This document shows, piece by piece, positions 1 to 64,000 of a stretch of 64,000 bases of DNA. Below the pieces are notes generated by a model. That model was given only the letters and a program-made list of their open reading frames with translations, was not told the origin of the DNA and ran no database searches. A program made the position numbers and the translations under genes. Location: IMG/VR virus record IMGVR_UViG_3300006163_000001; one strand, 5' to 3'. This stretch comes from a virus. Position 1 is the first letter of the stretch. Each line of letters begins with the position of its first letter.

Positions 1-423
1 GGGTTCGCCAACTTCCGCCACGTTCCCCACAAGCACGTCGGCGGCCTCTGCTTCGAGTGCGACGGCTACGGAGTCATCCCGGTCGCCAACGCCGCCGCCT
101 ACCTGCGTCGACAGCAGGCCGCCACGGACGCCCGCCTCGCCCGTGAACGGGCCCGGATCGACGAGCGGAAGGCAAAGGACGCCGCCGCCCACGATGCCGC
201 CTTCGACCGCTACGGCGACGAGTACCGCCTCGTGTACGCGCTGGCCCGCTACGACCACCGCGCCACCCTCGGCGCCTCCATCGACCTCAACGCCTACCGG
301 GCCAACGACAAGGCCGCCATGCGCCGCGTGCGTGACCGACTGCCGTACATGGTCGAAGGCGCAGGACTGGACGGGTTGGGCCTGGAGGAGATCGAAGCAC
401 TCGGAACGCTGGACCCGGAATGA
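1..423 (+). CDS. hypothetical protein, 5'-truncated at window edge; has a DnaJ-type CxxCxGxG zinc-finger motif (CFECDGYG)
   Basis: Frame 1 is open from base 1 to TGA 421-423 with GC-rich third positions. Its stop overlaps the next ATG (ATGA at 420-423). Confidence 0.6.
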   Translation, partial: GFANFRHVPHKHVGGLCFECDGYGVIPVANAAAYLRRQQAATDARLARERARIDERKAKDAAAHDAAFDRYGDEYRLVYALARYDHRATLGASIDLNAYRANDKAAMRRVRDRLPYMVEGAGLDGLGLEEIEALGTLDPE

Positions 424-1298
424 GGTTCTACCTGGGCACTCCCGAGCCGCACTGGTTGTGGGATCCAGACCCGCGATTCAACGACGTGGTGTTCTTCGTG
501 TCCCGCACCCGGCTGGCCCGGCGGGTCACGGAGTTCCCGCGCGCCCTGCACGACTTCTGCCTGGACTCCGGCGGATTCACCGAACTCCAGCGCCACGGCC
601 GGTGGACCCTCACCGCCGAGGAGTATGTGGCCGAGGTACGCCGCTACCGCGACCAGCTCGGCCCGGAACGGATGCTGTGGGCCGCCCCGCAGGACCTCAT
701 GTGCGAGGAGGTCGTCATCCGCGGCGGCTTCTTCCACGGGCAGCTCTTCCACGGCACCCGGGAACTCCGCGGCCTGAAGCCCGGCGACCCCGAGCAGGAC
801 CTGACCACCGCGGTCCGGATCCACCAGCGCCTCACCGTCGACAACGCGGTTGAACTGCGCCGCCTCGCCCCGGACATCCCGTTCATCCTCGTCATCCAGG
901 GCTACAGCCTCGAGGACTACAAGCACTGCGCCCGCCTCTACGCGGAAGCCGGATTCGACCTGGCGGCAGAACCGGTCGTGGGCCTGGGCTCGGTATGCCG
1001 CCGCCAGGACACCGAGGAGATAGCCGAGATCGTCGACTACTTCCACGGCCAGGGCCTCCGCCTGCACGGCTTCGGGGTGAAGACCGACGGGCTCGGCATC
1101 TATGGCGACCAGCTCGCATCCGCAGACTCGCAGGCCTGGTCGTTCGGCTACCGCAAGAAGCGGCAGCGTCTGGCGCAGTGCACGCACCGTGCGAAGACCT
1201 GCGCGAACTGCAAGGAAGGCGCCCTCGCCTGGCGTGCTCGCATACTGGCCGGAGTCACCGAACCTCGCCAGTTGTCGTTCTTCACCCGCGCCGTCTGA
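420..1298 (+). CDS. dpdA: tRNA-guanine transglycosylase-like / DpdA-type 7-deazaguanine DNA transglycosylase
   Basis: 292 aa. N-terminus MRFYLGTPEPHWL, TGT-type motif LDSGGFTE, and C-terminal Cys cluster CTHRAKTCANC (Zn-site-like). ATGA-coupled to the upstream ORF. Confidence 0.75.
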   Translation: MRFYLGTPEPHWLWDPDPRFNDVVFFVSRTRLARRVTEFPRALHDFCLDSGGFTELQRHGRWTLTAEEYVAEVRRYRDQLGPERMLWAAPQDLMCEEVVIRGGFFHGQLFHGTRELRGLKPGDPEQDLTTAVRIHQRLTVDNAVELRRLAPDIPFILVIQGYSLEDYKHCARLYAEAGFDLAAEPVVGLGSVCRRQDTEEIAEIVDYFHGQGLRLHGFGVKTDGLGIYGDQLASADSQAWSFGYRKKRQRLAQCTHRAKTCANCKEGALAWRARILAGVTEPRQLSFFTRAV

Positions 1299-1319
1299 GC
1301 CCCGCCACCGTGCGGGGCT
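1298..1319. terminator. stem-loop between convergent genes
   Basis: AGCCCCGC-caccgt-GCGGGGCT, an 8-bp stem directly after the dpdA-like stop. Confidence 0.6.
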
Positions 1320-1322
1320 TCG

Positions 1323-2054
1323 TCATGCCGCGACTCCTGCCGCTTCGGCGAGCACGGCGTCTTGTGCGGCCCGGAGTTCCCGCCATTCCCCGATCGTCTC
1401 CCACCGGGTGTTGCAGCCGCCGCATCGCACGCGGTGGCTGGCGGCGGTGGCGGTGAGCGGCGTCCAGCACAGGCTGTCGCCGACACGGACTGGGCAGTTG
1501 CCGATCTGCACGCGGCCGGGGCGGCGTTCGTCCCGCACCAGCGCGGTGCATTCGGCGTGGAGGCGGCAGATCGTCTCAATGTCCTGGCCGACCGACTCAT
1601 AGGAGCCGCACGCCCACAGCAGGTTGTCGGCAAGGAACTTGGCATGGGCGGGCACCATGCGTGCCGGGTCGGTACGCCACAGCGCGAACACCCGATACTC
1701 GTCGGCGTGGACGACGGGGGCCCATTCGAGGGTCTTCCGCCACGAGTCCTCGATCTCTTGCAGTGCGGCGACGACTCCGCCGGGGCCGACGAGGTTGAGG
1801 ACGTCGAGGCGGGCGGGGATCGGCGCGGTGCGTGAGCCGGAGCCGCCGTTGGTGGCACGGCGGGCGCCCTTCATCAACGCGGCCGTCGTGTCCAGCTGCC
1901 GGAACAGGTGCGGGAGTTCGGTGATGCGGGCCAGGGTGCGGTCGCCGCACGGCCGGCAGGCGTACCGGTCGAGTTCGTCAGTCCACAGGTCTCGGCCGCA
2001 GGCGACGCATGTCGGCCATACGTAGTCGAGTTCGGCGGGGGCGGTGTCGTGCAT
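1323..2054 (-). CDS. hypothetical protein with CxxC...CxxC zinc-ribbon motifs
   Basis: Start moved to the internal ATG (MHDTAPAELDY), which is preceded by GAGGAG. The upstream part of the listed ORF looks non-coding. Confidence 0.7.
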   Translation of the reverse strand: MHDTAPAELDYVWPTCVACGRDLWTDELDRYACRPCGDRTLARITELPHLFRQLDTTAALMKGARRATNGGSGSRTAPIPARLDVLNLVGPGGVVAALQEIEDSWRKTLEWAPVVHADEYRVFALWRTDPARMVPAHAKFLADNLLWACGSYESVGQDIETICRLHAECTALVRDERRPGRVQIGNCPVRVGDSLCWTPLTATAASHRVRCGGCNTRWETIGEWRELRAAQDAVLAEAAGVAA

Positions 2055-2370
2055 GGTGCGGCTCCTCGGCGGCGGTACGAGAAACAGGGGCACTACTGAG
2101 CCAATTGTGCACGAGGGGTTGACACTCCGGACCAATGGCACAGCACATGCCCTTCTGGCGGCTTCCGTGGTTCAACACCCGCTCCCCCACCGTCCGCGCC
2201 ACACTGCCGGTATGGACGACGTCGCCTACATGGTTCGCGGCCGGACACGGGCGCTCTGCCAGGAAGCCCTGGACCGTCTGTGCGCCGCCCTGGGTGCGCG
2301 GCCGACAATGCTGCCGTCGGACACCGTCGGCCCAGGGTGGGTGGCGCGGGCCGTGCCGGACACGACGAAA

Positions 2371-2391
2371 GCCCCGGCCGGCGGCCGGGGC
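2371..2391 (-). terminator. stem-loop downstream of gene 2407-2895
   Basis: GCCCCGGCC-ggc-GGCCGGGGC, 9-bp stem. Confidence 0.55.
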
Positions 2392-2406
2392 CCTGCTGCT
2401 GGCTGA

Positions 2407-2895
2407 TCAGGCGGTCGCCGCCTCGCTCCTCTGCCGGTAGGTGACCACGGCCGCGTTCTCCCACTCCCCGTCGGTGAGGAGCCGGTACGGCCCTTCGGCG
2501 CCCTCGCCGCTCGCGAAGAACGGCTCAAGGACCGGGCTGCCGTCGCGCTCGAATCCGGTGTGCTTCCAGACGATGCCGCGCCCGTCGTAGCGGGTTCCAG
2601 CGGGCAGGAACTGGTCGCGGAGGTCGAACTCTTCGCCGGTGTCGGGGTTGGTCCACGTGTTGGCTTTGTCGGCGGCCTCGGAGCAGGCCTGGCACTGGTT
2701 GTCGCCGTACAGATGCTGTCCGCAGAAGTAGCCGCCGCAGCCGTGTTCGTCGCCGCCGGGGAACTTCCCGCAGAGGTAGGCGAGTCCGCGGTCGATCTTC
2801 TCGTCGCAACCGTCTTCCTCGCAGACGGCTTCGACGCTGTAGCCGGCCTCGATCTTCTCGCCGTTGTGGGTGATCTCGTAGTACGCGTATCCCAT
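2407..2895 (-). CDS. Cys-rich hypothetical protein
   Basis: 162-aa ORF with realistic composition and many Cys (CEEDGCDEK...CGGYFCGQH...CQAC). Confidence 0.75.
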   Translation of the reverse strand: MGYAYYEITHNGEKIEAGYSVEAVCEEDGCDEKIDRGLAYLCGKFPGGDEHGCGGYFCGQHLYGDNQCQACSEAADKANTWTNPDTGEEFDLRDQFLPAGTRYDGRGIVWKHTGFERDGSPVLEPFFASGEGAEGPYRLLTDGEWENAAVVTYRQRSEAATA

Positions 2896-2928
2896 GGGGT
2901 GAGTGTCCTCTCGTGTACGGTCCGGGCT

Positions 2929-2959
2929 GAGCCCGCGGCGCTTCGATCGCCGCGGGCTC
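2929..2959 (-). terminator. strong stem-loop
   Basis: GAGCCCGCGGCG-cttcgat-CGCCGCGGGCTC, 12-bp perfect stem. Confidence 0.6.
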
Positions 2960-2977
2960 GCTGGATGGTTGGGGCGG

Positions 2978-3256
2978 CTACTGGCCGGCGTTGTCGATCA
3001 GCCACTGGCCGTAGGTGCGGTCGGCGTCGGCGTGGATGTCGGCGGGGTCCCAGCCGGCGTCGGCGGCGTGCTGGATGGCGGGTATGACGTGGAGCAGGTA
3101 GTGCATGCGGTGTGCGTCGGCGGCGCGTTGCAGGCGCTGGTTGTCGATGAGGAAGCGGACGGCTAGGTCGCGGAGTTCGTGCCGGTCGTCTTCGGTGTAG
3201 GCGCCCGGGGTGATGACTCCGGTCAGGAATTCGGGGGCGTCGATGGTGGTGCGCAT
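2978..3256 (-). CDS. hypothetical protein
   Basis: 92-aa ORF with GAAGGAGAA upstream of the ATG. Confidence 0.7.
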   Translation of the reverse strand: MRTTIDAPEFLTGVITPGAYTEDDRHELRDLAVRFLIDNQRLQRAADAHRMHYLLHVIPAIQHAADAGWDPADIHADADRTYGQWLIDNAGQ

Positions 3257-3279
3257 GGTCTTCTCCTTCGGTGGTGGGG

Positions 3280-3693
3280 TCAGGGCTTCTTCTTGCCGGG
3301 CTTGAGGCCGAGCTTGGTTGCGGTCCAGCCGACGGCGAGGACGACGGCGGCGAGGGACACGGCGACCATGGGGATGTTGGCGGAGACGACGCCGATGATC
3401 CCCATCAGGGTGCCGCCCATGATGACGGTGACGGCGCAGGCGCAGCCGGTGAGGACGACGGCGACGACGAGCCAGATGAGCGCGTACATCATGAACTCGC
3501 GCTGCTCACGGCTCATGCCCTGCTGCTCCGGCAACTGGACGACGATGTTCGCCGGGGGCGGGGGCTGGCCGATGGTGAAGTGGTAGGGGACGCCGTTGCG
3601 GTACATGACGTGCGGCGGCTGGTGGTGGGCGGGGATGACCGGCTGCTGCCCGAGCATCACGTCGGGCAGCTGCTCGGGCGGCAACTGGGTCAT
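3280..3693 (-). CDS. membrane protein (Pro/Gln-rich N-terminus, 2-3 TM helices, Lys-rich tail)
   Basis: 137-aa ORF with hydrophobic stretches LIWLVVAVVLTGCACAVTVIMGG and MVAVSLAAVVLAVGW. RBS GAAGGAGA. Confidence 0.75.
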   Translation of the reverse strand: MTQLPPEQLPDVMLGQQPVIPAHHQPPHVMYRNGVPYHFTIGQPPPPANIVVQLPEQQGMSREQREFMMYALIWLVVAVVLTGCACAVTVIMGGTLMGIIGVVSANIPMVAVSLAAVVLAVGWTATKLGLKPGKKKP

Positions 3694-3712
3694 GGCGTAG
3701 GTCTCCTTCGGG

Positions 3713-3856
3713 TTAGTGGCGGTTGCTGTCGCAGACGGGGAGCTTGCGTCCGCCGAAGAAGCCGACGGAGATGAAGCGGGTGGCGGGTCGCCCGCACCGG
3801 TAACAGGCGTGGCCGTTCGGCTGGGGCTTCGGGCGCTTGTAAATCTCGTAGGTCAC
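3713..3856 (-). CDS. small zinc-ribbon protein (47 aa; not in ORF track)
   Basis: GTG start preceded by GAAGGAGAACCC. Translation is VTYEIYKRPKPQPNGHACYRCGRPATRF...LPVCDSNRH, in a GC3-rich frame. Confidence 0.5.
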   Translation of the reverse strand: MTYEIYKRPKPQPNGHACYRCGRPATRFISVGFFGGRKLPVCDSNRH

Positions 3857-3866
3857 GGGTTCTCCT

Positions 3867-4055
3867 TCAGGTGAGTTGGATGTTGGTGGCGGTCCAGGGG
3901 CGTCGGGCTCCCTTGCGGATGCCGTCCTGCCGAACCCAGTTGGCGACGGCGCTGCGGGCTTCGGCTTCGCTGCTGGCGCGGACGGTCCCAGCGGATTCGC
4001 CGTCGTCGTACTTGCCGTCGCTGACCTGGGCGGTCCAGCGGAAGGTCTTCTTCAC
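3867..4055 (-). CDS. hypothetical protein
   Basis: 62-aa ORF. Its GTG start overlaps the upstream stop (GTGA). Confidence 0.65.
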   Translation of the reverse strand: MKKTFRWTAQVSDGKYDDGESAGTVRASSEAEARSAVANWVRQDGIRKGARRPWTATNIQLT

Positions 4056-4273
4056 CGACGCCCGCGCTTGGGCTCGCTGTCGACGGCGGCGCCGAGGATC
4101 TGGAAGGCGATGGCCCGTCCGTCGAGCCCAGCGGCCTCGGCCTTCTTGACGACCTTGTCGGCGTGGCTCTTGCTGCCGCGGCCGAGGATTCCGCCCTGCT
4201 GGAGTTGGCGGCCGGCTTCGCGGATGTCGGCGGCGGTCGGGCTGCTGTCGGTCTTGCTCTTGCGTCCGAACAT
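4052..4273 (-). CDS. hypothetical protein (73 aa)
   Basis: Internal ATG (MFGRKSKTDSS) preceded by GAAGGAGAA. The rest of listed ORF 4052-5017 is Arg/Pro-rich shadow. Confidence 0.6.
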   Translation of the reverse strand: MFGRKSKTDSSPTAADIREAGRQLQQGGILGRGSKSHADKVVKKAEAAGLDGRAIAFQILGAAVDSEPKRGRR

Positions 4274-4289
4274 GGCGTTCTCCTTCGGG

Positions 4290-4619
4290 TCAGCGGAACT
4301 TGCGGGCGGCGGAGTCGGCGCGGTTGCGCTTCTGCTTGGCGTCGTTGCGGGCCTTGCGGGCGGCCTGCTTTTCGGGGCCGCGGGCGGTGCGCAGGGCGAC
4401 CTCGGCGCGGGCCAGGTCGTCCTCGGCGGCGTCGAGGGCGCTGAAGGCGATGTGCGCCTGTCGGTCGCGCCGCTCCTGCGCCTTGTCGTAGATGCGGTCG
4501 GATCGGTCACCGTGACCGCCGTCCGCGGCCTCGTGACCGTTGCGGACGACCTGACGGCCGCCCTTGACGGCGTGTCCGGCGATGCCGAACACCTCGCCCC
4601 ACGTGAACATGCCGGGCAT
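4290..4619 (-). CDS. hypothetical protein, charged/coiled C-terminus
   Basis: 109-aa ORF with RBS AAGGAGA. Confidence 0.65.
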   Translation of the reverse strand: MPGMFTWGEVFGIAGHAVKGGRQVVRNGHEAADGGHGDRSDRIYDKAQERRDRQAHIAFSALDAAEDDLARAEVALRTARGPEKQAARKARNDAKQKRNRADSAARKFR

Positions 4620-4647
4620 TGGATCTCCTTCTGTTTGGGTGTTGGGA

Positions 4648-5388
4648 TTACTTGGATCGGTGGATGCTCAGCGCTTCCAGGACTCGCTGACGAGCGATGG
4701 AGGCACGGCCTTGGTACGGGTAGGGCGGGGCGCCCGCTGCTCGCAGCACGCGCGTGAGGTCCTGGAACGTCCAGCTCCGATAGGTGTCGGGGGCGCGTTC
4801 CGCAAGGCGCTGTAGCGCTTCCTGGGTGCGCATGCGGGGTGCGTCGTCGAGGATCGCCGTCAAGTCGTCGAGCAGCGCGATCTGCTCGGCCTCGGTCGGC
4901 TGCTGGTGAACGACGACTCGCCTGCGAGCCTCGGGTGTCGCTCGCTCGCCCTGGCGGGGCGTCTGGCGGTTGCGGTCCTCGATGTAGCGCTTGATCTGCG
5001 GCGAGAGTTGGAACCACTCGGTGTCGTCGACTCGGTCGTTGGCGAAGCGTGCGTGGAGGGCCCGCTCAAGGTCGGGGCCGCCGGCCAGTGCGAGCAGCAA
5101 ATTGTCCGGTCGCAGTGTCAGGCCGTTGACGCGCTTCTTGAGGTTCGAGGTGTACCCGATCTTTACGCGGTCACCGTGGGCGATGAAGTAGACGACCAGG
5201 TCGTGGCCACCCTGAAGGAGGTGGTTCATCTCGACGGGCTGGGCTTCGCTCGCCATCTGGTCGCGCAGGACGTCGGGCACCACGGCGAGGGCGACCTGCA
5301 GGCGGTGACTGGCGCACAACGGCACCGGGTCGACCATGACGGGATCAAGGTCACAGGGGCGACCATCGTCGCGGGCCACGCAGTGCAT
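4648..5388 (-). CDS. T5orf172 / GIY-YIG-superfamily domain protein with C-terminal DNA-binding-like region
   Basis: Motif VYFIAHGDRVKIGYTSNLKKRVNGL...LHARF...DTEWF. ATG at 5388 is preceded by GGAGG. Confidence 0.7.
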   Translation of the reverse strand: MHCVARDDGRPCDLDPVMVDPVPLCASHRLQVALAVVPDVLRDQMASEAQPVEMNHLLQGGHDLVVYFIAHGDRVKIGYTSNLKKRVNGLTLRPDNLLLALAGGPDLERALHARFANDRVDDTEWFQLSPQIKRYIEDRNRQTPRQGERATPEARRRVVVHQQPTEAEQIALLDDLTAILDDAPRMRTQEALQRLAERAPDTYRSWTFQDLTRVLRAAGAPPYPYQGRASIARQRVLEALSIHRSK

Positions 5389-5420
5389 AAGGGCCTCCAA
5401 GAGGGGTCATCGGGGGTGGC

Positions 5421-5575
5421 GCTACACCCCCTCTACCGGCATTACTTCGCAGGTCAGAGGGGTCTACCGGGGGCGCTACCGGGGTAATGGGCCCCCGCTA
5501 CTTTCGGGCCCCCGGTAGAGGGCTTGTTGATGTTGGTCGGGTAGTGGGGTTGGTAGAGCCCGTGGGCTCTACCGG
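5421..5575. repeat. array of CTACCGG / CCGGTAG heptamers and nested inverted repeats
   Basis: CTACCGG at 5433, 5464, 5476 and 5569; CCGGTAG at 5512; variants at 5538 and 5552. GGTAGAGCCC-gt-GGGCTCTACC palindrome at 5552-5573. 11-bp IR CCCTCTACCGG / CCGGTAGAGGG. Confidence 0.7.
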
Positions 5576-7684
5576 TCATGCCGCGGCGAGATCGTTGAGG
5601 AGCTCGACGGGTACGGCGTCTTCGATGTCGCGGCGCTGGTAGCCGGCCAAGTTTTCGCCGTTGATCTTCACCTGCTTGCTGGAGCGCTTCACGCCCGCCT
5701 TCTCCAGCTCCGCGGCGAGCTTCTCCGCGTTCCAGTCGCCGTAGGTGTCCTCATCGAGGCGGACCAGGGCGGCAAGCAGGTCAGTGGTGAACATGCGCAC
5801 CGAGTGACGCATCGCTTCGAGGACGTCGGAGACGACCTCGGGCACCGTGTAGCCCTGCTCGCCAGCCGCCGACGTGACGTCGCCAAGCGCATCGCCAGAG
5901 AGCTGACCTGCAGCTTTGCGGAGTTCGCGCCCCTTGGAGCAGACCCCCACGAACGCGGGGCCGTCGAGGTAGTCGGCGAGGACGGTGACGAACGAGGCGG
6001 GTCCGGTGACGAGCACACCCACGCCCTTGTGGTCCTCGGACAGAACGGAGGCGTCCGCGCCCTGGCTGGCCTTCTTCTTGCCGAGGACCATGTCGGAGCT
6101 GGTCTGGTCGACGACCTGCGTGCAGTACCGGAGGGTGACGATCTCCCGCAGTTTCGTCGGAACGCTGTCGGCGTCCGGCCGCTGGGAGGCAAAGTTGCAG
6201 ATGAACCCGGCAGCCGGGCCACGCCGGGCGAGACGAGCGAGGTCGTTGATGACCTGGTCGCGTTCGTCCTGCTCCATCGCAGTCAGGTATTCCTGCAGCT
6301 CATCAATGGTGACGAAAATGAACGGCAGCTTGTACTTGACCTGCAGTTCCTTCGTCAGCTTGCCCTGCGGGCACAGCGAGGTGGGCACGCTGCGGAACAG
6401 GGCGAAGCGGCGCTCCATCTCCGCCAGCAGTTCCTTGAGCATGGCCTTCAGGGCTTGGATGGCGTCGTCCTCGGCGCCCATGACGAGCCGGTGGGCGATG
6501 GCCCGCATGGGCATCCAGTCGGCGCCGCCCTTGCCGTCGGCGACGTAGTGGCGCACCCACGGGTCGAGCACGCCGGCCGCGGTGAGCAGGCGTTGCGCGA
6601 ACGTCTTACCGCGCCGGGGCAGTCCGCCGAAGAACATGGACTGCCAGATGATGGGCAGGTCAATGCGGTTGGCGCGGGCGTCGCGGCCGAACGGGATGGG
6701 CTCCCACACGCTGAAGGTGTCCAGCTTGAGGAGTGGCGAGTTGTTCTGCGGCTCACCGTCGAGCAGGTAGGGGTCGCCGTCTGCAACCCACATCGACACT
6801 CGGCCGGCGTGTCCACCCTTGGCGGCGCGGACGCGGGCCATGATGACCTGGATCTCGTCGACGCCCAGCTCAGCGGCTATCTCGGTGCGTTTGGCGAGGA
6901 CGTCGGCGGCTTTCTTGCCGCCACCTCGGGGCAGGTCGAACACCACTGACCAGCCGTTTCCGTCCCGGAGCGGGCCCATGATGCAGTTGACCTTGGGTCC
7001 TTCGTCGTCGCCCTTGCCTTGCTTGAGGAGGCCGACGGCGCGCAGGGCGTCGTTGAGCTGCTGGGCGTCCATGGCGATCCGCAGGGGCGGCGTGCCGTGG
7101 TCGAGGATCTTCGCCTCGTCGGACCAGCCGATCACGGTGAGACCGCCGCAGACCATGCAGCCGACCAGGGCCTGCAGGCCCAGGCTCGCGAAGGAGACGG
7201 CTGCGGCGCCCACTCCGAGCAGGGCGAATGCGGCACCCCAGCGCCAGCGGCGGGCCTCGGTGCGTTCGCGGTGGGCGACCCGGTAGCGCAGGGCGAGCGC
7301 CTCGTCTTCCGGCTTCTCGCGGGACTGTGCACGCAGCGCCTTGACGGTGCGGGTGTGGTCGTCGGCGGCCAGGACCGGCCACAGGCGGCGGCCGCCACGG
7401 AATGCGCCGCGGGCGGAGTAGCCGGCGACCTTCACCGCGTACTTGGGGCTGCGAATGCCGTGGTAGCGGGCGTGCCACCAGCCGACCTTCCAGAGGGCGG
7501 CGTGGTTGGCGCGGATGGACGCCCAGTTGCGGGCCCACGCGGGCAGGACCGGGGTGTCGGGGACGGTGAGCCAGTCGGCGAGCGGGTTGTCGGCGCGGTC
7601 GACGGCTTCGACAACTTCCTCGGCCGCGGCGATGACGGCTTCGTCGTCCTTGGTGAGGTTGATGGGCTCGGCTGTCGTGGTCAT
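5576..7684 (-). CDS. FtsK/SpoIIIE-family dsDNA translocase (TraB-like)
   Basis: 702 aa with an N-terminal TM region. Walker A GLPRRGKT and Walker B FVTIDELQ. ATGA overlap with the upstream gene. Confidence 0.9.
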   Translation of the reverse strand: MTTTAEPINLTKDDEAVIAAAEEVVEAVDRADNPLADWLTVPDTPVLPAWARNWASIRANHAALWKVGWWHARYHGIRSPKYAVKVAGYSARGAFRGGRRLWPVLAADDHTRTVKALRAQSREKPEDEALALRYRVAHRERTEARRWRWGAAFALLGVGAAAVSFASLGLQALVGCMVCGGLTVIGWSDEAKILDHGTPPLRIAMDAQQLNDALRAVGLLKQGKGDDEGPKVNCIMGPLRDGNGWSVVFDLPRGGGKKAADVLAKRTEIAAELGVDEIQVIMARVRAAKGGHAGRVSMWVADGDPYLLDGEPQNNSPLLKLDTFSVWEPIPFGRDARANRIDLPIIWQSMFFGGLPRRGKTFAQRLLTAAGVLDPWVRHYVADGKGGADWMPMRAIAHRLVMGAEDDAIQALKAMLKELLAEMERRFALFRSVPTSLCPQGKLTKELQVKYKLPFIFVTIDELQEYLTAMEQDERDQVINDLARLARRGPAAGFICNFASQRPDADSVPTKLREIVTLRYCTQVVDQTSSDMVLGKKKASQGADASVLSEDHKGVGVLVTGPASFVTVLADYLDGPAFVGVCSKGRELRKAAGQLSGDALGDVTSAAGEQGYTVPEVVSDVLEAMRHSVRMFTTDLLAALVRLDEDTYGDWNAEKLAAELEKAGVKRSSKQVKINGENLAGYQRRDIEDAVPVELLNDLAAA

Positions 7685-8745
7685 TCGGTGCCGTCCAGGG
7701 AGGGCAGTTCTGCCCGGTCGAGGATCTCGGTTCGGATGTTCTTGGCGGTCGAGTCGGAGGGCCGCCCATGGCCGGCGTTGGCGATGGCGGTGGCGAACTC
7801 GGACGCGGTCGGGTTGCGCTTCAGCCGCTTGAACTCGGCGTGGAAGACGGGCTCGGTGAGGGTCACCCAGTCGTCCATGGCGCGACGGGCCGGCTGCTTC
7901 TTGGCGAGCTTCTGTCGGCTGCTGGCGGCCGTCTTCTTGGCGGCAGGTGTCGGCTTCTTGGCGGGGGCTTCCTGTCGCTTCTTGTCGTCGACAGGAGGGG
8001 CCTCTTGGCGGTCGCTGTTGTCGACAGGAAGGGGCGTCTTGGCGCCGGCAGTTGTCGCCGCTTCTGTCGGCGCCTGTGGCTGCTCCTGGCGGCCGGAGTT
8101 GTCGGCCGGCGCGGGTGCTTCCCGTCGCCGCTTCCGACGTTCACGGCGGGGCTTCGGCGGGGCGGTCATGAGGTGGACGCGCCACAGGATGAGGGAGGCG
8201 ACGGAGGCGACCATGGCGATCAGCCACCACGTCGGGCGGGCGGTCGGGGTGAGTCCGAACAGACGGGCGTCGGCGAGGTGGTAGGCGACGTTGGCGGTGA
8301 TGGTCAGGGTGATCGCCTGGACGATGTCGCGGTGCCGTCGGAACGCTTGGATGACGTAGACGTCGATGACGAACGGCAGGAGCCAGGCGACCTTGGCATC
8401 GAATCCGACCATGCGGGCGAGCGAGTACTCGCCGGAGGCGGTGAGACCGACGGTGCCGGCGATGATGGCGCGGGCCGCCCACGTGTCGAGTTTGTCGTCG
8501 CGCTTCTGCCGGGCCTCGGTCTCGGCGCGGGCCGCGGCCCGGATGCGGTCGGCGTCGGCCTGGGCCGCGTCGAGGGTTCGGGTACGGAGGTCGCGGGCCT
8601 CGGCGCGGGTCTTCTCCGCCTCGGCCTTGGCGGCGGCGTGCATGCGGTTGGCCTCGGCGAGGAGCTTCTCGGCTTCGGCGCGCGCCGCTTCGGTCCGTCC
8701 GTCGCGGATCGGGAGCGGCTGGAAGGCGCCGGGGTCGATGGTCAC
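7681..8745 (-). CDS. DUF2637-like membrane protein with Ala/Lys/Pro-rich linker
   Basis: GTG start (GGAGG upstream, GTGA overlap). TM core AWLLPFVIDVYVIQAF...ITANVAYHL...WWLIAMVASVASLILW. Confidence 0.75.
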   Translation of the reverse strand: MTIDPGAFQPLPIRDGRTEAARAEAEKLLAEANRMHAAAKAEAEKTRAEARDLRTRTLDAAQADADRIRAAARAETEARQKRDDKLDTWAARAIIAGTVGLTASGEYSLARMVGFDAKVAWLLPFVIDVYVIQAFRRHRDIVQAITLTITANVAYHLADARLFGLTPTARPTWWLIAMVASVASLILWRVHLMTAPPKPRRERRKRRREAPAPADNSGRQEQPQAPTEAATTAGAKTPLPVDNSDRQEAPPVDDKKRQEAPAKKPTPAAKKTAASSRQKLAKKQPARRAMDDWVTLTEPVFHAEFKRLKRNPTASEFATAIANAGHGRPSDSTAKNIRTEILDRAELPSLDGTE

Positions 8746-8939
8746 GCGAGCCTCCGGGTCAGGGCGAGCCACACGGCGGCGATGAGGCCGCCGATGATCT
8801 GTACGGCGGGCTGGGCGGCGAGCAGTACGGCGCCGTGTACGGCGAGGAGCAGCAGTGAGCCGATGGCTGCGGCCAGGCCGGGGATGTAGCCGGTGAGGGC
8901 GAGGAGGGCCGCCAGGAGCGACCAGAGCAGCGCGCGCAT
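8742..8939 (-). CDS. small membrane protein
   Basis: 65 aa, almost entirely hydrophobic (2 TM). Confidence 0.6.
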   Translation of the reverse strand: MRALLWSLLAALLALTGYIPGLAAAIGSLLLLAVHGAVLLAAQPAVQIIGGLIAAVWLALTRRLA

Positions 8940-8971
8940 GGCGGGCTCCCTTCAAGTAGTGGGGGCGGGGT

Positions 8972-9169
8972 TCAGCCGCGGCGTGCGGCGCGGTAGACGC
9001 GGATCGGGTCGATCAGGCGGTCGAGGACGTAGGCGGCAAGCAGGGTCACGGCGAGCGCCGCCAACTGCGGCCACGGCGACGGGGCGTTCAGGGAGGCCGT
9101 CGCGTGCCCGACGCTCAGGCCAGCACCCACGGCGGGGACTGCGGCGGCGAGTTCGTACAGGAATCGCAT
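8972..9169 (-). CDS. small membrane protein
   Basis: 65 aa with 2 predicted TM segments. Confidence 0.6.
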   Translation of the reverse strand: MRFLYELAAAVPAVGAGLSVGHATASLNAPSPWPQLAALAVTLLAAYVLDRLIDPIRVYRAARRG

Positions 9170-9170
9170 G

Positions 9171-9377
9171 TCAGCGGCCTCCTCGGCTGCGTCGGGTCGT
9201 GGTCTTCCTGAAGCCGAAGGGCCCCGGCAGGTCCATGGATGTGGTGCGTCGTCCGGTGCTGTTGGCGGTGTAGTGCGGGCCGCCCTTGCCGCCCAACGTC
9301 ACCGACCACGAACGCCGGTTGATGTTGAGGCGGACCCCGGGCAGGATCCGGAAGCTCTTACGGAACGTGATCGGCAT
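9171..9377 (-). CDS. DUF4236-like protein
   Basis: N-terminus MPITFRKSFRILPGVRLNINRRSWSVTLGGKGG matches the DUF4236 pattern as I recall it. Confidence 0.6.
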   Translation of the reverse strand: MPITFRKSFRILPGVRLNINRRSWSVTLGGKGGPHYTANSTGRRTTSMDLPGPFGFRKTTTRRSRGGR

Positions 9378-9841
9378 CAGAACTCCCCGCTCGTGTACGC
9401 GTTGATCTCTCGGGTCTCTGCGGCGACGTAGAACAGGACCGCCTCGGTGTCTTCCGGTCGCATCCAGCCGACGATCTGACCCACCGCAGCGCCGATCTGA
9501 CCCGCGCTGTGGCCGAGAGCGTCGCCAACACGAACGGCAGACACGACTTGATCAGCGATCTCGCGCAGGTCCAGCGGCAGCGGCACGAAGGGCTGGGTGT
9601 CCACCTCGGTACTGCCGTAGCCGGGGCCCGTGACATGGTGCGAACGCCACCGATATGGGCGCCGCAACCGCCACACCTCCGGCTCGTAGTCGAACGCCAG
9701 CGCGTAGTTGATGTTCGGCAGGACGTCCTGCTCTGCGGCGACGCGGGCGGCGTCGGTCGGGTCGTCGGCCCGCACCAGCTGGGCGTAGACGCCGTTCGGG
9801 CGGGTCGGCCACGTCACCGACCAGCTGGGCTTCCGGAACAT
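9377..9841 (-). CDS. hypothetical protein
   Basis: Internal ATG (MFRKPSWSV). Overlaps neighbours by TGATG and ATGA. Confidence 0.7.
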   Translation of the reverse strand: MFRKPSWSVTWPTRPNGVYAQLVRADDPTDAARVAAEQDVLPNINYALAFDYEPEVWRLRRPYRWRSHHVTGPGYGSTEVDTQPFVPLPLDLREIADQVVSAVRVGDALGHSAGQIGAAVGQIVGWMRPEDTEAVLFYVAAETREINAYTSGEF

Positions 9842-10080
9842 CAGGCACCCCGCTTCTTGCGGCTGGGGTGGCGGGCGGCCCAGGCAGCGTCGTTCTCTGC
9901 GGACTTCACCTGCCACATGCGGGAGCTGTCGCCGGTGCGCCGGTAGTGTTCGGCAGCGGCCTTCGCCGCGGAGCTCGCGGGTGCTGACCTCTGGGGGCGG
10001 GTCTCGGTGGGGTTGTCGGTACGGTTCGATGTGGCGCTGTTGGACGTCAACTCGTCCCGGAGGGCTCGAAACAGTCCCAT
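9841..10080 (-). CDS. hypothetical protein (79 aa)
   Basis: ATG (MGLFRALRDEL) preceded by AGAGGAAA. Confidence 0.6.
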   Translation of the reverse strand: MGLFRALRDELTSNSATSNRTDNPTETRPQRSAPASSAAKAAAEHYRRTGDSSRMWQVKSAENDAAWAARHPSRKKRGA

Positions 10081-10091
10081 TTGGTTTCCTC

Positions 10092-10388
10092 TCAGGCGGG
10101 CGCGCCGGTGCGCGCCTTGTGGAATTCGCGGATGAACTCGTCGGTCAGACCGGAGCCGACAGCCGCCCCGACCGGGCCGATCCCGGTGCGCGAGGCGGCC
10201 CACAACTCCAGCCACGCCATGCGGGTCGCCGTGTAGTTGATGACCGGGCGGGCGCAGCGGACGGCGAATACGACGGCACCAAGGCCGACCATCACCGTCA
10301 GGGCGAGGGCCCGCAGCGCCCACCGGCCCACCCAGCAGGCGGCACGATGCAGCCGGCCAGGCTTCGCAGTGATCAGATAGGCGTGCAC
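10092..10388 (-). CDS. membrane protein
   Basis: 98 aa, GTG start, TM stretch LALTVMVGLGAVVFAV. Confidence 0.65.
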   Translation of the reverse strand: MHAYLITAKPGRLHRAACWVGRWALRALALTVMVGLGAVVFAVRCARPVINYTATRMAWLELWAASRTGIGPVGAAVGSGLTDEFIREFHKARTGAPA

Positions 10389-10424
10389 TACGGGCTCCTC
10401 TCTCGGGGTTGGGGTGGTACCGGC

Positions 10425-10541
10425 TCAGCTCTCGTCGTCGCTGGTGGGCGGCGTCGGCAGGGTCATGGAGAAGGTGACGGTGTAGTCGCCGTCGTCCTCG
10501 GTCTCGACGGTGCTGCCGGACTCGGTCTCGTACTTGGCCAC
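10425..10541 (-). CDS. small acidic protein (38 aa; not in ORF track)
   Basis: GTG preceded by AGAGGAA. Translation VAKYETESGSTVETEDDGDYTVTF..., GC3-rich. Confidence 0.4.
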   Translation of the reverse strand: MAKYETESGSTVETEDDGDYTVTFSMTLPTPPTSDDES

Positions 10542-10581
10542 GGCGGGTTCCTCTCGGGTGGGGTGGGTCAGGCGGTGCTGG

Positions 10582-10761
10582 TCACCACCAGCTGGATTCC
10601 TTCTTGGGTTCGATCATGTGGGGCGGGCAGTTGCCGCCCATGTGGCTCAGACAGGGCTGGCAGTCCTCTTTGGGGGCGAGGCTTCGGTGGATGTCCGGGT
10701 CGTAGGCGTGGGTCCAGCACTGGCGGCACTGGCCCGGCTCGACCGGGCGGCGGAGGGTCAC
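10582..10761 (-). CDS. small Cys-rich (zinc-binding-like) protein, 59 aa
   Basis: GTG start overlaps the upstream stop (GTGA). Contains CRQC...CQPC...C. Confidence 0.5.
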   Translation of the reverse strand: MTLRRPVEPGQCRQCWTHAYDPDIHRSLAPKEDCQPCLSHMGGNCPPHMIEPKKESSWW

Positions 10762-10889
10762 GACTTTCCCCGCTTCTTCTTGGCCGGCTTCGCGGCCTTC
10801 TTCGCCGCGGTCTTCTTGGCGGGCTTCTTCTTCGGGTTGTCCCAGCCGGACGTGTAGTCGCCGTCGTAGCGCTGCCAGGGGAAGCTCAT
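10758..10889 (-). CDS. small Lys-rich protein (43 aa; not in ORF track)
   Basis: ATG preceded by GGCGGAGGA. MSFPWQRYDGDYTSGWDNPKKKPAKK... Confidence 0.45.
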   Translation of the reverse strand: MSFPWQRYDGDYTSGWDNPKKKPAKKTAAKKAAKPAKKKRGKS

Positions 10890-11041
10890 CGCGACCGGTC
10901 CTCCGCCTTCTCGGCGGCGACAACCCGGTCGTGCGACTCCAGGTATTCGGGGCTGTTGGGGTCGGTGTCCGGGTGGTTGAAGCGGGCGTTGTGCTCCCGC
11001 TGCTCCGGCGTACCGAGCACGAAGTTGGTGAAGCGGCCCAC
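10886..11041 (-). CDS. small hypothetical protein (51 aa; not in ORF track)
   Basis: GTG preceded by GAGAGGAGCC. ATGA overlap downstream. Confidence 0.45.
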   Translation of the reverse strand: MGRFTNFVLGTPEQREHNARFNHPDTDPNSPEYLESHDRVVAAEKAEDRSR

Positions 11042-11149
11042 GGTGGGCTCCTCTCGTAGGTTGTTGATGTGGTGCGCGCCCCGGGCCGGATTCGACCCCG
11101 CGCCCTCACGGCGTGGTTGCCGGGGCTGTCGCTGTAGGCCGGTGGGGGG

Positions 11150-11338
11150 TTACCGGCGGGGCTGAGTGACGAAGCCCCAGACCCTGGATTCCTTGGCGAT
11201 CGAGGTGAACTTCGCGCCGGTCTGGCTTTCGACCTCGTCGGCAGCCGCGCGGGCGTCGTGGATGCCGGTGACCTCGACCTCTGTGGTGCTGGTCGCGCGG
11301 TGTCCGTTGTCGTAGGAGGTGATCTTCCACTTGGCCAT
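11150..11338 (-). CDS. hypothetical protein (62 aa)
   Basis: Internal ATG (MAKWKITSYDNGH). Upstream part of the listed ORF is shadow-like. Confidence 0.6.
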   Translation of the reverse strand: MAKWKITSYDNGHRATSTTEVEVTGIHDARAAADEVESQTGAKFTSIAKESRVWGFVTQPRR

Positions 11339-11481
11339 GACAGGTGGTTCCTTCCGTTCGGATGGATGGTTGGTGGTGCGCGCCCCGGGCTGCGTTTGAG
11401 GCGTAGGCCCGTGTTCGGCCTGGCCGGGGCTGGTGCCGCTCCCCGCGGGGATGGGGTGACGGGGAGCGGCGGTACGGGGGT

Positions 11482-11643
11482 CTAGCTGGCGGTTTTCCGC
11501 CCGTGCGTGGCCTCGTGCGCCCGCTTGAACCGGTCGGCGGTCGCCCGGTCCGGGTAACGCCCGCCCTGCTGGTCGCACGTGCACGTCCACGTCCAGTGGC
11601 CGTGCCGGGCGTTGCCCTGGCGGAAGGTACGGGCGGTGGCCAT
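11482..11643 (-). CDS. small hypothetical protein (53 aa; not in ORF track)
   Basis: MATARTFRQGNARHGHWTWTCTCDQQGG... One-nt TGATG overlap with the upstream ORF. Confidence 0.45.
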   Translation of the reverse strand: MATARTFRQGNARHGHWTWTCTCDQQGGRYPDRATADRFKRAHEATHGRKTAS

Positions 11644-11807
11644 CAGGCGGCGACCGGGAGTCGCAGCCCGCGAAGCTCGTCGACGAGCCGCGGACCCAGC
11701 TGGGTGACGGCGTCGACACCGGCCGCCTGGTCGAGGATCAGACGGCGCGTCTCCTCATCGGCCTTGAGGTACTGGGCGATCAGGCGAATGCGGTCCTGGA
11801 TAGACAT
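11643..11807 (-). CDS. small hypothetical protein (54 aa; not in ORF track)
   Basis: MSIQDRIRLIAQYLKADEETRRLILDQ..., GC3-rich. Confidence 0.45.
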   Translation of the reverse strand: MSIQDRIRLIAQYLKADEETRRLILDQAAGVDAVTQLGPRLVDELRGLRLPVAA

Positions 11808-11849
11808 GGCGGAACCTTTCAGGCGTAGGAACGTAGGAGCGGTGCAGGG

Positions 11850-12212
11850 TCAGGCGGTGGGGCGGGGCAGGGCCCGGCAGGTCTCAGCGTGGGCCTGGGC
11901 CCAGGTGCGGGCATCCCGGCCGTAGTGGCTGTCGATCAGCCCCTTCAGCGCGGTGGGGTACAGGCCGAGGTAGGTGCCCTCGTCGCTGTCGAGACAGCCG
12001 GAGCAGCGCGCGGTGATCGTCACGTCGATGACCGTTTCGGGGCGCCGCTGGACGCTGAGCCCGTTGCCCATGGGCACCCTGGCGTGCTCGCCGACCTGGC
12101 GCTCGGTGTGCGGCATCGTGATGTCGACGAAAGCGCCGACGACGGTGACGTAGCGGGCGACGACGCCCTCGGGCCAGGCAGCGGGCTCGGTCGTGCGGGC
12201 AGAAGCAGGCAT
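11850..12212 (-). CDS. hypothetical protein (120 aa)
   Basis: Internal ATG (MPASARTTEP) preceded by GAGGAGA. Confidence 0.65.
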   Translation of the reverse strand: MPASARTTEPAAWPEGVVARYVTVVGAFVDITMPHTERQVGEHARVPMGNGLSVQRRPETVIDVTITARCSGCLDSDEGTYLGLYPTALKGLIDSHYGRDARTWAQAHAETCRALPRPTA

Positions 12213-12324
12213 GGCAGGTCTCCTCGGTTGGTCATGCCGGGATGGAATGGGTGGTGCGGGGTTGGGCACCGCGGGCGGCGAGACGGGGGGAGCGTTCAAT
12301 CGCCGCCCGCGGTGGATCAGGGGC

Positions 12325-12462
12325 CTAGTACGGCCAGTACGGGTCCGGCGGATCGTCCATCGCCGCCGGCGAGTCAGGGATGTCGACGATGCCGACCCAC
12401 GTCGCCAGGCCGCCGCACACGACCGCCGCAAGCAGCCGGCAGAAGATCTCGACCCACGTCAC
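12325..12462 (-). CDS. small membrane protein (45 aa; not in ORF track)
   Basis: GTG overlaps the upstream stop (GTGA). Hydrophobic core IFCRLLAAVVCGGLATWVGIV. Confidence 0.4.
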   Translation of the reverse strand: MTWVEIFCRLLAAVVCGGLATWVGIVDIPDSPAAMDDPPDPYWPY

Positions 12463-12632
12463 GACCGCTCACCGCCGTCGTGCAAGTGCGCGCACCGGTC
12501 ACGCCAGTTCAAGTGGATCGGGCACGTCGACCGCAGCTCGGCCGGCGTCTGCCGCGACGTCTCCTGATACAGGCGCAGGAGCAGATCATCCGACGCATCC
12601 GCGGGGATCCGGGGCAGGGTCGGGACGGTCAT
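12459..12632 (-). CDS. small hypothetical protein (57 aa)
   Basis: Internal ATG (MTVPTLPRIP). TGATG overlap with the upstream gene. Confidence 0.5.
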   Translation of the reverse strand: MTVPTLPRIPADASDDLLLRLYQETSRQTPAELRSTCPIHLNWRDRCAHLHDGGERS

Positions 12633-13471
12633 CACGCCACCTCGATCAGGTCGAGGCGGCCGGCCTGCTCCAGCTGGCAGCGGCACATCCGCATCTCGTC
12701 CTGCGCGACCCAGCAGCCGTCAATGTCGTCCTGCGCGGCCAAACGGGCACAGTGCGCGGAAGCCTGCCGGTAGCGGGTCGCGGCCTCCGCCGGCTCGATC
12801 AGATCCAGGCGCCCGGCCTCGGCGAGGACACCGAACGCGTCGGCGACCGTCTGCCGCGCGGCAAGGAACGCATCCACCTCAACCGGCGACAGCGTCGACG
12901 CCGGACGGGCATCCAGCTCGTCGTAGCGGGCCGTCGCGATCTCGAAGCGGGTGACGGCACGGACGATGTGCAACGGCATCGGGACGAACGCGCGCTCCAG
13001 ACGGGCCAGGGCCTCGACGGCGGGCGCGGGAAGCGGGGCGGTGGGGGTGTCGTCGATCCACTGAAGGTCACTGACGGCCATCACGTCGGAGTTGGCGAGC
13101 CTGCCCAGCTCCCGAGTCGTCAGCCCCTGCCGCTGCGCGCCGTCCCACACCAGCTCCGGCGAGACTGCGCCTACCAGAGTCTGTAGCGGGCCCTCACAAA
13201 ACAGGGCCATCAGGGCGGCATCGTCGGCGCGGCTCGCGCCGATCTCACGGCCAGCGGCCAGCGCCGCCTCGTAGGAGGCGTATGAGACCTTGCGGATCTT
13301 TCGGGCCGGAACGTCGGCGGCCTGCTGAGCGGCGGCTTCGCGAAGCGCTTCGGCATCCGCCATGCGCTGCTCGATACGGGCAATGCGGGCCTGAGCTTCG
13401 TCAGCCGACTCAACGTCCAAGCCGGTGGTGCTGCTGCATGTCTGCGCACCATTAAGATCGGTGGTAGCCAC
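12632..13471 (-). CDS. hypothetical protein; first gene of the leftward operon
   Basis: 279-aa ORF with realistic composition. A divergent intergenic region lies upstream. Confidence 0.75.
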   Translation of the reverse strand: MATTDLNGAQTCSSTTGLDVESADEAQARIARIEQRMADAEALREAAAQQAADVPARKIRKVSYASYEAALAAGREIGASRADDAALMALFCEGPLQTLVGAVSPELVWDGAQRQGLTTRELGRLANSDVMAVSDLQWIDDTPTAPLPAPAVEALARLERAFVPMPLHIVRAVTRFEIATARYDELDARPASTLSPVEVDAFLAARQTVADAFGVLAEAGRLDLIEPAEAATRYRQASAHCARLAAQDDIDGCWVAQDEMRMCRCQLEQAGRLDLIEVA

Positions 13472-13632
13472 AGGGTCTCCTCTACAGAACCTGGTGGTTA
13501 GGGCCGGCCTGCGAGTGGAGTCGCGGTGTCCGGCCCGTCTTCTTTTGTGTGCACCGGTGGAGCGATGCGTAAGGCTTCAGGCGGTGGAGCGCCCTTGCCT
13601 TCAACACCATCCTGAACCCAGCCTGAGGCCGT

Positions 13633-13673
13633 GTCAACACTCTATTGAGAATCGGCGTGTTGACTTCTACTCT
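13633..13673 (+). promoter_or_regulatory. candidate leaderless promoter with flanking inverted repeat
   Basis: TTGAGA (13645-13650), 17-nt spacer, TACTCT (13668-13673), 6 nt before ATG 13680 with no SD. The IR GTCAACAC (13633) / GTGTTGAC (13657) brackets the -35. Confidence 0.5.
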
Positions 13674-13679
13674 GGCCTC

Positions 13680-14021
13680 ATGACAGATGCGTTCACGGAG
13701 TCCCTGGAGGCGAAAGTCGCCGAAGTTGAAGCCATCGAAGACCTGCTCACGCAGGGCCGCGCCGCCCTCGAAGCACGCCAGAAACTGGCGGAGAGCGACC
13801 AAGCCCTCTACGCAATCGAGCAGGCCGCCGTGCGAGGGCTGCGCCAGGGACGCACGTGGGCAGAGGTAGGTGAACTGTTCGGGCGTAGCTATGCCTGGGC
13901 GGAAGCCATCGCCAAAGGGCGCAGCTCGAAGCGAGGGAAGACTGACCATGCCGCCGAGTCAACGCCTCGCGCGGGCGCGGCAGAAGGACACTCCCCCGAC
14001 GCCGAAACGCCAGATCCGTAG
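13680..14021 (+). CDS. hypothetical protein, coiled-coil N-terminus, possible C-terminal HTH
   Basis: Internal ATG (MTDAFTESLEAKV) in the listed ORF. Segment GRTWAEVGELFGRSYAWAEAIAKGR looks HTH-like. Confidence 0.6.
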   Translation: MTDAFTESLEAKVAEVEAIEDLLTQGRAALEARQKLAESDQALYAIEQAAVRGLRQGRTWAEVGELFGRSYAWAEAIAKGRSSKRGKTDHAAESTPRAGAAEGHSPDAETPDP

Positions 14022-14096
14022 CACCTAGACACCGCGGCGACACAAGCTAGCCGTCGCCCCGCCAGACCCGAGCGCAGCGAGCACGGGAGCCTCACA

Positions 14097-14735
14097 GTGG
14101 AACTCGTCGGCACCTGGACCGGCAAAACCGCATGCCTCCTTCAGGAGGCCATGCGAATGACGAATGAGGCGTTCGCCGAACGCCTCGGGATCTCCACCCG
14201 GACGATCACTCGGTGGCACGCCAACCCCGAGATGATCCACCGGACCGAGGTTCAACAGATCCTGGACATCGCATACGAGGAGGCGGACGAAACGGTGCAC
14301 CGGCGGTTCGCGCTCCTACTGCGCCCCGCAGAGCCGCGCATGGAAGCGCAGGCGCTGCGGGTAGCGATAGCCGTCGTGCTGCGAGGAGACGATGTGCTGC
14401 TGGTCTGCCGCCGAGGGGACGGCGAGCTGCGCTGGCAGTTCCCCGCTGGCATGGTCAAGCCCGGAGGTGTCGGCGAGACCGTCGCCGTTCAGGAAACCCA
14501 CGGCGAGACCGGCGTGCACTGCACGATCCGCCAGCACCTCGGAGAACGCATCCACCCGGTAACCGGCGTCATCGCCGAATACCACCTCTGCGACTACCTC
14601 GCCGGCGACGCCACGAACCGTGACTCGCTGGAGAACGTGGACGTGACGTGGGTTCCCCGCGCCGCGGTCACGCGCTTCATTCCGCAGGACCAGATCTACC
14701 CGCCAATTCTGAGCGCCTTGGAGGCAGCTGCATGA
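14097..14735 (+). CDS. XRE-type HTH fused to a Nudix-fold domain with a degenerate Nudix box
   Basis: GTG preceded by GGGAG. HTH segment NEAFAERLGISTRTITRW. Nudix-box region GMVKPGGVGETVAVQETHGETGV lacks three consensus catalytic residues. Confidence 0.8.
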   Translation: MELVGTWTGKTACLLQEAMRMTNEAFAERLGISTRTITRWHANPEMIHRTEVQQILDIAYEEADETVHRRFALLLRPAEPRMEAQALRVAIAVVLRGDDVLLVCRRGDGELRWQFPAGMVKPGGVGETVAVQETHGETGVHCTIRQHLGERIHPVTGVIAEYHLCDYLAGDATNRDSLENVDVTWVPRAAVTRFIPQDQIYPPILSALEAAA

Positions 14736-15142
14736 CCGAGACGACGACTGAGAAGCCGGGCATTTCCGCCGCCATCATCGTGAGCGACGGGCGTGTGCTC
14801 ATGGTCAGGCGCCGCGTCTCCGAGGGCGAGTTGATGTGGCAGTTCCCGGCGGGCGCCATCGAGCCGGGCGAGGCCGCGGTGGACGCGGCCGTGCGCGAGA
14901 CAGGCGAGGAGACGGGACTGACGGTGAAGGCGATCCGTCTGCTCGGCGAGCGCATCCACCCCAAGACCCACCGTCTGATGTCCTACACGGCTTGCGAGGT
15001 GGTGGATGGCGAGGCGCGCGTCGCGGACGACGAGGAGCTCGACGCGATCACCTGGGCCGCACACTCCGAGCTTCCCGAACTGGTGCCCTACGGCCTGTTC
15101 GGCCCCGTCCAGGAGTACCTCGACGAGGTGCTGCCGCACTGA
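14732..15142 (+). CDS. Nudix hydrolase (canonical Nudix box)
   Basis: ATGA overlap with the upstream gene and GGAGG RBS. GAIEPGEAAVDAAVRETGEETGL fits GX5EX7REUXEEXGU. Confidence 0.85.
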   Translation: MTETTTEKPGISAAIIVSDGRVLMVRRRVSEGELMWQFPAGAIEPGEAAVDAAVRETGEETGLTVKAIRLLGERIHPKTHRLMSYTACEVVDGEARVADDEELDAITWAAHSELPELVPYGLFGPVQEYLDEVLPH

Positions 15143-15204
15143 TGTGCAGATGCCGTGTGGAGCCCTGCCGCGTGGGTGACCCTGCTGTGAGGCTCCTCTA
15201 ACGC

Positions 15205-15260
15205 GAACGGCCCGGTGCGCGAACACCGGGCTCGTTCCACCAGCGAGCGCGAACTCGCTG
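15205..15260 (+). terminator. two consecutive stem-loops with identical CGCGAA loops
   Basis: GAACGGCCCGGTG-CGCGAA-CACCGGGC(T)CGTTC, then CAGCGAG-CGCGAA-CTCGCTG. Confidence 0.55.
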
Positions 15261-15296
15261 ATCACCAACCCACTCCCCGCTAGAGAAGAGGTCTGG

Positions 15297-15611
15297 ATGA
15301 ACACCTTACTGTGCAAGGCTGCCCACGCGCCTGCGTCATACGCCACAGTCGGCCTGACGCCCGACCGCGTGCTCGACACGCCGCTGCCTGATCTGCTCGC
15401 CGAGCTGGACGTCGAGATCGTGGCCAGCTCGATCACCGACCGCGACTTCTTCGGCGCGGTCGTACAGCGCAAGAGCGGCGAGACGTACCTGTCCATGCCG
15501 GTCGGCCGTAGCGAGCTGGAGCACGACACGGTCGCCCGCTACCTCATCGCGCAGGCCTTCGATGTGGGGCTGCCGCAGTTGCCGGCGCCGTTCGTGACGG
15601 CCGAGATTTGA
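15297..15611 (+). CDS. hypothetical protein (104 aa)
   Basis: ATG preceded by GAAGAGG. Its stop overlaps the TTG of the next listed ORF. Confidence 0.6.
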   Translation: MNTLLCKAAHAPASYATVGLTPDRVLDTPLPDLLAELDVEIVASSITDRDFFGAVVQRKSGETYLSMPVGRSELEHDTVARYLIAQAFDVGLPQLPAPFVTAEI

Positions 15612-15625
15612 GCCGGGGAGCAGAC

Positions 15626-16735
15626 ATGCCTGCCTTTCCTGTTTCACCGAACACGGTGCTGGCCAACGCGCTCAGTTGCGCCGAGGACGTGCTGACGCCT
15701 CGTATCCGCACCGCCGAGCCGGAGCGGATCGTGTTCGTGGTGGGCACGCAGATCAACGGCGTTCCGCACCTCGGTACTTCGCTGGTGCAGTCTCTGACGT
15801 TCGCTGCCGCGGGCCGAGTCCGCGAGCGCTTCGGCATCCCTGTCGAGGTGGTGTTTGGCGCGCTCGACAACGCGCCGCACGAGATCGTCGTGGATCCGGT
15901 GTCGGGGCACCGGTACCAGCGGGCCTACGCGCACGCGCTCGGCGAGGATGCTCTCGCCGGCCAGGTCGAGGAGCTGTATCGGCCGCTGTTTGAGGCTCTG
16001 TCCGAGCGGTTGTCGATCCCGTACTCGATCGAGCTGTACTCGCGGCAGCAGGCCGACGGGCACTTCCGGCAGACGTGGCTGCGTGCTCACCGCCGCATCG
16101 ACGCTGCCCGCTGGTGGCTGGACCCGGCGCACGGCACTCCGCATGTCCGTGTGCCATGCACTGAGCCGGGCTGCGGGTGGGCCGAAAAGTACGCCGACCG
16201 CACCCGCATCCTGCTGGGCGACGAGCACGCCCTGGTGCACGCTGTCTGCCTGCATCACGGCCCATACGAGGTCACCATCACCCTGGGCGGGGGCGGGTAT
16301 CTCGATCTCGCGACGCTGTACCGGAACCTCGTGAAGGAGCTCGCGGCGACCGCGGACCGCGACCGGCTGTCCGTCATGGTGAAGGGTGGCGACTGGGTGT
16401 TCGGGTCGACTCTGGTCGACAACGCCCTGGCCGCAATCGGGCTTACGGCCGGCCAGCTGCCAACGCGGCTGTTCTGTCCGCAGGTCGTCACGGACACCGG
16501 GGCGAAACTGTCCAAGTCCCTGATCCGCGAGGGGCGCGCGTCGTTGCCCGCTGGCTCCGCGCCGTGGATGCTCGATACCCGACTGTGGCCGGGGTCGTTG
16601 TCTGAGTACGCCGATCGGCTGTTGGAGATGGCCGCAGTGTTCTTCAGCGATCCTCGGCATTTTTTCCGTTCGTATTCGGCCGGAGAGCTCGGCCGTCTGA
16701 TGGCCCATTCGACAAGGAGCGTCACGACCCTATGA
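15626..16735 (+). CDS. class-I aminoacyl-tRNA-synthetase-like catalytic-domain protein (class-I LysRS-like), no recognisable anticodon-binding domain
   Basis: ATG preceded by GGGGAG. HIGH-like motif NGVPHLGT, KMSKS-like motif GAKLSKS, and a Cys/His insertion CTEPGCGW...VCLHHG. Only 369 aa. Confidence 0.7.
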   Translation: MPAFPVSPNTVLANALSCAEDVLTPRIRTAEPERIVFVVGTQINGVPHLGTSLVQSLTFAAAGRVRERFGIPVEVVFGALDNAPHEIVVDPVSGHRYQRAYAHALGEDALAGQVEELYRPLFEALSERLSIPYSIELYSRQQADGHFRQTWLRAHRRIDAARWWLDPAHGTPHVRVPCTEPGCGWAEKYADRTRILLGDEHALVHAVCLHHGPYEVTITLGGGGYLDLATLYRNLVKELAATADRDRLSVMVKGGDWVFGSTLVDNALAAIGLTAGQLPTRLFCPQVVTDTGAKLSKSLIREGRASLPAGSAPWMLDTRLWPGSLSEYADRLLEMAAVFFSDPRHFFRSYSAGELGRLMAHSTRSVTTL

Positions 16736-17088
16736 GCACCACCAGGACCGCCCGTAGACACGAACTCAACCTGTACCGCCGCTATTTCGAGCTGGTCGCG
16801 GCGGGCCGCAAGTCGATCGAGGTACGGGTTCGGTATCCGCATCTCGCGGACATGGCGGCGGGCGACGTGATCCGCTTTCGGATCAAGGGTACCGACGAGA
16901 CGTGCGACGTGCTCGTGAAGCGGGTGACTGCTTACGACGGCTTCGAGGCGCTGCTCGACGGCGAGGGCCCGGCGAACGTGAACCCGGCGGCGGGCCGCGA
17001 GGAGCAGCTTGCGAACATTCGCGGGATCTACCCGCCGGAGAAGGAGGCGCTCGGAGCCCTCGCAATCGAGATCGAACTACTCGAATAG
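16732..17088 (+). CDS. ASCH (PUA-like fold) domain protein
   Basis: ATGA overlap with the upstream gene. LNLYRRYFELVAAGRKSIEVRV...GDVIRF...VKRVTAY is typical ASCH architecture. Confidence 0.75.
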   Translation: MSTTRTARRHELNLYRRYFELVAAGRKSIEVRVRYPHLADMAAGDVIRFRIKGTDETCDVLVKRVTAYDGFEALLDGEGPANVNPAAGREEQLANIRGIYPPEKEALGALAIEIELLE

Positions 17089-17143
17089 GCGCCTGGAATA
17101 GGCCACTTGAGTGACAGGTGGCCCGTAGAATGAGAGCAAAAAG

Positions 17144-17179
17144 AAGCGGCCGGACGGGGCTCATTCCGTCCGGCCGCTT
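17144..17179 (+). terminator. strong stem-loop terminator closing the plus-strand cassette
   Basis: AAGCGGCCGGACGG-ggctcatt-CCGTCCGGCCGCTT, 14-bp perfect stem, A-run before and T-run after. Confidence 0.75.
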
Positions 17180-17332
17180 TCGCAATGGGCGGGGCACCAC
17201 CCCCGCTGCCACCAATCACCTGCTGACCGACCGTCGCCAGATAGCCGAGCAGCGTCCCGACCTAGCAGAAAGCCGAGCACTACCCATGACGATAGCGAAC
17301 TGCGCCCACGCCTGCCAGACGGGGGCGGGCGA

Positions 17333-17677
17333 GTGTTGATAGTCCGCCGCTCGAAGCTGCGTAAGGGTTTTTCGCAGCCTCCGAACGAGATGGTGTTCGA
17401 CGAGCGACTGAGCATGCTGGCCAGGATGGTTCTGGTCGAGATCATTGCGAGGCCGCCCGGCTGGCAGACGAATGCGCAGCAGATGTGGGAGAAGGCGTAC
17501 CGGAACCGTGGCGCGCGAGCCGAGGGCAAGCGCGCCTACCGGACAGCGTTCGCAGAGCTGGAGGAGTACGGCTACATGACGCGGGAGACCAAGAAGATTC
17601 CTGCCGGAGAGCCTGGTGGGGGCGGCTTCGTCACGGTACTCACCGCATACGACCTTCCTCGCAAAGCAGACAATTAG
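17333..17677 (+). CDS. winged-helix DNA-binding protein (replication-initiator/DnaD-N-like HTH)
   Basis: Pattern GFSQPPNEMVFDERLSMLARMVLVEI...AFAELEEYGYMTRE. Start (GTG 17333) is uncertain. Weaker GC3 bias than neighbouring genes. Confidence 0.6.
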   Translation: MLIVRRSKLRKGFSQPPNEMVFDERLSMLARMVLVEIIARPPGWQTNAQQMWEKAYRNRGARAEGKRAYRTAFAELEEYGYMTRETKKIPAGEPGGGGFVTVLTAYDLPRKADN

Positions 17678-17782
17678 AGGACGCAGCCAGCGGACCCCTC
17701 GCGGACCGGACCCTCCGGGTTGGAGATAGCCCGCCGCGGACAGTCCGCCAGCGGGTCCCTATTAAGAACACGGGCTACCTAA

Positions 17783-19441
17783 CCTCGCGCTTTCATGAGG
17801 TGGCCTGTCCGCAGGCTGATCAGAAACACAGAAAGTGCTCTTGACCTGCAACGATAGGACTTGCTGAGGGTCCTGTTGGCTGCGAGGGAAAGAGCACTTT
17901 CCGGGTGAGAGAGCCTATCGCGTCGTACCCGCGTGTCCGTGTCCAGGGAGACGGCCGCCAGGTGGTCTCGCAGGCTGGCTCGGTCCTGCTGGTGGAGACG
18001 GTCCGTAGAACCGGCCTCGACCAGGCGATATCCGCGGCGCTGGCACCGTGGCGCAAATCCCGGGCCGTCCATGATCCGGGGAAGATCCTCCTGGACGTCG
18101 CACTGGCGGTCGCGCTGGGCGGGGACTGCCTGGCCGATGTCGGCATGCTGCGGGCCGAGCCCGCCGTGTTCGGGCCGGTCGCCTCCGACCCGACGGTCTC
18201 CCGCCTGGTCGACACCCTTGCAGCCTCCGGAGAGAAAGCTCTGCGGGCGATCCGTGCCGCGCGGGCCGAAGCACGCCAGTGGGCCTGGCAGTTGGCCGAC
18301 GGGAAAGCGCCCGATGCGGGCAGGGCGGTGACCGTCGATCTCGACGGGGTGCTGGTGATCGCGCACTCGGACAAGGAGGACGCCGCACCGACGTGGAAGA
18401 GAACCTACGGTCACCACCCGCTGATGGGGTTCGTCGACCACGGACCGGGCGGCACCGGTGAGCCGGTGGCGGCCCTGCTCAGGCCGGGGAACGCGGGATC
18501 GAACACGGCCGCCGACCACATCACCGCCACCCAACTGGCCCTGGCTCAACTGCCGAAGAAGTACCGGCGCGGACGCCAGACTCTGATACGCACCGACTCC
18601 GCGGGCGGCACCCACGACTTCGTCGCCTGGCTCGCCCAGCGAGGACGGTGGCTGTCCTACTCGGTCGGCATGGTGATCACGGACACGATCCACCAGCACG
18701 TGCTGAAGGTTCCGGCGTCGGCCTGGACGCCCGCCGTCGAGGCCGACGGGGAGATCCGTGACGGCGCCTGGGTCGCCGAACTCACCGGCGATGTCCTGGA
18801 CGGCTGGCCGAAGGGCATACGGCTGATCGTCAGGAAAGAACGACCGCACCCTGGAGCTCAGTTGAGGCTCACGGACGCGGACGGCATGCGGCTGACCTGT
18901 TTCGCCACCAACACCTCCGGCCGGCCGATCGCCGAACTCGAGCTCCGTCACCGGCTGCGGGCCCGGGCCGAGGACCGCATCCGGGCTGCCCGGGCCACCG
19001 GCCTGCGGAATCTCCCTTTGCACCGCACCGCCCAGAACCGGATCTGGCTGGAGATCGCCCAGATCGCACTGGACCTGCTGGCCTGGATGCCGATGCTCGC
19101 ACTGACCGGCACGGCCAGGCTCTGGGAGCCCCGCCGACTGCGGCTCCGTCTTTTCACCACGGCCGGACAACTCGTGAACACCGGCCGTCGGCGGATCCTC
19201 CGCCTGGCCCGGCACTGGCCCTGGACCAGCCACATCACCACAGCTCTCGAGCGGCTCGCACTCCTGCCGAACCCCGGCTGACCAACGGATTCCCGTCCCT
19301 ACGACAGCAGCTCAACACTCGGAGCAGTGGAACCCGGCGCCACCCCGAGGCGACACTCGGGCCCTGGGCCTGCACAGCCTTCGCCCACGGCACGAAAACG
19401 GTCCACCGACTCCGTCGGCGGACCGTCACGAAACTTCGAGG
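17783..19441 (+). mobile_element. IS1380-family insertion sequence (1659 bp) with 4-bp target-site duplication
   Basis: Imperfect terminal IRs CCTCGCGCTTTCATGAGG / CCTCGAAGTTTCGTGACG (rc). CTAA direct repeats at 17779-17782 and 19442-19445. Single transposase ORF. Confidence 0.85.
17905..19281 (+). CDS. IS1380-family (DDE) transposase
   Basis: 458 aa with the characteristic N-terminus ...VQGDGRQVVSQAGSVLLVETVRRTGLD and overall family resemblance. A 12-bp IR (17831-17842 / 17890-17901) lies just upstream of the GTG. Confidence 0.9.
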   Translation: MREPIASYPRVRVQGDGRQVVSQAGSVLLVETVRRTGLDQAISAALAPWRKSRAVHDPGKILLDVALAVALGGDCLADVGMLRAEPAVFGPVASDPTVSRLVDTLAASGEKALRAIRAARAEARQWAWQLADGKAPDAGRAVTVDLDGVLVIAHSDKEDAAPTWKRTYGHHPLMGFVDHGPGGTGEPVAALLRPGNAGSNTAADHITATQLALAQLPKKYRRGRQTLIRTDSAGGTHDFVAWLAQRGRWLSYSVGMVITDTIHQHVLKVPASAWTPAVEADGEIRDGAWVAELTGDVLDGWPKGIRLIVRKERPHPGAQLRLTDADGMRLTCFATNTSGRPIAELELRHRLRARAEDRIRAARATGLRNLPLHRTAQNRIWLEIAQIALDLLAWMPMLALTGTARLWEPRRLRLRLFTTAGQLVNTGRRRILRLARHWPWTSHITTALERLALLPNPG

Positions 19442-19537
19442 CTAATACGGATCTACCAAACCTGCTGGCTAGCAATATTCGGGGGCGCAGCCCGGCCTCA
19501 GTGCGTGCGTGCGCGCGAGGCGAACGAAAGGAACCCG

Positions 19538-19822
19538 ATGATGAAGAAGATCGTTCGCGTGGAGCCGAGCATCCTCGACAGCGTGCTGCGGGACCCGTTC
19601 GAACCGATGACTTACTTCCCGAACGAGCTGATCCACCGACGAGACGTGAGCCTTGCGGCGCTCGGGCTGCTACTGGAACTGGCGGCAACCGAAGGCGACT
19701 TCGACGTCGAGGCCGCGCGGGCGCAGGAGTTGAAGCGGCGGGCTACGGGCCTTGAGCCGGAAGACGTCGACGAGTTGCTCAGCGAGCTGGAGGCGGCCGG
19801 CTACATCACCGTCGGCGAGTGA
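19538..19822 (+). CDS. hypothetical winged-helix-like protein (94 aa)
   Basis: ATG preceded by AAAGGAA. C-terminal ELLSELEAAGYITVGE resembles a wHTH wing. Confidence 0.55.
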   Translation: MMKKIVRVEPSILDSVLRDPFEPMTYFPNELIHRRDVSLAALGLLLELAATEGDFDVEAARAQELKRRATGLEPEDVDELLSELEAAGYITVGE

Positions 19823-19951
19823 CGCTCTGACGCCCCACGCACCCCGCCCGTCAAGCATGGCCGGCGTTTCCCGCGCGCGCCCTTGCTGGAGCCTGGCCTT
19901 CCGCGGACACTCTGCCGGTCAACTGGCGGAAGGCTTCGGGGGGTTGGGGCT

Positions 19952-20272
19952 ATGGAGTGTCCGACATGCAAGTCCACGCACGTGCAGCTGCTGCGCGGCT
20001 ACTGGAACGATTTGCCCGCGGAGTCGCCGAACCGGGGCCGGTACGCACCACCGGATGAGCCGGACGTTCGGCAGTGGCTGGGTGTGCTGGCGGTGGTGGC
20101 CGGCATCTACATCGCGGTCACCGGCAGTGTCGGCTACGGCCTGTTGATCGCGCTGGCGGGTCTGTTGTGGGGGGCGTGGATGGCGGCTCAGGTGCAGCGG
20201 TACCGGGTGGCGTTAGCGGTGTACAACGCGTCGGTGATCTGCAAGGCGGAGTACCGCACGTTCGTGCCGTAG
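19952..20272 (+). CDS. zinc-ribbon membrane protein (106 aa)
   Basis: Internal ATG (MECPTCKSTH), followed by two TM segments. Confidence 0.6.
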   Translation: MECPTCKSTHVQLLRGYWNDLPAESPNRGRYAPPDEPDVRQWLGVLAVVAGIYIAVTGSVGYGLLIALAGLLWGAWMAAQVQRYRVALAVYNASVICKAEYRTFVP

Positions 20273-20284
20273 CGCGCAGCAGGG

Positions 20285-20307
20285 AGCCCCGGCCGTCGGC
20301 CGGGGCT
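20285..20307. terminator. bidirectional stem-loop between convergent genes
   Basis: AGCCCCGGCC-gtc-GGCCGGGGCT, 10-bp stem. Confidence 0.65.
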
Positions 20308-20310
20308 TCG

Positions 20311-21003
20311 TCATTCGCCCGCCTTGCGTAGGTCCCAGGTCCGGTCGTCGACGGCGGCTTCGTCGACAGTCGGCCCGTCGTTGTGGCCGGCTGCCGCCCC
20401 GCCGAACATGGTCGTGATCTCGCTGTACAGGCCGGGGTTGCTGCTGGCCAACTGCCGTCCGCATTGCGCGCCCTTCAGCCATTCCCGCACGTCGCCGGTG
20501 GTGATCTGCCGGTGTTCACGGTCGGCGATGTTGCAGCATTCGCCAACGAAGTCGAGGGCGTCCTGGGCGCGGTAGAGCTGGATGCTGAGGTCGTCGGCGA
20601 GGCTGCGGGCCTCGTCGGCGGTGAGGCCCGCGCCGTCGGCCGGTTCGGCGGCCCGTCCGACGCGGGTGCGGGCTTCACGGATGATGTCGCCGACCCCCCA
20701 GCCGTGGCCGCCGGCGTCGACGTGGTCGAGCATGGCGTCGATGTGCCGGCGAATGCGGTGTATGTCGTCGTCGGTGACGGTGTGGATGTGCCCGCAGGGC
20801 TGCACGGTGAGGCGGGTTTCGGTGGCGAACCCGCGGCGAATGTTCACGGTGTCCGCGGTGTGCACGCTGCTCCGGCAGGTGGGGCAGGGCGGGAACGGCA
20901 TCAACAGGATCCGGATCCCGGCCCGCTGCTGCCGGATACGGCAGTCGAGCACGACCGCCCAGGCCAGCAAGTCGGCGTCGGGCATGGGGTGCGGGGCGGT
21001 CAC
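20311..21003 (-). CDS. hypothetical protein
   Basis: 230-aa ORF. GTG start overlaps the upstream stop (GTGA). Confidence 0.75.
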   Translation of the reverse strand: MTAPHPMPDADLLAWAVVLDCRIRQQRAGIRILLMPFPPCPTCRSSVHTADTVNIRRGFATETRLTVQPCGHIHTVTDDDIHRIRRHIDAMLDHVDAGGHGWGVGDIIREARTRVGRAAEPADGAGLTADEARSLADDLSIQLYRAQDALDFVGECCNIADREHRQITTGDVREWLKGAQCGRQLASSNPGLYSEITTMFGGAAAGHNDGPTVDEAAVDDRTWDLRKAGE

Positions 21004-21455
21004 GGCTGCTCCTGGGTGTCGGTCGCTTGTGCCGCTGCCGCCTCGGGCGTGGGGCCGTCGATACGGTTACGGAGGTCGGTGGCGAGGGCGTTGTACAGCC
21101 GCCGGTCGTCTTGCTTGAGGGCGTTTTCGCCGAACTCTTCGAGCCGGCTAGCGAGCGCGTGCACCCGTTTGAGTGCGGCTTCGGCGGTCTCGGCGCGCAT
21201 GGTCTCGGCGTAGCTGCTGTCGAGGGCGCGGGCGCAGGAGGCGCAGGTGGTGTGCCAGTTGATGATGTGGTCGATCTCGGCGATCTTGGCGCGGAGTCGG
21301 TCGTTTTCGCTGTCCAGCGCGGCGACCTTCGCGGCATGCCGCTCGTCGGAGCAGATCAGCGGCATGTTGCCGCCGGTTGCTGCGCCGGTGCCGGTCTGCG
21401 GGTTGACGATGAAGCCGAGCGACGGGGCGTGCGGGTCGATCGGGACGTCGGTCAT
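21000..21455 (-). CDS. hypothetical coiled-coil protein
   Basis: 151-aa ORF with ATGA overlap upstream. Confidence 0.75.
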   Translation of the reverse strand: MTDVPIDPHAPSLGFIVNPQTGTGAATGGNMPLICSDERHAAKVAALDSENDRLRAKIAEIDHIINWHTTCASCARALDSSYAETMRAETAEAALKRVHALASRLEEFGENALKQDDRRLYNALATDLRNRIDGPTPEAAAAQATDTQEQP

Positions 21456-21712
21456 GCGGCGGTCTCCTTTGCGGGTTCGAGGTCGAGTTCGTCGAAGCGG
21501 ATGACGGCGCGCCGTAGGGCGATGACGACGGCGTGTGTGCGGGATCGGGCGCCGAGGCGGACTTGGGCTTCCTTGAGCCGCAGGTGGACGCCTTGTTCGG
21601 TGGTGTCGAGGCGGGCGGCGATCTGCCGGGATGTATAGCCGGATGCGGCGAGGCGGAGGGCGGCGATCTGCCCGGGGCTGAGGGGCTTGCCGGTGTAGCC
21701 GGGGGATCTCAC
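21452..21712 (-). CDS. LuxR/GerE-type HTH protein (86 aa)
   Basis: GTG preceded by GGGGAGGAG. LSPGQIAALRLAASGYTSRQIAARLDTTEQGVHLRLKEA. Confidence 0.75.
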   Translation of the reverse strand: MRSPGYTGKPLSPGQIAALRLAASGYTSRQIAARLDTTEQGVHLRLKEAQVRLGARSRTHAVVIALRRAVIRFDELDLEPAKETAA

Positions 21713-21906
21713 GTTGCTCCTCCCCCGCGCCGTGCTGCTGTTCGTTCGCGTCGGGCGTCGGCTGCGGCCATGCGCATGAGTGCGCGTTCGATGACGACGG
21801 CGCGGACTTGTCCGGCGTAGCGGCCGTCGAGGATCCGCTCGGAGGTGTGGGTGATCAGTTCGCGGGCCTGCGAGCGGCGCTTCGGGGTCGGCTGGGTGTC
21901 GGTCAT
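21709..21906 (-). CDS. hypothetical protein (65 aa)
   Basis: Internal ATG (MTDTQPTPKRR) with overlaps on both sides. Confidence 0.55.
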   Translation of the reverse strand: MTDTQPTPKRRSQARELITHTSERILDGRYAGQVRAVVIERALMRMAAADARRERTAARRGGGAT

Positions 21907-22334
21907 CGTGCGCGCCTTCCTGCGGCGAAGCCCCGGGCGTAGGCGTCGTCGTCGGGCTTGGGCCGGACGTTGAGCCGGATGCCGCTCTTCTGCTTGCCGC
22001 TGCCCCAAGGCAGCGCGAGCCCATCGCCCTTGGAGCGAGGAACCAGGTGCAGATGAAGATGCTTCACCGTCTGGGTCGCTTCCCGACCGCGGCTGGTGAT
22101 CAGGTTCACCGGGCCTATCTCGTCGGCGAGTTGGGCGGCGCGGCGCATGGTGGCGGCGGACACGATCGGGTCGGCGACGAAGTCGGTGACGTGTGTCTTC
22201 GGGATGACGAGGGTGTGGCCGTCGACTACGGGGTTGAGTGGGACGATCGCGATGGCGTCGGACCACTCGTGGACGAACGTGGCTGGCGCGCGTCCGGTGT
22301 TGATCTCGCAGAACGGACAGGGCTGGTCGGTCAC
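21903..22334 (-). CDS. HIT (histidine triad) family nucleotide hydrolase/transferase
   Basis: CPFCEI N-terminal motif and histidine triad HLHLHLVPR. GTG start. Confidence 0.85.
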   Translation of the reverse strand: MTDQPCPFCEINTGRAPATFVHEWSDAIAIVPLNPVVDGHTLVIPKTHVTDFVADPIVSAATMRRAAQLADEIGPVNLITSRGREATQTVKHLHLHLVPRSKGDGLALPWGSGKQKSGIRLNVRPKPDDDAYARGFAAGRRAR

Positions 22335-22501
22335 AGGAGGTCGCCTTTCACGGTGACGTCGGTCATGTGGTCGAGGTCGTGGCCGGTGAGGCCGTTGCCC
22401 CACAGGTCCGGGTAGCGGCACCACGGCCCGTCGCCTTCGTCGTCGGGGTCGGGGTCGAAGGCGGACGCGGGGAGTTCGCTGGCGGTCCACAGGACGGTCA
22501 T
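22331..22501 (-). CDS. small acidic protein (56 aa; not in ORF track)
   Basis: MTVLWTASELPASAFDPDPDDEGDGPWCRYPDLWG... GTGA overlap with the HIT gene. Confidence 0.45.
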   Translation of the reverse strand: MTVLWTASELPASAFDPDPDDEGDGPWCRYPDLWGNGLTGHDLDHMTDVTVKGDLL

Positions 22502-22646
22502 CGCTCGCCCCCGAAGCCCTGTGCGCCCGCCTGGAGCCCGTTAGGGCACTCCGGACGTCGCGAGGCACCGACGAGCGGGGTTGAGGCGCTCTCAGGGCCG
22601 TCTGAGCCGCTTCTCGGGGCTGAGTTGGTGGGGTGGGGATCTGCAC

Positions 22647-22868
22647 TCACGACTCATCTCCCGGTTCTGTGACGGTTTGCGGCATTTCGACACCCATGCG
22701 GAACGCGGCCAGCTCCACCGCCTCCGCAATCGACAACTCGCCGTCCGACTCAGCCCACATCTGCGCCGCCCGCCGCGACAGTTCGTCAGCAACCGCCTGC
22801 ACCTCCGGCGGCATCGGAGCCCGACCCCTCCGGCTCCGGCGGCCAGGCGTGAACTCGTGACCCGTCAC
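22647..22868 (-). CDS. hypothetical protein (73 aa)
   Basis: GTG overlapping the upstream stop (GTGA). Confidence 0.5.
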   Translation of the reverse strand: MTGHEFTPGRRSRRGRAPMPPEVQAVADELSRRAAQMWAESDGELSIAEAVELAAFRMGVEMPQTVTEPGDES

Positions 22869-24127
22869 CGGGCCTCCCTCGGCTGCTGCGCGGCGGCGGG
22901 CCCCGTGCACGTGATGGGCGCCTCGCTGCTGATCCGGTCGGTGAGCGGGAGTTCGAACGGGGTGCGTCCGCAGCAGGGGGTGAGGCCGGAGCCGTCGGGC
23001 GGGCAGCCGTGCACGACCTCGGGCTGCTGCGCGACGGCGGGCGCGGGCTCGGCGGCCTCCCAGTTGTGCCAGTCCTCGCCGCCGTCCGGGCAGGCCGTAC
23101 ACCGTCCGGGGCTGACCGGGTCCTCGCCGTCCTCGTGGACAGCCTCGGGGTGGCCGCACTCGGCACACAGGGCGGGCGCGGACTCGGCGGCCATACGGCG
23201 CAGCTCCGGGTTGTCGTCGAGGAACTTCTCAGCGGTGGCGTCCCCGGCGGACTGTTCCAGCCGCCACAGGAAGTCCCGCAGCACGGTGGCCCGGTACTCG
23301 GCCACCAGTCCCAGCCGTCGGGCAACGGGATCCTGATCGAGCGGCGGGAGCCCAAGCTCCGTGGCCCGGTCGTGGATGGCGTCCCACGGCGCGCCCGTCC
23401 CCAGCCCGAGCGCATCGGACAGGGCGAGGCGGTGCTCCTCGGCGGGCGCGGGCAGCACAGCGTCGAGGGCGGCGTGTACGGCGTGCCAGATCATGGCGTT
23501 GCGTCCGACGACGGTGACGGGCAGGAAGTCGACTGGCTGCTTCCGGAGGTAGGCGAACACGGCGTCGTAAGCGGGCTTGCGCAGCACGGCCCGGTCGGTG
23601 GCGGCCAGGGGCGCGCCACACCCGGGATCACACGCCACGACGCGGTGGCAGCCCTCGTCGAACTTGCAGACGGGCGCAGCCTGGTCGGTGGTGGCGTAGT
23701 ACGGGTCGCGGCCGTGCACGCCCTCGCCGGGACCGAACCGGGCGCCAGGCTGGTCGGTGGCGGGCTTCCCGCCGTGGACGCACTCGCCTGCGTCGGTGTC
23801 GCACGCGGTCTCGGACTGGCCCTCAGCGAGACAACGGCCGGAGATGGACGCGACGCACTCGCGGTCGGTGGCGGGCGCCACCCCGGCAGACACGGCGGGG
23901 GCCGCGGCAGCGTCAAGCCGTTCCCGCACACGCAACGCCCGCAGCACCGCGTAGGCGTGATGCAGCGGCACGCCAGGCACCGCAGCCCGGATGCGCTGCG
24001 CCATCGCCCTGTCGGACGCGTTCCACTCGGCGATCTGCTCGGGCGTGGGCCGGTCGTTGGCCACGGCGGCCATCGCGCGGCGGATTCCTTCGAGGCGCCC
24101 GGCGAGGCGGTCGGTGGGTTCGGTCAT
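22865..24127 (-). CDS. hypothetical Cys-rich protein (420 aa)
   Basis: Long ORF with realistic composition. Contains the motif LPPLDQDPVARRLGL, which is shared with gene 52581-52964. Confidence 0.8.
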   Translation of the reverse strand: MTEPTDRLAGRLEGIRRAMAAVANDRPTPEQIAEWNASDRAMAQRIRAAVPGVPLHHAYAVLRALRVRERLDAAAAPAVSAGVAPATDRECVASISGRCLAEGQSETACDTDAGECVHGGKPATDQPGARFGPGEGVHGRDPYYATTDQAAPVCKFDEGCHRVVACDPGCGAPLAATDRAVLRKPAYDAVFAYLRKQPVDFLPVTVVGRNAMIWHAVHAALDAVLPAPAEEHRLALSDALGLGTGAPWDAIHDRATELGLPPLDQDPVARRLGLVAEYRATVLRDFLWRLEQSAGDATAEKFLDDNPELRRMAAESAPALCAECGHPEAVHEDGEDPVSPGRCTACPDGGEDWHNWEAAEPAPAVAQQPEVVHGCPPDGSGLTPCCGRTPFELPLTDRISSEAPITCTGPAAAQQPREAR

Positions 24128-24192
24128 GGTCGTCTCCTGGTCGTTCCGGTGTCGGTTTCGTTCACGCGGCCCTCAAAGCCGCTGTGCGGCCC

Positions 24193-24477
24193 TCAGAGCG
24201 GCGTTGCGGCCTCGGCGGCTCCCGGCGGGCCTTCAACGCCCGCCAGCCGCTCAGGCGCGCCCCCAGCACCCTCCACGGGCACCAGATGCGCGCCGCCACA
24301 CACCGCGCAGTCACCCGGCGTCAACCAGGCCGCCGCAGCAGACAACGCCGGCCCCAGGGACGCCCGCGCCAAATCGGCGCTCGCAAACCGCGGCAGACCC
24401 GTAGGACACGGCGGACGGCGAACCGTGCGCGGCGGATGGGGCAGCCAGGGGCGGCGGCGGGGGTTTCCGGGCGACAT
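24193..24477 (-). CDS. hypothetical protein (94 aa)
   Basis: ATG overlaps the MTase stop (TGATG). MSPGNPRRRPWLPHP...TPGDCAVCGGAHLVP. Composition is only moderately convincing. Confidence 0.45.
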   Translation of the reverse strand: MSPGNPRRRPWLPHPPRTVRRPPCPTGLPRFASADLARASLGPALSAAAAWLTPGDCAVCGGAHLVPVEGAGGAPERLAGVEGPPGAAEAATPL

Positions 24478-25472
24478 CACGCGGCCACCCCCAGCGCCGG
24501 CGCAGTGGCCGCCTGGGCGAGCGCTGCGGCGAGCGGGACCGGGCAGGCGTTCCCACATTGCTGCGGGATGTCGTTGCCGCTCCACGGCCAGTCGGCGGGG
24601 AAGCCCTGCAGCAGTCCGGCCTCCGACGGGGTGAGCCGCGGGAGTTCCCGGCCGTCGAGGTCGACAAGCCGCAGCCGGCTGATCTTCCCGGTGACGGTGA
24701 AGGCGGGTTCGAGGTGTGTGCGCCGGCCGCGGTTGCGGGGGTCGCCGCCGGTGCCGTAGTTGGAGATCACCGTGAACGGGCCGCGATGCGGAAGGACGTC
24801 GGCCATGGACCGCCACGGCAGCAGACGGACGTCTCCCGCGTCCTGGGCGATCCCGCGGCGGTACGGGCGATGCGTCGGCTCCGGCAGTCGGGCCTCACCG
24901 ACGAGGCGGGCGACGAGAACAGCCCGGCGGCGGGTCTGCGGCACCCCGAACTGCTCGGTGCGCAGAATCCCGGTGGCCACCGAGTAGCCCTCGGCGCGCA
25001 GGACTTCCGCGTAGGCGTTCCACACCTGCTGCACCTGCTGCACCTGCTCCAGCACAACCGCCTCGTAGGGGCGGCCGGCGTCGGCGGCCTCAAGGGCCCA
25101 CCGCAGCGGCTCCAGGACGAGCCCGGTGCGCTCGTCCTCGAAATCCTTCAGCGCCTGGGCGATGCCTTTCCGGGCGGCGAGCATCTGCGCCAAACCGAGG
25201 ACGACATCAAGGGCCTTCCTTCCCCGCCCTATGCCACCAACAGAGAACGGCTGGCACGGCGGGGAGCCGATGAGGTCGGTGGCGTCCGGGAAGTCGGCTG
25301 GCCCATAGGTGCGCACGTCGCCCTCGACGGTTCCCAGGCTGGCGGCCCTCCGCGTCTCGCAGGCGGCGTGATCGCGTTCGATGCCGACTACGCGGAGCCC
25401 GAGCCGGGTGGCCCCGACGTCCCAGCCGCCCGGACCTGCGAACAGGTCGACAGCCTGGCGCGCGCCCGGCAT
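24477..25472 (-). CDS. DNA (cytosine-5)-methyltransferase
   Basis: Motifs DLFAGPGGW (I), SPPCQPFS (IV), LEQV (VI), QTRRR (VIII) and QCGNACPVPLA (X). Confidence 0.9.
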   Translation of the reverse strand: MPGARQAVDLFAGPGGWDVGATRLGLRVVGIERDHAACETRRAASLGTVEGDVRTYGPADFPDATDLIGSPPCQPFSVGGIGRGRKALDVVLGLAQMLAARKGIAQALKDFEDERTGLVLEPLRWALEAADAGRPYEAVVLEQVQQVQQVWNAYAEVLRAEGYSVATGILRTEQFGVPQTRRRAVLVARLVGEARLPEPTHRPYRRGIAQDAGDVRLLPWRSMADVLPHRGPFTVISNYGTGGDPRNRGRRTHLEPAFTVTGKISRLRLVDLDGRELPRLTPSEAGLLQGFPADWPWSGNDIPQQCGNACPVPLAAALAQAATAPALGVAA

Positions 25473-26548
25473 CACGCCGCCACCTGCCCTGCCAGGAACG
25501 GCACGCCCGAGGCGGCACCCGCCACATGGGCGGCGAGCAGCGGGGGGACGGCGTTGGCTATCTGGAGGAACTGCTTCGACTGGCTGCCGTGGAACGGATG
25601 CGTGGGGCGGAAGCTCTGGAGGACGGCCGCCTCGGAGATGAGCAGGGGGCGCTTCTCCAGTGCGTCCTCGCCATCGACTTTGACCCACTCGTAGTCGTGG
25701 CGGGCGTGCCCGGCGACCAGGGTGGCCGCCGGCTGGTCGATGCGGCGCACAGTGGCGTTCGAGCGCTTGCTGTGCCGCAGCACCCACCAGGAACGGCACT
25801 TCTCGGTGAGCGCCCACGACGGCTCGTCGACGGGGAAGTTGTTGCCGCCGGGCGTCTTCCGGTCGCCACGGGTGTTGATCTCAAGGCCGGGCTCTAGGCC
25901 GAGAGCCTGGGCCATGGTCACCCAGGGCAGCCGGGTGAAGCCGAACAGGTCGGTTTCGGTGTTCTCGCCGTGTGTCGGGTCCGGTGCGCTCACATCCCGA
26001 ACGCGGGAGGCGATCAGGATGGCGCGACGCCGGGTCTGCGGAAGCCCGTAGTCGGCGGCGTTCAGCACGCCGGTCCACACGCTGTAGCCCCAGCCGCGGA
26101 GGATGCCCGCGTACTGCTTCCACAGGAGCAGCACGTCGGGGACCTGCTCCATGCACACCCATTCGGGCCGCAGATCATGCAGCCACCGCATCGGCTCCGC
26201 GGCCAGGATCGACTTGTCGTCCTTGCAGGCAGCCTTCACCCGGGCCCGGGTGTCACGGCCGTGGGCGAGATCTTCGACAGCCTGGTAGACGAGCGGCAGA
26301 TCGGCGAGACCGCCCAGCTTGCCGGCCCGCGAAAACGGGGTGCACACCGGCGAGGAGATCTTGCCTGTGATGCGGCCGCGGAACGGTGCGGTGGGGTACT
26401 GGGTGACGTCGCACCGGATGGTGAGGTGGCCGGCGGCGTGCGCGGTGCGGCAGGCGTCGGCGTCGAGCTCCAGGCCGACGTCGGTGAGGCCGAGCAGGCG
26501 GAGGCCTTCGGACCAGCCGCGCGGGCCGCTGAACAGGTCGACGATCAC
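25472..26548 (-). CDS. C5-MTase-like paralog with non-canonical motifs
   Basis: DLFSGPRGW (I), SSPVCTPFS (IV, Val-Cys rather than Pro-Cys), MEQV, QTRRR, IANAVPPLLA. GTG preceded by GGAGACGG. Confidence 0.8.
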   Translation of the reverse strand: MIVDLFSGPRGWSEGLRLLGLTDVGLELDADACRTAHAAGHLTIRCDVTQYPTAPFRGRITGKISSPVCTPFSRAGKLGGLADLPLVYQAVEDLAHGRDTRARVKAACKDDKSILAAEPMRWLHDLRPEWVCMEQVPDVLLLWKQYAGILRGWGYSVWTGVLNAADYGLPQTRRRAILIASRVRDVSAPDPTHGENTETDLFGFTRLPWVTMAQALGLEPGLEINTRGDRKTPGGNNFPVDEPSWALTEKCRSWWVLRHSKRSNATVRRIDQPAATLVAGHARHDYEWVKVDGEDALEKRPLLISEAAVLQSFRPTHPFHGSQSKQFLQIANAVPPLLAAHVAGAASGVPFLAGQVAA

Positions 26549-26616
26549 GCGCCGTCTCCGTTCCGGTGGTTGGTGTGCATGGGGTGCTCCTGGTGTCGCG
26601 GGTAGGGTGCGGGGCA

Positions 26617-26647
26617 GAGCTGGGCGCGTTAACGGCGCGCCCAGCTC
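26617..26647 (-). terminator. strong stem-loop just upstream of the MTase pair
   Basis: GAGCTGGGCGCG-ttaacgg-CGCGCCCAGCTC, 12-bp stem. Confidence 0.55.
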
Positions 26648-26695
26648 GCGGCGTTCACGGGGCGGGAATGGCGGGCCAGGTAGCGAGCTCGACGG

Positions 26696-26992
26696 TCATG
26701 CGACGCCTCCCGTCTGCGCGGCAACCCACGTCCGATGCGCGGCCCGGGCGTAGATCCCGGCAGCCAGCCACTCGGCGGTGGCCTTCGCTGCGGCTTCCTT
26801 GCGCCAGCCGCGCTTGGCCGGGCGGGGGTAGAGCTCGCCGTCCTGCCAGCTGTCGCCGCAGTGGCAGCAGGTGGTGGTGACGCCGTACCAGACCTCGTCC
26901 TGCCAGAGCATGCGGCGGCGGGTCTTGCAGGTGGGGCAGCGGAAGATCCGGCGGATGTTGTACCGGCGGGCACGGCAGACGATGACGTTCAC
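26696..26992 (-). CDS. zinc-ribbon protein (98 aa)
   Basis: GTG with GTGA overlap. CPTCK...CCHCG. Confidence 0.6.
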   Translation of the reverse strand: MNVIVCRARRYNIRRIFRCPTCKTRRRMLWQDEVWYGVTTTCCHCGDSWQDGELYPRPAKRGWRKEAAAKATAEWLAAGIYARAAHRTWVAAQTGGVA

Positions 26993-27276
26993 GCGGCTTC
27001 TCCTGTCTGAGGTCGGTGGGTGGCGCGGCTGTTGGGGTTGCCGCCGCATCGGGCGCACGTGCACTGGTCGGCGGGCGGGGTGGGGCCGGTGACGGCGGTG
27101 CCGAGCGGCCAGCCGCCGGTGTGGGCGATCCGGTAGCCCGGTGACGGCACTGCGGCCAGGGTCGGCTTCGGCTTGGCCGTCTCGGGCCGCTGCACCGCGT
27201 TCACGAGGCCGAGCAGGTAGTTCTTCAGGTCGCCCTGCTGGCGCATGACGGCGATGTCTTCGATCTCGGGATTCAT
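26989..27276 (-). CDS. hypothetical protein
   Basis: 95-aa ORF that overlaps the DnaB stop. Confidence 0.6.
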   Translation of the reverse strand: MNPEIEDIAVMRQQGDLKNYLLGLVNAVQRPETAKPKPTLAAVPSPGYRIAHTGGWPLGTAVTGPTPPADQCTCARCGGNPNSRATHRPQTGEAA

Positions 27277-28640
27277 CAGGGGGCCGCCATATCGACGAAC
27301 TGGGCAAAGTGGAGTTGGGCAGCGACCGTCACGGTGCCGATCTGGCCGCCGCGATGCTTGTCGACGATCAGGTCGGCTTCGCCGGCCCGCGGGGACTCGC
27401 GCTCGTAGGCGTCGTCGCGGTGGAGGAGGATGACGATGTCGGCGTCCTGCTCGATGGAGCCGGATTCGCGAAGGTCGGATTTGGTGGGCCGCTTGTCCTG
27501 GCGCTGTTCGGGCCCGCGGTTGAGCTGCGCCAGGATGATCACGGTGATGCCGAATTCGCGGGCGAGGAGCTTGATGCCGCGGCTGAGCTTCGACACCTCG
27601 TTCTGCCGGTTCTCCGCCTTGGGCGCGGTCATCAGCTGGAGGTAGTCGACGATGACGAGGCGCAGCCCGTCGGTTCGGACGTGCTGGCGGACCTTGGCGC
27701 GCAATCCGGGCAGGGTCAGGCTGGACACGTCGTCGATGAACAGGGGGGCTGCGGCGATGCGCTGTCCGGCTTCGGCGGCACGGACCACGCCGGCGTCGTC
27801 AACGATGCCCTGCTTGAGGTGGTGCAGGGCGATGCGGGCTTCGGCGCACAACAGCCCGTTGGCGATCTCGTCTTCGCTCATCTCCAGGGTGTGGAACAGG
27901 CTGGCGATGCCGTTCTTGACGGCGGCGGCTCGGGCGAACCCGGCCGCGATCGTCGACTTGCCCATGGCGGGCCGAGCGCCGATGACGACCATCTGGCCGG
28001 GCGCCCATCCGCCGCAGAGCAGGGCGTCGAGGTCCATGAAGCCGGTCGGGATGCGGTCTTCTTTGGAGGGCGGGGTGATGCAGCGTTCCAGGGCGGCGCC
28101 GATCAGTTCGCGGACGTGCTTGGCCTGGCGTGCCGCGTCGGGCTTTGCGACGCCGTCGAGGGCGTCCTGGAGGGCGGCGACGTCGGTGTCGGGGTCGAAG
28201 GCGGCGCTGTTGCCGCGACTGGCGGCGTCGTGGCCGAGGGCGACGATGCGGGCGGCGACGGCCTTGTCGGCGACCTTCTTGGCGTACCAGGCGGCGGCGC
28301 CGGGCTGGGCGTAGTCGTAGATCTGGCGGAGGTCTTGTTCGAGGAGGGGGCGGGCGACCATGCGGCCGTCGGCGTGCCAGGTCTCGAGCTGGCGGGCTAC
28401 GGGCAGGTAGCGGATTTCGCCGTCGCGGAAGCTGGTGCGGAGTTCTTCGACGGCGTACCAGACCCACCGGTACTGCTCGGTGCTGATGTCGGCGGGGTCG
28501 AAGCCTTCTGCGGCGAGTTCGTCGACGACGTCGGGGCGGGCCATGGCGGAGGCGATGAGGACTTTCTCGGCCTCCTGGTCGCGGGGCATTTTGGGGCCGA
28601 TGTCTTCGATGGCGTCGGCCCAGTCGATCTCGGTGGTCAC
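27276..28640 (-). CDS. dnaB: replicative DNA helicase DnaB
   Basis: GTG with GTGA overlap. N-terminal PRDQEAEKVLIAS, Walker A GARPAMGKST, Walker B LVIVDYLQLM, and ILAQLNRGPEQR. Confidence 0.9.
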   Translation of the reverse strand: MTTEIDWADAIEDIGPKMPRDQEAEKVLIASAMARPDVVDELAAEGFDPADISTEQYRWVWYAVEELRTSFRDGEIRYLPVARQLETWHADGRMVARPLLEQDLRQIYDYAQPGAAAWYAKKVADKAVAARIVALGHDAASRGNSAAFDPDTDVAALQDALDGVAKPDAARQAKHVRELIGAALERCITPPSKEDRIPTGFMDLDALLCGGWAPGQMVVIGARPAMGKSTIAAGFARAAAVKNGIASLFHTLEMSEDEIANGLLCAEARIALHHLKQGIVDDAGVVRAAEAGQRIAAAPLFIDDVSSLTLPGLRAKVRQHVRTDGLRLVIVDYLQLMTAPKAENRQNEVSKLSRGIKLLAREFGITVIILAQLNRGPEQRQDKRPTKSDLRESGSIEQDADIVILLHRDDAYERESPRAGEADLIVDKHRGGQIGTVTVAAQLHFAQFVDMAAP

Positions 28641-29362
28641 GCGGCCACACCCCGGCGGCGGTCGTCGCCCTTGAAGACGACGCGCTGGCACATCTCGATG
28701 AGCCGGCTGGTGACCCGGTCGCCGAGGCGTTCGGCGATCTCCTTCGGTAGCAGGTTGGAGGTGATGAGCGTCGGCATGTGGTGCTCGTACCGGTAGTTGA
28801 TCAGCCGGAAGTTGACCTCTTCGGTGAACTCGGTCGGCTTGCGGTCGGCGCCGAGGTCGTCGATGAGGAGGATGCGGGCGTCGCGGTAGTGGCGGAACTC
28901 GGCTTCGGAGTCGACGCCGTGGCGGGGGCGCAGGGCGGCGTACAGGTCGGCGGTGGTGGTGACGCCCCAGCGGGCGGCGACGCCGGTGAGGGCGAGTTCG
29001 CGGATGGCACCGTAGGCCTGGTGCGTCTTGCCGGTGCCGGTCGGGCCGAGCAGCAGCAGGGAGCGGCCTTCGAAGACGGAGGCGACGGGGGCGCCGCGGC
29101 TGGCCTGGTCCTCGCGGGCGGTGGCGACGAGTTCCTGCAGCCAGGTGTGGATCTCGGGGCTGTCGACGGACGCGGCCCGGTAGTGGGCGGGTACGAGCTT
29201 GGCGGCCTCGACGATGGAATAGCGGGCGATGTTGGCCGGGTGATACGGGTCGCTGTCACCGGAGTTGAGCCAGTCGAGGCTGACGCCGCGGGCGGCGAGC
29301 AGCTGCTCAAGGTGGTAGCGCTTCGGGTTGATCGGCGGAGTCCACTGCACGGTCAGTTCCAT
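28637..29362 (-). CDS. DnaC/IstB-like AAA+ helicase loader
   Basis: Walker A GPTGTGKTH and Walker B LLIDDLG. Confidence 0.85.
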   Translation of the reverse strand: MELTVQWTPPINPKRYHLEQLLAARGVSLDWLNSGDSDPYHPANIARYSIVEAAKLVPAHYRAASVDSPEIHTWLQELVATAREDQASRGAPVASVFEGRSLLLLGPTGTGKTHQAYGAIRELALTGVAARWGVTTTADLYAALRPRHGVDSEAEFRHYRDARILLIDDLGADRKPTEFTEEVNFRLINYRYEHHMPTLITSNLLPKEIAERLGDRVTSRLIEMCQRVVFKGDDRRRGVAA

Positions 29363-30249
29363 CCCTGGTCGTAGTCGGAGTCGTTCTCGGGGTTGCGGTG
29401 CGGGCCGCTGGGCGGCTGGGTGTCGATCGGGTCGTCGTAGCTGCCGGCGTCGAGCCAGGTGCTGGAGTACGGCGTGAATTGCTGGTCTTCGTTGCGGCGG
29501 GCGAAGGCGTAGGCCTTGGCGGCTTTGACGATGTGGCCGGGATCGGCTCCGCGGTCGAGAGCGTCACGCCATGCCTGCTTGGTCTTCTGCGGCTTCATGG
29601 GCCGCGGGTAGCAGACCCAGAACTCGGCGAAGACGGGCCAGTGGTAGTCGCGCTCTTCGTCCGTAGCGGCTGCGCGTGACGAGTCGCGGGCGCCGTAAGA
29701 GTCTTTTGGTTCAGCTCTTGGTTCTGTCTTTTGGTTTGGGTGACGTCCACGTCGCCCCTCCTGCGACGTGGACGTCACCCCATCCGCGACGTCGGCGTCA
29801 CCCCTGACGTCCACGTCACCCCTGACGTCCACGTCACCCGTCAAATCGGACGCGACATCTTCTGAGCTGGGCTTCTTTTTCCCGCCGCGCCGACGGGATG
29901 ACGCCAGCGTCACCCGTGACGTCCGCGTCACCTCATCTGCACTGGCGCGGCCTCCCGGAACGGTGCGCTCGAGAGCGAGGTCGTAGACCTCCGGACGCTT
30001 CCCCTCGGGAAGGTGTGCAGCCTTCGACTGGTCGCCGAGGCGGATGAAGCCGAGCTCTCGCAGCTGCTTGAGGTCACGCTGGACGGACCGCTCGGCCTTG
30101 CAGGTGTACGCGGCCAGCCGGGCCACGGACGGGTACGCCCCGCGGCCCTTCTTGTCGGCGTGACGCGCAAGCCCGCTCAGCGTGGCGACGAGCTGCGCCG
30201 GCATCGGCGGAGCCTTTTCGAGTGCCCAGTCCATGGCCTCAGTGCTCAC
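29353..30249 (-). CDS. replisome organiser / replication initiator (N-terminal wHTH, repeat-encoding linker)
   Basis: N-terminus MDWALEKAP...PSVARLAAYTCKAERSVQRDLKQLRELGFI. Its position upstream of the loader and helicase fits this role. The linker reads DVDVRGDVDVRGDADV. Confidence 0.75.
   Translation of the reverse strand: MSTEAMDWALEKAPPMPAQLVATLSGLARHADKKGRGAYPSVARLAAYTCKAERSVQRDLKQLRELGFIRLGDQSKAAHLPEGKRPEVYDLALERTVPGGRASADEVTRTSRVTLASSRRRGGKKKPSSEDVASDLTGDVDVRGDVDVRGDADVADGVTSTSQEGRRGRHPNQKTEPRAEPKDSYGARDSSRAAATDEERDYHWPVFAEFWVCYPRPMKPQKTKQAWRDALDRGADPGHIVKAAKAYAFARRNEDQQFTPYSSTWLDAGSYDDPIDTQPPSGPHRNPENDSDYDQGWN
29701..29840. repeat. iteron / inverted-repeat cluster inside the organiser gene (candidate origin)
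   Basis: GTCTTTTGGTT x2 (29701, 29726). 16-bp perfect IR GTGACGTCCACGTCGC / GCGACGTGGACGTCAC (29740-29778). 18-bp unit CGTCACCCCTGACGTCCA x2.5 (29796-29840). Confidence 0.65.
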
Positions 30250-30408
30250 TTCGGGTCTCTTCTCAAGGAGGGGTGTCTCTGCTGGTCATTCGCTGTTTTG
30301 AGGCAGCCCTCATGGGGGCGATGCGGTTCGTGTTGCCAGTGATTCGCTCGCCATTGAATTGTACAACGCGACGGACATTACATCCACGCTCATGTGTATG
30401 CTGGTCTC

Positions 30409-30708
30409 ATGAGTGAGTCCGGGATCCGACAGCTGGGCGTCTCCGAAGCCCGCGCGAACATGACCGAGGTCATCGCCGAAGTGCGCCTGCTCGGCCATCC
30501 CGTGGCGCTCACTCGACGGGACAAGCCGCAGGCCATGCTGATTTCCATGGACCGCTGGAAGGCTGCCGTCCTTGACGCGGAGATCCGGCCCATCTACGAC
30601 GACCTCGTGCGCCGGCTGAACAAGCTCGCCAACGACCCCGAGTTCGCCTCGGTCCTTGAGCGCAAGGACGCGACGCTCCTCGAAGTGCTTGAGAGCGGCA
30701 CTCTCTGA
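30409..30708 (+). CDS. Phd/YefM-family antitoxin-like protein (solitary)
   Basis: MSESGIRQLGVSEARANMTEVIAEV...VALTRRDKPQAMLISMDRW. Opposite strand to its neighbours, with no adjacent toxin ORF. Confidence 0.7.
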   Translation: MSESGIRQLGVSEARANMTEVIAEVRLLGHPVALTRRDKPQAMLISMDRWKAAVLDAEIRPIYDDLVRRLNKLANDPEFASVLERKDATLLEVLESGTL

Positions 30709-30734
30709 CTCCACGCCCCTCCTCCCTTCCTCCT

Positions 30735-30755
30735 GGGCCCCGCTGTGCGGGGCCC
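30735..30755. terminator. bidirectional stem-loop
   Basis: GGGCCCCGC-tgt-GCGGGGCCC, 9-bp stem. Confidence 0.6.
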
Positions 30756-30765
30756 TCGTCGTGTC

Positions 30766-31638
30766 CTAGGCGGCGAGCTCGGCGTCTGCCGGTTCGTCGG
30801 CGGGCTGATGGCCGCGGCGTGCCTGGTGGGCCCTCTTGGCGCGTTCACGGAGCACGACGTTGAGCTGGTCGGTGGTGTACTTCTCGTTGGCGCCGAGCTG
30901 CTTGGCGATGGACGGCACGGATTCACCGAGCAGGTAGAGGTGTTCGATCTCCGCTTTGCGCAGGGAGTCTCGGCCGTTCTTCGCGGCCGGCTTGTAGGTG
31001 GGCAGCCGTTCGGGCTTCGCGGTGGGGTCGTCGATGTTTCCGTCCCAGGCGAAAGGGCCGCTCCAGCCGCGGCGGCGCGCGAGATAGGGGGCGCGACGGG
31101 AGGGGCCTGGCTGCCAGCGGAGCTTTTCGTAGAGGGCTGCCATGCCCTGGGCGACGGCGGCGCTGACGGTGGTCGGCTCGTGGTAGAGGATCCGGCCGAG
31201 GTGGTTGGTCGCCATGGGCACGCCTTCGGCGATGGCGTAGATCGGGTAGCCGATGGCGTGGAGGGCTTGGCCGCGGCGGATGGTGCCGGTGCTGTCTACG
31301 CGCGCGTTCATGGGGGTGCCGGTCGGGCCTGGTGAGCGCAGGATGCGGGCGGCGACGCGTGGTGCGATGGTGGGCTGCCCGCGGAGGAGCTTGGAGATGT
31401 CGCCGGATTTCTTGCCGACGGCGTCTCCGATCTGCGTCTGGCTGTAGCCCTGGTCGACCCAGTCCTGCAGGCGGGCGCGGACGGGCGTTGCGTCGACGCG
31501 CACGGGCTGGCGGACGGTTCGCATTCGGTACTGCTTGCAGTAGCGCTTGTTGGCGTTGATGCAGGGCAGGCAGCGGCAGCCGCGCATGTAGCGGGGGCGC
31601 TTTCCATGCGGCGGCAGCGGCTTGGCGGCGGTGGTCAT
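30766..31638 (-). CDS. DNA-binding protein with two HTH-like segments
   Basis: ATG preceded by GGGGAGA. CRCLPCINANKRYC, then GYSQTQIGDAVGKKSGDISKLLRG and SVPSIAKQLGANEKY. Confidence 0.7.
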   Translation of the reverse strand: MTTAAKPLPPHGKRPRYMRGCRCLPCINANKRYCKQYRMRTVRQPVRVDATPVRARLQDWVDQGYSQTQIGDAVGKKSGDISKLLRGQPTIAPRVAARILRSPGPTGTPMNARVDSTGTIRRGQALHAIGYPIYAIAEGVPMATNHLGRILYHEPTTVSAAVAQGMAALYEKLRWQPGPSRRAPYLARRRGWSGPFAWDGNIDDPTAKPERLPTYKPAAKNGRDSLRKAEIEHLYLLGESVPSIAKQLGANEKYTTDQLNVVLRERAKRAHQARRGHQPADEPADAELAA

Positions 31639-31937
31639 TTCTCCCCCGTTCGGTGTTGGTTGGTGGCGTTGAGGATTTGCAGGCAGGTGAGGAGGTCGTC
31701 GCTGTTGCTGCCGGGGGCGGTGTCGTGGGCGGGCGGCGCGTCGCACAGCAGCCGCCAGGCTTTGGCCCGGTCGCGGCGTTCCTGACGCCGGGCTTCGAGC
31801 CGCTGCCAGATCCGTCCAACACCCCAGAGGGCGGTGCCGCCGGCGACGGTGATGCCGATGCCGGGCCCGTAGGTGTCGATGGCATGTTGCAGGCCGGTGA
31901 GCCCGTTGGTGACGGCGTCGATCTGTTCGGGGGTCAC
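31635..31937 (-). CDS. hypothetical protein (1 TM)
   Basis: 100-aa ORF with ATGA overlap. Confidence 0.6.
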   Translation of the reverse strand: MTPEQIDAVTNGLTGLQHAIDTYGPGIGITVAGGTALWGVGRIWQRLEARRQERRDRAKAWRLLCDAPPAHDTAPGSNSDDLLTCLQILNATNQHRTGEK

Positions 31938-32038
31938 GTCCGCCTCCCGGTGCGTGCGGGGCGGACGATGAGGGCGAAGACGACGGCGGCGACGCCGATG
32001 GTGGCGGCGAAGCAGGCGAGGAAGAGGGCGGCGGTCAT
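31934..32038 (-). CDS. tiny membrane protein (34 aa; not in ORF track)
   Basis: MTAALFLACFAATIGVAAVVFALIVRPARTGRRT. ATGA overlap with the MTase stop. Confidence 0.4.
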   Translation of the reverse strand: MTAALFLACFAATIGVAAVVFALIVRPARTGRRT

Positions 32039-32787
32039 GCGGCGCCTCCGGCGAGCGTCAGCGGTATGGCGGCGAGCCGGAGGGCGGCGGCCTCGCAGTA
32101 GTCCTCGCGGGCTTCGATGCCGATGGCGCGTCGGCCCGCGGCTTGGGCGGCGTCGAGGGTGCTGCCGGATCCGGCGAACGGGTCGATGACGAGGCCGCCT
32201 TCGGGGCATGCGTAGCGGATCAGTTGGTCGAGGATCTCGACGGGTTTCTCGGTGGGGTGGCGCCGCTGGTAGCGGACGGATGCCGCCTGGATGACGGAGC
32301 GGGCGAGGCGGGTTCCGTCGTCGACATAGGTGTGCGCGCCGATCTTCCCGGTGTGTGGGGTGCGGGAGTCGCGTCCGCGGGCGGATTTGTCGGGTCCCCT
32401 GTAGGCGGTGCGCGGGGTGTCGTGGTGGATGCCCCGCCAGTCGCCGCGGTACCAGTGGGTGACGTGTTCGTGGACGCGGCGGAAGCGGTCGCGGGCGAAG
32501 CCGGAGCCGTTGCGCTTCTCCCACACCACGTCTTGGCTGAGCTTCCAGTCGGTGAACTCGCCTGCCCGGTCGAGGAACATGCGCATGCTGCCGAAGCACC
32601 ACATGCTGCTCGCGGCTGTGGCGGCCAGGGTGGGCCATCCGTCGGGCCAGACGTCCCAGCCGAGGCTGGTCGACTGGTACGGCGGGTCGGCGACGATCAG
32701 GTCCGCGGTGATGCCGAGCGCGGGGAGTATCTCCCGCATGTCGCCGAGGTACAGCTGGACGGTGTCGTCCTCGTAGTAGGCCTCCAT
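32035..32787 (-). CDS. DNA N6-adenine / N4-cytosine methyltransferase (beta-class motif order)
   Basis: IVADPPYQ (motif IV) lies N-terminal and DPFAGSGST (motif I) C-terminal. Confidence 0.9.
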   Translation of the reverse strand: MEAYYEDDTVQLYLGDMREILPALGITADLIVADPPYQSTSLGWDVWPDGWPTLAATAASSMWCFGSMRMFLDRAGEFTDWKLSQDVVWEKRNGSGFARDRFRRVHEHVTHWYRGDWRGIHHDTPRTAYRGPDKSARGRDSRTPHTGKIGAHTYVDDGTRLARSVIQAASVRYQRRHPTEKPVEILDQLIRYACPEGGLVIDPFAGSGSTLDAAQAAGRRAIGIEAREDYCEAAALRLAAIPLTLAGGAA

Positions 32788-33195
32788 CTACGCGGCCCTC
32801 CGCTCGTCGGCGCGGGCTTGCCGCCGTGCGGCGCGTTCGTCGCGGCGTCGGGCGGCGACCATCTCCCGCATGGCGGGCGGTACGCCGATCCACACGTGGA
32901 CCAGGCTGTGGTGGGCGCGGACGCTGGTTCCGGCCGTGTGGTGGCGGATGATGCCCGCGTTCTGCAGGCGGATCGGCAAGCCGCCCCATTGGCTCTGCGG
33001 CTTCGGCGGATCGGGCAGCCGGTGCTTGCTAGAGATCTCGTCGATGGTGAAGGGCTGACGGGTGTCGGCGGCGGCCACGTAGTACGGCCAGACTTCGTCG
33101 ACCCACGCCTCGTAGTCGTCGATGACGCGGCGGGTGGTAGCGGGGGCCGGGGCGGTGAGCTCGGTGCCGTCGAAGGCGGGCTGGATGTGGGTCAT
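32788..33195 (-). CDS. hypothetical protein
   Basis: 135-aa ORF. Confidence 0.7.
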   Translation of the reverse strand: MTHIQPAFDGTELTAPAPATTRRVIDDYEAWVDEVWPYYVAAADTRQPFTIDEISSKHRLPDPPKPQSQWGGLPIRLQNAGIIRHHTAGTSVRAHHSLVHVWIGVPPAMREMVAARRRDERAARRQARADERRAA

Positions 33196-33524
33196 GACGC
33201 TGCCTCCTCGGGCGTGCCGTGCTGCTCGAGCTCGGCGTCGGTCATGAGCGGGTGCGGGATCCGGCCGGTACGCAGGACGTCGCGCAGGTCGGCGGCGGAG
33301 GTGCGGAGGGTGTGGTTGCGCTCGATCCGCGCGGACTCGGCGGGTGTGACCTCGTCGACGAACAGGCCCTCACTCGGGTCGGGCTTCGGGCCGGCGATCT
33401 GCTCCCAGCGGTCGGCGAGTGTGGTGAGCGTGGCGCGAAGGTCTGTCTCGGAGTGGGTGGGCAGGTCGTAGCCGGGCCCGGTGTGGGTAAGGCCCGCGAG
33501 GACGCGGCGCCAGACGTTGGTCAT
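33192..33524 (-). CDS. hypothetical protein
   Basis: 110-aa ORF with RBS AAGGAGA. Confidence 0.7.
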   Translation of the reverse strand: MTNVWRRVLAGLTHTGPGYDLPTHSETDLRATLTTLADRWEQIAGPKPDPSEGLFVDEVTPAESARIERNHTLRTSAADLRDVLRTGRIPHPLMTDAELEQHGTPEEAAS

Positions 33525-33542
33525 CTGTGGTCTCCTTGGAGT

Positions 33543-33569
33543 GGCCGGCCGCGCTGCCCGCGGCCGGCC
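33543..33569 (-). terminator. stem-loop
   Basis: GGCCGGCCGCG-ctgcc-CGCGGCCGGCC, 11-bp stem. Confidence 0.55.
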
Positions 33570-33584
33570 GTTCGCGTGTGCGGG

Positions 33585-34520
33585 CTACTGCTCGGCGTCG
33601 ACGAGTTCGGCGTCGTAGGCGCCGTCCTCGTCCGGTCCGACCGCCTCTGCCTTCTTGCGGTCGGCGATTTCCTTGAGGTCGGCGATGAGCTGGTCGTTGA
33701 GGTGGCCTGCGGCGAAAGCGCGGCGGTAGACGTCGCCGACGTCGTCCGGGGTCAGGGCGCCTTCGGCTTCGGCGAGGTAATCCGGGCGGGGCCCCTCGAT
33801 CGCAGCCACGGCCCGGCTGCCGCTCGCCGGATCCAGGGCGACTGCGGCGGTCATCGGTCCGGCCAGCGCCTGCCGCGGGGTCACCCCGCGAAGCTCGACG
33901 ACCACGACGGGGAACTTCTTCGTCTGGCCGTCGCGGACGACCTGCCGCGGCTCGATCCGCAGCGTCACCGGCACGAAGCCCTTGCCGTCGGTTCCGGCGA
34001 GGACCATGTCGACCATGCCGCCCCACTCCCCTGCGGCGTAGAAGGAGTGGGTCTCGGCCCGCCACATGCCCATGCCGGACAGATCCGGCAGCATCACGTT
34101 GAGGCGGGACGTGGTGGAGCAGACGGTGCCCTTCTTCTGCTGGTGCCAGTCCTCGCCGAACCGGGCCGCGCAGATGCACGGCTGACGTGAGAGAAGCTCG
34201 GTGTCGCCGTCGCAGCGGCGCTGGCAGCCACCCGCGGACCACATCTCGTTGTACTGATTCAGCGGGTCCCCGGGGGTGATCAGCGCCTCAATCGAGGACG
34301 CCTTGGTGATGACCCGCCACTGGGTGATCGTCGAGTTGAGCGGCTGCCACTGCTCGGGTTCGCCGCCCCACAGTTCGGCCGCGGCGCGGACGTGCTCCTC
34401 GGAATGGGAGGTGACGACCCACGTGGCGGACCGCATGGGCCGCTTGCCCTGGGTGTAGCCGGTGCGGAGGCGGCCGTGCTCGGCGGCACGGGCCTGAATG
34501 TTGCGGAGTCGGGAGCCCAC
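33585..34520 (-). CDS. putative ssDNA-binding/annealing (recombination) protein; family unresolved
   Basis: GTG preceded by GAAAGGTGG. It sits directly downstream of the exonuclease and has an acidic C-terminal tail (DEDGAYDAELVDAEQ). The function is inferred from context only. Confidence 0.6.
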   Translation of the reverse strand: MGSRLRNIQARAAEHGRLRTGYTQGKRPMRSATWVVTSHSEEHVRAAAELWGGEPEQWQPLNSTITQWRVITKASSIEALITPGDPLNQYNEMWSAGGCQRRCDGDTELLSRQPCICAARFGEDWHQQKKGTVCSTTSRLNVMLPDLSGMGMWRAETHSFYAAGEWGGMVDMVLAGTDGKGFVPVTLRIEPRQVVRDGQTKKFPVVVVELRGVTPRQALAGPMTAAVALDPASGSRAVAAIEGPRPDYLAEAEGALTPDDVGDVYRRAFAAGHLNDQLIADLKEIADRKKAEAVGPDEDGAYDAELVDAEQ

Positions 34521-34522
34521 GG

Positions 34523-35368
34523 TCAGGCCACCTTTCGGAAGTTGCGCCACCGGGCCGGGACGGGCTGGTCCGGGGCGAGGAGGGCGGGATATGAGGAGGG
34601 GGCGGCGTGGTGCCACAGCGCGTTGACGAGGGCGCCGCGGAACGCCCTGTGGGCTTCACGTCCGGCGGGCATCTCGACGAGGGCGTGGGACTTGGCCCGC
34701 AGGTTGAGGACGCCGGTCCGTTGGATCTCCGGCATCGGTTGCTCGGTGTCGTCCGGAAGGAGGACGGTCTCGCAGTAGCGCAGTGCCGCCAGCTGCTGGG
34801 TGTTCTCCGGGTAGACGGCCTTCGCGGAGCGCGTGGCTGACGTCTTGAAGTCGATCAGCCACAGTTCGAGGGCGCGGCGCTTGCCGGTGGGCAGCCAGAT
34901 CATGAGGTCGGCGGTGCCGGCGTAGCCGAGTCGGCGGTGCAGGCAGGTGATCTCGGCGGCTTCGACGTGCTTGTCGATGTCGACGCCCCAGAAGCCGAGG
35001 AAGGCTTCCAGTTGAGCGAGGTAGGGGGCGACTTCGCGGGCGACTGCGAATGGGGCGCCGAGGAGGCGCAGTTCGGCGGCCTTGTGGATGACGGTGCCGA
35101 GGTCTGCGGCCTGGTCGCGGGCGTCGATGTGGATCTGCTTGAGCTGCTTGGTGAGCGCTGCCCGGTCGGTGATCGCTCGGCGGGCGACTTCCATGCGGTG
35201 GTCGAGGATCCACTCGACGGTGAGCTTGACCGCCCACGGCATCAGTGACCGCGTCTTGTTGACCGAGGTGTCGAGGACGTTGGTGACGGAGACGAGGTCG
35301 GGTCCACCAGCTGGGTCGGTGTAGTAGCGGCCGTTTTCGGTTTCGCGGGCGTGGCGTGGCTCGGTCAC
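34523..35368 (-). CDS. PD-(D/E)XK RecB/Cas4-like exonuclease
   Basis: GTG with GTGA overlap. YTDPAGG...VSVTNVL, GTADLM and ELWLIDFKTS (D...ExK core). Confidence 0.8.
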   Translation of the reverse strand: MTEPRHARETENGRYYTDPAGGPDLVSVTNVLDTSVNKTRSLMPWAVKLTVEWILDHRMEVARRAITDRAALTKQLKQIHIDARDQAADLGTVIHKAAELRLLGAPFAVAREVAPYLAQLEAFLGFWGVDIDKHVEAAEITCLHRRLGYAGTADLMIWLPTGKRRALELWLIDFKTSATRSAKAVYPENTQQLAALRYCETVLLPDDTEQPMPEIQRTGVLNLRAKSHALVEMPAGREAHRAFRGALVNALWHHAAPSSYPALLAPDQPVPARWRNFRKVA

Positions 35369-35700
35369 GCGACACCGTCCAGCGGCATCGGGCGGGCGCA
35401 GGCCTCGCACAGGCCGGACGGCACGAACGGCCCGTCGTTCTGCTTGCAGCGGGTGCAGCGCCCAGCCGCGATGTCCTGCAGCCGGTCCACGCCGTCGGGG
35501 TCGTAGTGGATGGCGGTGATCGCGGCCACGTACTCGGGGAACCCGGCGGCCAGCCGGTCGAGGTTGGACGGGTCGGCGGTCCCCATGGCGGTGAGGAGTG
35601 CGGTGGTGAAGGAGCCGGCCTGGTAGCCGCCCTCGCGGCCGTAGTGGAACAGGACGTGCGCTGCGACGTCCGGCGGAATGGTGGGGCTGCTGGTGCTCAT
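35365..35700 (-). CDS. hypothetical protein with C-terminal CxxC...CxxC
   Basis: 111-aa ORF. Confidence 0.7.
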   Translation of the reverse strand: MSTSSPTIPPDVAAHVLFHYGREGGYQAGSFTTALLTAMGTADPSNLDRLAAGFPEYVAAITAIHYDPDGVDRLQDIAAGRCTRCKQNDGPFVPSGLCEACARPMPLDGVA

Positions 35701-35729
35701 GTGTCCTCGTTTCTGGGTGCACTAAGGGC

Positions 35730-35773
35730 GGGCCCGCTCCGCTGGGCGGGGGGTGCTCCGGCGGAGCGGGCCC
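35730..35773 (-). terminator. stem-loop
   Basis: GGGCCCGCTCCGC ... GCGGAGCGGGCCC, 13-bp stem with an 18-nt loop. Confidence 0.5.
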
Positions 35774-35827
35774 TGGATGGCCGCGGCGCACAACGGGGGG
35801 AAAGCGCCAGGCGGCCGGTCTGTGTGG

Positions 35828-36373
35828 CTACTTGGCCTTGGCGGCGAGTGCGGCCCTGACTGCGGCGGTGATCTGGTCGCTGACCTTGTTGCCGAGCTCG
35901 CCGGCGACCATTTCGCGGGCCTGCTTGACGGCGTCGGCGATCTCCGCCCCGAACGCCTTGTGGACCTCGTCGCGCACCAGCTTCTGCAGGACGGTGCCGT
36001 CCTCGCGCCGGTACTTGTCGGCGGGCTCCTTCATGAACTTGCGGGCCTCGTCGACGATGACCTCGGACAGTGTGGTGACCTGCCCGGTGGGTTCGCCGTA
36101 GCCGTTGGTTTTCTTGATGGGCCGGGTTACGGCTTCGACGATGGCGGGGCGGATTGCGGCCCGGATCTCCTCGTCGCGGATCTCGGTGACCCGCTCTTTG
36201 AGGCGCGGGTAACGGTCGTCGCGGACGACGCTGGTGACGATCCGTTCAGCGACCAGGTCGGCGACGGTCTTCTCTCGGCCTGCGGGGACAAGGTCTCCGT
36301 CCTCGTCGTAGCTCATGACGTCTGCGACGACGGTCGAGAGGGTGATGTCGTCGACCTTGATTTCGATGTTCAC
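35828..36373 (-). CDS. hypothetical protein
   Basis: 181-aa ORF with mixed-charge helical composition. Confidence 0.7.
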   Translation of the reverse strand: MNIEIKVDDITLSTVVADVMSYDEDGDLVPAGREKTVADLVAERIVTSVVRDDRYPRLKERVTEIRDEEIRAAIRPAIVEAVTRPIKKTNGYGEPTGQVTTLSEVIVDEARKFMKEPADKYRREDGTVLQKLVRDEVHKAFGAEIADAVKQAREMVAGELGNKVSDQITAAVRAALAAKAK

Positions 36374-36437
36374 GCGTTCTCCTGGGATGCTTGTTCGGAT
36401 CCCCGGGTGTCTGCCGCACTCGGGGATTTTGGGCGGG

Positions 36438-37079
36438 TCAAGCGGCGGTCGGCTCAGCGACCGGCTCGTCGCGCTTTGCGGCCTTCCACGCGTCGAGTTC
36501 GCGGCGGAGTTCGAGGTCGGCGCCTTCGCGACGGATCGGCATCTGCCCGCCGAGGAAGTCGGCGGCGACGATCAGCGACATGCGGCCCTCGCCCGTCGAC
36601 CACATCTGGACGGGCTTCGGCAGGTTCTTCCAGGCGCCGAAGAACTTCGGGTCCATGGCCATCTGGGCATCGGCGGCGGGCTTCTCCAGGGCGGGCAGGA
36701 GCAGCTTCCGCCAGTCCAACGGGGCCTTGGTGTACGGGCTGAAGTCGACGGCGACCCGGTGCCCGCGCTTCCCCGAAAGGATCAGCTGGCTGTCGGTGCG
36801 CTCCAGTTGGACGGTGTCCGCGTCGAGGAGGCGCACAGCGGCGGCGAGCTCGGGAATCTGGGTGCGGTGGACGATGGCCGCCCACGGTTCGTCGTCTCCG
36901 CCGGTGACCTGCGTGCGGGCTACGGCGATCGTGTACCGGTTGGTGGCCATGGCGTACAGGTGGCGGCCGTCGTGGTCGAAGGTGATGCACTGGACGGCTT
37001 CGGCGTCGACCAGGTTCCCGACGTGGGGGCGGGTTTGGGCGACGAGGCGACTGAGGGTGTGGTCGGCGATGGTGATCAC
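36438..37079 (-). CDS. short beta-clamp (DnaN)-like paralog
   Basis: 213 aa. LSRLVAQTRPHVG...HLYAMATNRYTIAVAR resembles the DnaN domain signature (ATDGHRLA-type). Confidence 0.6.
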   Translation of the reverse strand: MITIADHTLSRLVAQTRPHVGNLVDAEAVQCITFDHDGRHLYAMATNRYTIAVARTQVTGGDDEPWAAIVHRTQIPELAAAVRLLDADTVQLERTDSQLILSGKRGHRVAVDFSPYTKAPLDWRKLLLPALEKPAADAQMAMDPKFFGAWKNLPKPVQMWSTGEGRMSLIVAADFLGGQMPIRREGADLELRRELDAWKAAKRDEPVAEPTAA

Positions 37080-37100
37080 AGCTGGGGTCTCCTGGGCGGG

Positions 37101-38210
37101 TCAGAGGCGGACGGGCATGACGAGGTGGCGGTAGTCGGTGGTGTCGTCGCCGTCTGCGTGGACGAGGGCCGGCTTGGTGGGCGCGGTGAGTCCGATGCGG
37201 ACCTGTTCGGTGCCGGCGACGGTCAGCGCGTCGAGGATCGGCGCGGGCTGGAAGGCGATCTGCAGCGGCGGCCCGTCGATGTGGCGGCCTTCGATGTAGT
37301 CGAGGGCGACAGCGCCGGTGTCGTCGCCGGCGGCCCGCACGGAGATGTCGTCGGTGCCGAAGCCGATGAGGATTTTCGGCTTGCCGTCTCCGGCGACCAG
37401 GCAGGCTCGTTTGATGGCGGTGACTAGGCCGTCGACGGGGATGATCGCCTCGGTGGTGAACTGCTCCGGGATGAACTGGTGCGGGTCGAGGCGTCCGGTC
37501 TCGTCGAGCCGGTCCACGGTCGAGTAGCGGATGCTGTCCGCGACCCCGACGGTCTTTCCGGTCAGGGCGAGGCCGATTGTTCCGGTGAGGCCGCGGACCG
37601 CATCGGCGAGGGACTTGCCTGCGATGAGCGCCCCGACCGGGCCCTGTTCCCGGGCCGGTGTCCACGGGATGGAGCGTTCGGCCATGCGGTAGCGGTCGGT
37701 TGCCCACAGCGTCAGCCGGTCGCCGACGGCGGTGAGTTGTACGCCGGCCCGCCACACCTGCAGGTCGTTGACCTTCGGGTCGGTTGCGGACACGGTCTGC
37801 CGGACGGCCTCGGCGAGTTCTGCGGCGTCGACGGTGCCGTCCGCCTCCAGCTGGTCGGCGACCTGCGGGTAGTCGGCGGCCTGCAGCAGCGACAGCCGGA
37901 ACCGGTCCCGGCCTGCGGTGATCTCGGCCTGCTGGTGGTCTGTGGCCAGTTCGAGCAGCTCGGACCGGTAGGAGGCGACGACTTGGGCGGCCATGCGGCC
38001 GGGGACGACGATCCGGCCCGGCTCCAGGACGTCGGCGGGCAGGGTGGCCCGTGCGCCTCCGCCGTGGCTGGCGGCGCCGATGGTGACGGTGTCGTCGGCG
38101 GCGTCGATGAGCAGCCCGGCGAAGATGGGCATGGTGGGTTTGGCGTCCAGCTGGGTGGCGGCCCAGGCGAGGAGGTCGGCGAACTGGCGCCGTGTGACAC
38201 GGGCCTTCAC
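37101..38210 (-). CDS. dnaN: DNA polymerase III beta sliding clamp
   Basis: GTG preceded by GGAGGAGG. 369 aa with three-domain length, LTLWATDRYRMAE, and C-terminal YRHLVMPVRL. Confidence 0.85.
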   Translation of the reverse strand: MKARVTRRQFADLLAWAATQLDAKPTMPIFAGLLIDAADDTVTIGAASHGGGARATLPADVLEPGRIVVPGRMAAQVVASYRSELLELATDHQQAEITAGRDRFRLSLLQAADYPQVADQLEADGTVDAAELAEAVRQTVSATDPKVNDLQVWRAGVQLTAVGDRLTLWATDRYRMAERSIPWTPAREQGPVGALIAGKSLADAVRGLTGTIGLALTGKTVGVADSIRYSTVDRLDETGRLDPHQFIPEQFTTEAIIPVDGLVTAIKRACLVAGDGKPKILIGFGTDDISVRAAGDDTGAVALDYIEGRHIDGPPLQIAFQPAPILDALTVAGTEQVRIGLTAPTKPALVHADGDDTTDYRHLVMPVRL

Positions 38211-38368
38211 GCCGCCTCCTCCGCTCCGGTGTCGTCGAAGGCGAGCTGGTCGGGGTCGGCGGCTGGCGTCTCCGGCTCGGGCTCCGGGGCGGCGACGGGC
38301 CAGGGCTGGGGCTGTCCGCTGCCGGTGACGGCGGTGTCGGGGAACAGGGCGAGCTGGGTGGCGTCCAT
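38207..38368 (-). CDS. small acidic protein with N-terminal clamp-binding-like motif (53 aa; not in ORF track)
   Basis: ATG preceded by AGGAGA. MDATQLALFPD... GTGA overlap with the dnaN start. Confidence 0.5.
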   Translation of the reverse strand: MDATQLALFPDTAVTGSGQPQPWPVAAPEPEPETPAADPDQLAFDDTGAEEAA

Positions 38369-38386
38369 GGCGGTCTCCTGGCAGGG

Positions 38387-39052
38387 TCAGGCGGCCGTGG
38401 CCGCGGAAGGGATGGGGGCGCCGGCCTGTTCGGCGGGGACGTCGTCCATGGCGCGGATCAGCTCGCAGCCGGGGCATTCGCAGCGCCAGCCGTTCTCGCC
38501 ACTGCCCTTCTGGCCGTGCTCGGCGTGCAGTCGCTGGCCCTGCTCGGCGACGAACTCGCGCAGCCGCCAGATCTCGTCGCGCTGCTTCTCGACGAGCTGG
38601 ATTTCCTGGTTCTGGCGGCGAACATCGGCGAGCTGGCTTTCGCCGCCGCCGAACGCGCCAAGTGGCAGATGTCCGGCCTGATCGGCGGCGGCCTTCAGTT
38701 CACGGGTGAGCTCGACCGGCACCCGCCCGTCAGGCAGTTCGGCCGCGCGATGGATCAGTGCGTTGATTTCGCGGGCGGACTGGGAGACGAGGCTGTTCAG
38801 GTAGATTCCGGCCCAGGCCCGCCTGTCCTCGACGGCCGTGCGTCGGGCCGCGGTGCGGGTGGCGCGCTCGCTCTTCGCTCGGTCCTGCAGCAGGTTGCTG
38901 TAGTTGTTCTCGTGGCGGCGGGACTCCTTCCAGGAGCGGTCCACCTCGTTGAGGAGTACCTCGACGTCGCTCAGGCCGGTGACGTTGTCGCCGAGTCGGG
39001 CATGCTCTTCACGTAGGGCGGCGACACGCTCGGCGGCGGATGTGTTGGTCAT
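38387..39052 (-). CDS. hypothetical coiled-coil protein
   Basis: ATG 39052 preceded by GGAGG. 221 aa. Confidence 0.7.
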   Translation of the reverse strand: MTNTSAAERVAALREEHARLGDNVTGLSDVEVLLNEVDRSWKESRRHENNYSNLLQDRAKSERATRTAARRTAVEDRRAWAGIYLNSLVSQSAREINALIHRAAELPDGRVPVELTRELKAAADQAGHLPLGAFGGGESQLADVRRQNQEIQLVEKQRDEIWRLREFVAEQGQRLHAEHGQKGSGENGWRCECPGCELIRAMDDVPAEQAGAPIPSAATAA

Positions 39053-39086
39053 TGCGGGCAACCTCCGTGGGATGCTGGTGGTGGAT

Positions 39087-39111
39087 CCCCGTCGACTTCA
39101 CCTCGACGGGG
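39087..39111. terminator. stem-loop
   Basis: CCCCGTCGA-cttcacc-TCGACGGGG, followed by GTTTCTTCTT on the plus strand. Confidence 0.5.
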
Positions 39112-39164
39112 GTTTCTTCTTGGGCGCCGCCTCGCCGACCGGTGGCATCCGGCGCGGCGGCTAG

Positions 39165-39620
39165 TCAGTGGGTGGCGATGTGCCCGGGGTCGGTGACGGG
39201 CCCGAGGAGTCCGGCGTCGCGGGCTTCCCAGAGGGCGGTCACGTTGATCGGCCCGGTCGCCTGGTCTTCGATCGCGCTGGTGTCGCGGACCATGGGCGGC
39301 ACGTCGACGCGGGCCGCGTTGGCTTCGGCGGCGAGCTGGGGTCCGAAGCGGGCCTGCAGTTGCAGGGCGCGGTCCCGCCACTCGTTGCGGTCGGTGGTGA
39401 GTTCGTCGATGTCGGCCTGCTGCTGCACGACGATGAGTTCGGCGTCGCCCTGCCTGGTCCGGGCTTCGTCGAGGTCTTGGCGAAGGAGTGCGACCTCGTC
39501 TCCCGCGGCGTGCAGGTTGCTGAGGAGGATGACGTTCTCCCGGCGGAGCTCGGCCACCTTGTCGACGGCGCGGCGGCTGCCGGATCCCCGCAGGCCGGGG
39601 ATGAGTTCGGTGAGTGTCAC
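39165..39620 (-). CDS. hypothetical coiled-coil protein
   Basis: 151-aa ORF with GTG start. Confidence 0.7.
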   Translation of the reverse strand: MTLTELIPGLRGSGSRRAVDKVAELRRENVILLSNLHAAGDEVALLRQDLDEARTRQGDAELIVVQQQADIDELTTDRNEWRDRALQLQARFGPQLAAEANAARVDVPPMVRDTSAIEDQATGPINVTALWEARDAGLLGPVTDPGHIATH

Positions 39621-39715
39621 TGCTGTCCCTTCCGGGCTTGGATGCGGGCGGCGATGTACTCGCCGAACAGGAGGAGGAAGACGGCCCCGGCGATCAGGAG
39701 CGCGTTGAGGATCAC
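39617..39715 (-). CDS. tiny membrane protein (32 aa; not in ORF track)
   Basis: VILNALLIAGAVFLLLFGEYIAARIQARKGQQ with GTGA overlaps at both ends. Confidence 0.4.
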   Translation of the reverse strand: MILNALLIAGAVFLLLFGEYIAARIQARKGQQ

Positions 39716-39933
39716 GGCGCCTCCAGTCCGAGCGCGGCGAGGAGTTCGAGGACCCCGGCGGCCACTGCCGGGTCTTTGGCGATGAGCCGGCCGGACAGGC
39801 GCGGCATGCAGTCGTCCAGCGGGTGCGGGTGTTCGGCGGCGACCCGGTCGGCGCAGTGCACGGCCGCGGCCCGGCGGACGGCTGCCGTGAGGTCGCCGAC
39901 GACGAGGGCCTCCTGCTTCAGCTCGGAGCCCAT
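39712..39933 (-). CDS. hypothetical protein (73 aa)
   Basis: Internal ATG (MGSELKQEALVV). Confidence 0.55.
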   Translation of the reverse strand: MGSELKQEALVVGDLTAAVRRAAAVHCADRVAAEHPHPLDDCMPRLSGRLIAKDPAVAAGVLELLAALGLEAP

Positions 39934-40079
39934 CAGGCCTCCTGGCTGAGTCGTTCGAGGTAGGCCTCGTAGGAGTCGTCGGTGGTGTCGGGTTCCGGCG
40001 GCGTCTGGCCGAGCCAGGCGGCGAGGCCGGGGACGACGATCGTCGGAGGCAGGGCGGCCAGGTCGATGACGGCACTCAC
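39933..40079 (-). CDS. small hypothetical protein (48 aa)
   Basis: GTG preceded by GGCGGAGG. GTGA overlap with the upstream ORF. Confidence 0.4.
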   Translation of the reverse strand: MSAVIDLAALPPTIVVPGLAAWLGQTPPEPDTTDDSYEAYLERLSQEA

Positions 40080-40255
40080 GAGGCCTCCGCCCATCCGAAT
40101 TCGGCGTGCACGGCGTTGATTTCGTCGAAGTAGTCGCGCCACTGTTGCGGCGTCCACAGGGCTTCGTCGCAGCCGAAGTCGGCGTGCAGGCGCTGGTCGA
40201 CACGGGCCAGCTCGGACACCTCGGCGTCCGCAGGGCGGGGAAGGGCGGTCGCCAT
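40076..40255 (-). CDS. small hypothetical protein (59 aa; not in ORF track)
   Basis: ATG preceded by GGAGGTGG. MATALPRPADAEVSELARVDQRLHADFGCDEALWTPQQWRDYFDEI... Confidence 0.5.
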   Translation of the reverse strand: MATALPRPADAEVSELARVDQRLHADFGCDEALWTPQQWRDYFDEINAVHAEFGWAEAS

Positions 40256-40256
40256 C

Positions 40257-40508
40257 TCACGCCACCTCCGGGAGCTTCTTGATCTGCTCCTGCCGCTGCA
40301 CCCACGCCTTGAGTTCGGCGACGGCGGTCTCCAGCTCTTCGAGCGCCTCGACGGGCGAGCGGGTGACGGAGATGGCGATGGACTGGGTGCCCTCGCCGAG
40401 GACGAGGCGGGCGTTCGGCTTGCCGTCGAAGTCGCTACGCGAGTACTGGGTGCGGATCGGCCCGTCGAGCAGGTCGAGGGCGATGCCGCCGTACAGCTGG
40501 GCAGTCAC
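40257..40508 (-). CDS. hypothetical protein (83 aa)
   Basis: GTG with GTGA overlap. Confidence 0.6.
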   Translation of the reverse strand: MTAQLYGGIALDLLDGPIRTQYSRSDFDGKPNARLVLGEGTQSIAISVTRSPVEALEELETAVAELKAWVQRQEQIKKLPEVA

Positions 40509-41053
40509 GATGCCTCCTTGGGCGGGAAGATTTCGGGGTGGTCGGCCTTCCACTGCAGCCAGTTGGTCATCGGCTTGTCGGTGATGGTGTGGACGCGGTC
40601 CATGACCTGCTCCAGCGACAGTTGGCCGGTCGCCTCGCGGCTGGGGGATCCGGCCGGGCCGGGCACGAACGTCGGCCCGTAGATCCACGAGCAGCGGCGG
40701 TATCCCCAGTCGTCCACCCCGTACTTGATGAAGACGGTGGTGTTCCAGCCGGAGTCGATGTCGAGGGGCCGCTGGTCCATCTTTCGGGCGTAGCCCTCGT
40801 TGCCGAACCAGTAGTTGCGGTGCTCCAGCAGGAAGGAGACGAGCATCTGGGCCTCGGCGTCCGTGGGGCGCTCGGCGGATGCGAACGGCCACGGCGGGTC
40901 GAAGGTGTTGCCGGTGTCGGCGCTCGTCCCGAGGTAGGCGGCGACGTAGCGCCACGCCGGGTTGAAGCTGGTGACGACCGGGATTCGCAGCGCGGTCAGC
41001 GGGTCGTCCTGGATGGCGTCCGTGCCGAACGGCCACGCCTTGGTTGCGGTCAC
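40505..41053 (-). CDS. hypothetical protein
   Basis: 182-aa ORF, Trp/Tyr-rich globular composition. Confidence 0.75.
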   Translation of the reverse strand: MTATKAWPFGTDAIQDDPLTALRIPVVTSFNPAWRYVAAYLGTSADTGNTFDPPWPFASAERPTDAEAQMLVSFLLEHRNYWFGNEGYARKMDQRPLDIDSGWNTTVFIKYGVDDWGYRRCSWIYGPTFVPGPAGSPSREATGQLSLEQVMDRVHTITDKPMTNWLQWKADHPEIFPPKEAS

Positions 41054-41250
41054 TTCGTCGCCTCCTTGGGCGTGCAGGCACAGGTTTCGGGGTGGGCGCA
41101 GGCCATCTGGTCGAAGACCCGCTCGTACCAGTCCGCGGGCTGCTGGACCGGGGTGTGGCCGAACGGCGGTGCGGCCAGCAGGGACTGCAGGGCGGCGTCC
41201 GCCTCCACGGCGGGCAGCGGCACATCCAAGGCGGCGATCGGGAGGGTCAT
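41050..41250 (-). CDS. hypothetical protein (66 aa)
   Basis: Internal ATG (MTLPIAALDV) with ATGA overlap. Confidence 0.55.
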   Translation of the reverse strand: MTLPIAALDVPLPAVEADAALQSLLAAPPFGHTPVQQPADWYERVFDQMACAHPETCACTPKEATK

Positions 41251-41528
41251 GACGTGGCCTCCTCGTCGAGGGGCGGACGGCCCGGGATGTCGATGCCCTC
41301 GCCGAGCGCGGGCAGGTTGTAGGAGGCGAGCACGGTCTGCCACTTGCGGCGGAACCGGGCGGCCCGCCACAGCGACCACGCTGTGGTGACCGCCTCCGAC
41401 AGCAGCAGCGTCGTCATCAGCGACGGGACATCGCCCGTGGCCGCCAGCCAGACACCGTTCGCGACCAGACCGCCAGCAACGCCGGAGGCGGCAGCCTCGA
41501 CGATCAGACGCAGGATCGGGCGCTTCAT
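41247..41528 (-). CDS. membrane protein
   Basis: 93-aa ORF with 2 TM. Confidence 0.65.
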   Translation of the reverse strand: MKRPILRLIVEAAASGVAGGLVANGVWLAATGDVPSLMTTLLLSEAVTTAWSLWRAARFRRKWQTVLASYNLPALGEGIDIPGRPPLDEEATS

Positions 41529-42133
41529 GCGGCCACCGCCTTACGGGCGGCGTCCCACACGTCGATGCCGTGGCGGATCGCGTAGCAGGAGTGCAGGAAG
41601 CCTGGCGTGTAGTCGCTGAAGTCCCATTCCGGCAGATCGCCGAAGTCCCAGCCCTCGTGCCGGAAGTCCGCCAGGGCTGCGCGGGCACCAGCCTCGTGAC
41701 TGATGTCGCCCATCTCGAAGATCTCGCGGGTGACCTCGGCGCCGATACCGCGCGGCGCCTCGCCCTCACGGATGGAGTGAACGACGTAACGCTTGACTTG
41801 CTGCTCGAAGAGGTCGTCACTGAAGCCCTCGACCTCGTCGCGTCCAGCGCGGACCTTCTCCGACCAGTAGCCGGGGTTGATCTGGCCCGTCAGTGCGGTG
41901 CGGCGGAACAGGTCGAACATGTCCGGGGTGGCGTCGATGTCGAAGTGGAACGTCCAGCCCGTCTTGACGACGAGGTTGTACGGCCACGTGATGAGCTCGA
42001 ACGCGCCGAACGAGCCGTGCTCCGGGTTCATGAACTTCAGGTGCCGGTAGAGGCCTTCGTCGTGCTTGACGGTCATCTCGTGGGCGGCCGTCTCCCGGGC
42101 GAACCGGGCAGCGATCTCCGGGTAGGCGGTCAT
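41525..42133 (-). CDS. hypothetical protein
   Basis: 202-aa ORF with realistic composition. Confidence 0.8.
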   Translation of the reverse strand: MTAYPEIAARFARETAAHEMTVKHDEGLYRHLKFMNPEHGSFGAFELITWPYNLVVKTGWTFHFDIDATPDMFDLFRRTALTGQINPGYWSEKVRAGRDEVEGFSDDLFEQQVKRYVVHSIREGEAPRGIGAEVTREIFEMGDISHEAGARAALADFRHEGWDFGDLPEWDFSDYTPGFLHSCYAIRHGIDVWDAARKAVAA

Positions 42134-42351
42134 GCCGCACCTCCGGCCGTGTCGGCGGGGTGGTATTCGATGCGGCCGTCGCCGTACACCGTCACCGCGG
42201 CGACAGCACCCTCCATCGACGCGCCAGGACCGTGAGACCCGAACTGCGCCACCTTCAACAAGCCGCCGAACGACGGCGAGATGTGCAGGTACTCCGTGTC
42301 CGAGTCGATCCGCTCAACCAGCGGAGACTCACCAGGGACCGGGGCGGTCAT
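42130..42351 (-). CDS. hypothetical protein
   Basis: 73-aa ORF with ATGA overlaps. Confidence 0.6.
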   Translation of the reverse strand: MTAPVPGESPLVERIDSDTEYLHISPSFGGLLKVAQFGSHGPGASMEGAVAAVTVYGDGRIEYHPADTAGGAA

Positions 42352-42872
42352 CGGACACCGCCCGACTCGCCGAGGCGGATCAGCGCGGACGGGTAGTGGC
42401 CGCCACCCTTCAGCGGGTCGATCTCGTCGGCCGCGTTACGCATGGTCGACGCGGTCTCGGTCATGGTCCCGAGCGCGCCATCCAGCTTGGCGGCCGTCAT
42501 ACGCAAGTCCTTCGCGGCTTCCTCGACGGCCCGGTTGCCAATGGCCCGCTGATAGTTCAAGTGCACGTCCTCTGCGAGGCGGGCGGCCAGGAAGCGGTGC
42601 ACCTCGGACGGCGTGACGGAGAAGCGGGACAGGTACTGCGCCTCGCCGATGACGTTCTCGTCGATGGAGAGCAGCGAGAGGATCCGGTTCAGCTCGTACT
42701 GAGCGGCGAGCGCCTCGGTGCCCGGGTCGGCGGAGTCGTCCATGAAGTGCTGGAGCTGGACAGAGACGCGCTTCGCTGCGGCGGCCAGCTCGTCACGCTC
42801 GATCGTGAGGCGCTCGATCTCGCGGGCCATCTCGTTGCCAGCCAGGGTGACGTTCGTCAGCTCGATACTCAT
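42348..42872 (-). CDS. hypothetical helical protein
   Basis: 174-aa ORF. Confidence 0.75.
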   Translation of the reverse strand: MSIELTNVTLAGNEMAREIERLTIERDELAAAAKRVSVQLQHFMDDSADPGTEALAAQYELNRILSLLSIDENVIGEAQYLSRFSVTPSEVHRFLAARLAEDVHLNYQRAIGNRAVEEAAKDLRMTAAKLDGALGTMTETASTMRNAADEIDPLKGGGHYPSALIRLGESGGVR

Positions 42873-43234
42873 GCGGCACCGTCCGAGCAGGTGCAGTTGG
42901 AGCTGATGCCGCCGACGTAGGCGCAGTCCGAGTCGTGGCCGCCGTTGGGCGGGAAGGGCTCCTCGGTGCGGGCCGCGTACAGGGCTTCGCGGTGGTCGTC
43001 CATCGCGGCGTCGCGGTTGCCCGCCTTCTTGGACGACCTGTTGATCACGTAGCCACCGAGGAGGAACCCGGCGTGCCTCTTGTCGTCGCTCTCGTCGAAG
43101 ATGACGGTGTCGTAGTAGCCGCCGCCGATACGGACGGTCGACACGAGCAGGTCCTTGGTCCCGGACTTGACCGGCGTCTGCCGGACGATCTCGGGAAGTC
43201 GGTTACGGGATGAGACCATGTTCATCAGGTCCAC
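42869..43234 (-). CDS. hypothetical protein
   Basis: 121-aa ORF. Confidence 0.7.
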   Translation of the reverse strand: MDLMNMVSSRNRLPEIVRQTPVKSGTKDLLVSTVRIGGGYYDTVIFDESDDKRHAGFLLGGYVINRSSKKAGNRDAAMDDHREALYAARTEEPFPPNGGHDSDCAYVGGISSNCTCSDGAA

Positions 43235-43331
43235 TCCGGTTTCTCTCAGGGATGTGTGGGTGGATCGGTGCGGCCGAGGCCGCGACGCCCCTGCTGCCGG
43301 TGTGTGAAGGCCCGGCGTGGGGGCGTTTTGC

Positions 43332-43586
43332 CTAGGCGGCGGCGCGGGTGCGGCGCTGGCGGGGCACGGTGGGCCCTATGCGGCTGGCCTCGTAGTAGGC
43401 GGCAATGTCGGTGTCGCTAATGCGGATGACTCCGCCGGGAACTTCCTGGCTGTAGCCGAGGCGGCCGGCCTTCAGGAGGCGGTGCACTGTGCGGACGCTG
43501 CACTTGAGGATCGCGGCGGTCTCGCGGACGCTGTGGTAGCGCAGGGCGGTCACAGTGGGGGTCTGGGGGGACTGGCTGGTAGCCAT
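43332..43586 (-). CDS. excisionase-type (MerR-like) HTH DNA-binding protein
   Basis: HSVRETAAILKCSVRTVHRLLKAGRLG...IRISDTDI. RBS AGGAAG. Confidence 0.75.
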   Translation of the reverse strand: MATSQSPQTPTVTALRYHSVRETAAILKCSVRTVHRLLKAGRLGYSQEVPGGVIRISDTDIAAYYEASRIGPTVPRQRRTRAAA

Positions 43587-43587
43587 T

Positions 43588-43833
43588 TCACTTCCTTTCT
43601 GGGGGGTCCGTGTGGGGGGCGAGGAGTTCGGTGTCGGTCGCGTTCAGGGCGGCTCGGAGTGCCTGGTAGGGGCCAGGTCTCATGCGGGTGCGGTCGCCGC
43701 GCTCTACCTTTCGGAGGTAGTTGGCGGTGATGCCGACCTTGTCGGCGAGCTGCTGGACGTCCATCCCCGCGTTCATGCGTCTGGTGCAGATAGCCGTCCC
43801 GTCCACCGTGAAGGTGGTTGGGGTTTGTGCCAT
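43588..43833 (-). CDS. XRE-family HTH, Cro-like
   Basis: MDVQQLADKVGITANYLRKVERGDR. Divergent from the CI-like gene. Confidence 0.75.
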   Translation of the reverse strand: MAQTPTTFTVDGTAICTRRMNAGMDVQQLADKVGITANYLRKVERGDRTRMRPGPYQALRAALNATDTELLAPHTDPPERK

Positions 43834-43850
43834 GCGTAGAAGTTACCCAC

Positions 43851-43922
43851 AGATGCCCACGCTGTCTAGCCATAGATGACCCTAGAGGGTCACCTGTTGC
43901 CACTAGATGGCCGTAGATGCCC
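43851..43922. promoter_or_regulatory. operator-like repeats in the divergent switch region
   Basis: AGATGNCC at 43851, 43874, 43905 and 43915. Perfect 14-bp palindrome GACCCTAGAGGGTC at 43878-43891. Confidence 0.6.
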
Positions 43923-44009
43923 TCTGAGCTGGGCAAATGGAGGGGCGAGTTTGGGTCTAAGTAGCCCCTAGTCCTGGCTGGTCCCCGCCAGTCCTGCCAA
44001 GATGAGGGC

Positions 44010-44444
44010 ATGCCCTCCGTTGTTGATCACGACTTCGACCGTCTGGCGCGACTCGCCCGCAGCCGTCGCGCCGATCTCGGCCTGGCCCTGAACGACATCA
44101 ACGCCAAAGCCGCCGGCATGTCCAAGCACACGTGGCAGCGCGTCGAGAAGGGCCTGCCTATCCGGGAGACCAACTACGTCAAGATCGATGGAGTCCTTCA
44201 GTGGGCACCTGGCAGCTGCCTGAACGTCCTGAAGGGGGGCGAGCCCACGCCCGTGGAGGAGCTGAAGGACCCGGATGCCGCCAGCGTCCAGAAGTCGCCT
44301 CTCCCTCGGGAGATTCTCGACCGGGAGGCCTTGGACGCCGTGCAGCTGGCGCTCATCGCGACAGCGAAGGGGACACCCGCGGAGGAGATCCGCGAGATGA
44401 GTGAGCGTGTAGTGCGCGACTTGCGTGAACGCGGCCTGATCTAG
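44010..44444 (+). CDS. XRE-like HTH repressor candidate (CI-like)
   Basis: LNDINAKAAGMSKHTWQRVEKGLPIRETNY. Its position fits a lysogeny switch. Confidence 0.7.
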   Translation: MPSVVDHDFDRLARLARSRRADLGLALNDINAKAAGMSKHTWQRVEKGLPIRETNYVKIDGVLQWAPGSCLNVLKGGEPTPVEELKDPDAASVQKSPLPREILDREALDAVQLALIATAKGTPAEEIREMSERVVRDLRERGLI

Positions 44445-44517
44445 GCGAAGTTCACTCATTCGACGTACAACTATTTGCATTTACCGTTTTGTTACTTCAA
44501 TTGCACAAGCCACTTCG

Positions 44518-44543
44518 GTCCCACATAGTCCCAACAGGTCCCA
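44518..44543. repeat. three GTCCCA hexamers phased at 10 bp
   Basis: GTCCCA at 44518, 44528 and 44538, in a lower-GC intergenic stretch. Confidence 0.6.
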
Positions 44544-44604
44544 AACGTGGCAGAGTCGTGACACGTCCTCGGAGGCTTCCCTACAGGCGACTTAAGGGGG
44601 AGCC

Positions 44605-44808
44605 ATGCTGCAAAACAGCGCGATCGTCGTCGACTACGGGCCAAAGTTTGACGGGACAGCGGTTCGGACCGGCGACGGAATCGTCTGCGTGGTTCCGAGC
44701 CAGATACGCCAGAGACCAGAAGTGCGGGCCTCGATGGCGGAACTGGTGAGGGACCTCGGTGGTGAATGCGGTCACTGTGCAGCCTGCCCCCTCGGGCAGG
44801 CAGGCTGA
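44605..44808 (+). CDS. hypothetical protein (67 aa), C-terminal CGHCAAC
   Basis: ATG preceded by AAGGGGGAG. Confidence 0.6.
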   Translation: MLQNSAIVVDYGPKFDGTAVRTGDGIVCVVPSQIRQRPEVRASMAELVRDLGGECGHCAACPLGQAG

Positions 44809-44885
44809 GCGACCATGATTGATGCGGAGTCCCGGCAGCAGGGGTGCCTGCCGGACTACCGCACCACCACGACAAGGGGGCGAGT

Positions 44886-46169
44886 ATGGCCAGACGAGCG
44901 CGAGACGTCTACGTCGAATGGCGCGGCGGCACATGCCGCGTGAAGTGGTGGACCGGCGAGTACCACGACGACGGCCGCAAACGCTTCGAGTCCAAGGGCG
45001 GCTTCACCGACGAGGACGAAGCCTACGACTACGGCCTCGACAAGATGAGCGAGATCCGGCACGGCACTGGGGTCTCCAACCGCGACGGCGCCACCCTCAT
45101 GACGGACTGGATCGAGGACTGGTTCGCGGCCACGGACCACACCTATACGACACACAAGAGCTACAAGGCCATCATCAACAAGCACATTCGCCCGTACTTC
45201 CGCGGCAAGACCGTCGGCGAGGTCGACGTCATCGCCTACCGGGCCTTCCGGATGCACATCCAGAAGAAGCTGCCGGCGGCGGGAAGCGTGCGCAACGTCA
45301 TGATGGTGCTGAATATGATCCTCGACGATGCGGTTCCCCGACTCATCAAGGTTTCGCCCGTCGAGCGCAAGCGGCAGCGCGGCCGGTACGTCAAGAAGAC
45401 GCAGCGGGAACGCAAGCGGGACATGGACATCGCCGCCGTCGACCAGCTGGCACGCAACGCCGAGGTCGTCTTCGGCTACCCGGGCTACGTCATGATGTGG
45501 ACGATGGCCGTGACCGGCATGCGGCCTGGCGAGCTCTTCGGCCTGCGCCGCGAGTACTGCTACCCCAACTGGCCGGCCAACGACCCCCGCCCGGATCCGG
45601 ATGAACAGGAACGGTACGAGGACGACGTGCTCCGCTACGGCAAGGGTGAAGGGCTCATGCCGGCCATTCGCGTGCAGCAGCAGGTGCAGCAGGAGAAGGG
45701 GCGACTGGCTGAAGTGCCGCCGAAGTACTTCTCCTACCGGACGCTGGTGGTACCTCAGTTCCTGGCGGACATGCTGGAGAAGCTGCTGGCCTCGCACGAC
45801 AGGCAGTGGGTCTTCCCTGCCATCGAGGGCGGATGCTTGGGGACGGCACGGTTCTCGGCCGACTACTGGCCGCCCATCTCGCAGGGCGCCGAGGAGCGCA
45901 AGAAGGTCCGCGGCGGACGGAATCAGCGGCCCGTGATTCCTGTCGTGCCCGACTTCGACGGCAAGCGCATGTACTTGCTCAGGCACGGCCACAAGGCATG
46001 GCTGGACGAGGACGGGCACAGCCGGTTCGCGGTGGAGTCCCGGATGGGCCACGAGGTGCCGGGAGTTGAGGGCACGTACAGCAGCGTGACCGTGCCGATG
46101 GAGCGTGCGATTATGGCGGCGCTGCAGGAGCGCTGGGAGAGGCACCAGGAGGACCGAGACGGCTCCTGA
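44886..46169 (+). CDS. int: tyrosine integrase
   Basis: ATG preceded by GGGGG. N-terminal SAM-like core-binding region. C-terminal LLRHGHKAWL...MGHEVPGVEGTYS (catalytic His/Arg/Tyr context). Confidence 0.9.
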   Translation: MARRARDVYVEWRGGTCRVKWWTGEYHDDGRKRFESKGGFTDEDEAYDYGLDKMSEIRHGTGVSNRDGATLMTDWIEDWFAATDHTYTTHKSYKAIINKHIRPYFRGKTVGEVDVIAYRAFRMHIQKKLPAAGSVRNVMMVLNMILDDAVPRLIKVSPVERKRQRGRYVKKTQRERKRDMDIAAVDQLARNAEVVFGYPGYVMMWTMAVTGMRPGELFGLRREYCYPNWPANDPRPDPDEQERYEDDVLRYGKGEGLMPAIRVQQQVQQEKGRLAEVPPKYFSYRTLVVPQFLADMLEKLLASHDRQWVFPAIEGGCLGTARFSADYWPPISQGAEERKKVRGGRNQRPVIPVVPDFDGKRMYLLRHGHKAWLDEDGHSRFAVESRMGHEVPGVEGTYSSVTVPMERAIMAALQERWERHQEDRDGS

Positions 46170-46180
46170 TGCCGGGCCGA

Positions 46181-46510
46181 TTTCCCAGTTCTTTCCCATT
46201 CCGGGTTGTTTGATCAAGGGAACCCGAGGTCAGTCCCCTCCAGTCCCTCACCCTTCGGTGTTCCTGCAGAACAACTGAGCTGATCCAATGGGATCTTTGC
46301 GGCCTGCATGATTGTCGGCCACCAGGCCTGTGAGCAGTACCTTTCCTGCTGCACACTTGCCATGTGTGGCCATGTATTGCCACGTGAAGCCATGATCGTT
46401 TCCCACTCGTTTCCCAGTGGCACACTGTGTCCTAGGCGACGCCCCCCACAGAGCGCCGGGCCCGACTCCCTGGGATGCCCTCGGAGGCAATGGCAGGAGT
46501 CGGGCCCGGC
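46181..46510. other. attP-like repeat-rich non-coding region
   Basis: TTTCCCA pairs 11 bp apart (46181/46192 and 46399/46410). CAGTCCC x2 (46231, 46241). Four 10-bp repeats GCCAYGWNNN (46359-46398). 15-bp IR at 46455-46469 / 46496-46510. Confidence 0.5.
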
Positions 46511-46943
46511 TTCTATTCAACGAGTGTCCCATGCGTCGATAACGACACAGGGGCTCCCGTCGAGGTTCACCACACGGCCGCAGACGGGCGCCCGCGCGGT
46601 GAACCTTCGGCGTCGCGGGACCTGAACCCCGCGGCGCCGAAGTCTTCAGTTGTCTCGCCGGCCTGTGTGGCCGCCGTTCCCATCGGATACCACCAACATT
46701 CGTTGGTGATTCCTCGATTCACCCTTTCGAGCGAACACCAGTTCGACTGCGGACACTACCTGCCGCCCTGCGGCATATGCCAGTCCGCAGGGCTGCCAGT
46801 GGGGGGTTGGCAGTGGTGGTGCTGCGGGCCCGGTACGGGGCTCCGCATGTTCTACGGCGGCGGGCGGCTCGTCCGTCGCCGGGATTTCAAGAGCGACAGT
46901 TTAGGTACTGACGCAAGATCGCTAGACGCTAACGCTTCGTCGG

Positions 46944-47186
46944 GTGCCAGCTCGCCGCAACCCACGACCCGACTGGGTCCGCATCCGCCAGATCGCCCTC
47001 GGTAAACGCATCGCCGACCTTCGCCGGGCCGCCGACCTCTCCCAGGAGGAGCTCGGCAACCGCATGGGTGTCGAGCGGCGAACCATCCAAAGGTATGAGA
47101 ACGCTGTGACTGATCCGCGCTATGCGGATCTGCTGCTCCTCGCTCGGGCGTTGCGTGTCCCGCTTGGTGATCTCATTGGCGGCTGA
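46944..47186 (+). CDS. XRE-family HTH regulator
   Basis: LGKRIADLRRAADLSQEELGNRMGVERRTIQRYENAV. GTG start is uncertain. Confidence 0.65.
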   Translation: MPARRNPRPDWVRIRQIALGKRIADLRRAADLSQEELGNRMGVERRTIQRYENAVTDPRYADLLLLARALRVPLGDLIGG

Positions 47187-47389
47187 GTTGCGGTGCGCGG
47201 CTACGGTTCCGAACCGCGCGCTGCTTTGATTTGTATTCAACGACACGTACCCGCCAAGTGACGGCGCTTTCTGCATATATCTGCGCGGGTCCTGTGGGCC
47301 GGATGTGAACGTCTCGCCGACCGTGATCCGTTGGCCAAACGTTCCGCCCGGTAACCCGTCCCGCCGCACCGCCCGCGACGGGGCGGGCG

Positions 47390-47635
47390 CTATGTCGTCC
47401 CGCGGTTGTACCGGCGGAGCGCCTCCCCGTCGGCCTTCTGGTAGGCGCTGTACAGGTCCTCGGCTTCGGTGCACTTCACGGCGTCGCGGCTGCGGCAGCT
47501 GGGGCAGTGGGTGGCGTGTTCGACGTAGGCACCCCAGGCTTCTTGTGGCGGGGTGAGGTGGGCGCCGGAGGCTATGAGACCGGATGGCGGCAGGCCGCTT
47601 TCGTACTCGGCGGGCGGGTCTCTACGATCGTCCAT
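47390..47635 (-). CDS. hypothetical protein with CPSC motif
   Basis: 81-aa ORF. Confidence 0.6.
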   Translation of the reverse strand: MDDRRDPPAEYESGLPPSGLIASGAHLTPPQEAWGAYVEHATHCPSCRSRDAVKCTEAEDLYSAYQKADGEALRRYNRGTT

Positions 47636-47724
47636 GGCGGCGCTCCAGCGGTGTCGTCCACGCCCCTGGGCCGTTGTCGGCGGTCGCAGGGGTCTTTCTG
47701 TGAATTTGCAGGCTAGCCCGACTT

Positions 47725-47754
47725 GTATCGCTCTGTCTCGCGACGTCTCGATAC
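47725..47754. promoter_or_regulatory. inverted repeat upstream of the GntR-like gene
   Basis: GTATCG-N18-CGATAC, which fits the GT...AC style of GntR operators. Confidence 0.4.
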
Positions 47755-47799
47755 GTAGCCCGAGATGCCGCCTTGTAGGTGGCTGCCTAGCTTCGGATC

Positions 47800-48063
47800 A
47801 TGACCGCTGATCCTGATGCCGAGATCGACCACGAAGGCCCGGTGACGCCATACCGGCAGCTCGCGGCCATCCTGAAGGCCAGGATCGCCCGCGGCGACTG
47901 GGCGGAAGGCAGGCCGATCGCGTCCGAGACGCGGCTGGTGCAGGAGTACGGGATCGCCCGGACGACCGTGCGGCGCGCCCTTGACGTCCTCGTCGACGAG
48001 CGGGTCGTGTGGAAGGTGCAGGGGCGCGGCACCTACGTGGGACAGCCGCCCGCCGAGGGCTGA
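47800..48063 (+). CDS. GntR-family winged-HTH domain protein (no effector domain)
   Basis: PYRQLAAILKARIARGDW...SETRLVQEYGIARTTVRRALDVLVDERVV. Only 87 aa. Confidence 0.75.
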   Translation: MTADPDAEIDHEGPVTPYRQLAAILKARIARGDWAEGRPIASETRLVQEYGIARTTVRRALDVLVDERVVWKVQGRGTYVGQPPAEG

Positions 48064-48071
48064 CGTGCCGA

Positions 48072-48091
48072 AGCCCCGCCGTAGCGGGGCT
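48072..48091. terminator. bidirectional stem-loop
   Basis: AGCCCCGC-cgta-GCGGGGCT. Confidence 0.6.
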
Positions 48092-48099
48092 CGGGGGCA

Positions 48100-48291
48100 C
48101 TACGGTCGGGGTCCGAGGCGGTCGTCCCACGCCTTGGTGGGCAGGTCCTTCAGCCAGCGGGCGATGCATTCGCGGGCATAGTCGGCCTCGATGTCCTCGT
48201 CGTCCCACTGCTCGACCAGGCGCCCTGCGGCTTTGACGAGATGCTCGGCGACTTCGCGCTTCTGCCATGGCTTGCTCATCCCGACGGACAT
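48100..48291 (-). CDS. hypothetical protein (63 aa)
   Basis: ATG preceded by GAAGGAGA. TGATG overlap. Confidence 0.55.
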   Translation of the reverse strand: MSVGMSKPWQKREVAEHLVKAAGRLVEQWDDEDIEADYARECIARWLKDLPTKAWDDRLGPRP

Positions 48292-48503
48292 CAACGAGTC
48301 TCCTTCTCGATCTCTTTGCATCTCCGGCAGGTGGGGAACTCGTTGAGCGCTTCCCAGCTGTTCACACGGCGCGGGAGCGGAGTGCCGCAGAGGGCGACGT
48401 TCTCCGCCCTGTCCTGCCACAGGCCACCCGCCACGAGGTGCTTGGTGCGCCCCCGGCGGGTCAGCCCCATGGACGGGTCCCAGTAGACGAGGTTCCGGCT
48501 CAT
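48291..48503 (-). CDS. hypothetical protein (70 aa)
   Basis: Internal ATG (MSRNLVYWDPS) with ATGA overlap. Confidence 0.55.
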   Translation of the reverse strand: MSRNLVYWDPSMGLTRRGRTKHLVAGGLWQDRAENVALCGTPLPRRVNSWEALNEFPTCRRCKEIEKETR

Positions 48504-49366
48504 CGGACGAAGTTGAGTTGGGCCGCCTTCGCGTCGGCTTCCTCGCGGCTCGTGCGCGTGCCGACGGCAAGGTCTGTCCGGGTGTCGCGGATCTCGAAGT
48601 AGTTCGGGCCCAGCTCCATCACCACGTAGCGCTTGTTCAGGCGCCCGCGAAGCCACGTGTGCGGGTCGACCAGGAAGCCGGTGTCCTTCGTCGCCTCCTC
48701 CACTTCTGGGCGCTTCCAGCCGCCGTGCTCGTTCTTCTCCGGCAGCTCGTAGCCCTCCGGCAGGCCGGGCTCCCACGGCTTCTCACCGGACCCCGGGCAG
48801 ATGTCGCCGTCCGACTGCTGCGGCAGGCCGCCCGCGAGGGTGACGTGACCCATGTCGACGGACTCCCGGTGCTTGCGCATGGTGCCGTCCTTGCGGAGCT
48901 TGCCCGCCCACTTGCAGCGCGGGCAGGTGGCGTAGCTGTTGTCGGCGGTAGCGAAGTCGTCGGTCACTGCAACTTCCTGGTTGGTGTTGTCGTCGGTGGT
49001 AGGCGTCTCGGCAAGGTGCGGCTTCATGCAGTAGTGGCAGACGCAGACGCCGCCAGCCGTAATGTTCTGGCACGAGTTCCAAGGTTCGGTCTTGCAGCGG
49101 TCACAGGAGCAGACGCCCCCGGGGGCTGCAACATGCCCGATCTCGTTGAGCTCGTAGGTGCCGGGCTCGTACCAGCACTCGGCCCAGCGGCCCTCGAAGG
49201 GGCGGGAGTCGACGTCGTCGACGGTGCGCTTGGCCCACTCGATGACGTCCGCCTGGGTGCCGAGCCATTCGCCGCACTCGGTGCCGTTCACAGAGATCCG
49301 CGACTTGCCGTAGGCCTTGCCCTTGACGGCCTTGAGCTGGCGGCCCTTGTAGGTCTCGCGGATCAT
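48500..49366 (-). CDS. Cys-rich hypothetical protein (288 aa)
   Basis: ATG preceded by GGGGAGA. Several CxxC pairs (CSCDRCK, CVCHYC, CPRCK). Confidence 0.75.
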   Translation of the reverse strand: MIRETYKGRQLKAVKGKAYGKSRISVNGTECGEWLGTQADVIEWAKRTVDDVDSRPFEGRWAECWYEPGTYELNEIGHVAAPGGVCSCDRCKTEPWNSCQNITAGGVCVCHYCMKPHLAETPTTDDNTNQEVAVTDDFATADNSYATCPRCKWAGKLRKDGTMRKHRESVDMGHVTLAGGLPQQSDGDICPGSGEKPWEPGLPEGYELPEKNEHGGWKRPEVEEATKDTGFLVDPHTWLRGRLNKRYVVMELGPNYFEIRDTRTDLAVGTRTSREEADAKAAQLNFVR

Positions 49367-49392
49367 TTTGTCTCCCCTGTTCGGCGCTTGTT

Positions 49393-49469
49393 TCTGTTTA
49401 ACAAGAATGACGCACACGGCACCCCTTGTCAACCCATCGCGCCAGATGGATGCTAGATTCTGTTAAACA
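49393..49469. promoter_or_regulatory. paired palindromic sites in a divergent promoter region
   Basis: TCTGTTTAACA (49393) and TCTGTTAAACA (49459). Each contains a TGTTWAACA palindrome. Confidence 0.5.
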
Positions 49470-49486
49470 CTTACCGAGGGGGAACG

Positions 49487-49669
49487 ATGGGACGACCCGC
49501 CACCGGGCAGACCAAGGTCATGGGCTTCCGGCCGCCCAAGCCGCTACGCGACAGGTTCGAAGCGCTCGCCGAAGCCGAGGAGCGCACGCCCTCAGACGCG
49601 CTCGTCGAGGCCATGCACGACTGGGTGAAGAAGAAGGAGCGCGAGCACCCCCAGCCGCCCGCCGACTGA
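49487..49669 (+). CDS. ribbon-helix-helix (CopG/Arc-like) protein
   Basis: ATG preceded by GGGGGA. KVMGFRPPKPLRDRFEALAEAEERTPSDALVEAMHDWV. Confidence 0.7.
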   Translation: MGRPATGQTKVMGFRPPKPLRDRFEALAEAEERTPSDALVEAMHDWVKKKEREHPQPPAD

Positions 49670-49697
49670 ACGCTCTGACAGTGGCCGCGACTAGACT

Positions 49698-49895
49698 TTG
49701 GCCATGCCCCCCACGCCCCAACCGTCTGGCCGTGTGCGCCCGTCTGACGTGGTGAACGCGGCGATCCGGGCACTGCTGCTACGCACCGGCGGCTGGCTGT
49801 ACGGGGACACCCGCGCCGAGTACGAGCAGCTGCGGGACGAGTGGACGGTGGCTGTCGCGGCCGAGCGGCGGGTCGACGTCGTCGAAGCGGCGTGA
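49698..49895 (+). CDS. hypothetical protein
   Basis: Listed ORF. Start is ambiguous (TTG 49698 or ATG 49704). Confidence 0.5.
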   Translation: MAMPPTPQPSGRVRPSDVVNAAIRALLLRTGGWLYGDTRAEYEQLRDEWTVAVAAERRVDVVEAA

Positions 49896-50438
49896 TCAGA
49901 TGTCGAGGATGATCCCGAGGCTCATCAGGCGGTAGCTCATCGCGGCGGAGCTCACCTCAAAGCGCGGGGCCAGCAAGTCGACCAGCTGCGCGGCCGTGTC
50001 GAAGTCCGCCTCTCGCGCCATACGCCGGACCGCCCCCTCTGGCATCAACAGGGCGCCAGCGAATCGGTTCGCCTCCGCCTCCTCGCGATCCGTCGGCATG
50101 CACAACAGGTTGCCGTGCCGATGTCGGGCCATTCCGTCGAGGATGAGTTCCCGGCGCCGATGAATCTTGAGGTGCCCCACGAGGTGAGCCAGGGCGAACC
50201 GCTCACCGGCAGTACCCAGGTTTGCGTTCAGGCCGATCACGAGTTGCCCGTCGCGTCGCAGCAGCATGCCCGATACATCGTTGTCGGTTGGATGCCGCGC
50301 GACTGTGGCGCCCAGTTCCCGGGCGACCTTCTCGGGGTCGACCGGTAGATCCGCCAGGGCGAACTCGGCTACGAACTCGCGGGCGGCGACGTCGGCTCTG
50401 GACACAGCCCCTCCCTCCCACGGCAACAACCCCAGCAT
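49896..50438 (-). CDS. ImmA/IrrE-like (DUF955) domain protein with altered metal motif
   Basis: ERFALAHLVGHLKIH sits where HEXXH is expected (Glu replaced by Leu). EEAEANRFAGALLMP lies downstream. Confidence 0.65.
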   Translation of the reverse strand: MLGLLPWEGGAVSRADVAAREFVAEFALADLPVDPEKVARELGATVARHPTDNDVSGMLLRRDGQLVIGLNANLGTAGERFALAHLVGHLKIHRRRELILDGMARHRHGNLLCMPTDREEAEANRFAGALLMPEGAVRRMAREADFDTAAQLVDLLAPRFEVSSAAMSYRLMSLGIILDI

Positions 50439-50449
50439 AAGATCCCCCA

Positions 50450-50671
50450 GTGCCTCACACGTTCGAAGACCTCGTGACCCTGGAGCGGGCCGCGGTCGAC
50501 GCCCTCGCCGCCATCGCCACCGCCGACGACCCCGACACGGCGCGGGCTGCGGCCGTCGACGCCGCAGCTGCGTTCCAGGCCGCCGTCACCCAATACGCGG
50601 CAGACAAAAACGAGTCGCGGGTTGAGGTGGAGATGCGGGCCAAGCGGGCCGTGCGGCACGGGGAGGGTTAG
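50450..50671 (+). CDS. hypothetical Ala-rich protein
   Basis: Listed ORF with GTG start and no SD. Confidence 0.45.
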   Translation: MPHTFEDLVTLERAAVDALAAIATADDPDTARAAAVDAAAAFQAAVTQYAADKNESRVEVEMRAKRAVRHGEG

Positions 50672-50841
50672 CGGCGCCGTCCACCTTCAGCCTCGACCTG
50701 GCGGGCGCGGTCGTACATGTCCCGGGCTGGCTTCGCCTCGACCGGAGCGAGGAGCCCATGCATGGCGAGCGTGTTCGACAGATAGAGGAGCGCATCCTCC
50801 AGCTCCTTCACCCGCGCCCGCAGCGCGTCGACCTCGTCCAC
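50668..50841 (-). CDS. small hypothetical protein (57 aa; not in ORF track)
   Basis: GTG preceded by GGAGGGG. VDEVDALRARVKELEDALLYLSNTLAMHG..., GC3-rich. Confidence 0.45.
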   Translation of the reverse strand: MDEVDALRARVKELEDALLYLSNTLAMHGLLAPVEAKPARDMYDRARQVEAEGGRRR

Positions 50842-50859
50842 GGCCCCTCCAAGTTCGAG

Positions 50860-50887
50860 GCCCCGCCCGGCATCACTCGGGCGGGGC
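50860..50887 (-). terminator. stem-loop
   Basis: GCCCCGCCCG-gcatcact-CGGGCGGGGC, 10-bp stem. Confidence 0.55.
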
Positions 50888-51233
50888 AGCGCGTGCAGCC
50901 ATGCAGCGCGGATGTGATGGGGCCAGCCTACTGGCGGGGACCGACAGCTCCGGCTACAGCGTCACGAGTCGGATCCCGGCGAGGCCCGGCCCCACGCGAC
51001 GGAGGCCGTACTGCGGGCCAGTCCTCAATACCTCAGCCAGCTCACGCATGGCCTGGGCGGCGTCACGAATCTTCTCTGCGGTGGTCTTTTCCATGCCGCC
51101 AGCATGGCAGACGTCACCCGTCCTGCGGCCACTCGTCGAGGGTTTCGTCGGTCTCCTCGTCGACGAGCGTCACCCGGGCATCCGCCATGCTGCACGGGGC
51201 GGCCGGCGGAGAAGAGGGTGACGTGGAAGTGGG

Positions 51234-51455
51234 TCACGTCAGCCGGATCCCTCGCGGCCGGCCGGGTTCGCGGACGATCGCGCCCTTGGTCTCCAGTTCC
51301 CGCAGCTGGTAGTGGACGCTGCCGACCGCCAGGCCCACGGCGGCGCAGATCTCCTTCACCGTCGGCGCCTCACCGTCATCGACGATCGCCCGGCGGATGA
51401 CGTGCAGGATGCGCTCCTGGGTTTCGGTCAGGTAGTCGACCTTGTAGCGGACCAT
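51234..51455 (-). CDS. LexA-N-terminal-type winged-HTH protein (no peptidase domain)
   Basis: LTETQERILHVIRRAIVDDGEAPTVKEICAAVGLAVGSVHYQLRELETKGAI. 73 aa from the internal ATG. Confidence 0.65.
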   Translation of the reverse strand: MVRYKVDYLTETQERILHVIRRAIVDDGEAPTVKEICAAVGLAVGSVHYQLRELETKGAIVREPGRPRGIRLT

Positions 51456-51461
51456 GCAGGC

Positions 51462-51491
51462 ATTAGAGCGCGTGTTCGAATTATGGGGCAA
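51462..51491 (-). promoter_or_regulatory. candidate leaderless promoter
   Basis: On the minus strand: TTGCCC, 18-nt spacer, TCTAAT, then 6 nt to ATG 51455 with no SD. Confidence 0.45.
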
Positions 51492-51508
51492 GTCGGCAGG
51501 CAGCAGAA

Positions 51509-51540
51509 CGCCCGGTCCGACGGGGGTGACAGACCGGGCG
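51509..51540 (-). terminator. stem-loop downstream of recombinase gene
   Basis: CGCCCGGTC ... GACCGGGCG, 9-bp stem. Confidence 0.5.
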
Positions 51541-51567
51541 CACGGTCAGCATGGCAGAAGGAGACGA

Positions 51568-52584
51568 CTACAGGCCGATGTCCTCGGATGCGGCGTCGGT
51601 CCATTTGTCGGCTTCGCGGATGTAGCCCCAGAAGGCGGGGCTGTTGGCGGCATGCCCGGACTGAGCGCGGATCTTCTCCTCGCGCTTCCCGGCTCGGCGG
51701 CTGGTGGTGATGAACCCGGCTCGCATGCTGTGCCCGGTCAGCCGTACCGACAGGCCGGCGCGTTCGGCGTTGCGGGCGATGATCTCGCGGACGGCTTCCG
51801 GGGAGAGCGCGCGGTCGCCGATCCGACCGTGGACAGTGATGGGCAGGAAGGCGGGCCCGCCGGTGATTCCGGCGGCCGCGCGCCAGGTCGACCAGGCGCG
51901 GACGGGGCAAGTGTCGGGGTCCTTGCCGTAGGCGACGACGACGTCCCGGGGCGGCCGCCCTTTCACCGCGGGGACGTGGACGTCGAGTCCTTGGCTGACG
52001 AGGCTGATGCCGTCGGCGGTTAGGGCGGCGACTTCGGCGGAGCGTCCGGCGATGCCGAAGGCCATGAGCCAGAGCGCCCGGTCGCGGAGTCCGGTGAGTC
52101 CGGCGGCCGCGGCCGCGCTCATCTTGCGGAGTTGGTCTGGGGTGGCGGCGGCCGCCGGTCCGCGGCCGCGGGCTTGGCGTTCGGGGTTGGCCTTCATCGG
52201 CTTGAGGGCCTGCCGCGCTGCAACGGTCACGGCCTTGGGGACTTCGATGCCGCGGCCGCGAAGGGTGACGGTGACGCCGGTGATGCGCCGGTCGATCGAG
52301 TTGGGCGCGGCCGCCTTGATGGTGTCGAGCCAGACGACGAACCCAACGAGGGTGCCCTTGGTGACGGCGGTCAACGGCAACGGCTGCCCGGTACGTTCGG
52401 CGAGCCAGTCGTGGAACTCCTCCCAGAGCGCCCAGTCGTTGGCGTAGCTGCGTTTGGTGTTGTGGGGGCGGATGGCGTCGAGGTGCTTCTCGGCTGCCTC
52501 TTCCATGGCGGCCAGGACAGCGAGTGTCGCAGCGTCGTAGGCGGCGGGGGTGGCGTCCGGCTGGCGGGGGACGAGGTCGGTCAT
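51568..52584 (-). CDS. second tyrosine recombinase/integrase
   Basis: Internal ATG with ATGA overlap. NTKRSYANDWALWEEF (SAM-like N domain), AGRSAEV, HSMRAGF and GHAANSPAFWGYI (RHRY context). Confidence 0.85.
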   Translation of the reverse strand: MTDLVPRQPDATPAAYDAATLAVLAAMEEAAEKHLDAIRPHNTKRSYANDWALWEEFHDWLAERTGQPLPLTAVTKGTLVGFVVWLDTIKAAAPNSIDRRITGVTVTLRGRGIEVPKAVTVAARQALKPMKANPERQARGRGPAAAATPDQLRKMSAAAAAGLTGLRDRALWLMAFGIAGRSAEVAALTADGISLVSQGLDVHVPAVKGRPPRDVVVAYGKDPDTCPVRAWSTWRAAAGITGGPAFLPITVHGRIGDRALSPEAVREIIARNAERAGLSVRLTGHSMRAGFITTSRRAGKREEKIRAQSGHAANSPAFWGYIREADKWTDAASEDIGL

Positions 52585-52964
52585 GCCGACGCCTCGTTTT
52601 CGGAAGCCTCGTCGGCCATGCGGCGCAGCAGGTCGGCGGCGTCCATGACTCCGCCGTTCCATGCGTCGCGGTAGGTGTCGTAGCCGTAGTCGTTGCAGTC
52701 GGTGTCGTAGTCCATGCGACCGAGCTGGTCGGCAGCCTCGCGCAGCACGGCAGCCCGCCCGTCACTCGCGGGTAGCAGGCCCAGCCGCCGAGCCACGGGG
52801 TCCTGGTCGAGAGGCGGAAGCGCCGGGTCTCGACCGGCCAGCGCCCTCACGATCTCGAACTGCCCCTCGATCGCCTCCCGCTGCTCCGGCGGCAAACTCG
52901 ACAGGTCCGGCTCGGGGCCGAGGCCGCGCAGGAACCGCAGGTACTCCTCGATCAGGTCAAGCAT
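52581..52964 (-). CDS. hypothetical protein
   Basis: 127-aa ORF. Shares LPPLDQDPVARRLGL with gene 22865-24127. Confidence 0.65.
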   Translation of the reverse strand: MLDLIEEYLRFLRGLGPEPDLSSLPPEQREAIEGQFEIVRALAGRDPALPPLDQDPVARRLGLLPASDGRAAVLREAADQLGRMDYDTDCNDYGYDTYRDAWNGGVMDAADLLRRMADEASENEASA

Positions 52965-53022
52965 CGGATGCTCCTTCGGGAGGCCGACTGCCCCGCGAAC
53001 AGGACAGCCGGGGGTGGGGTGG

Positions 53023-53760
53023 TCAGCGGGCTGGTGGTGCGATGTGGTCGTCCATCAACTGGACGGTGACGGTGCCGTCTGCCTCGGCCAGGTACTCGTC
53101 GAGGAGGCCGCGGTGATGACGGCGGCAGCCGAACCGAAGCCGCCAACGGCCCTCGACCTGAAAGCGGTAGCGGTAGTCCCCGTCATGGCCGCCCCCGCCA
53201 AGCACGCCCGCGCTGCCGCCGCCGCAGGGCCGGTAGGTGCCTACCGGGTAGCGGGCGAGAGTGCGGCGCTGCACGAAGTTGTGGCCGTCCTCGTACAGGG
53301 CGCAGTCCCCGTCGTGGGCCAGGCAGACGATCGCGTACTCGGGTAGCCACTCATCGACGGTCAGCCGGTCACCGAGCGGCATACGGCCGGGCTGGACGAA
53401 CTCGTTGAGGACACGCACGGCCCGCTCCCACGAACCCGACATCTCGCGCACCCCGGCCGGTTCGCCGACGATCCCCTGCTGGACGGTCCATTCCGAGCTG
53501 AGGCGACCGGGCGCTGCAACCCACAGGGCGTGCCGGGTGTCGCCGTGCTGGTAGGAGATCCGCAGGGCGTGACCGCGCATGGCGTGGAGTTGGGCGCCGG
53601 TGAGCGTGGGCCCGAGGTGGCGGCTGGTGATCGGCCAGCCGGTAGGCGGCTGGGGTGCAGGGCGCGGGGTGTTGCATGCGGCGAGTGCGGCGCGGGCGCC
53701 CTCAATGAACGCGGCGGCCTCGGGATCCACGGTCACGAGACTCTGCGGGCTGAGGGTCAC
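53023..53760 (-). CDS. hypothetical protein
   Basis: 245-aa ORF. Confidence 0.7.
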   Translation of the reverse strand: MTLSPQSLVTVDPEAAAFIEGARAALAACNTPRPAPQPPTGWPITSRHLGPTLTGAQLHAMRGHALRISYQHGDTRHALWVAAPGRLSSEWTVQQGIVGEPAGVREMSGSWERAVRVLNEFVQPGRMPLGDRLTVDEWLPEYAIVCLAHDGDCALYEDGHNFVQRRTLARYPVGTYRPCGGGSAGVLGGGGHDGDYRYRFQVEGRWRLRFGCRRHHRGLLDEYLAEADGTVTVQLMDDHIAPPAR

Positions 53761-53963
53761 GTGGAGTCTCCTTCGCGGACGACCTCTGGCTTGTACAGGA
53801 ACTGGTAGAGGGCTTGTTGGAGGTTGAGGAAGTCCAGCCCGTTGGTGATCTCCGGGTAGCCGTGGGCTTGCAGGACGTCGGCAACGTCCTTGGCGAGGCC
53901 GAACGTGAACCGCAGGTCGTCGTCGGGAGCGGGGCTGATGGGGTACTGGCGCAGGGCGGTCAT
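53757..53963 (-). CDS. hypothetical protein
   Basis: 68-aa ORF with ATGA overlap. Confidence 0.6.
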   Translation of the reverse strand: MTALRQYPISPAPDDDLRFTFGLAKDVADVLQAHGYPEITNGLDFLNLQQALYQFLYKPEVVREGDST

Positions 53964-53997
53964 TGAGGTCTCCGTTCAGGGCCAGTTGCCGAATCGT

Positions 53998-54062
53998 GGT
54001 GGCTTGCCACCATGATTGCGCACACCTTTGACCGGTGGCAAGCCACCTGCCATGATTCGCAC
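53998..54062 (+). promoter_or_regulatory. two palindromic operator-like sites plus a leaderless promoter
   Basis: GGTGGCTTGCCACC (53998) and GGTGGCAAGCCACC (54034), each followed by CATGATT. TTGACC (54028), 17-nt spacer, CATGAT (54051), then 6 nt to ATG 54063. Confidence 0.55.
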
Positions 54063-54296
54063 ATGACCAGCGAAGAGGAACGCCGCCGACAGCACCGCCA
54101 CCGGCACAAGCAGCGCGTGCTGCGCGGAATCGACGACGACCTGGTCAACGACTTCGACGCCGCCGCCCACGCAGCAGGCAGCGACCGCAGCCGCATCACG
54201 CGACAGTTGTGGGAATGGTTTGCCAGACGGCCCGGAGCGGAGCTACCTGAGCGGCCGGAGCAACCTCAGGCCGAGTCGGACAATCCCCCCAAATAA
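54063..54296 (+). CDS. ribbon-helix-helix-like small regulator (77 aa)
   Basis: Internal ATG. RVLRGIDDDLVNDFDAAAHAAGSDRSRITRQLWEWF. Confidence 0.6.
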   Translation: MTSEEERRRQHRHRHKQRVLRGIDDDLVNDFDAAAHAAGSDRSRITRQLWEWFARRPGAELPERPEQPQAESDNPPK

Positions 54297-54394
54297 TGCC
54301 CGCGATATGGCATGTTATCGAGAGCCGTTCCGCACGATCGGGGTCAGCCGGCGCAGGGCTGGGCTACCGTGAACCCAGCGCGCTTCCCAGCGGC

Positions 54395-54434
54395 ACGACG
54401 CCCCGCCCCTACCTCGACAGGAGCGGGGCGTCGT
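54395..54434 (+). terminator. stem-loop
   Basis: ACGACGCCCCGC ... GCGGGGCGTCGT, 12-bp stem with a 16-nt loop. Confidence 0.55.
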
Positions 54435-54486
54435 CGCGTCTGCGGGCAGGGCGCACCCAAGGGAACGTTATGCGCTAGCCACACCC

Positions 54487-55116
54487 TTGCATGTCCATCA
54501 CTGGACATGTACCGTACTGGACATGACGCGACAGACCAGTGCACCCCTCGAACACCTGAGCCTGAACGCGGCCGACCGCCAAGCCCGCGAGATCGCCCGC
54601 TCGTTCACCGAGTTCGGCCTCGACCTCAACCCGCCCTACCAGCGCGGCCGAGTCTGGACCGAGGACCAGCAGATCGCCCTCATCCGGTCGTGGCTCACCG
54701 GCACCCCCACCGGAGTAGTCATCTTCAACGACCGCTGCACGCCCGAGTGGAAGGACGCCAACGGCTACGACCCTGCCGAGCGCGACGAGGCTATCTACGC
54801 GTGCATCGACGGCCAGCAGCGCATCAGCGCCGCCCGCGCCTGGTTCGGTGATGAGCTCGCGGTGCCCGTCTCGTGGTTCGCCCCCGAGGACGTCGCGCAG
54901 ACCGAAGACACCGACGACGGCCCCTACGTCCGGTGGAGCGGACTCACCCTCCCCCGGCAGCGGCACTTCGCCAACCGGGCGCACCTCACCGTCGCGACCG
55001 CCCGCGTCGCCACGGTGCAGGACGAGGCCGCGATCTACCTCCTCGTCAACGGCGGCGGTACCCCGCAGACCGATGCCGACATGCAGAACGCGGCCGACGT
55101 GGCGGCGCAGCGATGA
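54487..55116 (+). CDS. DUF262 (ParB-like nuclease superfamily) protein
   Basis: NPPYQRGRVW and CIDGQQRISAA hallmarks. Start is ambiguous (TTG 54487 or ATG 54523). Confidence 0.75.
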   Translation: MHVHHWTCTVLDMTRQTSAPLEHLSLNAADRQAREIARSFTEFGLDLNPPYQRGRVWTEDQQIALIRSWLTGTPTGVVIFNDRCTPEWKDANGYDPAERDEAIYACIDGQQRISAARAWFGDELAVPVSWFAPEDVAQTEDTDDGPYVRWSGLTLPRQRHFANRAHLTVATARVATVQDEAAIYLLVNGGGTPQTDADMQNAADVAAQR

Positions 55117-55331
55117 GCGAACAGCGCGACAAGCTGACCCACCGCGCCGAGGAACTGCGAGACCAGTACGCCTCGATCCCGTTGCAGTTGAAGGATGTGG
55201 CGGCCGAGTTGTGGCGAGACGGCCTGGAGAACGTCCGTGAACTCAGGCGGCTCACCGGGTTGTCCCGCACCACCCTGTACGCCGCCCTCCGTGAACGCGG
55301 CATCGAGCCCACCGACCGCACCGACAAGTAG
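55113..55331 (+). CDS. small HTH protein (72 aa)
   Basis: ATGA overlap with DUF262. LRRLTGLSRTTLYAALRERG. Confidence 0.65.
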   Translation: MSEQRDKLTHRAEELRDQYASIPLQLKDVAAELWRDGLENVRELRRLTGLSRTTLYAALRERGIEPTDRTDK

Positions 55332-55342
55332 GAGGCTGGGAG

Positions 55343-55429
55343 GAGTGCCCGCGTGGCTGCGGCTACGTCGGCGCCCCCGCCAGCGTCACCAACCACATCC
55401 GCAAGCACCATCCGACCAAGGAGAGTTGA
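55343..55429 (+). pseudogene. coding-like C2H2-type zinc-finger frame without a canonical start codon
   Basis: The frame ECPRGCGYVGAPASVTNHIRKHHPTKES* is almost all G/C at third positions. No ATG/GTG/TTG lies in frame after the stop at 55292. Confidence 0.3.
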
Positions 55430-55431
55430 GC

Positions 55432-55674
55432 ATGACCGATGTTCTGGCCCGGCGGATGGCGGACAATCAGGTCCGCCTGTTCGCCGAGTCTCTGGCCCGG
55501 GACGCTGACCGGCTCGCCCAGTCAGCCCGGCAGTACGCCGACGACACGGCGGACGGCAAGCCGGAGTCTGGCGGCGCCTATCGGCTCGCCCAGGCTGCCG
55601 CCGACCTACTTCGGCAGGCATCCCGCCTCGACGGCATGCGCGACATCGCCGCACTCATCGACAAGGAGGCCTGA
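55432..55674 (+). CDS. hypothetical helical protein (80 aa)
   Basis: ATG preceded by AAGGAGA. Confidence 0.65.
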   Translation: MTDVLARRMADNQVRLFAESLARDADRLAQSARQYADDTADGKPESGGAYRLAQAAADLLRQASRLDGMRDIAALIDKEA

Positions 55675-55676
55675 CC

Positions 55677-55883
55677 GTGCAGACGAAGCCCCGTAAGCCG
55701 TGGCGGGTGATCCTCACCCAGAACGGCGTCCAGCTCGTCGAGATCGACCACAGCAGCGAGGCCAAGGCCTTCGAGCACGTGCGGACGGCGCTCAAGGCTG
55801 GCGCCGACACCGCGAAGGTCATGCAGTGGGAAGACGGACGCTGGTGGCACTTCGAGACCATGCACGCCGAGGAGGTGCAATGA
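55677..55883 (+). CDS. hypothetical protein
   Basis: GTG preceded by AAGGAGG. Confidence 0.65.
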   Translation: MQTKPRKPWRVILTQNGVQLVEIDHSSEAKAFEHVRTALKAGADTAKVMQWEDGRWWHFETMHAEEVQ

Positions 55884-56062
55884 CCCGCGAGGAGTACGAG
55901 GCCCAACTCCGCCGCCTCGACAACGACATCGAAGCCGCCTACGCCACATTCAACCGCGCCCGCGACCACTGGGACGCACTCAGCAAGGAACGCCGCGAAC
56001 TCCACTGGCAGTGGCGACGCCAGCAGCAAGCCGACGCCCTGGATGCCGCCGCCGAGACGTGA
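55880..56062 (+). CDS. hypothetical coiled-coil protein (60 aa)
   Basis: ATGA overlap and GGAGG upstream. Confidence 0.6.
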   Translation: MTREEYEAQLRRLDNDIEAAYATFNRARDHWDALSKERRELHWQWRRQQQADALDAAAET

Positions 56063-56064
56063 GC

Positions 56065-56095
56065 GGTCCCCGCCTGCCGTTAACAGGCGGGGACC
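56065..56095. terminator. bidirectional stem-loop between convergent genes
   Basis: GGTCCCCGCCTG-ccgttaa-CAGGCGGGGACC, 12-bp stem. Confidence 0.7.
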
Positions 56096-56180
56096 ACCCC
56101 GAAGCGTAGCCGCACAACGAAGCCGCCCCCGCTCCCCCGCCGCCATCGGCAGCGAGAGGAACGAGGGCGGCTCTGTTCGG

Positions 56181-57809
56181 TCAGGCGGCCTGGTTCTCCC
56201 ACGGCCAGGCGGCGTCGCGCCCGCGCGAGAGCAGGTCGACCATGGTGAACAGCTTGTCGGAGAAGCCGGCCACCTCGTACCGGTTGGGCTTGCTGCTGTC
56301 GATGGTGGCCTGCGCGTAGCCGGTGGTGTTGATGCCGAACATGGGGACGTGCGCCGGGATCGCGTCGGACACAGATACGTCGGAACGTCGGCCGTAGCCC
56401 CAGCCCAGACCACGTGTTCCGTAGCCGGGGTGAGCAAATGCCTGCATGTCGGAGATGATGACGACCCGGTCGTGGCCCCTGAACGACGCCTGCAGTGCGA
56501 CCACCGTCTCGGTTCCATGGCCGACTTCGCCGATCCGGTTGCAGAACGCCTCAGCCTGACGGAGGACGGTGCCGCCCTTGGTGAGCGAGTGCTGGAAGGC
56601 GCCGTCTGCGTAGCCGACGAGGTCTACATCGCAGCCGCGCGCGGCGAGAGCGACACCGAAGAGGGAGCCTACGTCGACGTGCCGGATCTGACTCTTGCCG
56701 GACACGCTGTTCCGCATCGACGCCGACGTGTCGACGAGCACGAGGGTGCGGCCCGTCAGGGCGGGGATGTTTGCCGTCGACTCGGACAGCGCCTGCTCGA
56801 GCGCATGCCCCCAGCGCAGCGACGGCGCGGCGCGGTAGGCGGACAGGAACCGGTACGGGAACTGCCGCGAGCGGCGGACCTCTTCCCGGTCAGCCAGCCG
56901 TGCACACACCTGGGCTGCGACCTCATCCGGGACGCCGGCCTCGTCGAAGTTCCTGAGATTCCTCGTCAAGGCCATCAGCCCCATCTGCGGGATGATCGCC
57001 GACCAGGCGGCAGCATCCATCTTCCCGAGGGACGACAGTTGCTCCCACGTCATGCCGGCGTCGCCGAGCCGCGCCGGATCGGCGAGGAACCAGGCGCGCC
57101 GCTCCGCCTCGGGCATCTCCATGGCGGCCCGGTAGGCGGACAGGATCGGGAGCCGATCGGTGACGCGGACCGTGCCGCGGTTCCAGCGCCGGTCGGCCAG
57201 GTAGTCGAACAGGTCGGCCTGCCACTGTCCGCGGGGCTCCGGCTTGGCCAGGGCCACGATGTCCGCCATCCGCCACTGCGACGCGGCGCCGTCGTACTTG
57301 AGCGCCGACTTCTCCGTGTACAGGCGCGCCACCGCATCCGCGACACCCCGCTGCACACCGCCGGGCAGCGTCTTCTTGCCGGTGCGCTGCTTCCAGTAGG
57401 CGAGGAACTCGGCGGGCTCGTCGGCCCGCAGCATGGCGTCGGCGACCATCTTCCGCACCGGGATGGTTGGTTCGCGGTCGCAGCCCGTCTTGCGGGCGAG
57501 CGCGGACTCTGCGGCCATGACGATGGCCGCGGACCGCATGTTCATCTGGCCGCGCAGATACGGGACGAACGCGGCGACCCAGTCGGGGTCCTGCTTGGTG
57601 GCCGCGTGGACGAGGTTCCGGAAGCGCTGGTCGCGGTCGCCGGCCTTCTCGTAGAAGGTGTCCTCGCCGACCATGTTGGTGGCGGCGAAGATGAACAGGT
57701 CGCTCTTCACGTCGCGGGTGAAGGCGGCGCCGCCCTCAAAGGTGGCCGTCGTCCCGGTCGTAGTCACGGGGCTGGAGGGTGCGGTGCGGGTGCGGGCGAA
57801 CTTCGCCAT
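56181..57809 (-). CDS. rsr: Ro60 ortholog (TROVE domain + vWA domain)
   Basis: ATG preceded by GAGGAGA. TROVE-like N-terminus (FAATNMVGEDTFYEKAGDRDQRFRNLVH). vWA MIDAS motif LVLVDTSASM. Confidence 0.85.
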   Translation of the reverse strand: MAKFARTRTAPSSPVTTTGTTATFEGGAAFTRDVKSDLFIFAATNMVGEDTFYEKAGDRDQRFRNLVHAATKQDPDWVAAFVPYLRGQMNMRSAAIVMAAESALARKTGCDREPTIPVRKMVADAMLRADEPAEFLAYWKQRTGKKTLPGGVQRGVADAVARLYTEKSALKYDGAASQWRMADIVALAKPEPRGQWQADLFDYLADRRWNRGTVRVTDRLPILSAYRAAMEMPEAERRAWFLADPARLGDAGMTWEQLSSLGKMDAAAWSAIIPQMGLMALTRNLRNFDEAGVPDEVAAQVCARLADREEVRRSRQFPYRFLSAYRAAPSLRWGHALEQALSESTANIPALTGRTLVLVDTSASMRNSVSGKSQIRHVDVGSLFGVALAARGCDVDLVGYADGAFQHSLTKGGTVLRQAEAFCNRIGEVGHGTETVVALQASFRGHDRVVIISDMQAFAHPGYGTRGLGWGYGRRSDVSVSDAIPAHVPMFGINTTGYAQATIDSSKPNRYEVAGFSDKLFTMVDLLSRGRDAAWPWENQAA

Positions 57810-57860
57810 GCGTCGGTCTCCTCGGCAAGTTGAGGGTTCCGGGCCGACGGTCAACTGCTG

Positions 57861-57998
57861 GGCGCCGCGAGTACCTGTCGCGTGAGCTACATAGCGTGCT
57901 GCCGTTACACCACAGCCAGGATCACCTGGCCACCAGGATTCGAACCTGGACTACTCGAACCAGAATCGAAGTATGCCCCTGCTGCGCTTCGCGGCGCC
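57861..57998 (-). ncRNA. Y-RNA-like module C with circularly permuted tRNA-like domain (138 nt)
   Basis: Ends pair over 10 bp (GGCGCCGCGA / UCGCGGCGCC). T arm CCAGG-UUCGAAU-CCUGG. 8-bp acceptor-like helix capped by UGAU. D arm GUGU-AACGGCA-GCAC. Confidence 0.6.
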
Positions 57999-58058
57999 TA
58001 TGCAGTTGTCGGCCCGGCCGCGAGGCGACCAGAACGAGGGCGGCGACTGAACACGGGA

Positions 58059-58196
58059 GGCTGGCGAGTACCAGGCGCGCGAGCTACGTAAGCGCTCTAG
58101 CCAACTGAGCTACACCGACCGAGGTCGGCGACAGGACTCGAACCTGCGACCTCTCGCTTAACAGGCGAAGTAGGCCCGCACTGCGCTTCGTCAGCC
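58059..58196 (-). ncRNA. Y-RNA-like module B with circularly permuted tRNA-like domain (138 nt)
   Basis: Ends GGCUGACGA / UCGCCAGCC. Anticodon-like arm UUCGC-CUGUUAA-GCGAG. T arm GCAGG-UUCGAGU-CCUGU. 7-bp helix capped by CUCG. D arm GCUC-AGUUGGCUA-GAGC. Confidence 0.6.
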
Positions 58197-58226
58197 ACCC
58201 GTATCCAGTTGTCGTCCCCGAAGGGT

Positions 58227-58296
58227 GCTGCGAGTACCTGGCGCCTGAGGAACTGATTCCAGAGCAGGGAAGTAACCCCAGGCTTCGCTTCGCGGC
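58227..58296 (-). ncRNA. Y-RNA-like module A (simple stem-loop, no tRNA-like domain)
   Basis: Shares the flanking motifs CGAAGCGAAG and CAGGUACUCGC with modules B and C. Internal 8-bp helix GCCUGGGG / CCUCAGGC. Confidence 0.45.
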
Positions 58297-58376
58297 GATC
58301 GCCACCGTAGCAACAGGGCACGCCAGACGTCTCCACCTTTTGCCCTTTTCGCAACATGACTTGCCGAACGTGCGAA

Positions 58377-58410
58377 TCGCCCCGCCCTCCCCGATGGGAG
58401 AGCGGGGCGA
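58377..58410 (-). terminator. stem-loop downstream of HNH gene / upstream of RNA array
   Basis: TCGCCCCGC ... GCGGGGCGA with inner CTCCC / GGGAG pairing. Confidence 0.55.
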
Positions 58411-58541
58411 ACACCTGTCGGTTCAGAGGCCGAGTGCGACGGACAGGCTGACGTAGAGATGGACGAGAACGGACAGCATCGGTTCACCCCCTCTCCCGGC
58501 TGGTGGGGCAGTCGGGCTGCGGCCGGTGGGGCGGCCGACGG

Positions 58542-58859
58542 TCACAGGGTGGGCGCGGGCGTGAGTCCGTGTTCGGCGGCGATCGCGAGACCCTGCTTGG
58601 CCAGGGCGACGCAGCGGCGCGGGATCGCCGACACGTCCCGGCCTGCCAGGATGGCGTCTATCGAGGCGTGAACATCGCCATGACATGACGGGCAGATCGC
58701 GACGATAGGCGTGGCCACCGGCACTCCGGCCGCCTCCCACCAGCTGAGCGGGGCGACATGGTGCCGGTTCAGCACCGCACAGCCGTGCCCCTTATATAGG
58801 GAGCAGGCCTGCAGTAGGACGCGGCCGTCGGCGACGACCAGCTCCCGCGGCGTGCTCAC
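58542..58859 (-). CDS. HNH endonuclease-like protein
   Basis: NRHHVAPLSWW...ICPSCHGDVH. GTG with GTGA overlap. Confidence 0.65.
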   Translation of the reverse strand: MSTPRELVVADGRVLLQACSLYKGHGCAVLNRHHVAPLSWWEAAGVPVATPIVAICPSCHGDVHASIDAILAGRDVSAIPRRCVALAKQGLAIAAEHGLTPAPTL

Positions 58860-59023
58860 TCCGCCTCCGCCGTGTCGAAGGGCGGCAGGTCGGGTTCGAG
58901 GAACGGCTGGATCGATGGCGCCGGCAGGGGCTGCGGGTCGAGGCGGCCGAGGCGTTCCAGCGAGCTGGCATCGGCGGCCGTGGTGTCGCGGCGCGGTGTG
59001 CGGGCGACGGGCGGTTCAGGCAT
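58856..59023 (-). CDS. small Pro-rich protein (55 aa; not in ORF track)
   Basis: ATG preceded by AGGAG. GC3-rich. Confidence 0.45.
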   Translation of the reverse strand: MPEPPVARTPRRDTTAADASSLERLGRLDPQPLPAPSIQPFLEPDLPPFDTAEAE

Positions 59024-59777
59024 CGGCACTCCTATCGGTCTGAGCTACCGGTGTCGCCAGCCGGGGAACGCGGGCAGCCTGTTGGACGCGCCGGTACGAG
59101 GCGGTCGCCGTGAACATGGCCGCGCCCAGCAGTCCCTGCGGTGACGGCGACGGATTCGGCGTCGAGGAGCCGGTCTCAGGGCAGTCGTACTGCGGCGCGC
59201 TGTCCGGCGAATCCGCGGTGCGCTGGCAGGTGTAGGTGTGGGTGACCCCGGCCGCATCCGTCCACTGCCACGTCCAGCCGGCGGGCGGATGCCCGTCTGT
59301 TCCGTCCTGGCCGTCGACGCCGGCCGGTCCCGGCACGCCTTGCGGTCCGGGAGGCCCGGGGCTGCCTTGGGCTCCGTCGGCGCCGTTGGCTCCGGCGGCC
59401 CCTGACGCGCCGGGGGACGGCGTAATCGTGGGTGCGGCCTTGCCGGGATCCCCCTTGTCGCCCTTCGGTCCGGGAGGCCCAGGAATTGGTACGGGCACTG
59501 CGGCCCGGTCAGGCAGATTTTTGACGGCCTTCGTCGGATCCGGTGCGACCGGCGTCGAGCCCGCGGACTTGATCTGCTGCCGCAGTGATCGGACGTCGCC
59601 AGCGAGGACGCTGACTGCATTGCCGCGCAGGTTCGCCTCAGACTCGAGGCCATCGGCGCGATGCGACTCCTGGGCGATCAGTAGCAGTGCGACTGTTACG
59701 CCGCCGCCCACGAACAGCAGGCCTGCGGTGAGAAGTCCCAGCCAGCGGCGGCGCCATAGCTGTTCGCCGCGCGTCAT
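59016..59777 (-). CDS. membrane-anchored collagen-like (G-X-Y repeat) protein
   Basis: N-terminal TM segment LGLLTAGLLFVGGGVTVALLLIA. GPPGPKGDKGDPGK and GAAGANGADGAQGSPGPPGPQGVPGPAGVDGQDGTDG. Confidence 0.8.
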   Translation of the reverse strand: MTRGEQLWRRRWLGLLTAGLLFVGGGVTVALLLIAQESHRADGLESEANLRGNAVSVLAGDVRSLRQQIKSAGSTPVAPDPTKAVKNLPDRAAVPVPIPGPPGPKGDKGDPGKAAPTITPSPGASGAAGANGADGAQGSPGPPGPQGVPGPAGVDGQDGTDGHPPAGWTWQWTDAAGVTHTYTCQRTADSPDSAPQYDCPETGSSTPNPSPSPQGLLGAAMFTATASYRRVQQAARVPRLATPVAQTDRSADA

Positions 59778-60061
59778 GGCGTGCCCCCGAGTTGCGTCAC
59801 CAGCAGCCTCAGGCGGGCGATCTCAAGTTCTGCGGCGGCGAACCGCTGCTCTGCGGCCAGGGCTCGTTGTTCCGCTTTCTGCTCGTCGGCTTCGGCTTTG
59901 TCGCGTTCGGCGACGAGCTTCTGTGTCAGGTTGTCGTACCCGGTCAACGCTCCGCCTTCCCGCTGCACGCGAGACGCGCCCCGGGTGCTGTACACGGTTG
60001 CCGCCGCGGCCACGGGGCCGCCGATGAAGGCGGCTAGCGCCGTGACCATCGCGGCATCCAT
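59774..60061 (-). CDS. membrane/coiled-coil protein
   Basis: 95 aa. RBS GGAGGCGGC. N-terminal TM followed by a charged helix. Confidence 0.65.
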   Translation of the reverse strand: MDAAMVTALAAFIGGPVAAAATVYSTRGASRVQREGGALTGYDNLTQKLVAERDKAEADEQKAEQRALAAEQRFAAAELEIARLRLLVTQLGGTP

Positions 60062-60091
60062 GCCGCCTCCAAGACGCTTGCAAGGGGCAGG

Positions 60092-60412
60092 TCAGGCGCC
60101 CTGCGGCGTGCGGGCGGTGACCAGCGTGTCTTGCGCCTTGCCGGAGATTCCGGTGGGCTTCAGGAGCCCGAAGTGGACGGCGACGGCGGTGACGAAGCTG
60201 ACGGCCGCATAGAAGACGCCGTTGGCGACGTTGTAGCCGGGGCCCGCGCTGCCGAGTTCTACGAGGAAGCCGTTCGCCGCGGTGAGGAGCAGGAGGAGGA
60301 CGGCCTTGGTTCCGGCCGAGGTGACGCGGGTCGTGACCAGGCCGACGAGGACCGGCAGGACCAGGGTGACGAGCAGGCCGATGATCTGGGCCTTGGAAAT
60401 GTCGAGGTTCAT
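60092..60412 (-). CDS. holin-like membrane protein (3 TM)
   Basis: Internal ATG (MNLDISKAQIIGLLVTLVLPVLVGLV...). Its position downstream of the endolysin fits a holin. Confidence 0.6.
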   Translation of the reverse strand: MNLDISKAQIIGLLVTLVLPVLVGLVTTRVTSAGTKAVLLLLLTAANGFLVELGSAGPGYNVANGVFYAAVSFVTAVAVHFGLLKPTGISGKAQDTLVTARTPQGA

Positions 60413-60425
60413 GGGTGTTCTCGTT

Positions 60426-60767
60426 TCAGACGGGCTGCGCGAGCTGTCTGCAGCCGATGACTGTGCCGGTGCTGTTGCGCACCTCGCGGTAGGGGACGAG
60501 CAGGTCGCTGCGCCGGTCGGCGAGCGCCAGCGCGACGACCAGGGAGACGATGTGCTGGACGCCATCCCGCTTCGGCGGGAGGTTCTGGGCGTGCCCGAAC
60601 TCGACCAGCACGGGCCACATGCCGCTACTGACTTCGAACGTGGCCAGCCGGGCGGGCGTCTCCTCGGGCGGAATGACCTCGCGCAGGCCCGGTTCGAGGT
60701 CGTCGATGCCGTCGGGCCGGTCGCTGCTGTACAGGCGGATCGGGTGCGGGGTCAGGTTGAGGATCAC
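60426..60767 (-). CDS. hypothetical protein
   Basis: 113-aa ORF with GTGA overlap. Confidence 0.65.
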   Translation of the reverse strand: MILNLTPHPIRLYSSDRPDGIDDLEPGLREVIPPEETPARLATFEVSSGMWPVLVEFGHAQNLPPKRDGVQHIVSLVVALALADRRSDLLVPYREVRNSTGTVIGCRQLAQPV

Positions 60768-61156
60768 GTTGCCTCCCGCTGCCGCACGGGCTCGATGTCG
60801 ACAGCGGTGAGCGCGTCGGGCCAGTTGGTGAACCGCACGGCGCGGTCGTCGATGTACGCGATCGCGGCCAGCTTCCGGTCCGTGACCAGCAGGACGCCCT
60901 GCTCATTCCAGAACCCGGAGCGCGGCACGCGGGTGGTGCACTCGAAGGCGTAGCCGGACTTCTGCTCGATCCACCGCGCGACCTGCTTGGCATCGCGGGT
61001 GGTGTGGATGAACACGGCGTACCGCTGCATGAGCTGCGACAGGGCGACAACTGCGCCGGGCTTCCAGTCGCCGTAGATCGTGCCGTCGTGCCAGCCCTTG
61101 TCGTAGCTGTGCAGGACGCCATCGAAGTCCACGGCGACCGTCTGGACAGCGGTCAC
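60764..61156 (-). CDS. HAD-like phosphatase/nucleotidase-fold protein (130 aa)
   Basis: GTG with GTGA overlap. VAVDFDGVLH (DxDxV motif I). Confidence 0.6.
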   Translation of the reverse strand: MTAVQTVAVDFDGVLHSYDKGWHDGTIYGDWKPGAVVALSQLMQRYAVFIHTTRDAKQVARWIEQKSGYAFECTTRVPRSGFWNEQGVLLVTDRKLAAIAYIDDRAVRFTNWPDALTAVDIEPVRQREAT

Positions 61157-62031
61157 TCGACCACCGTGAACCCGTGCTTCGCGCCGAGCTTCGACAGGCT
61201 GGTCTGGCCCGGGATGCCGTCGGCTGCACTTCCGGTGTAGTTGAGGCGCTGCTGCCACGCCTTGTAGGCGGAGACCGTCTTCGATCCGAAACTGCCGTCG
61301 ACATACTGGCTGGCCAGCAGGCCCTCCGCCTGCAGCGCCTTCTCGACGAGAAGGACTTCGGCCTTGTAGCTGGCGTGTCCCTGCGCGGCGGCCGGGTCGT
61401 GCTCCGCGGCGTACACGGCGTGCGCGAGGCTGACCTTGGGCTTCGTCGTCGGAGTGACCGGCGTGGGGCCGACGGCGAACAGGTCCGGCATCGGTCCCGG
61501 ATCGACATGACTGTTCCCAGGGATCTGGTGGTGCCCGTAGTGCCCGCCGTGGTTCAGCCAGGTGTCCAGCGGGACGGTGTCGCGGGCGAACGCGGTCGGC
61601 GCACCGCCGGGCCAGGTGTCGGCGATACCCAGCGACCGCAGCCACGCCATGATGCCGTCGAGGCCCTTACATGGGGTGTCGCGGACAGTGGCGTACTTCT
61701 TGCCGTTCACGGTCTCGCCCGCGGTGAACACGGTCTCGATCTGGATGCAGTAGGCGCCCGTGCGGTTCGTCCGCACCGTGCCGTCGTTCTGCAGCGACAG
61801 GCTGCGGCTGTCAGCCGGGAACATCTGCGCGATCTCGCCGGTGAACGGCTCCCACAGCAGGTGGGGGGCCATGTCGGCGCCGCCTCCGGTGAACCAGCCG
61901 AGCTCGTTCTTGAACGACCAGTCCTTGTCGTTGCTGGTGATGTGCCAGACGGCCCGCGCCGGGCCGCCGTCCATCGCACCGGTGTTGCCGAGCGAGTGCC
62001 GGGCCGCGCCGGGCATCCACAGGTCGACCAT
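61153..62031 (-). CDS. endolysin: N-terminal catalytic domain (class unresolved, amidase-like) plus C-terminal PG_binding_1 domain
   Basis: C-terminus YKAEVLLVEKALQAEGLL...VDGSFGSKTVSAYKAWQQRLNY...ADGIPGQTSLSKLG. Lies in a lysis-cassette context. Confidence 0.8.
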   Translation of the reverse strand: MVDLWMPGAARHSLGNTGAMDGGPARAVWHITSNDKDWSFKNELGWFTGGGADMAPHLLWEPFTGEIAQMFPADSRSLSLQNDGTVRTNRTGAYCIQIETVFTAGETVNGKKYATVRDTPCKGLDGIMAWLRSLGIADTWPGGAPTAFARDTVPLDTWLNHGGHYGHHQIPGNSHVDPGPMPDLFAVGPTPVTPTTKPKVSLAHAVYAAEHDPAAAQGHASYKAEVLLVEKALQAEGLLASQYVDGSFGSKTVSAYKAWQQRLNYTGSAADGIPGQTSLSKLGAKHGFTVVE

Positions 62032-62300
62032 CAGACACGCTCCCAGTCGTCAGCGAGTGCGTCGCTCTGGCTGATGACCCACGGGACAAAGTCGTCCTGC
62101 GCGGTCTTCATCATCAGATACGGCCGGAAGATGCAGACGGTGCCCTGCGGGATGCCCGTCGCCTCGGCCGTGTTGGCGTTGATCGGGATACCGTCGGGGT
62201 AGCCCTTCTGGTGCACCACGAACATGCCCGTGCCGTTCCAGCCGGACCGGGAGATACGGGCGCCGTCCTTGGCCGCCCTGAGCGCTTCACCGAAATCCAT
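62031..62300 (-). CDS. DUF2829-family protein (Tad2-like)
   Basis: ATG preceded by GGGAG. MDFGEALRAAKDGARISRSGWNG...PYLMMKTAQDDFVPWVISQSDALADDWERV. Confidence 0.7.
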   Translation of the reverse strand: MDFGEALRAAKDGARISRSGWNGTGMFVVHQKGYPDGIPINANTAEATGIPQGTVCIFRPYLMMKTAQDDFVPWVISQSDALADDWERV

Positions 62301-62302
62301 GG

Positions 62303-63253
62303 TCAGGCTCCCGTCACGTTGTTGTCGTGCGCCCACGCCTTCATCGCCTGCCACGCCTGAACCAGGTGAGGATCCAGGACAGGAGCCGGAGAAGGAGCGG
62401 GCGACGGAGGAGGGGAAGGCGCCGGGGCCGGCTGCGGCGGGGCGACGACCGGGAACGGCTTGCCGTTGGTCAGCACCGCGTAGTCCGCGGCCATCGCGGC
62501 CAGGTCGATGCCCTCCTGGAACGCAGGGTGCTTGAGGTGCTCGTCGAAGATGGCGACCCAGGCCTCTTCGACCTTCCGCGACCAGTACTGGTCGGTGAAC
62601 GAGGTCTCCTGCGCCCAGGTGATGAAGCGTTCGTCACCGCCGAGCGGGCCTGCGCCCGGGGCACCGTAGCCGCCGGTGATGACGGAGTGGCCGCCGTCGT
62701 CCGGCGACGAGCGGTGGTAGTCCCAGGGCTTCCCGTCGTTGAAGTCCTGCATGTTGGCGTTCTGGACGATGAGGCCGGTCCAGACGAAACCGAAGATACT
62801 GATGGCGGCCTTGACCTCGTCCGGGCTGGAGGGATCGACCTTGGCGAAGGCGAGGACCTTCTTGCCGTCCGGGCCGCCGTGCTTGTGGAGGTATTCCAGC
62901 AGGGTCTGGATGTCCATGCCGTTGTCGTGCGACGAGCCGGGCCCGTTGGTGTCGGCGGTGCCGTTCGGGTCGAAGCCCGAGTTCTGCGTCTTGTAGACGG
63001 TCCACACCTCGTCCTGCGAGGGGTAGTCCTCGACGCCGGCAACGTAGCTGACGAGGCGGCGGACGTTGGCCCATGTGACCGCCACGCAGTCCCCGGCGAC
63101 GTCGTTGCCAAGCATGTCCCACGCGGAGAGCCGGGCCAGGTAGTCGGCCGCGACCGGGTGTGCCGGAATCTTCCCCGTGAAGATGCGGGAGAACTTCAAG
63201 GCCGGCGTGTTCTTCGGCGCGCGGCGGCCGTACTGCAGAGAGGAGGTGGGCAT
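62303..63253 (-). CDS. papain-like cysteine peptidase (candidate second lysin) with Pro-rich linker
   Basis: ATG 63253 preceded by AGGAG. Cys motif GDCVAVTWAN, His motif GGHSVITGGYG, and linker PPQPAPAPSPPPSPAPSPAP. Confidence 0.65.
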   Translation of the reverse strand: MPTSSLQYGRRAPKNTPALKFSRIFTGKIPAHPVAADYLARLSAWDMLGNDVAGDCVAVTWANVRRLVSYVAGVEDYPSQDEVWTVYKTQNSGFDPNGTADTNGPGSSHDNGMDIQTLLEYLHKHGGPDGKKVLAFAKVDPSSPDEVKAAISIFGFVWTGLIVQNANMQDFNDGKPWDYHRSSPDDGGHSVITGGYGAPGAGPLGGDERFITWAQETSFTDQYWSRKVEEAWVAIFDEHLKHPAFQEGIDLAAMAADYAVLTNGKPFPVVAPPQPAPAPSPPPSPAPSPAPVLDPHLVQAWQAMKAWAHDNNVTGA

Positions 63254-63272
63254 GGTGCTCCTGGGCATGGGA

Positions 63273-63293
63273 AAGGCCCCGTTGCGGGGCCTT
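63273..63293 (-). terminator. stem-loop
   Basis: AAGGCCCC-gttgc-GGGGCCTT. Confidence 0.55.
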
Positions 63294-63317
63294 GGGGTGG
63301 AAGGTTGCGCCGGAAGT

Positions 63318-63527
63318 TCAGGAGACTTCGGGCTGCGGGTCGAGGAGGGTGGCGGTGAGGATTTCCATGTGCTGGCCGCACTTCCCGCACTGCACGAAGC
63401 AGTTGGTGCCCGCGTTGGAGTAGAACTGCGGGACGTCGAAGACCTGCTCGTAGTTCACACAGTCCGGGTTCGTGTCCTGTGCGGTCACGTCGTAGTACAG
63501 GGCAGGCTGGAACGTCACATCGCTCAT
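63318..63527 (-). CDS. small protein with CGKCG motif (69 aa)
   Basis: Internal ATG (MSDVTFQPALYY) with ATGA overlap. Confidence 0.6.
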   Translation of the reverse strand: MSDVTFQPALYYDVTAQDTNPDCVNYEQVFDVPQFYSNAGTNCFVQCGKCGQHMEILTATLLDPQPEVS

Positions 63528-64000
63528 AGGCCGATCACCATCCAATTGCAGGTGGTTGTGGTCGTGTTGGTGCGGGTCAGCCACACAGTGAGGCCGCTCG
63601 ACGTCAAGTTGTTGAAGGAGACGCCGGTGACTTGCGTGCCGGGCACGCTCGTATTCGGTGCGACGAGGGCCATGAAGGTGCTGCCGGCGACGCTCAGGCC
63701 CGTCACGGCGCCCGACGTGGGCGTGTTCGCAGCGCTGGGGGTGATGTTGATGGTGCCCCACGCGAAGTTGCTCGTCGTGAAGACGCCTTGCACGTTCATG
63801 TTGCAGTTGCCGCTTGCCCCGGCGCCGCCCACCTCGCGGAAGCCGCTCACGCCCACGTTGGGTGTGCTTCCGCTGGTCGAGCCGATGTCGACCACGGCGC
63901 GCCAGTCCGTTGCCCCGATCGCCCCGGATTCGATGGTCAGGTCGCTGGAGGTGCCCTCGATCTCGTCGTAGGAGATGCTGGCAGGGACTCCAACCAGGCC
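63524..64000 (-). CDS. Ser/Thr/Gly/Asn-rich structural (tail-fibre-like) protein, 5'-truncated at window edge
   Basis: The frame stays open from 63524 to base 64000 (159 complete codons). Beta-rich, low-complexity composition. Confidence 0.6.
   Translation of the reverse strand, partial: GLVGVPASISYDEIEGTSSDLTIESGAIGATDWRAVVDIGSTSGSTPNVGVSGFREVGGAGASGNCNMNVQGVFTTSNFAWGTINITPSAANTPTSGAVTGLSVAGSTFMALVAPNTSVPGTQVTGVSFNNLTSSGLTVWLTRTNTTTTTCNWMVIGL

Follow-up and report, generated by a model that had tools for sequence, protein, structure and literature searches.

[quoted passage not shown] YrlA has also been described as resembling a circularly permuted tRNA (bioRxiv 10.1101/312249), and in the Salmonella Typhimurium RNA (RF02553; PDB 6CU1) the T arm, the closed acceptor stem, UA and the D arm follow one another in this permuted order. 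The literature calls the hairpin ahead of the T arm a V arm or long variable loop, class-II-like. Among phages, Ro60 of the Thermus phage phiLo binds two upstream Y-like RNAs (Yrl1 and Yrl2) and enters a ternary complex with the host PNPase (PMC12135203). The Y-RNA family, its tRNA mimicry and the permuted-tRNA look are already published.

Here we analysed 64,000 nt of viral DNA (IMG/VR record IMGVR_UViG_3300006163_000001), the whole of which we call the window, and found three Y-RNA modules on the minus strand directly upstream of a TROVE/Ro60 gene (57809-56181). Very probably, the three modules form a polycistronic Y-RNA array that belongs to the downstream Ro60 gene, with a YrlB-like module A and with modules B and C as YrlA RNAs of the actinobacterial type. 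In M. smegmatis, tandem Y RNAs likewise directly precede rsr and share its strand (PMC4201824). Its YrlA has the same 5'-proximal CGAA-type Ro motif, YUAY, pre-T-arm hairpin, T arm, closed acceptor stem and D arm, and its YrlB is a shorter hairpin partner RNA comparable to module A. The 5' probe for M. smegmatis YrlA implies UUAC-CA-CUUCUAA-UGG-AAUGGUC, with the same type of 7-nt CU...AA loop. In contrast to M. smegmatis, the window has two YrlA-type copies and one short RNA, the stem of the hairpin has the full 5 bp, and the cassette sits on a phage- or plasmid-like metagenomic element.

Salmonella YrlA shares with modules B and C the order of the elements, the tertiary-contact nucleotides, the Levitt pair and a Ro-binding helix formed from the two ends. 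However, its end helix is itself the anticodon-stem equivalent, placed 1 nt after the D stem, and it has no pre-T-arm hairpin, whereas modules B and C have a separate 5-bp/7-nt hairpin at the anticodon-arm position. The phiLo locus has a mobile-element Ro60, more than one Y-like RNA directly upstream and a bulged terminal stem containing a CGAA motif, as does the window, but no tRNA-like domain has been reported for Yrl1 and Yrl2 and the host lineage is unrelated (PMC12135203).

The Ro60 locus and its carrier

The Ro60/Rsr orthologue (56181..57809, minus strand) is 542 aa long; it has a TROVE domain (E 5e-17), and its vWA-like match is weak (VWA_2, 17.9 bits, below the 27-bit cut-off). Its orthologues in Streptomyces and Streptosporangiaceae genomes are 75-84% identical. 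The gene has a Shine-Dalgarno sequence, GAGGAG, at 57823-57818 on the minus strand. The modules span 52-487 nt upstream of the gene on its own strand, the ends of modules C, B and A being 52, 250 and 419 nt from the ATG at 57809. Module A (58228..58296) is 69 nt long, and module B (58059..58196) and the more diverged module C (57861..57998) are 138 nt each. The sequence elements listed in the original prediction are all present on the minus strand where it had placed them, and the 138-nt lengths and the 10-bp stem of module C agree with it as well.

The sequence TACGGT (58304..58309, minus strand), 8-13 nt upstream of module A, has the form TAnnnT and is possibly a -10 box; at the aligned position, relatives have TACGCT, TAGGCT or TATGCT. 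Further upstream, a G+C-rich hairpin, GCCCCGCUCUCCC-AUCG-GGGAGGGCGGGGC (58373..58408, minus strand), probably terminates the preceding transcription unit, and it matches the Atu_C7 model of Rfam in the terminator hairpin portion only. Consensus scans of 55900-58700, whose coverage leaves out high-G+C actinobacterial promoters, returned no promoter or terminator: no σ70-type promoter upstream of module A, and no terminator between module C and the Ro60 start codon. Protein-coding ORFs across the module region were rejected: selection of ORFs by high GC3 picked none in 57855-58541, and this part of the source contig is free of called genes.

The window represents a phage-like, mobile element, on which a Tad2-like anti-defence gene lies ~4 kb from the array. 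In the phage database, the closest match was one of 82% over ~570 bp to the Streptomyces phage-plasmid ZL12, and no close relative of the window was found there besides this short match. The carrier of the cassette is a Streptomyces-type mobile element, phage- or plasmid-like and metagenomic.

Architecture of the three modules

The tRNA-like part of modules B and C begins with an anticodon-like arm and a short variable loop, continues with a T arm and a closed acceptor-like hairpin, and finishes with U8-N9 and a D arm. In module B (all on the minus strand), the 5' strand of the putative Ro60-binding helix, GGCUG-A-CGA then AGCGCAG (58181..58196), is followed by the anticodon-arm mimic UUCGC-CUGUUAA-GCGAG (58153..58169), which has 5 bp and a 7-nt loop with U33, A37 and A38. 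The variable loop AGGUC (with C48) and the T arm GCAGG-UUCGAGU-CCUGU (58131..58152) come next, and then the 7-bp acceptor-like hairpin CGCCGAC/GUCGGUG closed by CUCG (58113..58130), U8-A9 with the D arm GCUC-AGUUGGCUA-GAGC (58094..58112; A14, G15, G18, G19 and A21), and the 3' strand of the helix, GGUACUCGCCAGCC (58059..58072). Module C has a terminal helix of 10 bp, GGCGCCGCGA / UCGCGGCGCC, an anticodon-like arm UUCGA-UUCUGGU-UCGAG, the V loop UAGU, a T arm CCAGG-UUCGAAU-CCUGG, an 8-bp acceptor-like hairpin closed by UGAU, U8-G9 and the D arm GUGU-AACGGCA-GCAC. The Levitt pair 15:48 is G15:C48 in module B and A15:U48 in module C.

The flanks described in the original prediction occur in all three modules, as does the conserved block GGUACUCGC, and the CGAAG strand of the putative Ro60-binding helix is set against GGUACUCG. 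In module B, GACGAAG fits the published GNCGAAN0-1G motif, and YUAC stands ahead of the hairpin in the array as in published YrlAs (both as defined in PMC4201824). Modules A and C read CGCGAAG, in which the first G of the motif is replaced by C, and most other actinobacterial relatives carry CCGGUGCG at this position. In module B, positions 16-27 pair with 110-120 in the closing helix, which is interrupted by one 1-nt bulge and carries the Ro motif below this bulge; inspection of the supported structure showed no bulge-helix-bulge (3-4-3) motif in this helix. Between the closing helix and the tRNA-like domain, the linker is 5-6 nt long next to the D arm and 0 nt next to the hairpin. MFE folding of single sequences missed the cloverleaf of both B and C; it gave the T arm and the acceptor hairpin only, plus a hairpin in the D-arm region of C. 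The structure of B and C was therefore set by hand and then tested by covariation.

Module A has a terminal helix, GCGA/UCGC, which carries the CGAAG motif, an internal loop above it and an upper stem of 8 bp, GCCUGGGG/CCUCAGGC. The 25-nt loop is 68% pyrimidine, starts with UUACUUC and can form UUCC-CUGCUCU-GGAA within it. No T, acceptor or D element was found in module A. Its fold is kept in the consensus of 7 orthologues, with one compensatory pair and wobble changes. Like YrlB RNAs, module A combines a Ro motif in the terminal helix with a hairpin that has a pyrimidine-rich loop, and it has no complete tRNA-like domain. Module A is therefore YrlB-like, an assignment made by architecture, since YrlB has no sequence-defined family.

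The Rfam scan of the window gave no match at the gathering threshold, although the original prediction had expected one. The best score of the YrlA model (RF02553) was obtained by module B, with 36.4 bits against a gathering threshold of 69 (E 3e-6), and this alignment covers the T-AS-D core of B (58154-58091; model positions 24-84 of 114). Because no Rfam match reaches gathering, membership of the Y-RNA family rests on the architecture together with this sub-threshold match. The modules share the strand of a Ro60/TROVE gene and lie within ~4 kb of it, have the Ro motif in the end helix (exact in B, with C for the first G in A and C), and, in B and C, show the order (V)-T arm-closed acceptor stem-UA-D arm with the conserved T and D nucleotides and the 15:48 pair. 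The identity as Y RNAs that had been proposed from the same-strand TROVE gene, the CGAAG motif in a bulged terminal helix and the T arm, closed acceptor hairpin and D arm is thus upheld. At gathering, the YrlA model also gives no match in 20 related loci from actinobacteria and phages, indicating that it misses this actinobacterial/phage clade: all 21 sequences tested score below threshold. That the model stays below threshold on every one of these RNAs is a new, if modest, point.

ARAGORN called 0 tRNA genes in the native window, and the Rfam tRNA model scored 26 (at 58195-58123) and 16.9 bits, below its gathering threshold of 29, so ordinary tRNA genes were rejected. A blastn search with the module region matched phage tRNA genes. 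When module B was de-permuted at its exact boundaries, ARAGORN called tRNA-Asn(GUU), a perfect cloverleaf in which no invariant tRNA nucleotide is missing, and in a sweep of cut points through module C the commonest call was tRNA-Gln(CUG). Across the family, ARAGORN called tRNAs in 60/65 modules de-permuted between positions 26 and 27 and in 9/65 in native order, which bears out the precise permutation with RNA ends leaving at 26/27 that had been proposed.

Relatives, covariation and the anticodon-like hairpin

A covariance model (R1) was built from modules B and C, which score 135.6 and 114.1 bits with it. The pairs of the acceptor hairpin were excluded from R1 and scored per sequence instead, because MAFFT misaligned this length-variable region. 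R1 found 135 matches (E < 0.01), mostly full-length, in the 83 sequences searched, nearly all of them upstream of Ro60 and on the Ro60 strand, and it also matches module A at 58225-58298 (E 6e-6). Relatives lie upstream of Ro60 at 64/80 actinobacterial loci and also occur in Xylella, Microbacterium, Gordonia, Streptomyces and Mycobacterium phages. Their distance from the gene is similar to that in the window, with arrays ending 25 to ~100 nt upstream. Actinophages have their Ro-like gene and the accompanying Y RNAs inside tRNA arrays. The Ro60 loci of chromosomes and large contigs of bacteria, sites that may be prophages, have such Y-RNA arrays as well. Arrays of two or three of these long, tRNA-mimicking Y RNAs are common at actinobacterial Ro60 loci (37/80), and two Y-like RNAs of a phage have been published (PMC12135203); the tandem arrangement is consequently not as notable as the original prediction had held.

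Covariation in homologues, which the original prediction had named as a check, was found: 27/33 pairs changed on both sides. The alignment has 92.9% of cells paired, a value inflated by fitting to the structure of the model, against 72% in shuffles and 40-51% with slid partners. In helix 1, the putative Ro60-binding helix, 98.4% of cells are paired and 6/8 pairs show compensatory change, as do 4/5 pairs of helix 4, the anticodon-like arm. The T and D helices of the family alignment are 99.7% and 99.6% paired. The tertiary pair 15:48 covaries, being G:C in 38, A:U in 23 and A:C in 4 of the 65 modules; U8, A14 and G18-G19 never vary, and 64/65 have A21. The acceptor stem has 7-8 bp in 43/65 relatives, and in some of them ACCA is encoded straight after the 3' acceptor strand (L007, 2298-2438; L010, 648-786).

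The hairpin that has been published as a variable loop of class-II-like type shows the geometry of an anticodon arm (5 bp, 7-nt loop, U33, R37 and A38), which is a modest new point. The 5 bp/7 nt/5 bp geometry occurs in 57/65 relatives, among which U33 is found in 52/57 and a purine at 37 in 53/57. The triplet itself is varied, with 30 different ones in the 57 modules that have a 7-nt loop, and the relatives include the stop-reading CUA and UCA. Orthologues of module B read GAG, GUG, CAG, UGG, GUG and GCG, and 6 different triplets occur in the 7 module B orthologues with a retained 7-nt loop. The "Asn-like" and "Gln-like" triplets, originally singled out as notable, therefore carry little weight, because the triplet is not conserved even among close orthologues. 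An enrichment of U33-G34-U35, the Tgt/queuosine recognition motif, was dropped in view of shared ancestry (16/57, against ~10 expected from column frequencies). In loci L004-L006, module C is retained though its hairpin is lost.

Proposed function and alternative explanations

Building on the observed sequence, architecture, conservation, covariation and gene linkage, we infer transcription, processing, Ro60 binding and an effector by analogy with the described systems. The 5' and 3' ends of each RNA close into a bulged helix, in which the CGAAG(C)G strand and its partner block form the putative Ro60 docking site. The distal end of B and C is an L-shaped tRNA mimic in permuted order, and owing to this order the putative Ro60-binding helix leaves the cloverleaf between positions 26 and 27. 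The RNAs would be excised from one precursor, bind Ro60 and then offer the tRNA-shaped end to a second factor, which is reportedly PNPase in D. radiodurans, S. Typhimurium and the phage phiLo. RNase P probably opens the acceptor hairpin of module B, because of its 7-bp acceptor-like stem, and CCA addition would follow as in M. smegmatis YrlA.

The likeness to tRNA raises the question of whether B and C are true permuted tRNA genes, which RNase P and CCA addition would turn into two-piece, aminoacylated and translating tRNAs. Circular permutation of tRNA genes is known from Cyanidioschyzon merolae and some archaea, where the 3' half also comes first, the ends are paired and a loop initially closes the acceptor stem; there, the splicing endonuclease cuts the precursors at a bulge-helix-bulge, and ligation yields normal tRNAs. 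Here, in contrast, the joining helix is a conserved, putative Ro60-binding module with one 1-nt bulge in place of a bulge-helix-bulge. This helix of ~60 nt would stay attached at 26/27, and no bacterial splicing endonuclease able to remove it is known. [quoted passage not shown] (PMC4201824) considered aminoacylation unlikely as a general feature. We regard this explanation as very unlikely. We give almost no credence to the modules being decaying tRNA genes or tRNA-dimer remnants, functionless at present. A dimeric-tRNA origin of YrlA has been proposed (bioRxiv 10.1101/312249), and the 26-bit Rfam tRNA score and the blastn matches speak for such remnants; decay was nevertheless rejected on the covariation and the fixed synteny with Ro60. 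Permuted order, position and strand relative to Ro60 recur in numerous families of actinobacteria and in proteobacterial phages, compensatory changes maintain every helix as well as the Levitt pair, and the conserved Ro-type flanks are not tRNA sequence.

The main action of the array could also be in cis: it would form a structured leader at the 5' end of the Ro60 mRNA, to which Ro60 would bind for autoregulation. The 52 nt between module C and the start codon with no terminator found, the similar distances in relatives and the linkage of the M. smegmatis Y RNAs and rsr in one locus (PMC4201824) agree with a leader, but a leader needs no tRNA-like domain, and Y RNAs are discrete, stable, Ro60-bound RNAs in every system tested. 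As the main explanation a leader is quite unlikely, though it is compatible with an array of processed Y RNAs and does not exclude it. Equally improbable in our view, and a speculation for the original prediction too, is that the tRNA-shaped ends are decoys or sponges for host tRNA-targeting nucleases or anticodon-loop-binding factors, with Ro60 as carrier or stabiliser. The anticodon-loop geometry is kept while the triplet varies freely, yet neutrality predicts the same free drift, and the L004-L006 modules persist without the hairpin. Likewise, the mobile element with its Tad2-like gene, the tRNA arrays around actinophage Ro-like genes and the proposal that phage tRNAs counter anticodon nucleases (PMC10264068) fit a decoy, but the same arrays occur at the Ro60 loci of bacterial contigs and chromosomes and characterised Y RNAs are tethers and gates. 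A related and more specific idea, to which we lean only slightly more and which we still hold to be unlikely, is that actinobacterial and phage YrlA would amount to an entire tRNA: its hairpin would be a genuine mimic of the anticodon stem-loop, and a Ro60-binding handle would be inserted at 26/27. The freely evolving "anticodon" would then make a bait tRNA panel on Ro60 and an exonuclease, for anticodon-directed host nucleases or modification enzymes, serving as a decoy or a sensor of tRNA damage.

The hairpin geometry with its unconstrained triplet is a testable handle on what the tRNA-like end of YrlA binds. The locus adds an unannotated Ro60/Y-RNA cassette, carried by a mobile element of Streptomyces type. 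Pipelines that annotated deposited phage genomes have apparently entered the 5' halves of such RNAs as tRNA genes.

Layout of the array and the Ro60 gene

On the minus strand, 58296-57861 holds every element listed in the original prediction. Module A is 69 nt long (58296-58228), and modules B (58196-58059) and C (57998-57861) have 138 nt each. In the minus-strand reading, each module starts with ..CGAAGCG(A/C)AG and ends with C(A/U)GGUACUCGC.., and the outer ends pair with each other, forming in module C a 10-bp helix, GGCGCCGCGA/UCGCGGCGCC. The 3' end of module C lies 52 nt upstream of the ATG (57809, minus strand) of a gene encoding a 542-aa protein. Because this protein contains a TROVE domain (Pfam E 5e-17) and a weak, sub-threshold Pfam vWA match, it is by its domain content a Ro60/Rsr orthologue. 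A screen of G+C at third codon positions selected no ORF across 57855-58541, and the gene calls of the source contig are likewise interrupted there, by a gap of 733 nt.

Module A has an 8-bp upper stem, GCCUGGGG/CCUCAGGC, between the same flanks as B and C, and seven orthologues keep this stem through one compensatory and several wobble changes. Its loop is 25 nt long, pyrimidine-rich and starts with UUACUUC, of which UACUUC is common to all three module types. The spacers ahead of B (58202-58214, minus strand) and C (58003-58015, minus strand) share GACAACUG(G/C)AUA, and the A-B spacer contains a CCCC-UUCG-GGGG tetraloop hairpin (58216-58227, minus strand). Both are kept in the related loci L003, L004 and L007 and are possible signals for processing between the Y RNAs.

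According to Chen et al. 2014 (PMC4201824), YrlA RNAs adjoin Ro60 in 254 bacteria and 22 phages and are defined by a 5' GNCGAAN0-1G, YUAY, optionally a "V" stem-loop, a T arm, an acceptor-like stem-loop and a D arm. [quoted passage not shown] The Ro60 of a Thermus phage has two upstream Y-like RNAs and forms a complex with the host PNPase (2025; PMC12135203). The YrlA of Salmonella Typhimurium has been likened to a circularly permuted tRNA (Wang et al., bioRxiv 10.1101/312249). Our results support an array of the YrlA/YrlB kind, so that the observation is confirmed and its interpretation as Y RNAs supported; this published work, however, had already made known the family, its resemblance to a permuted tRNA and its occurrence in tandem. 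What we add is a modest structural refinement, concerning the geometry of one hairpin, and some consequences for annotation.

Permuted tRNA-like domains of modules B and C

The long modules are linked to Ro60, have a conserved architecture, covary and carry a tRNA tertiary signature. In module B, the closing helix is followed by the anticodon-like arm UUCGC-CUGUUAA-GCGAG, AGGUC, the T arm GCAGG-UUCGAGU-CCUGU, an acceptor-like hairpin (7-bp CGCCGAC/GUCGGUG, loop CUCG), UA, the D arm GCUC-AGUUGGCUA-GAGC and G, while module C is further diverged, with U8-G9 and the D stem GUGU/GCAC. As had been predicted for a standard tRNA search, ARAGORN found no tRNA in native order anywhere in the window, and the Rfam tRNA model gave 26 and 16.9 bits, under its threshold of 29. 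When the stretch of B from the 5' acceptor strand up to and including G26 was joined to the stretch that begins with the anticodon-like arm and closes with the 3' acceptor strand, ARAGORN returned a perfect cloverleaf, tRNA-Asn(gtt), and over a sweep of cut points tRNA-Gln(ctg) was the commonest call for C. Since tRNAs are called only after such re-joining, the permuted-tRNA account is right as a description.

We counted covariation and tertiary contacts in the 65 best of 135 matches to R1, a covariance model of 33 pairs that was built from 11 B- and C-type sequences with the acceptor hairpin left unpaired. Standard pairs occupy 92.9% of cells, a percentage inflated by fitting the alignment to the R1 structure, compared with 72% in column shuffles and 40-51% with slid partners, and 27 of the 33 pairs change on both sides. 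The paired fraction is 98.4% in the terminal helix, 82.5% in the closing helix, 99.7% in the T arm, 99.6% in the D arm and 93.9% in the anticodon-like hairpin, where four of five pairs show compensatory changes. Despite the model-fitted alignment, the variety of pair types, along with the slid controls, argues for a real structure. The 15:48 pair is G:C in 38, A:U in 23 and A:C in 4 of the 65 modules (G:C in B and A:U in C of the window); A14, G18-G19 and U8 are invariant, and A21 is present in 64.

In the literature, the hairpin that precedes the T arm is taken for a long variable loop ("characteristic of class II tRNAs") and the end helix for the anticodon stem. Among the 65 best modules, 57 have exactly a 5-bp stem and a 7-nt loop, in which position 1 is a pyrimidine (51 of 57), position 2 U (52), position 6 a purine (53) and position 7 A (55). 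The loop 3' of the hairpin is 5 nt (50 modules) or 4 nt (15) long and ends in the Levitt-pair pyrimidine; the closing helix abuts the hairpin with 0 nt between them in 61 of 65, and 5-6 nt with the consensus R-C-(Y)-U-A-Y connect the D stem to the closing helix in 54 of 65. De-permutation at 26/27 yields ARAGORN tRNAs from 60 of the 65 modules, as against 9 in native order and 33 with the hairpin shuffled. Class II variable arms have 3-5-nt loops, compared with 7 nt here; the hairpin geometry appears to fit an anticodon arm better.

In three close relatives (L004 2323-2452, L005 2331-2447 and L006 2330-2446), the module C orthologue lacks this hairpin and has a diverged D arm; Ro-type flanks, UACUUC, T arm and acceptor hairpin are kept. 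From these sequences, therefore, the hairpin is dispensable in at least one paralogue. The module B triplet is GUU in the window and GAG, GUG, CAG, UGG, GUG and GCG in orthologues, and the L003 copy has no 7-nt loop. Across the family, 57 modules show 30 different triplets; the most frequent, GUU (11), recurs on different stems, including in two unrelated phages. By this comparison the triplet is not conserved, and the proposed "Asn-like" and "Gln-like" anticodons are therefore without demonstrated meaning.

Possible function and the surrounding mobile element

By analogy with characterised relatives, we propose that the three RNAs would share one transcript, with a TAnnnT box at 58309-58304 as its possible promoter element, and would then be separated, each binding Ro60 via the bulged terminal helix and presenting the pyrimidine-rich loop (A) or the tRNA-shaped end (B and C) to another partner. 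RNase P would probably open the acceptor hairpin of B, which has 7 bp. That the Y RNAs serve as decoys is improbable, and we consider it equally doubtful that the array acts mainly as a cis-leader; that B and C represent split tRNAs is less credible still, and nothing in this analysis directly favours any of the three.

The window was drawn from a 94.6-kb metagenome contig and has 69% G+C. It encodes, among others, a DnaB-type helicase, a sliding-clamp-like protein, a methyltransferase, an FtsK-like protein, a collagen-like protein, an endolysin, a transposase (17905-19281, plus strand; PHROG 11704, E 9e-78) and an integrase (44844-46169, plus strand; PHROG 1, E 3e-33). Together with an ORF at 51568-52662 (minus strand) that has a weak, sub-threshold Phage_integrase match (Pfam, 25.5 bits vs 27.1), the last two point to a mosaic or nested mobile element. 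A 107-aa ORF at 62031-62354 (minus strand) resembles the anti-Thoeris protein Tad2 (Thoeris anti-defence 2; Pfam E 3.5e-24); it directly adjoins the endolysin gene (61153-62031) and is ~4 kb from the Ro60/Y-RNA cassette. Some 1 kb downstream from Ro60 and on the other strand, a 209-aa ORF (54487-55116, plus strand) carries the restriction-endonuclease N-terminal domain GmrSD_N (DUF262; E 7e-13). No other stretch is similar in DNA to the Streptomyces phage-plasmid ZL12, the only DNA-level relative of the window in the phage database. The window resembles a temperate phage, or a phage-plasmid, from a Streptomyces-like host. In actinophages the Ro-like gene lies within a tRNA array, whereas ARAGORN identified no tRNA genes in the window.

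Related loci and tRNA annotation in phages

Rfam at the gathering threshold gave nothing in the window, including for the YrlA-type scan suggested in the original prediction. In E-value mode, the YrlA model RF02553 matched the T arm, acceptor hairpin and D arm of B over positions 24-84 of the 114 in the model, with E 3e-6 and a score of 36.4 bits, below its gathering score of 69, which was reached neither in the window nor in any of the 20 related loci tested. In a blastn search of phages, the module B core matched Xanthomonas and Xylella phages in unannotated sequence that immediately precedes their Ro-like genes, and Microbacterium phage SM23 in a segment that carries a tRNA-Asn annotation.

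A Ro60 protein scan of species-representative genomes yielded 80 actinobacterial loci. The closest of them (75-84% protein identity) retain the layout, with A, B and C all present in L003-L007 and A and B only in L008 and L009. R1 gave 135 matches at E < 0.01 in the 83 sequences searched, mostly full-length and nearly all upstream of Ro60 on the Ro60 strand. At least one match occurs in 64 of the 80 loci; within 1 kb upstream, 30 loci have two long modules and seven have three, and the spacing of T-loop motifs suggests up to four modules in some. R1 also matches Gordonia, Streptomyces, Arthrobacter and Mycobacterium phages. Xylella phage Usme (44 kb, proteobacterial host) has three unannotated tandem YrlA-type modules upstream of its Ro-like gene (L002 2004-2613), and the loop of the proximal one, CUGUUAA, is identical to that of module B.

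Most other actinobacterial modules (L011-L082) have CCCGGUGCGCAGG at the 5' end in place of CGCGAAGCGCAG and CUUGA(U/C)CUCGGG at the 3' end in place of GGUACUCGCG. These flanks resemble the GGUCCGA...CUUGAC strands of the Ro-binding helix of vertebrate Y RNAs, and CGAA-type motifs occur in only 23 of the 65 modules. In some relatives (L007 2298-2438, L010 648-786, L073 2229-2371), the acceptor-hairpin loop starts with ACCA, as in CCGGUCC-ACCACAC-GGGCCGG, placing an encoded discriminator and CCA directly after the 3' acceptor strand. The layout can be likened to a tRNA, a very short spacer and the next tRNA, and is compatible both with a dimeric-tRNA origin model and with RNase P processing.

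The tRNA annotation in several deposited phage genomes covers the 5' part of YrlA-type RNAs. Four GenBank tRNAs share sequence with the 5' portion of full-length YrlA-type matches that immediately precede a Ro-like gene: tRNA-Arg(tct) in Gordonia phage VanLee (L086 1097-1236), tRNA-Asn in SM23 (L001 1474-1609), tRNA-Arg(cct) in Streptomyces phage GiJojo (L083 1263-1411) and a 91-nt tRNA-Pro(tgg) in Frankenweenie (L084 1260-1391; a weak match, E 5e-4). These look like miscalls that take the closing helix as a pseudo-acceptor, and ARAGORN makes the same miscall on 9 of the 65 native modules.
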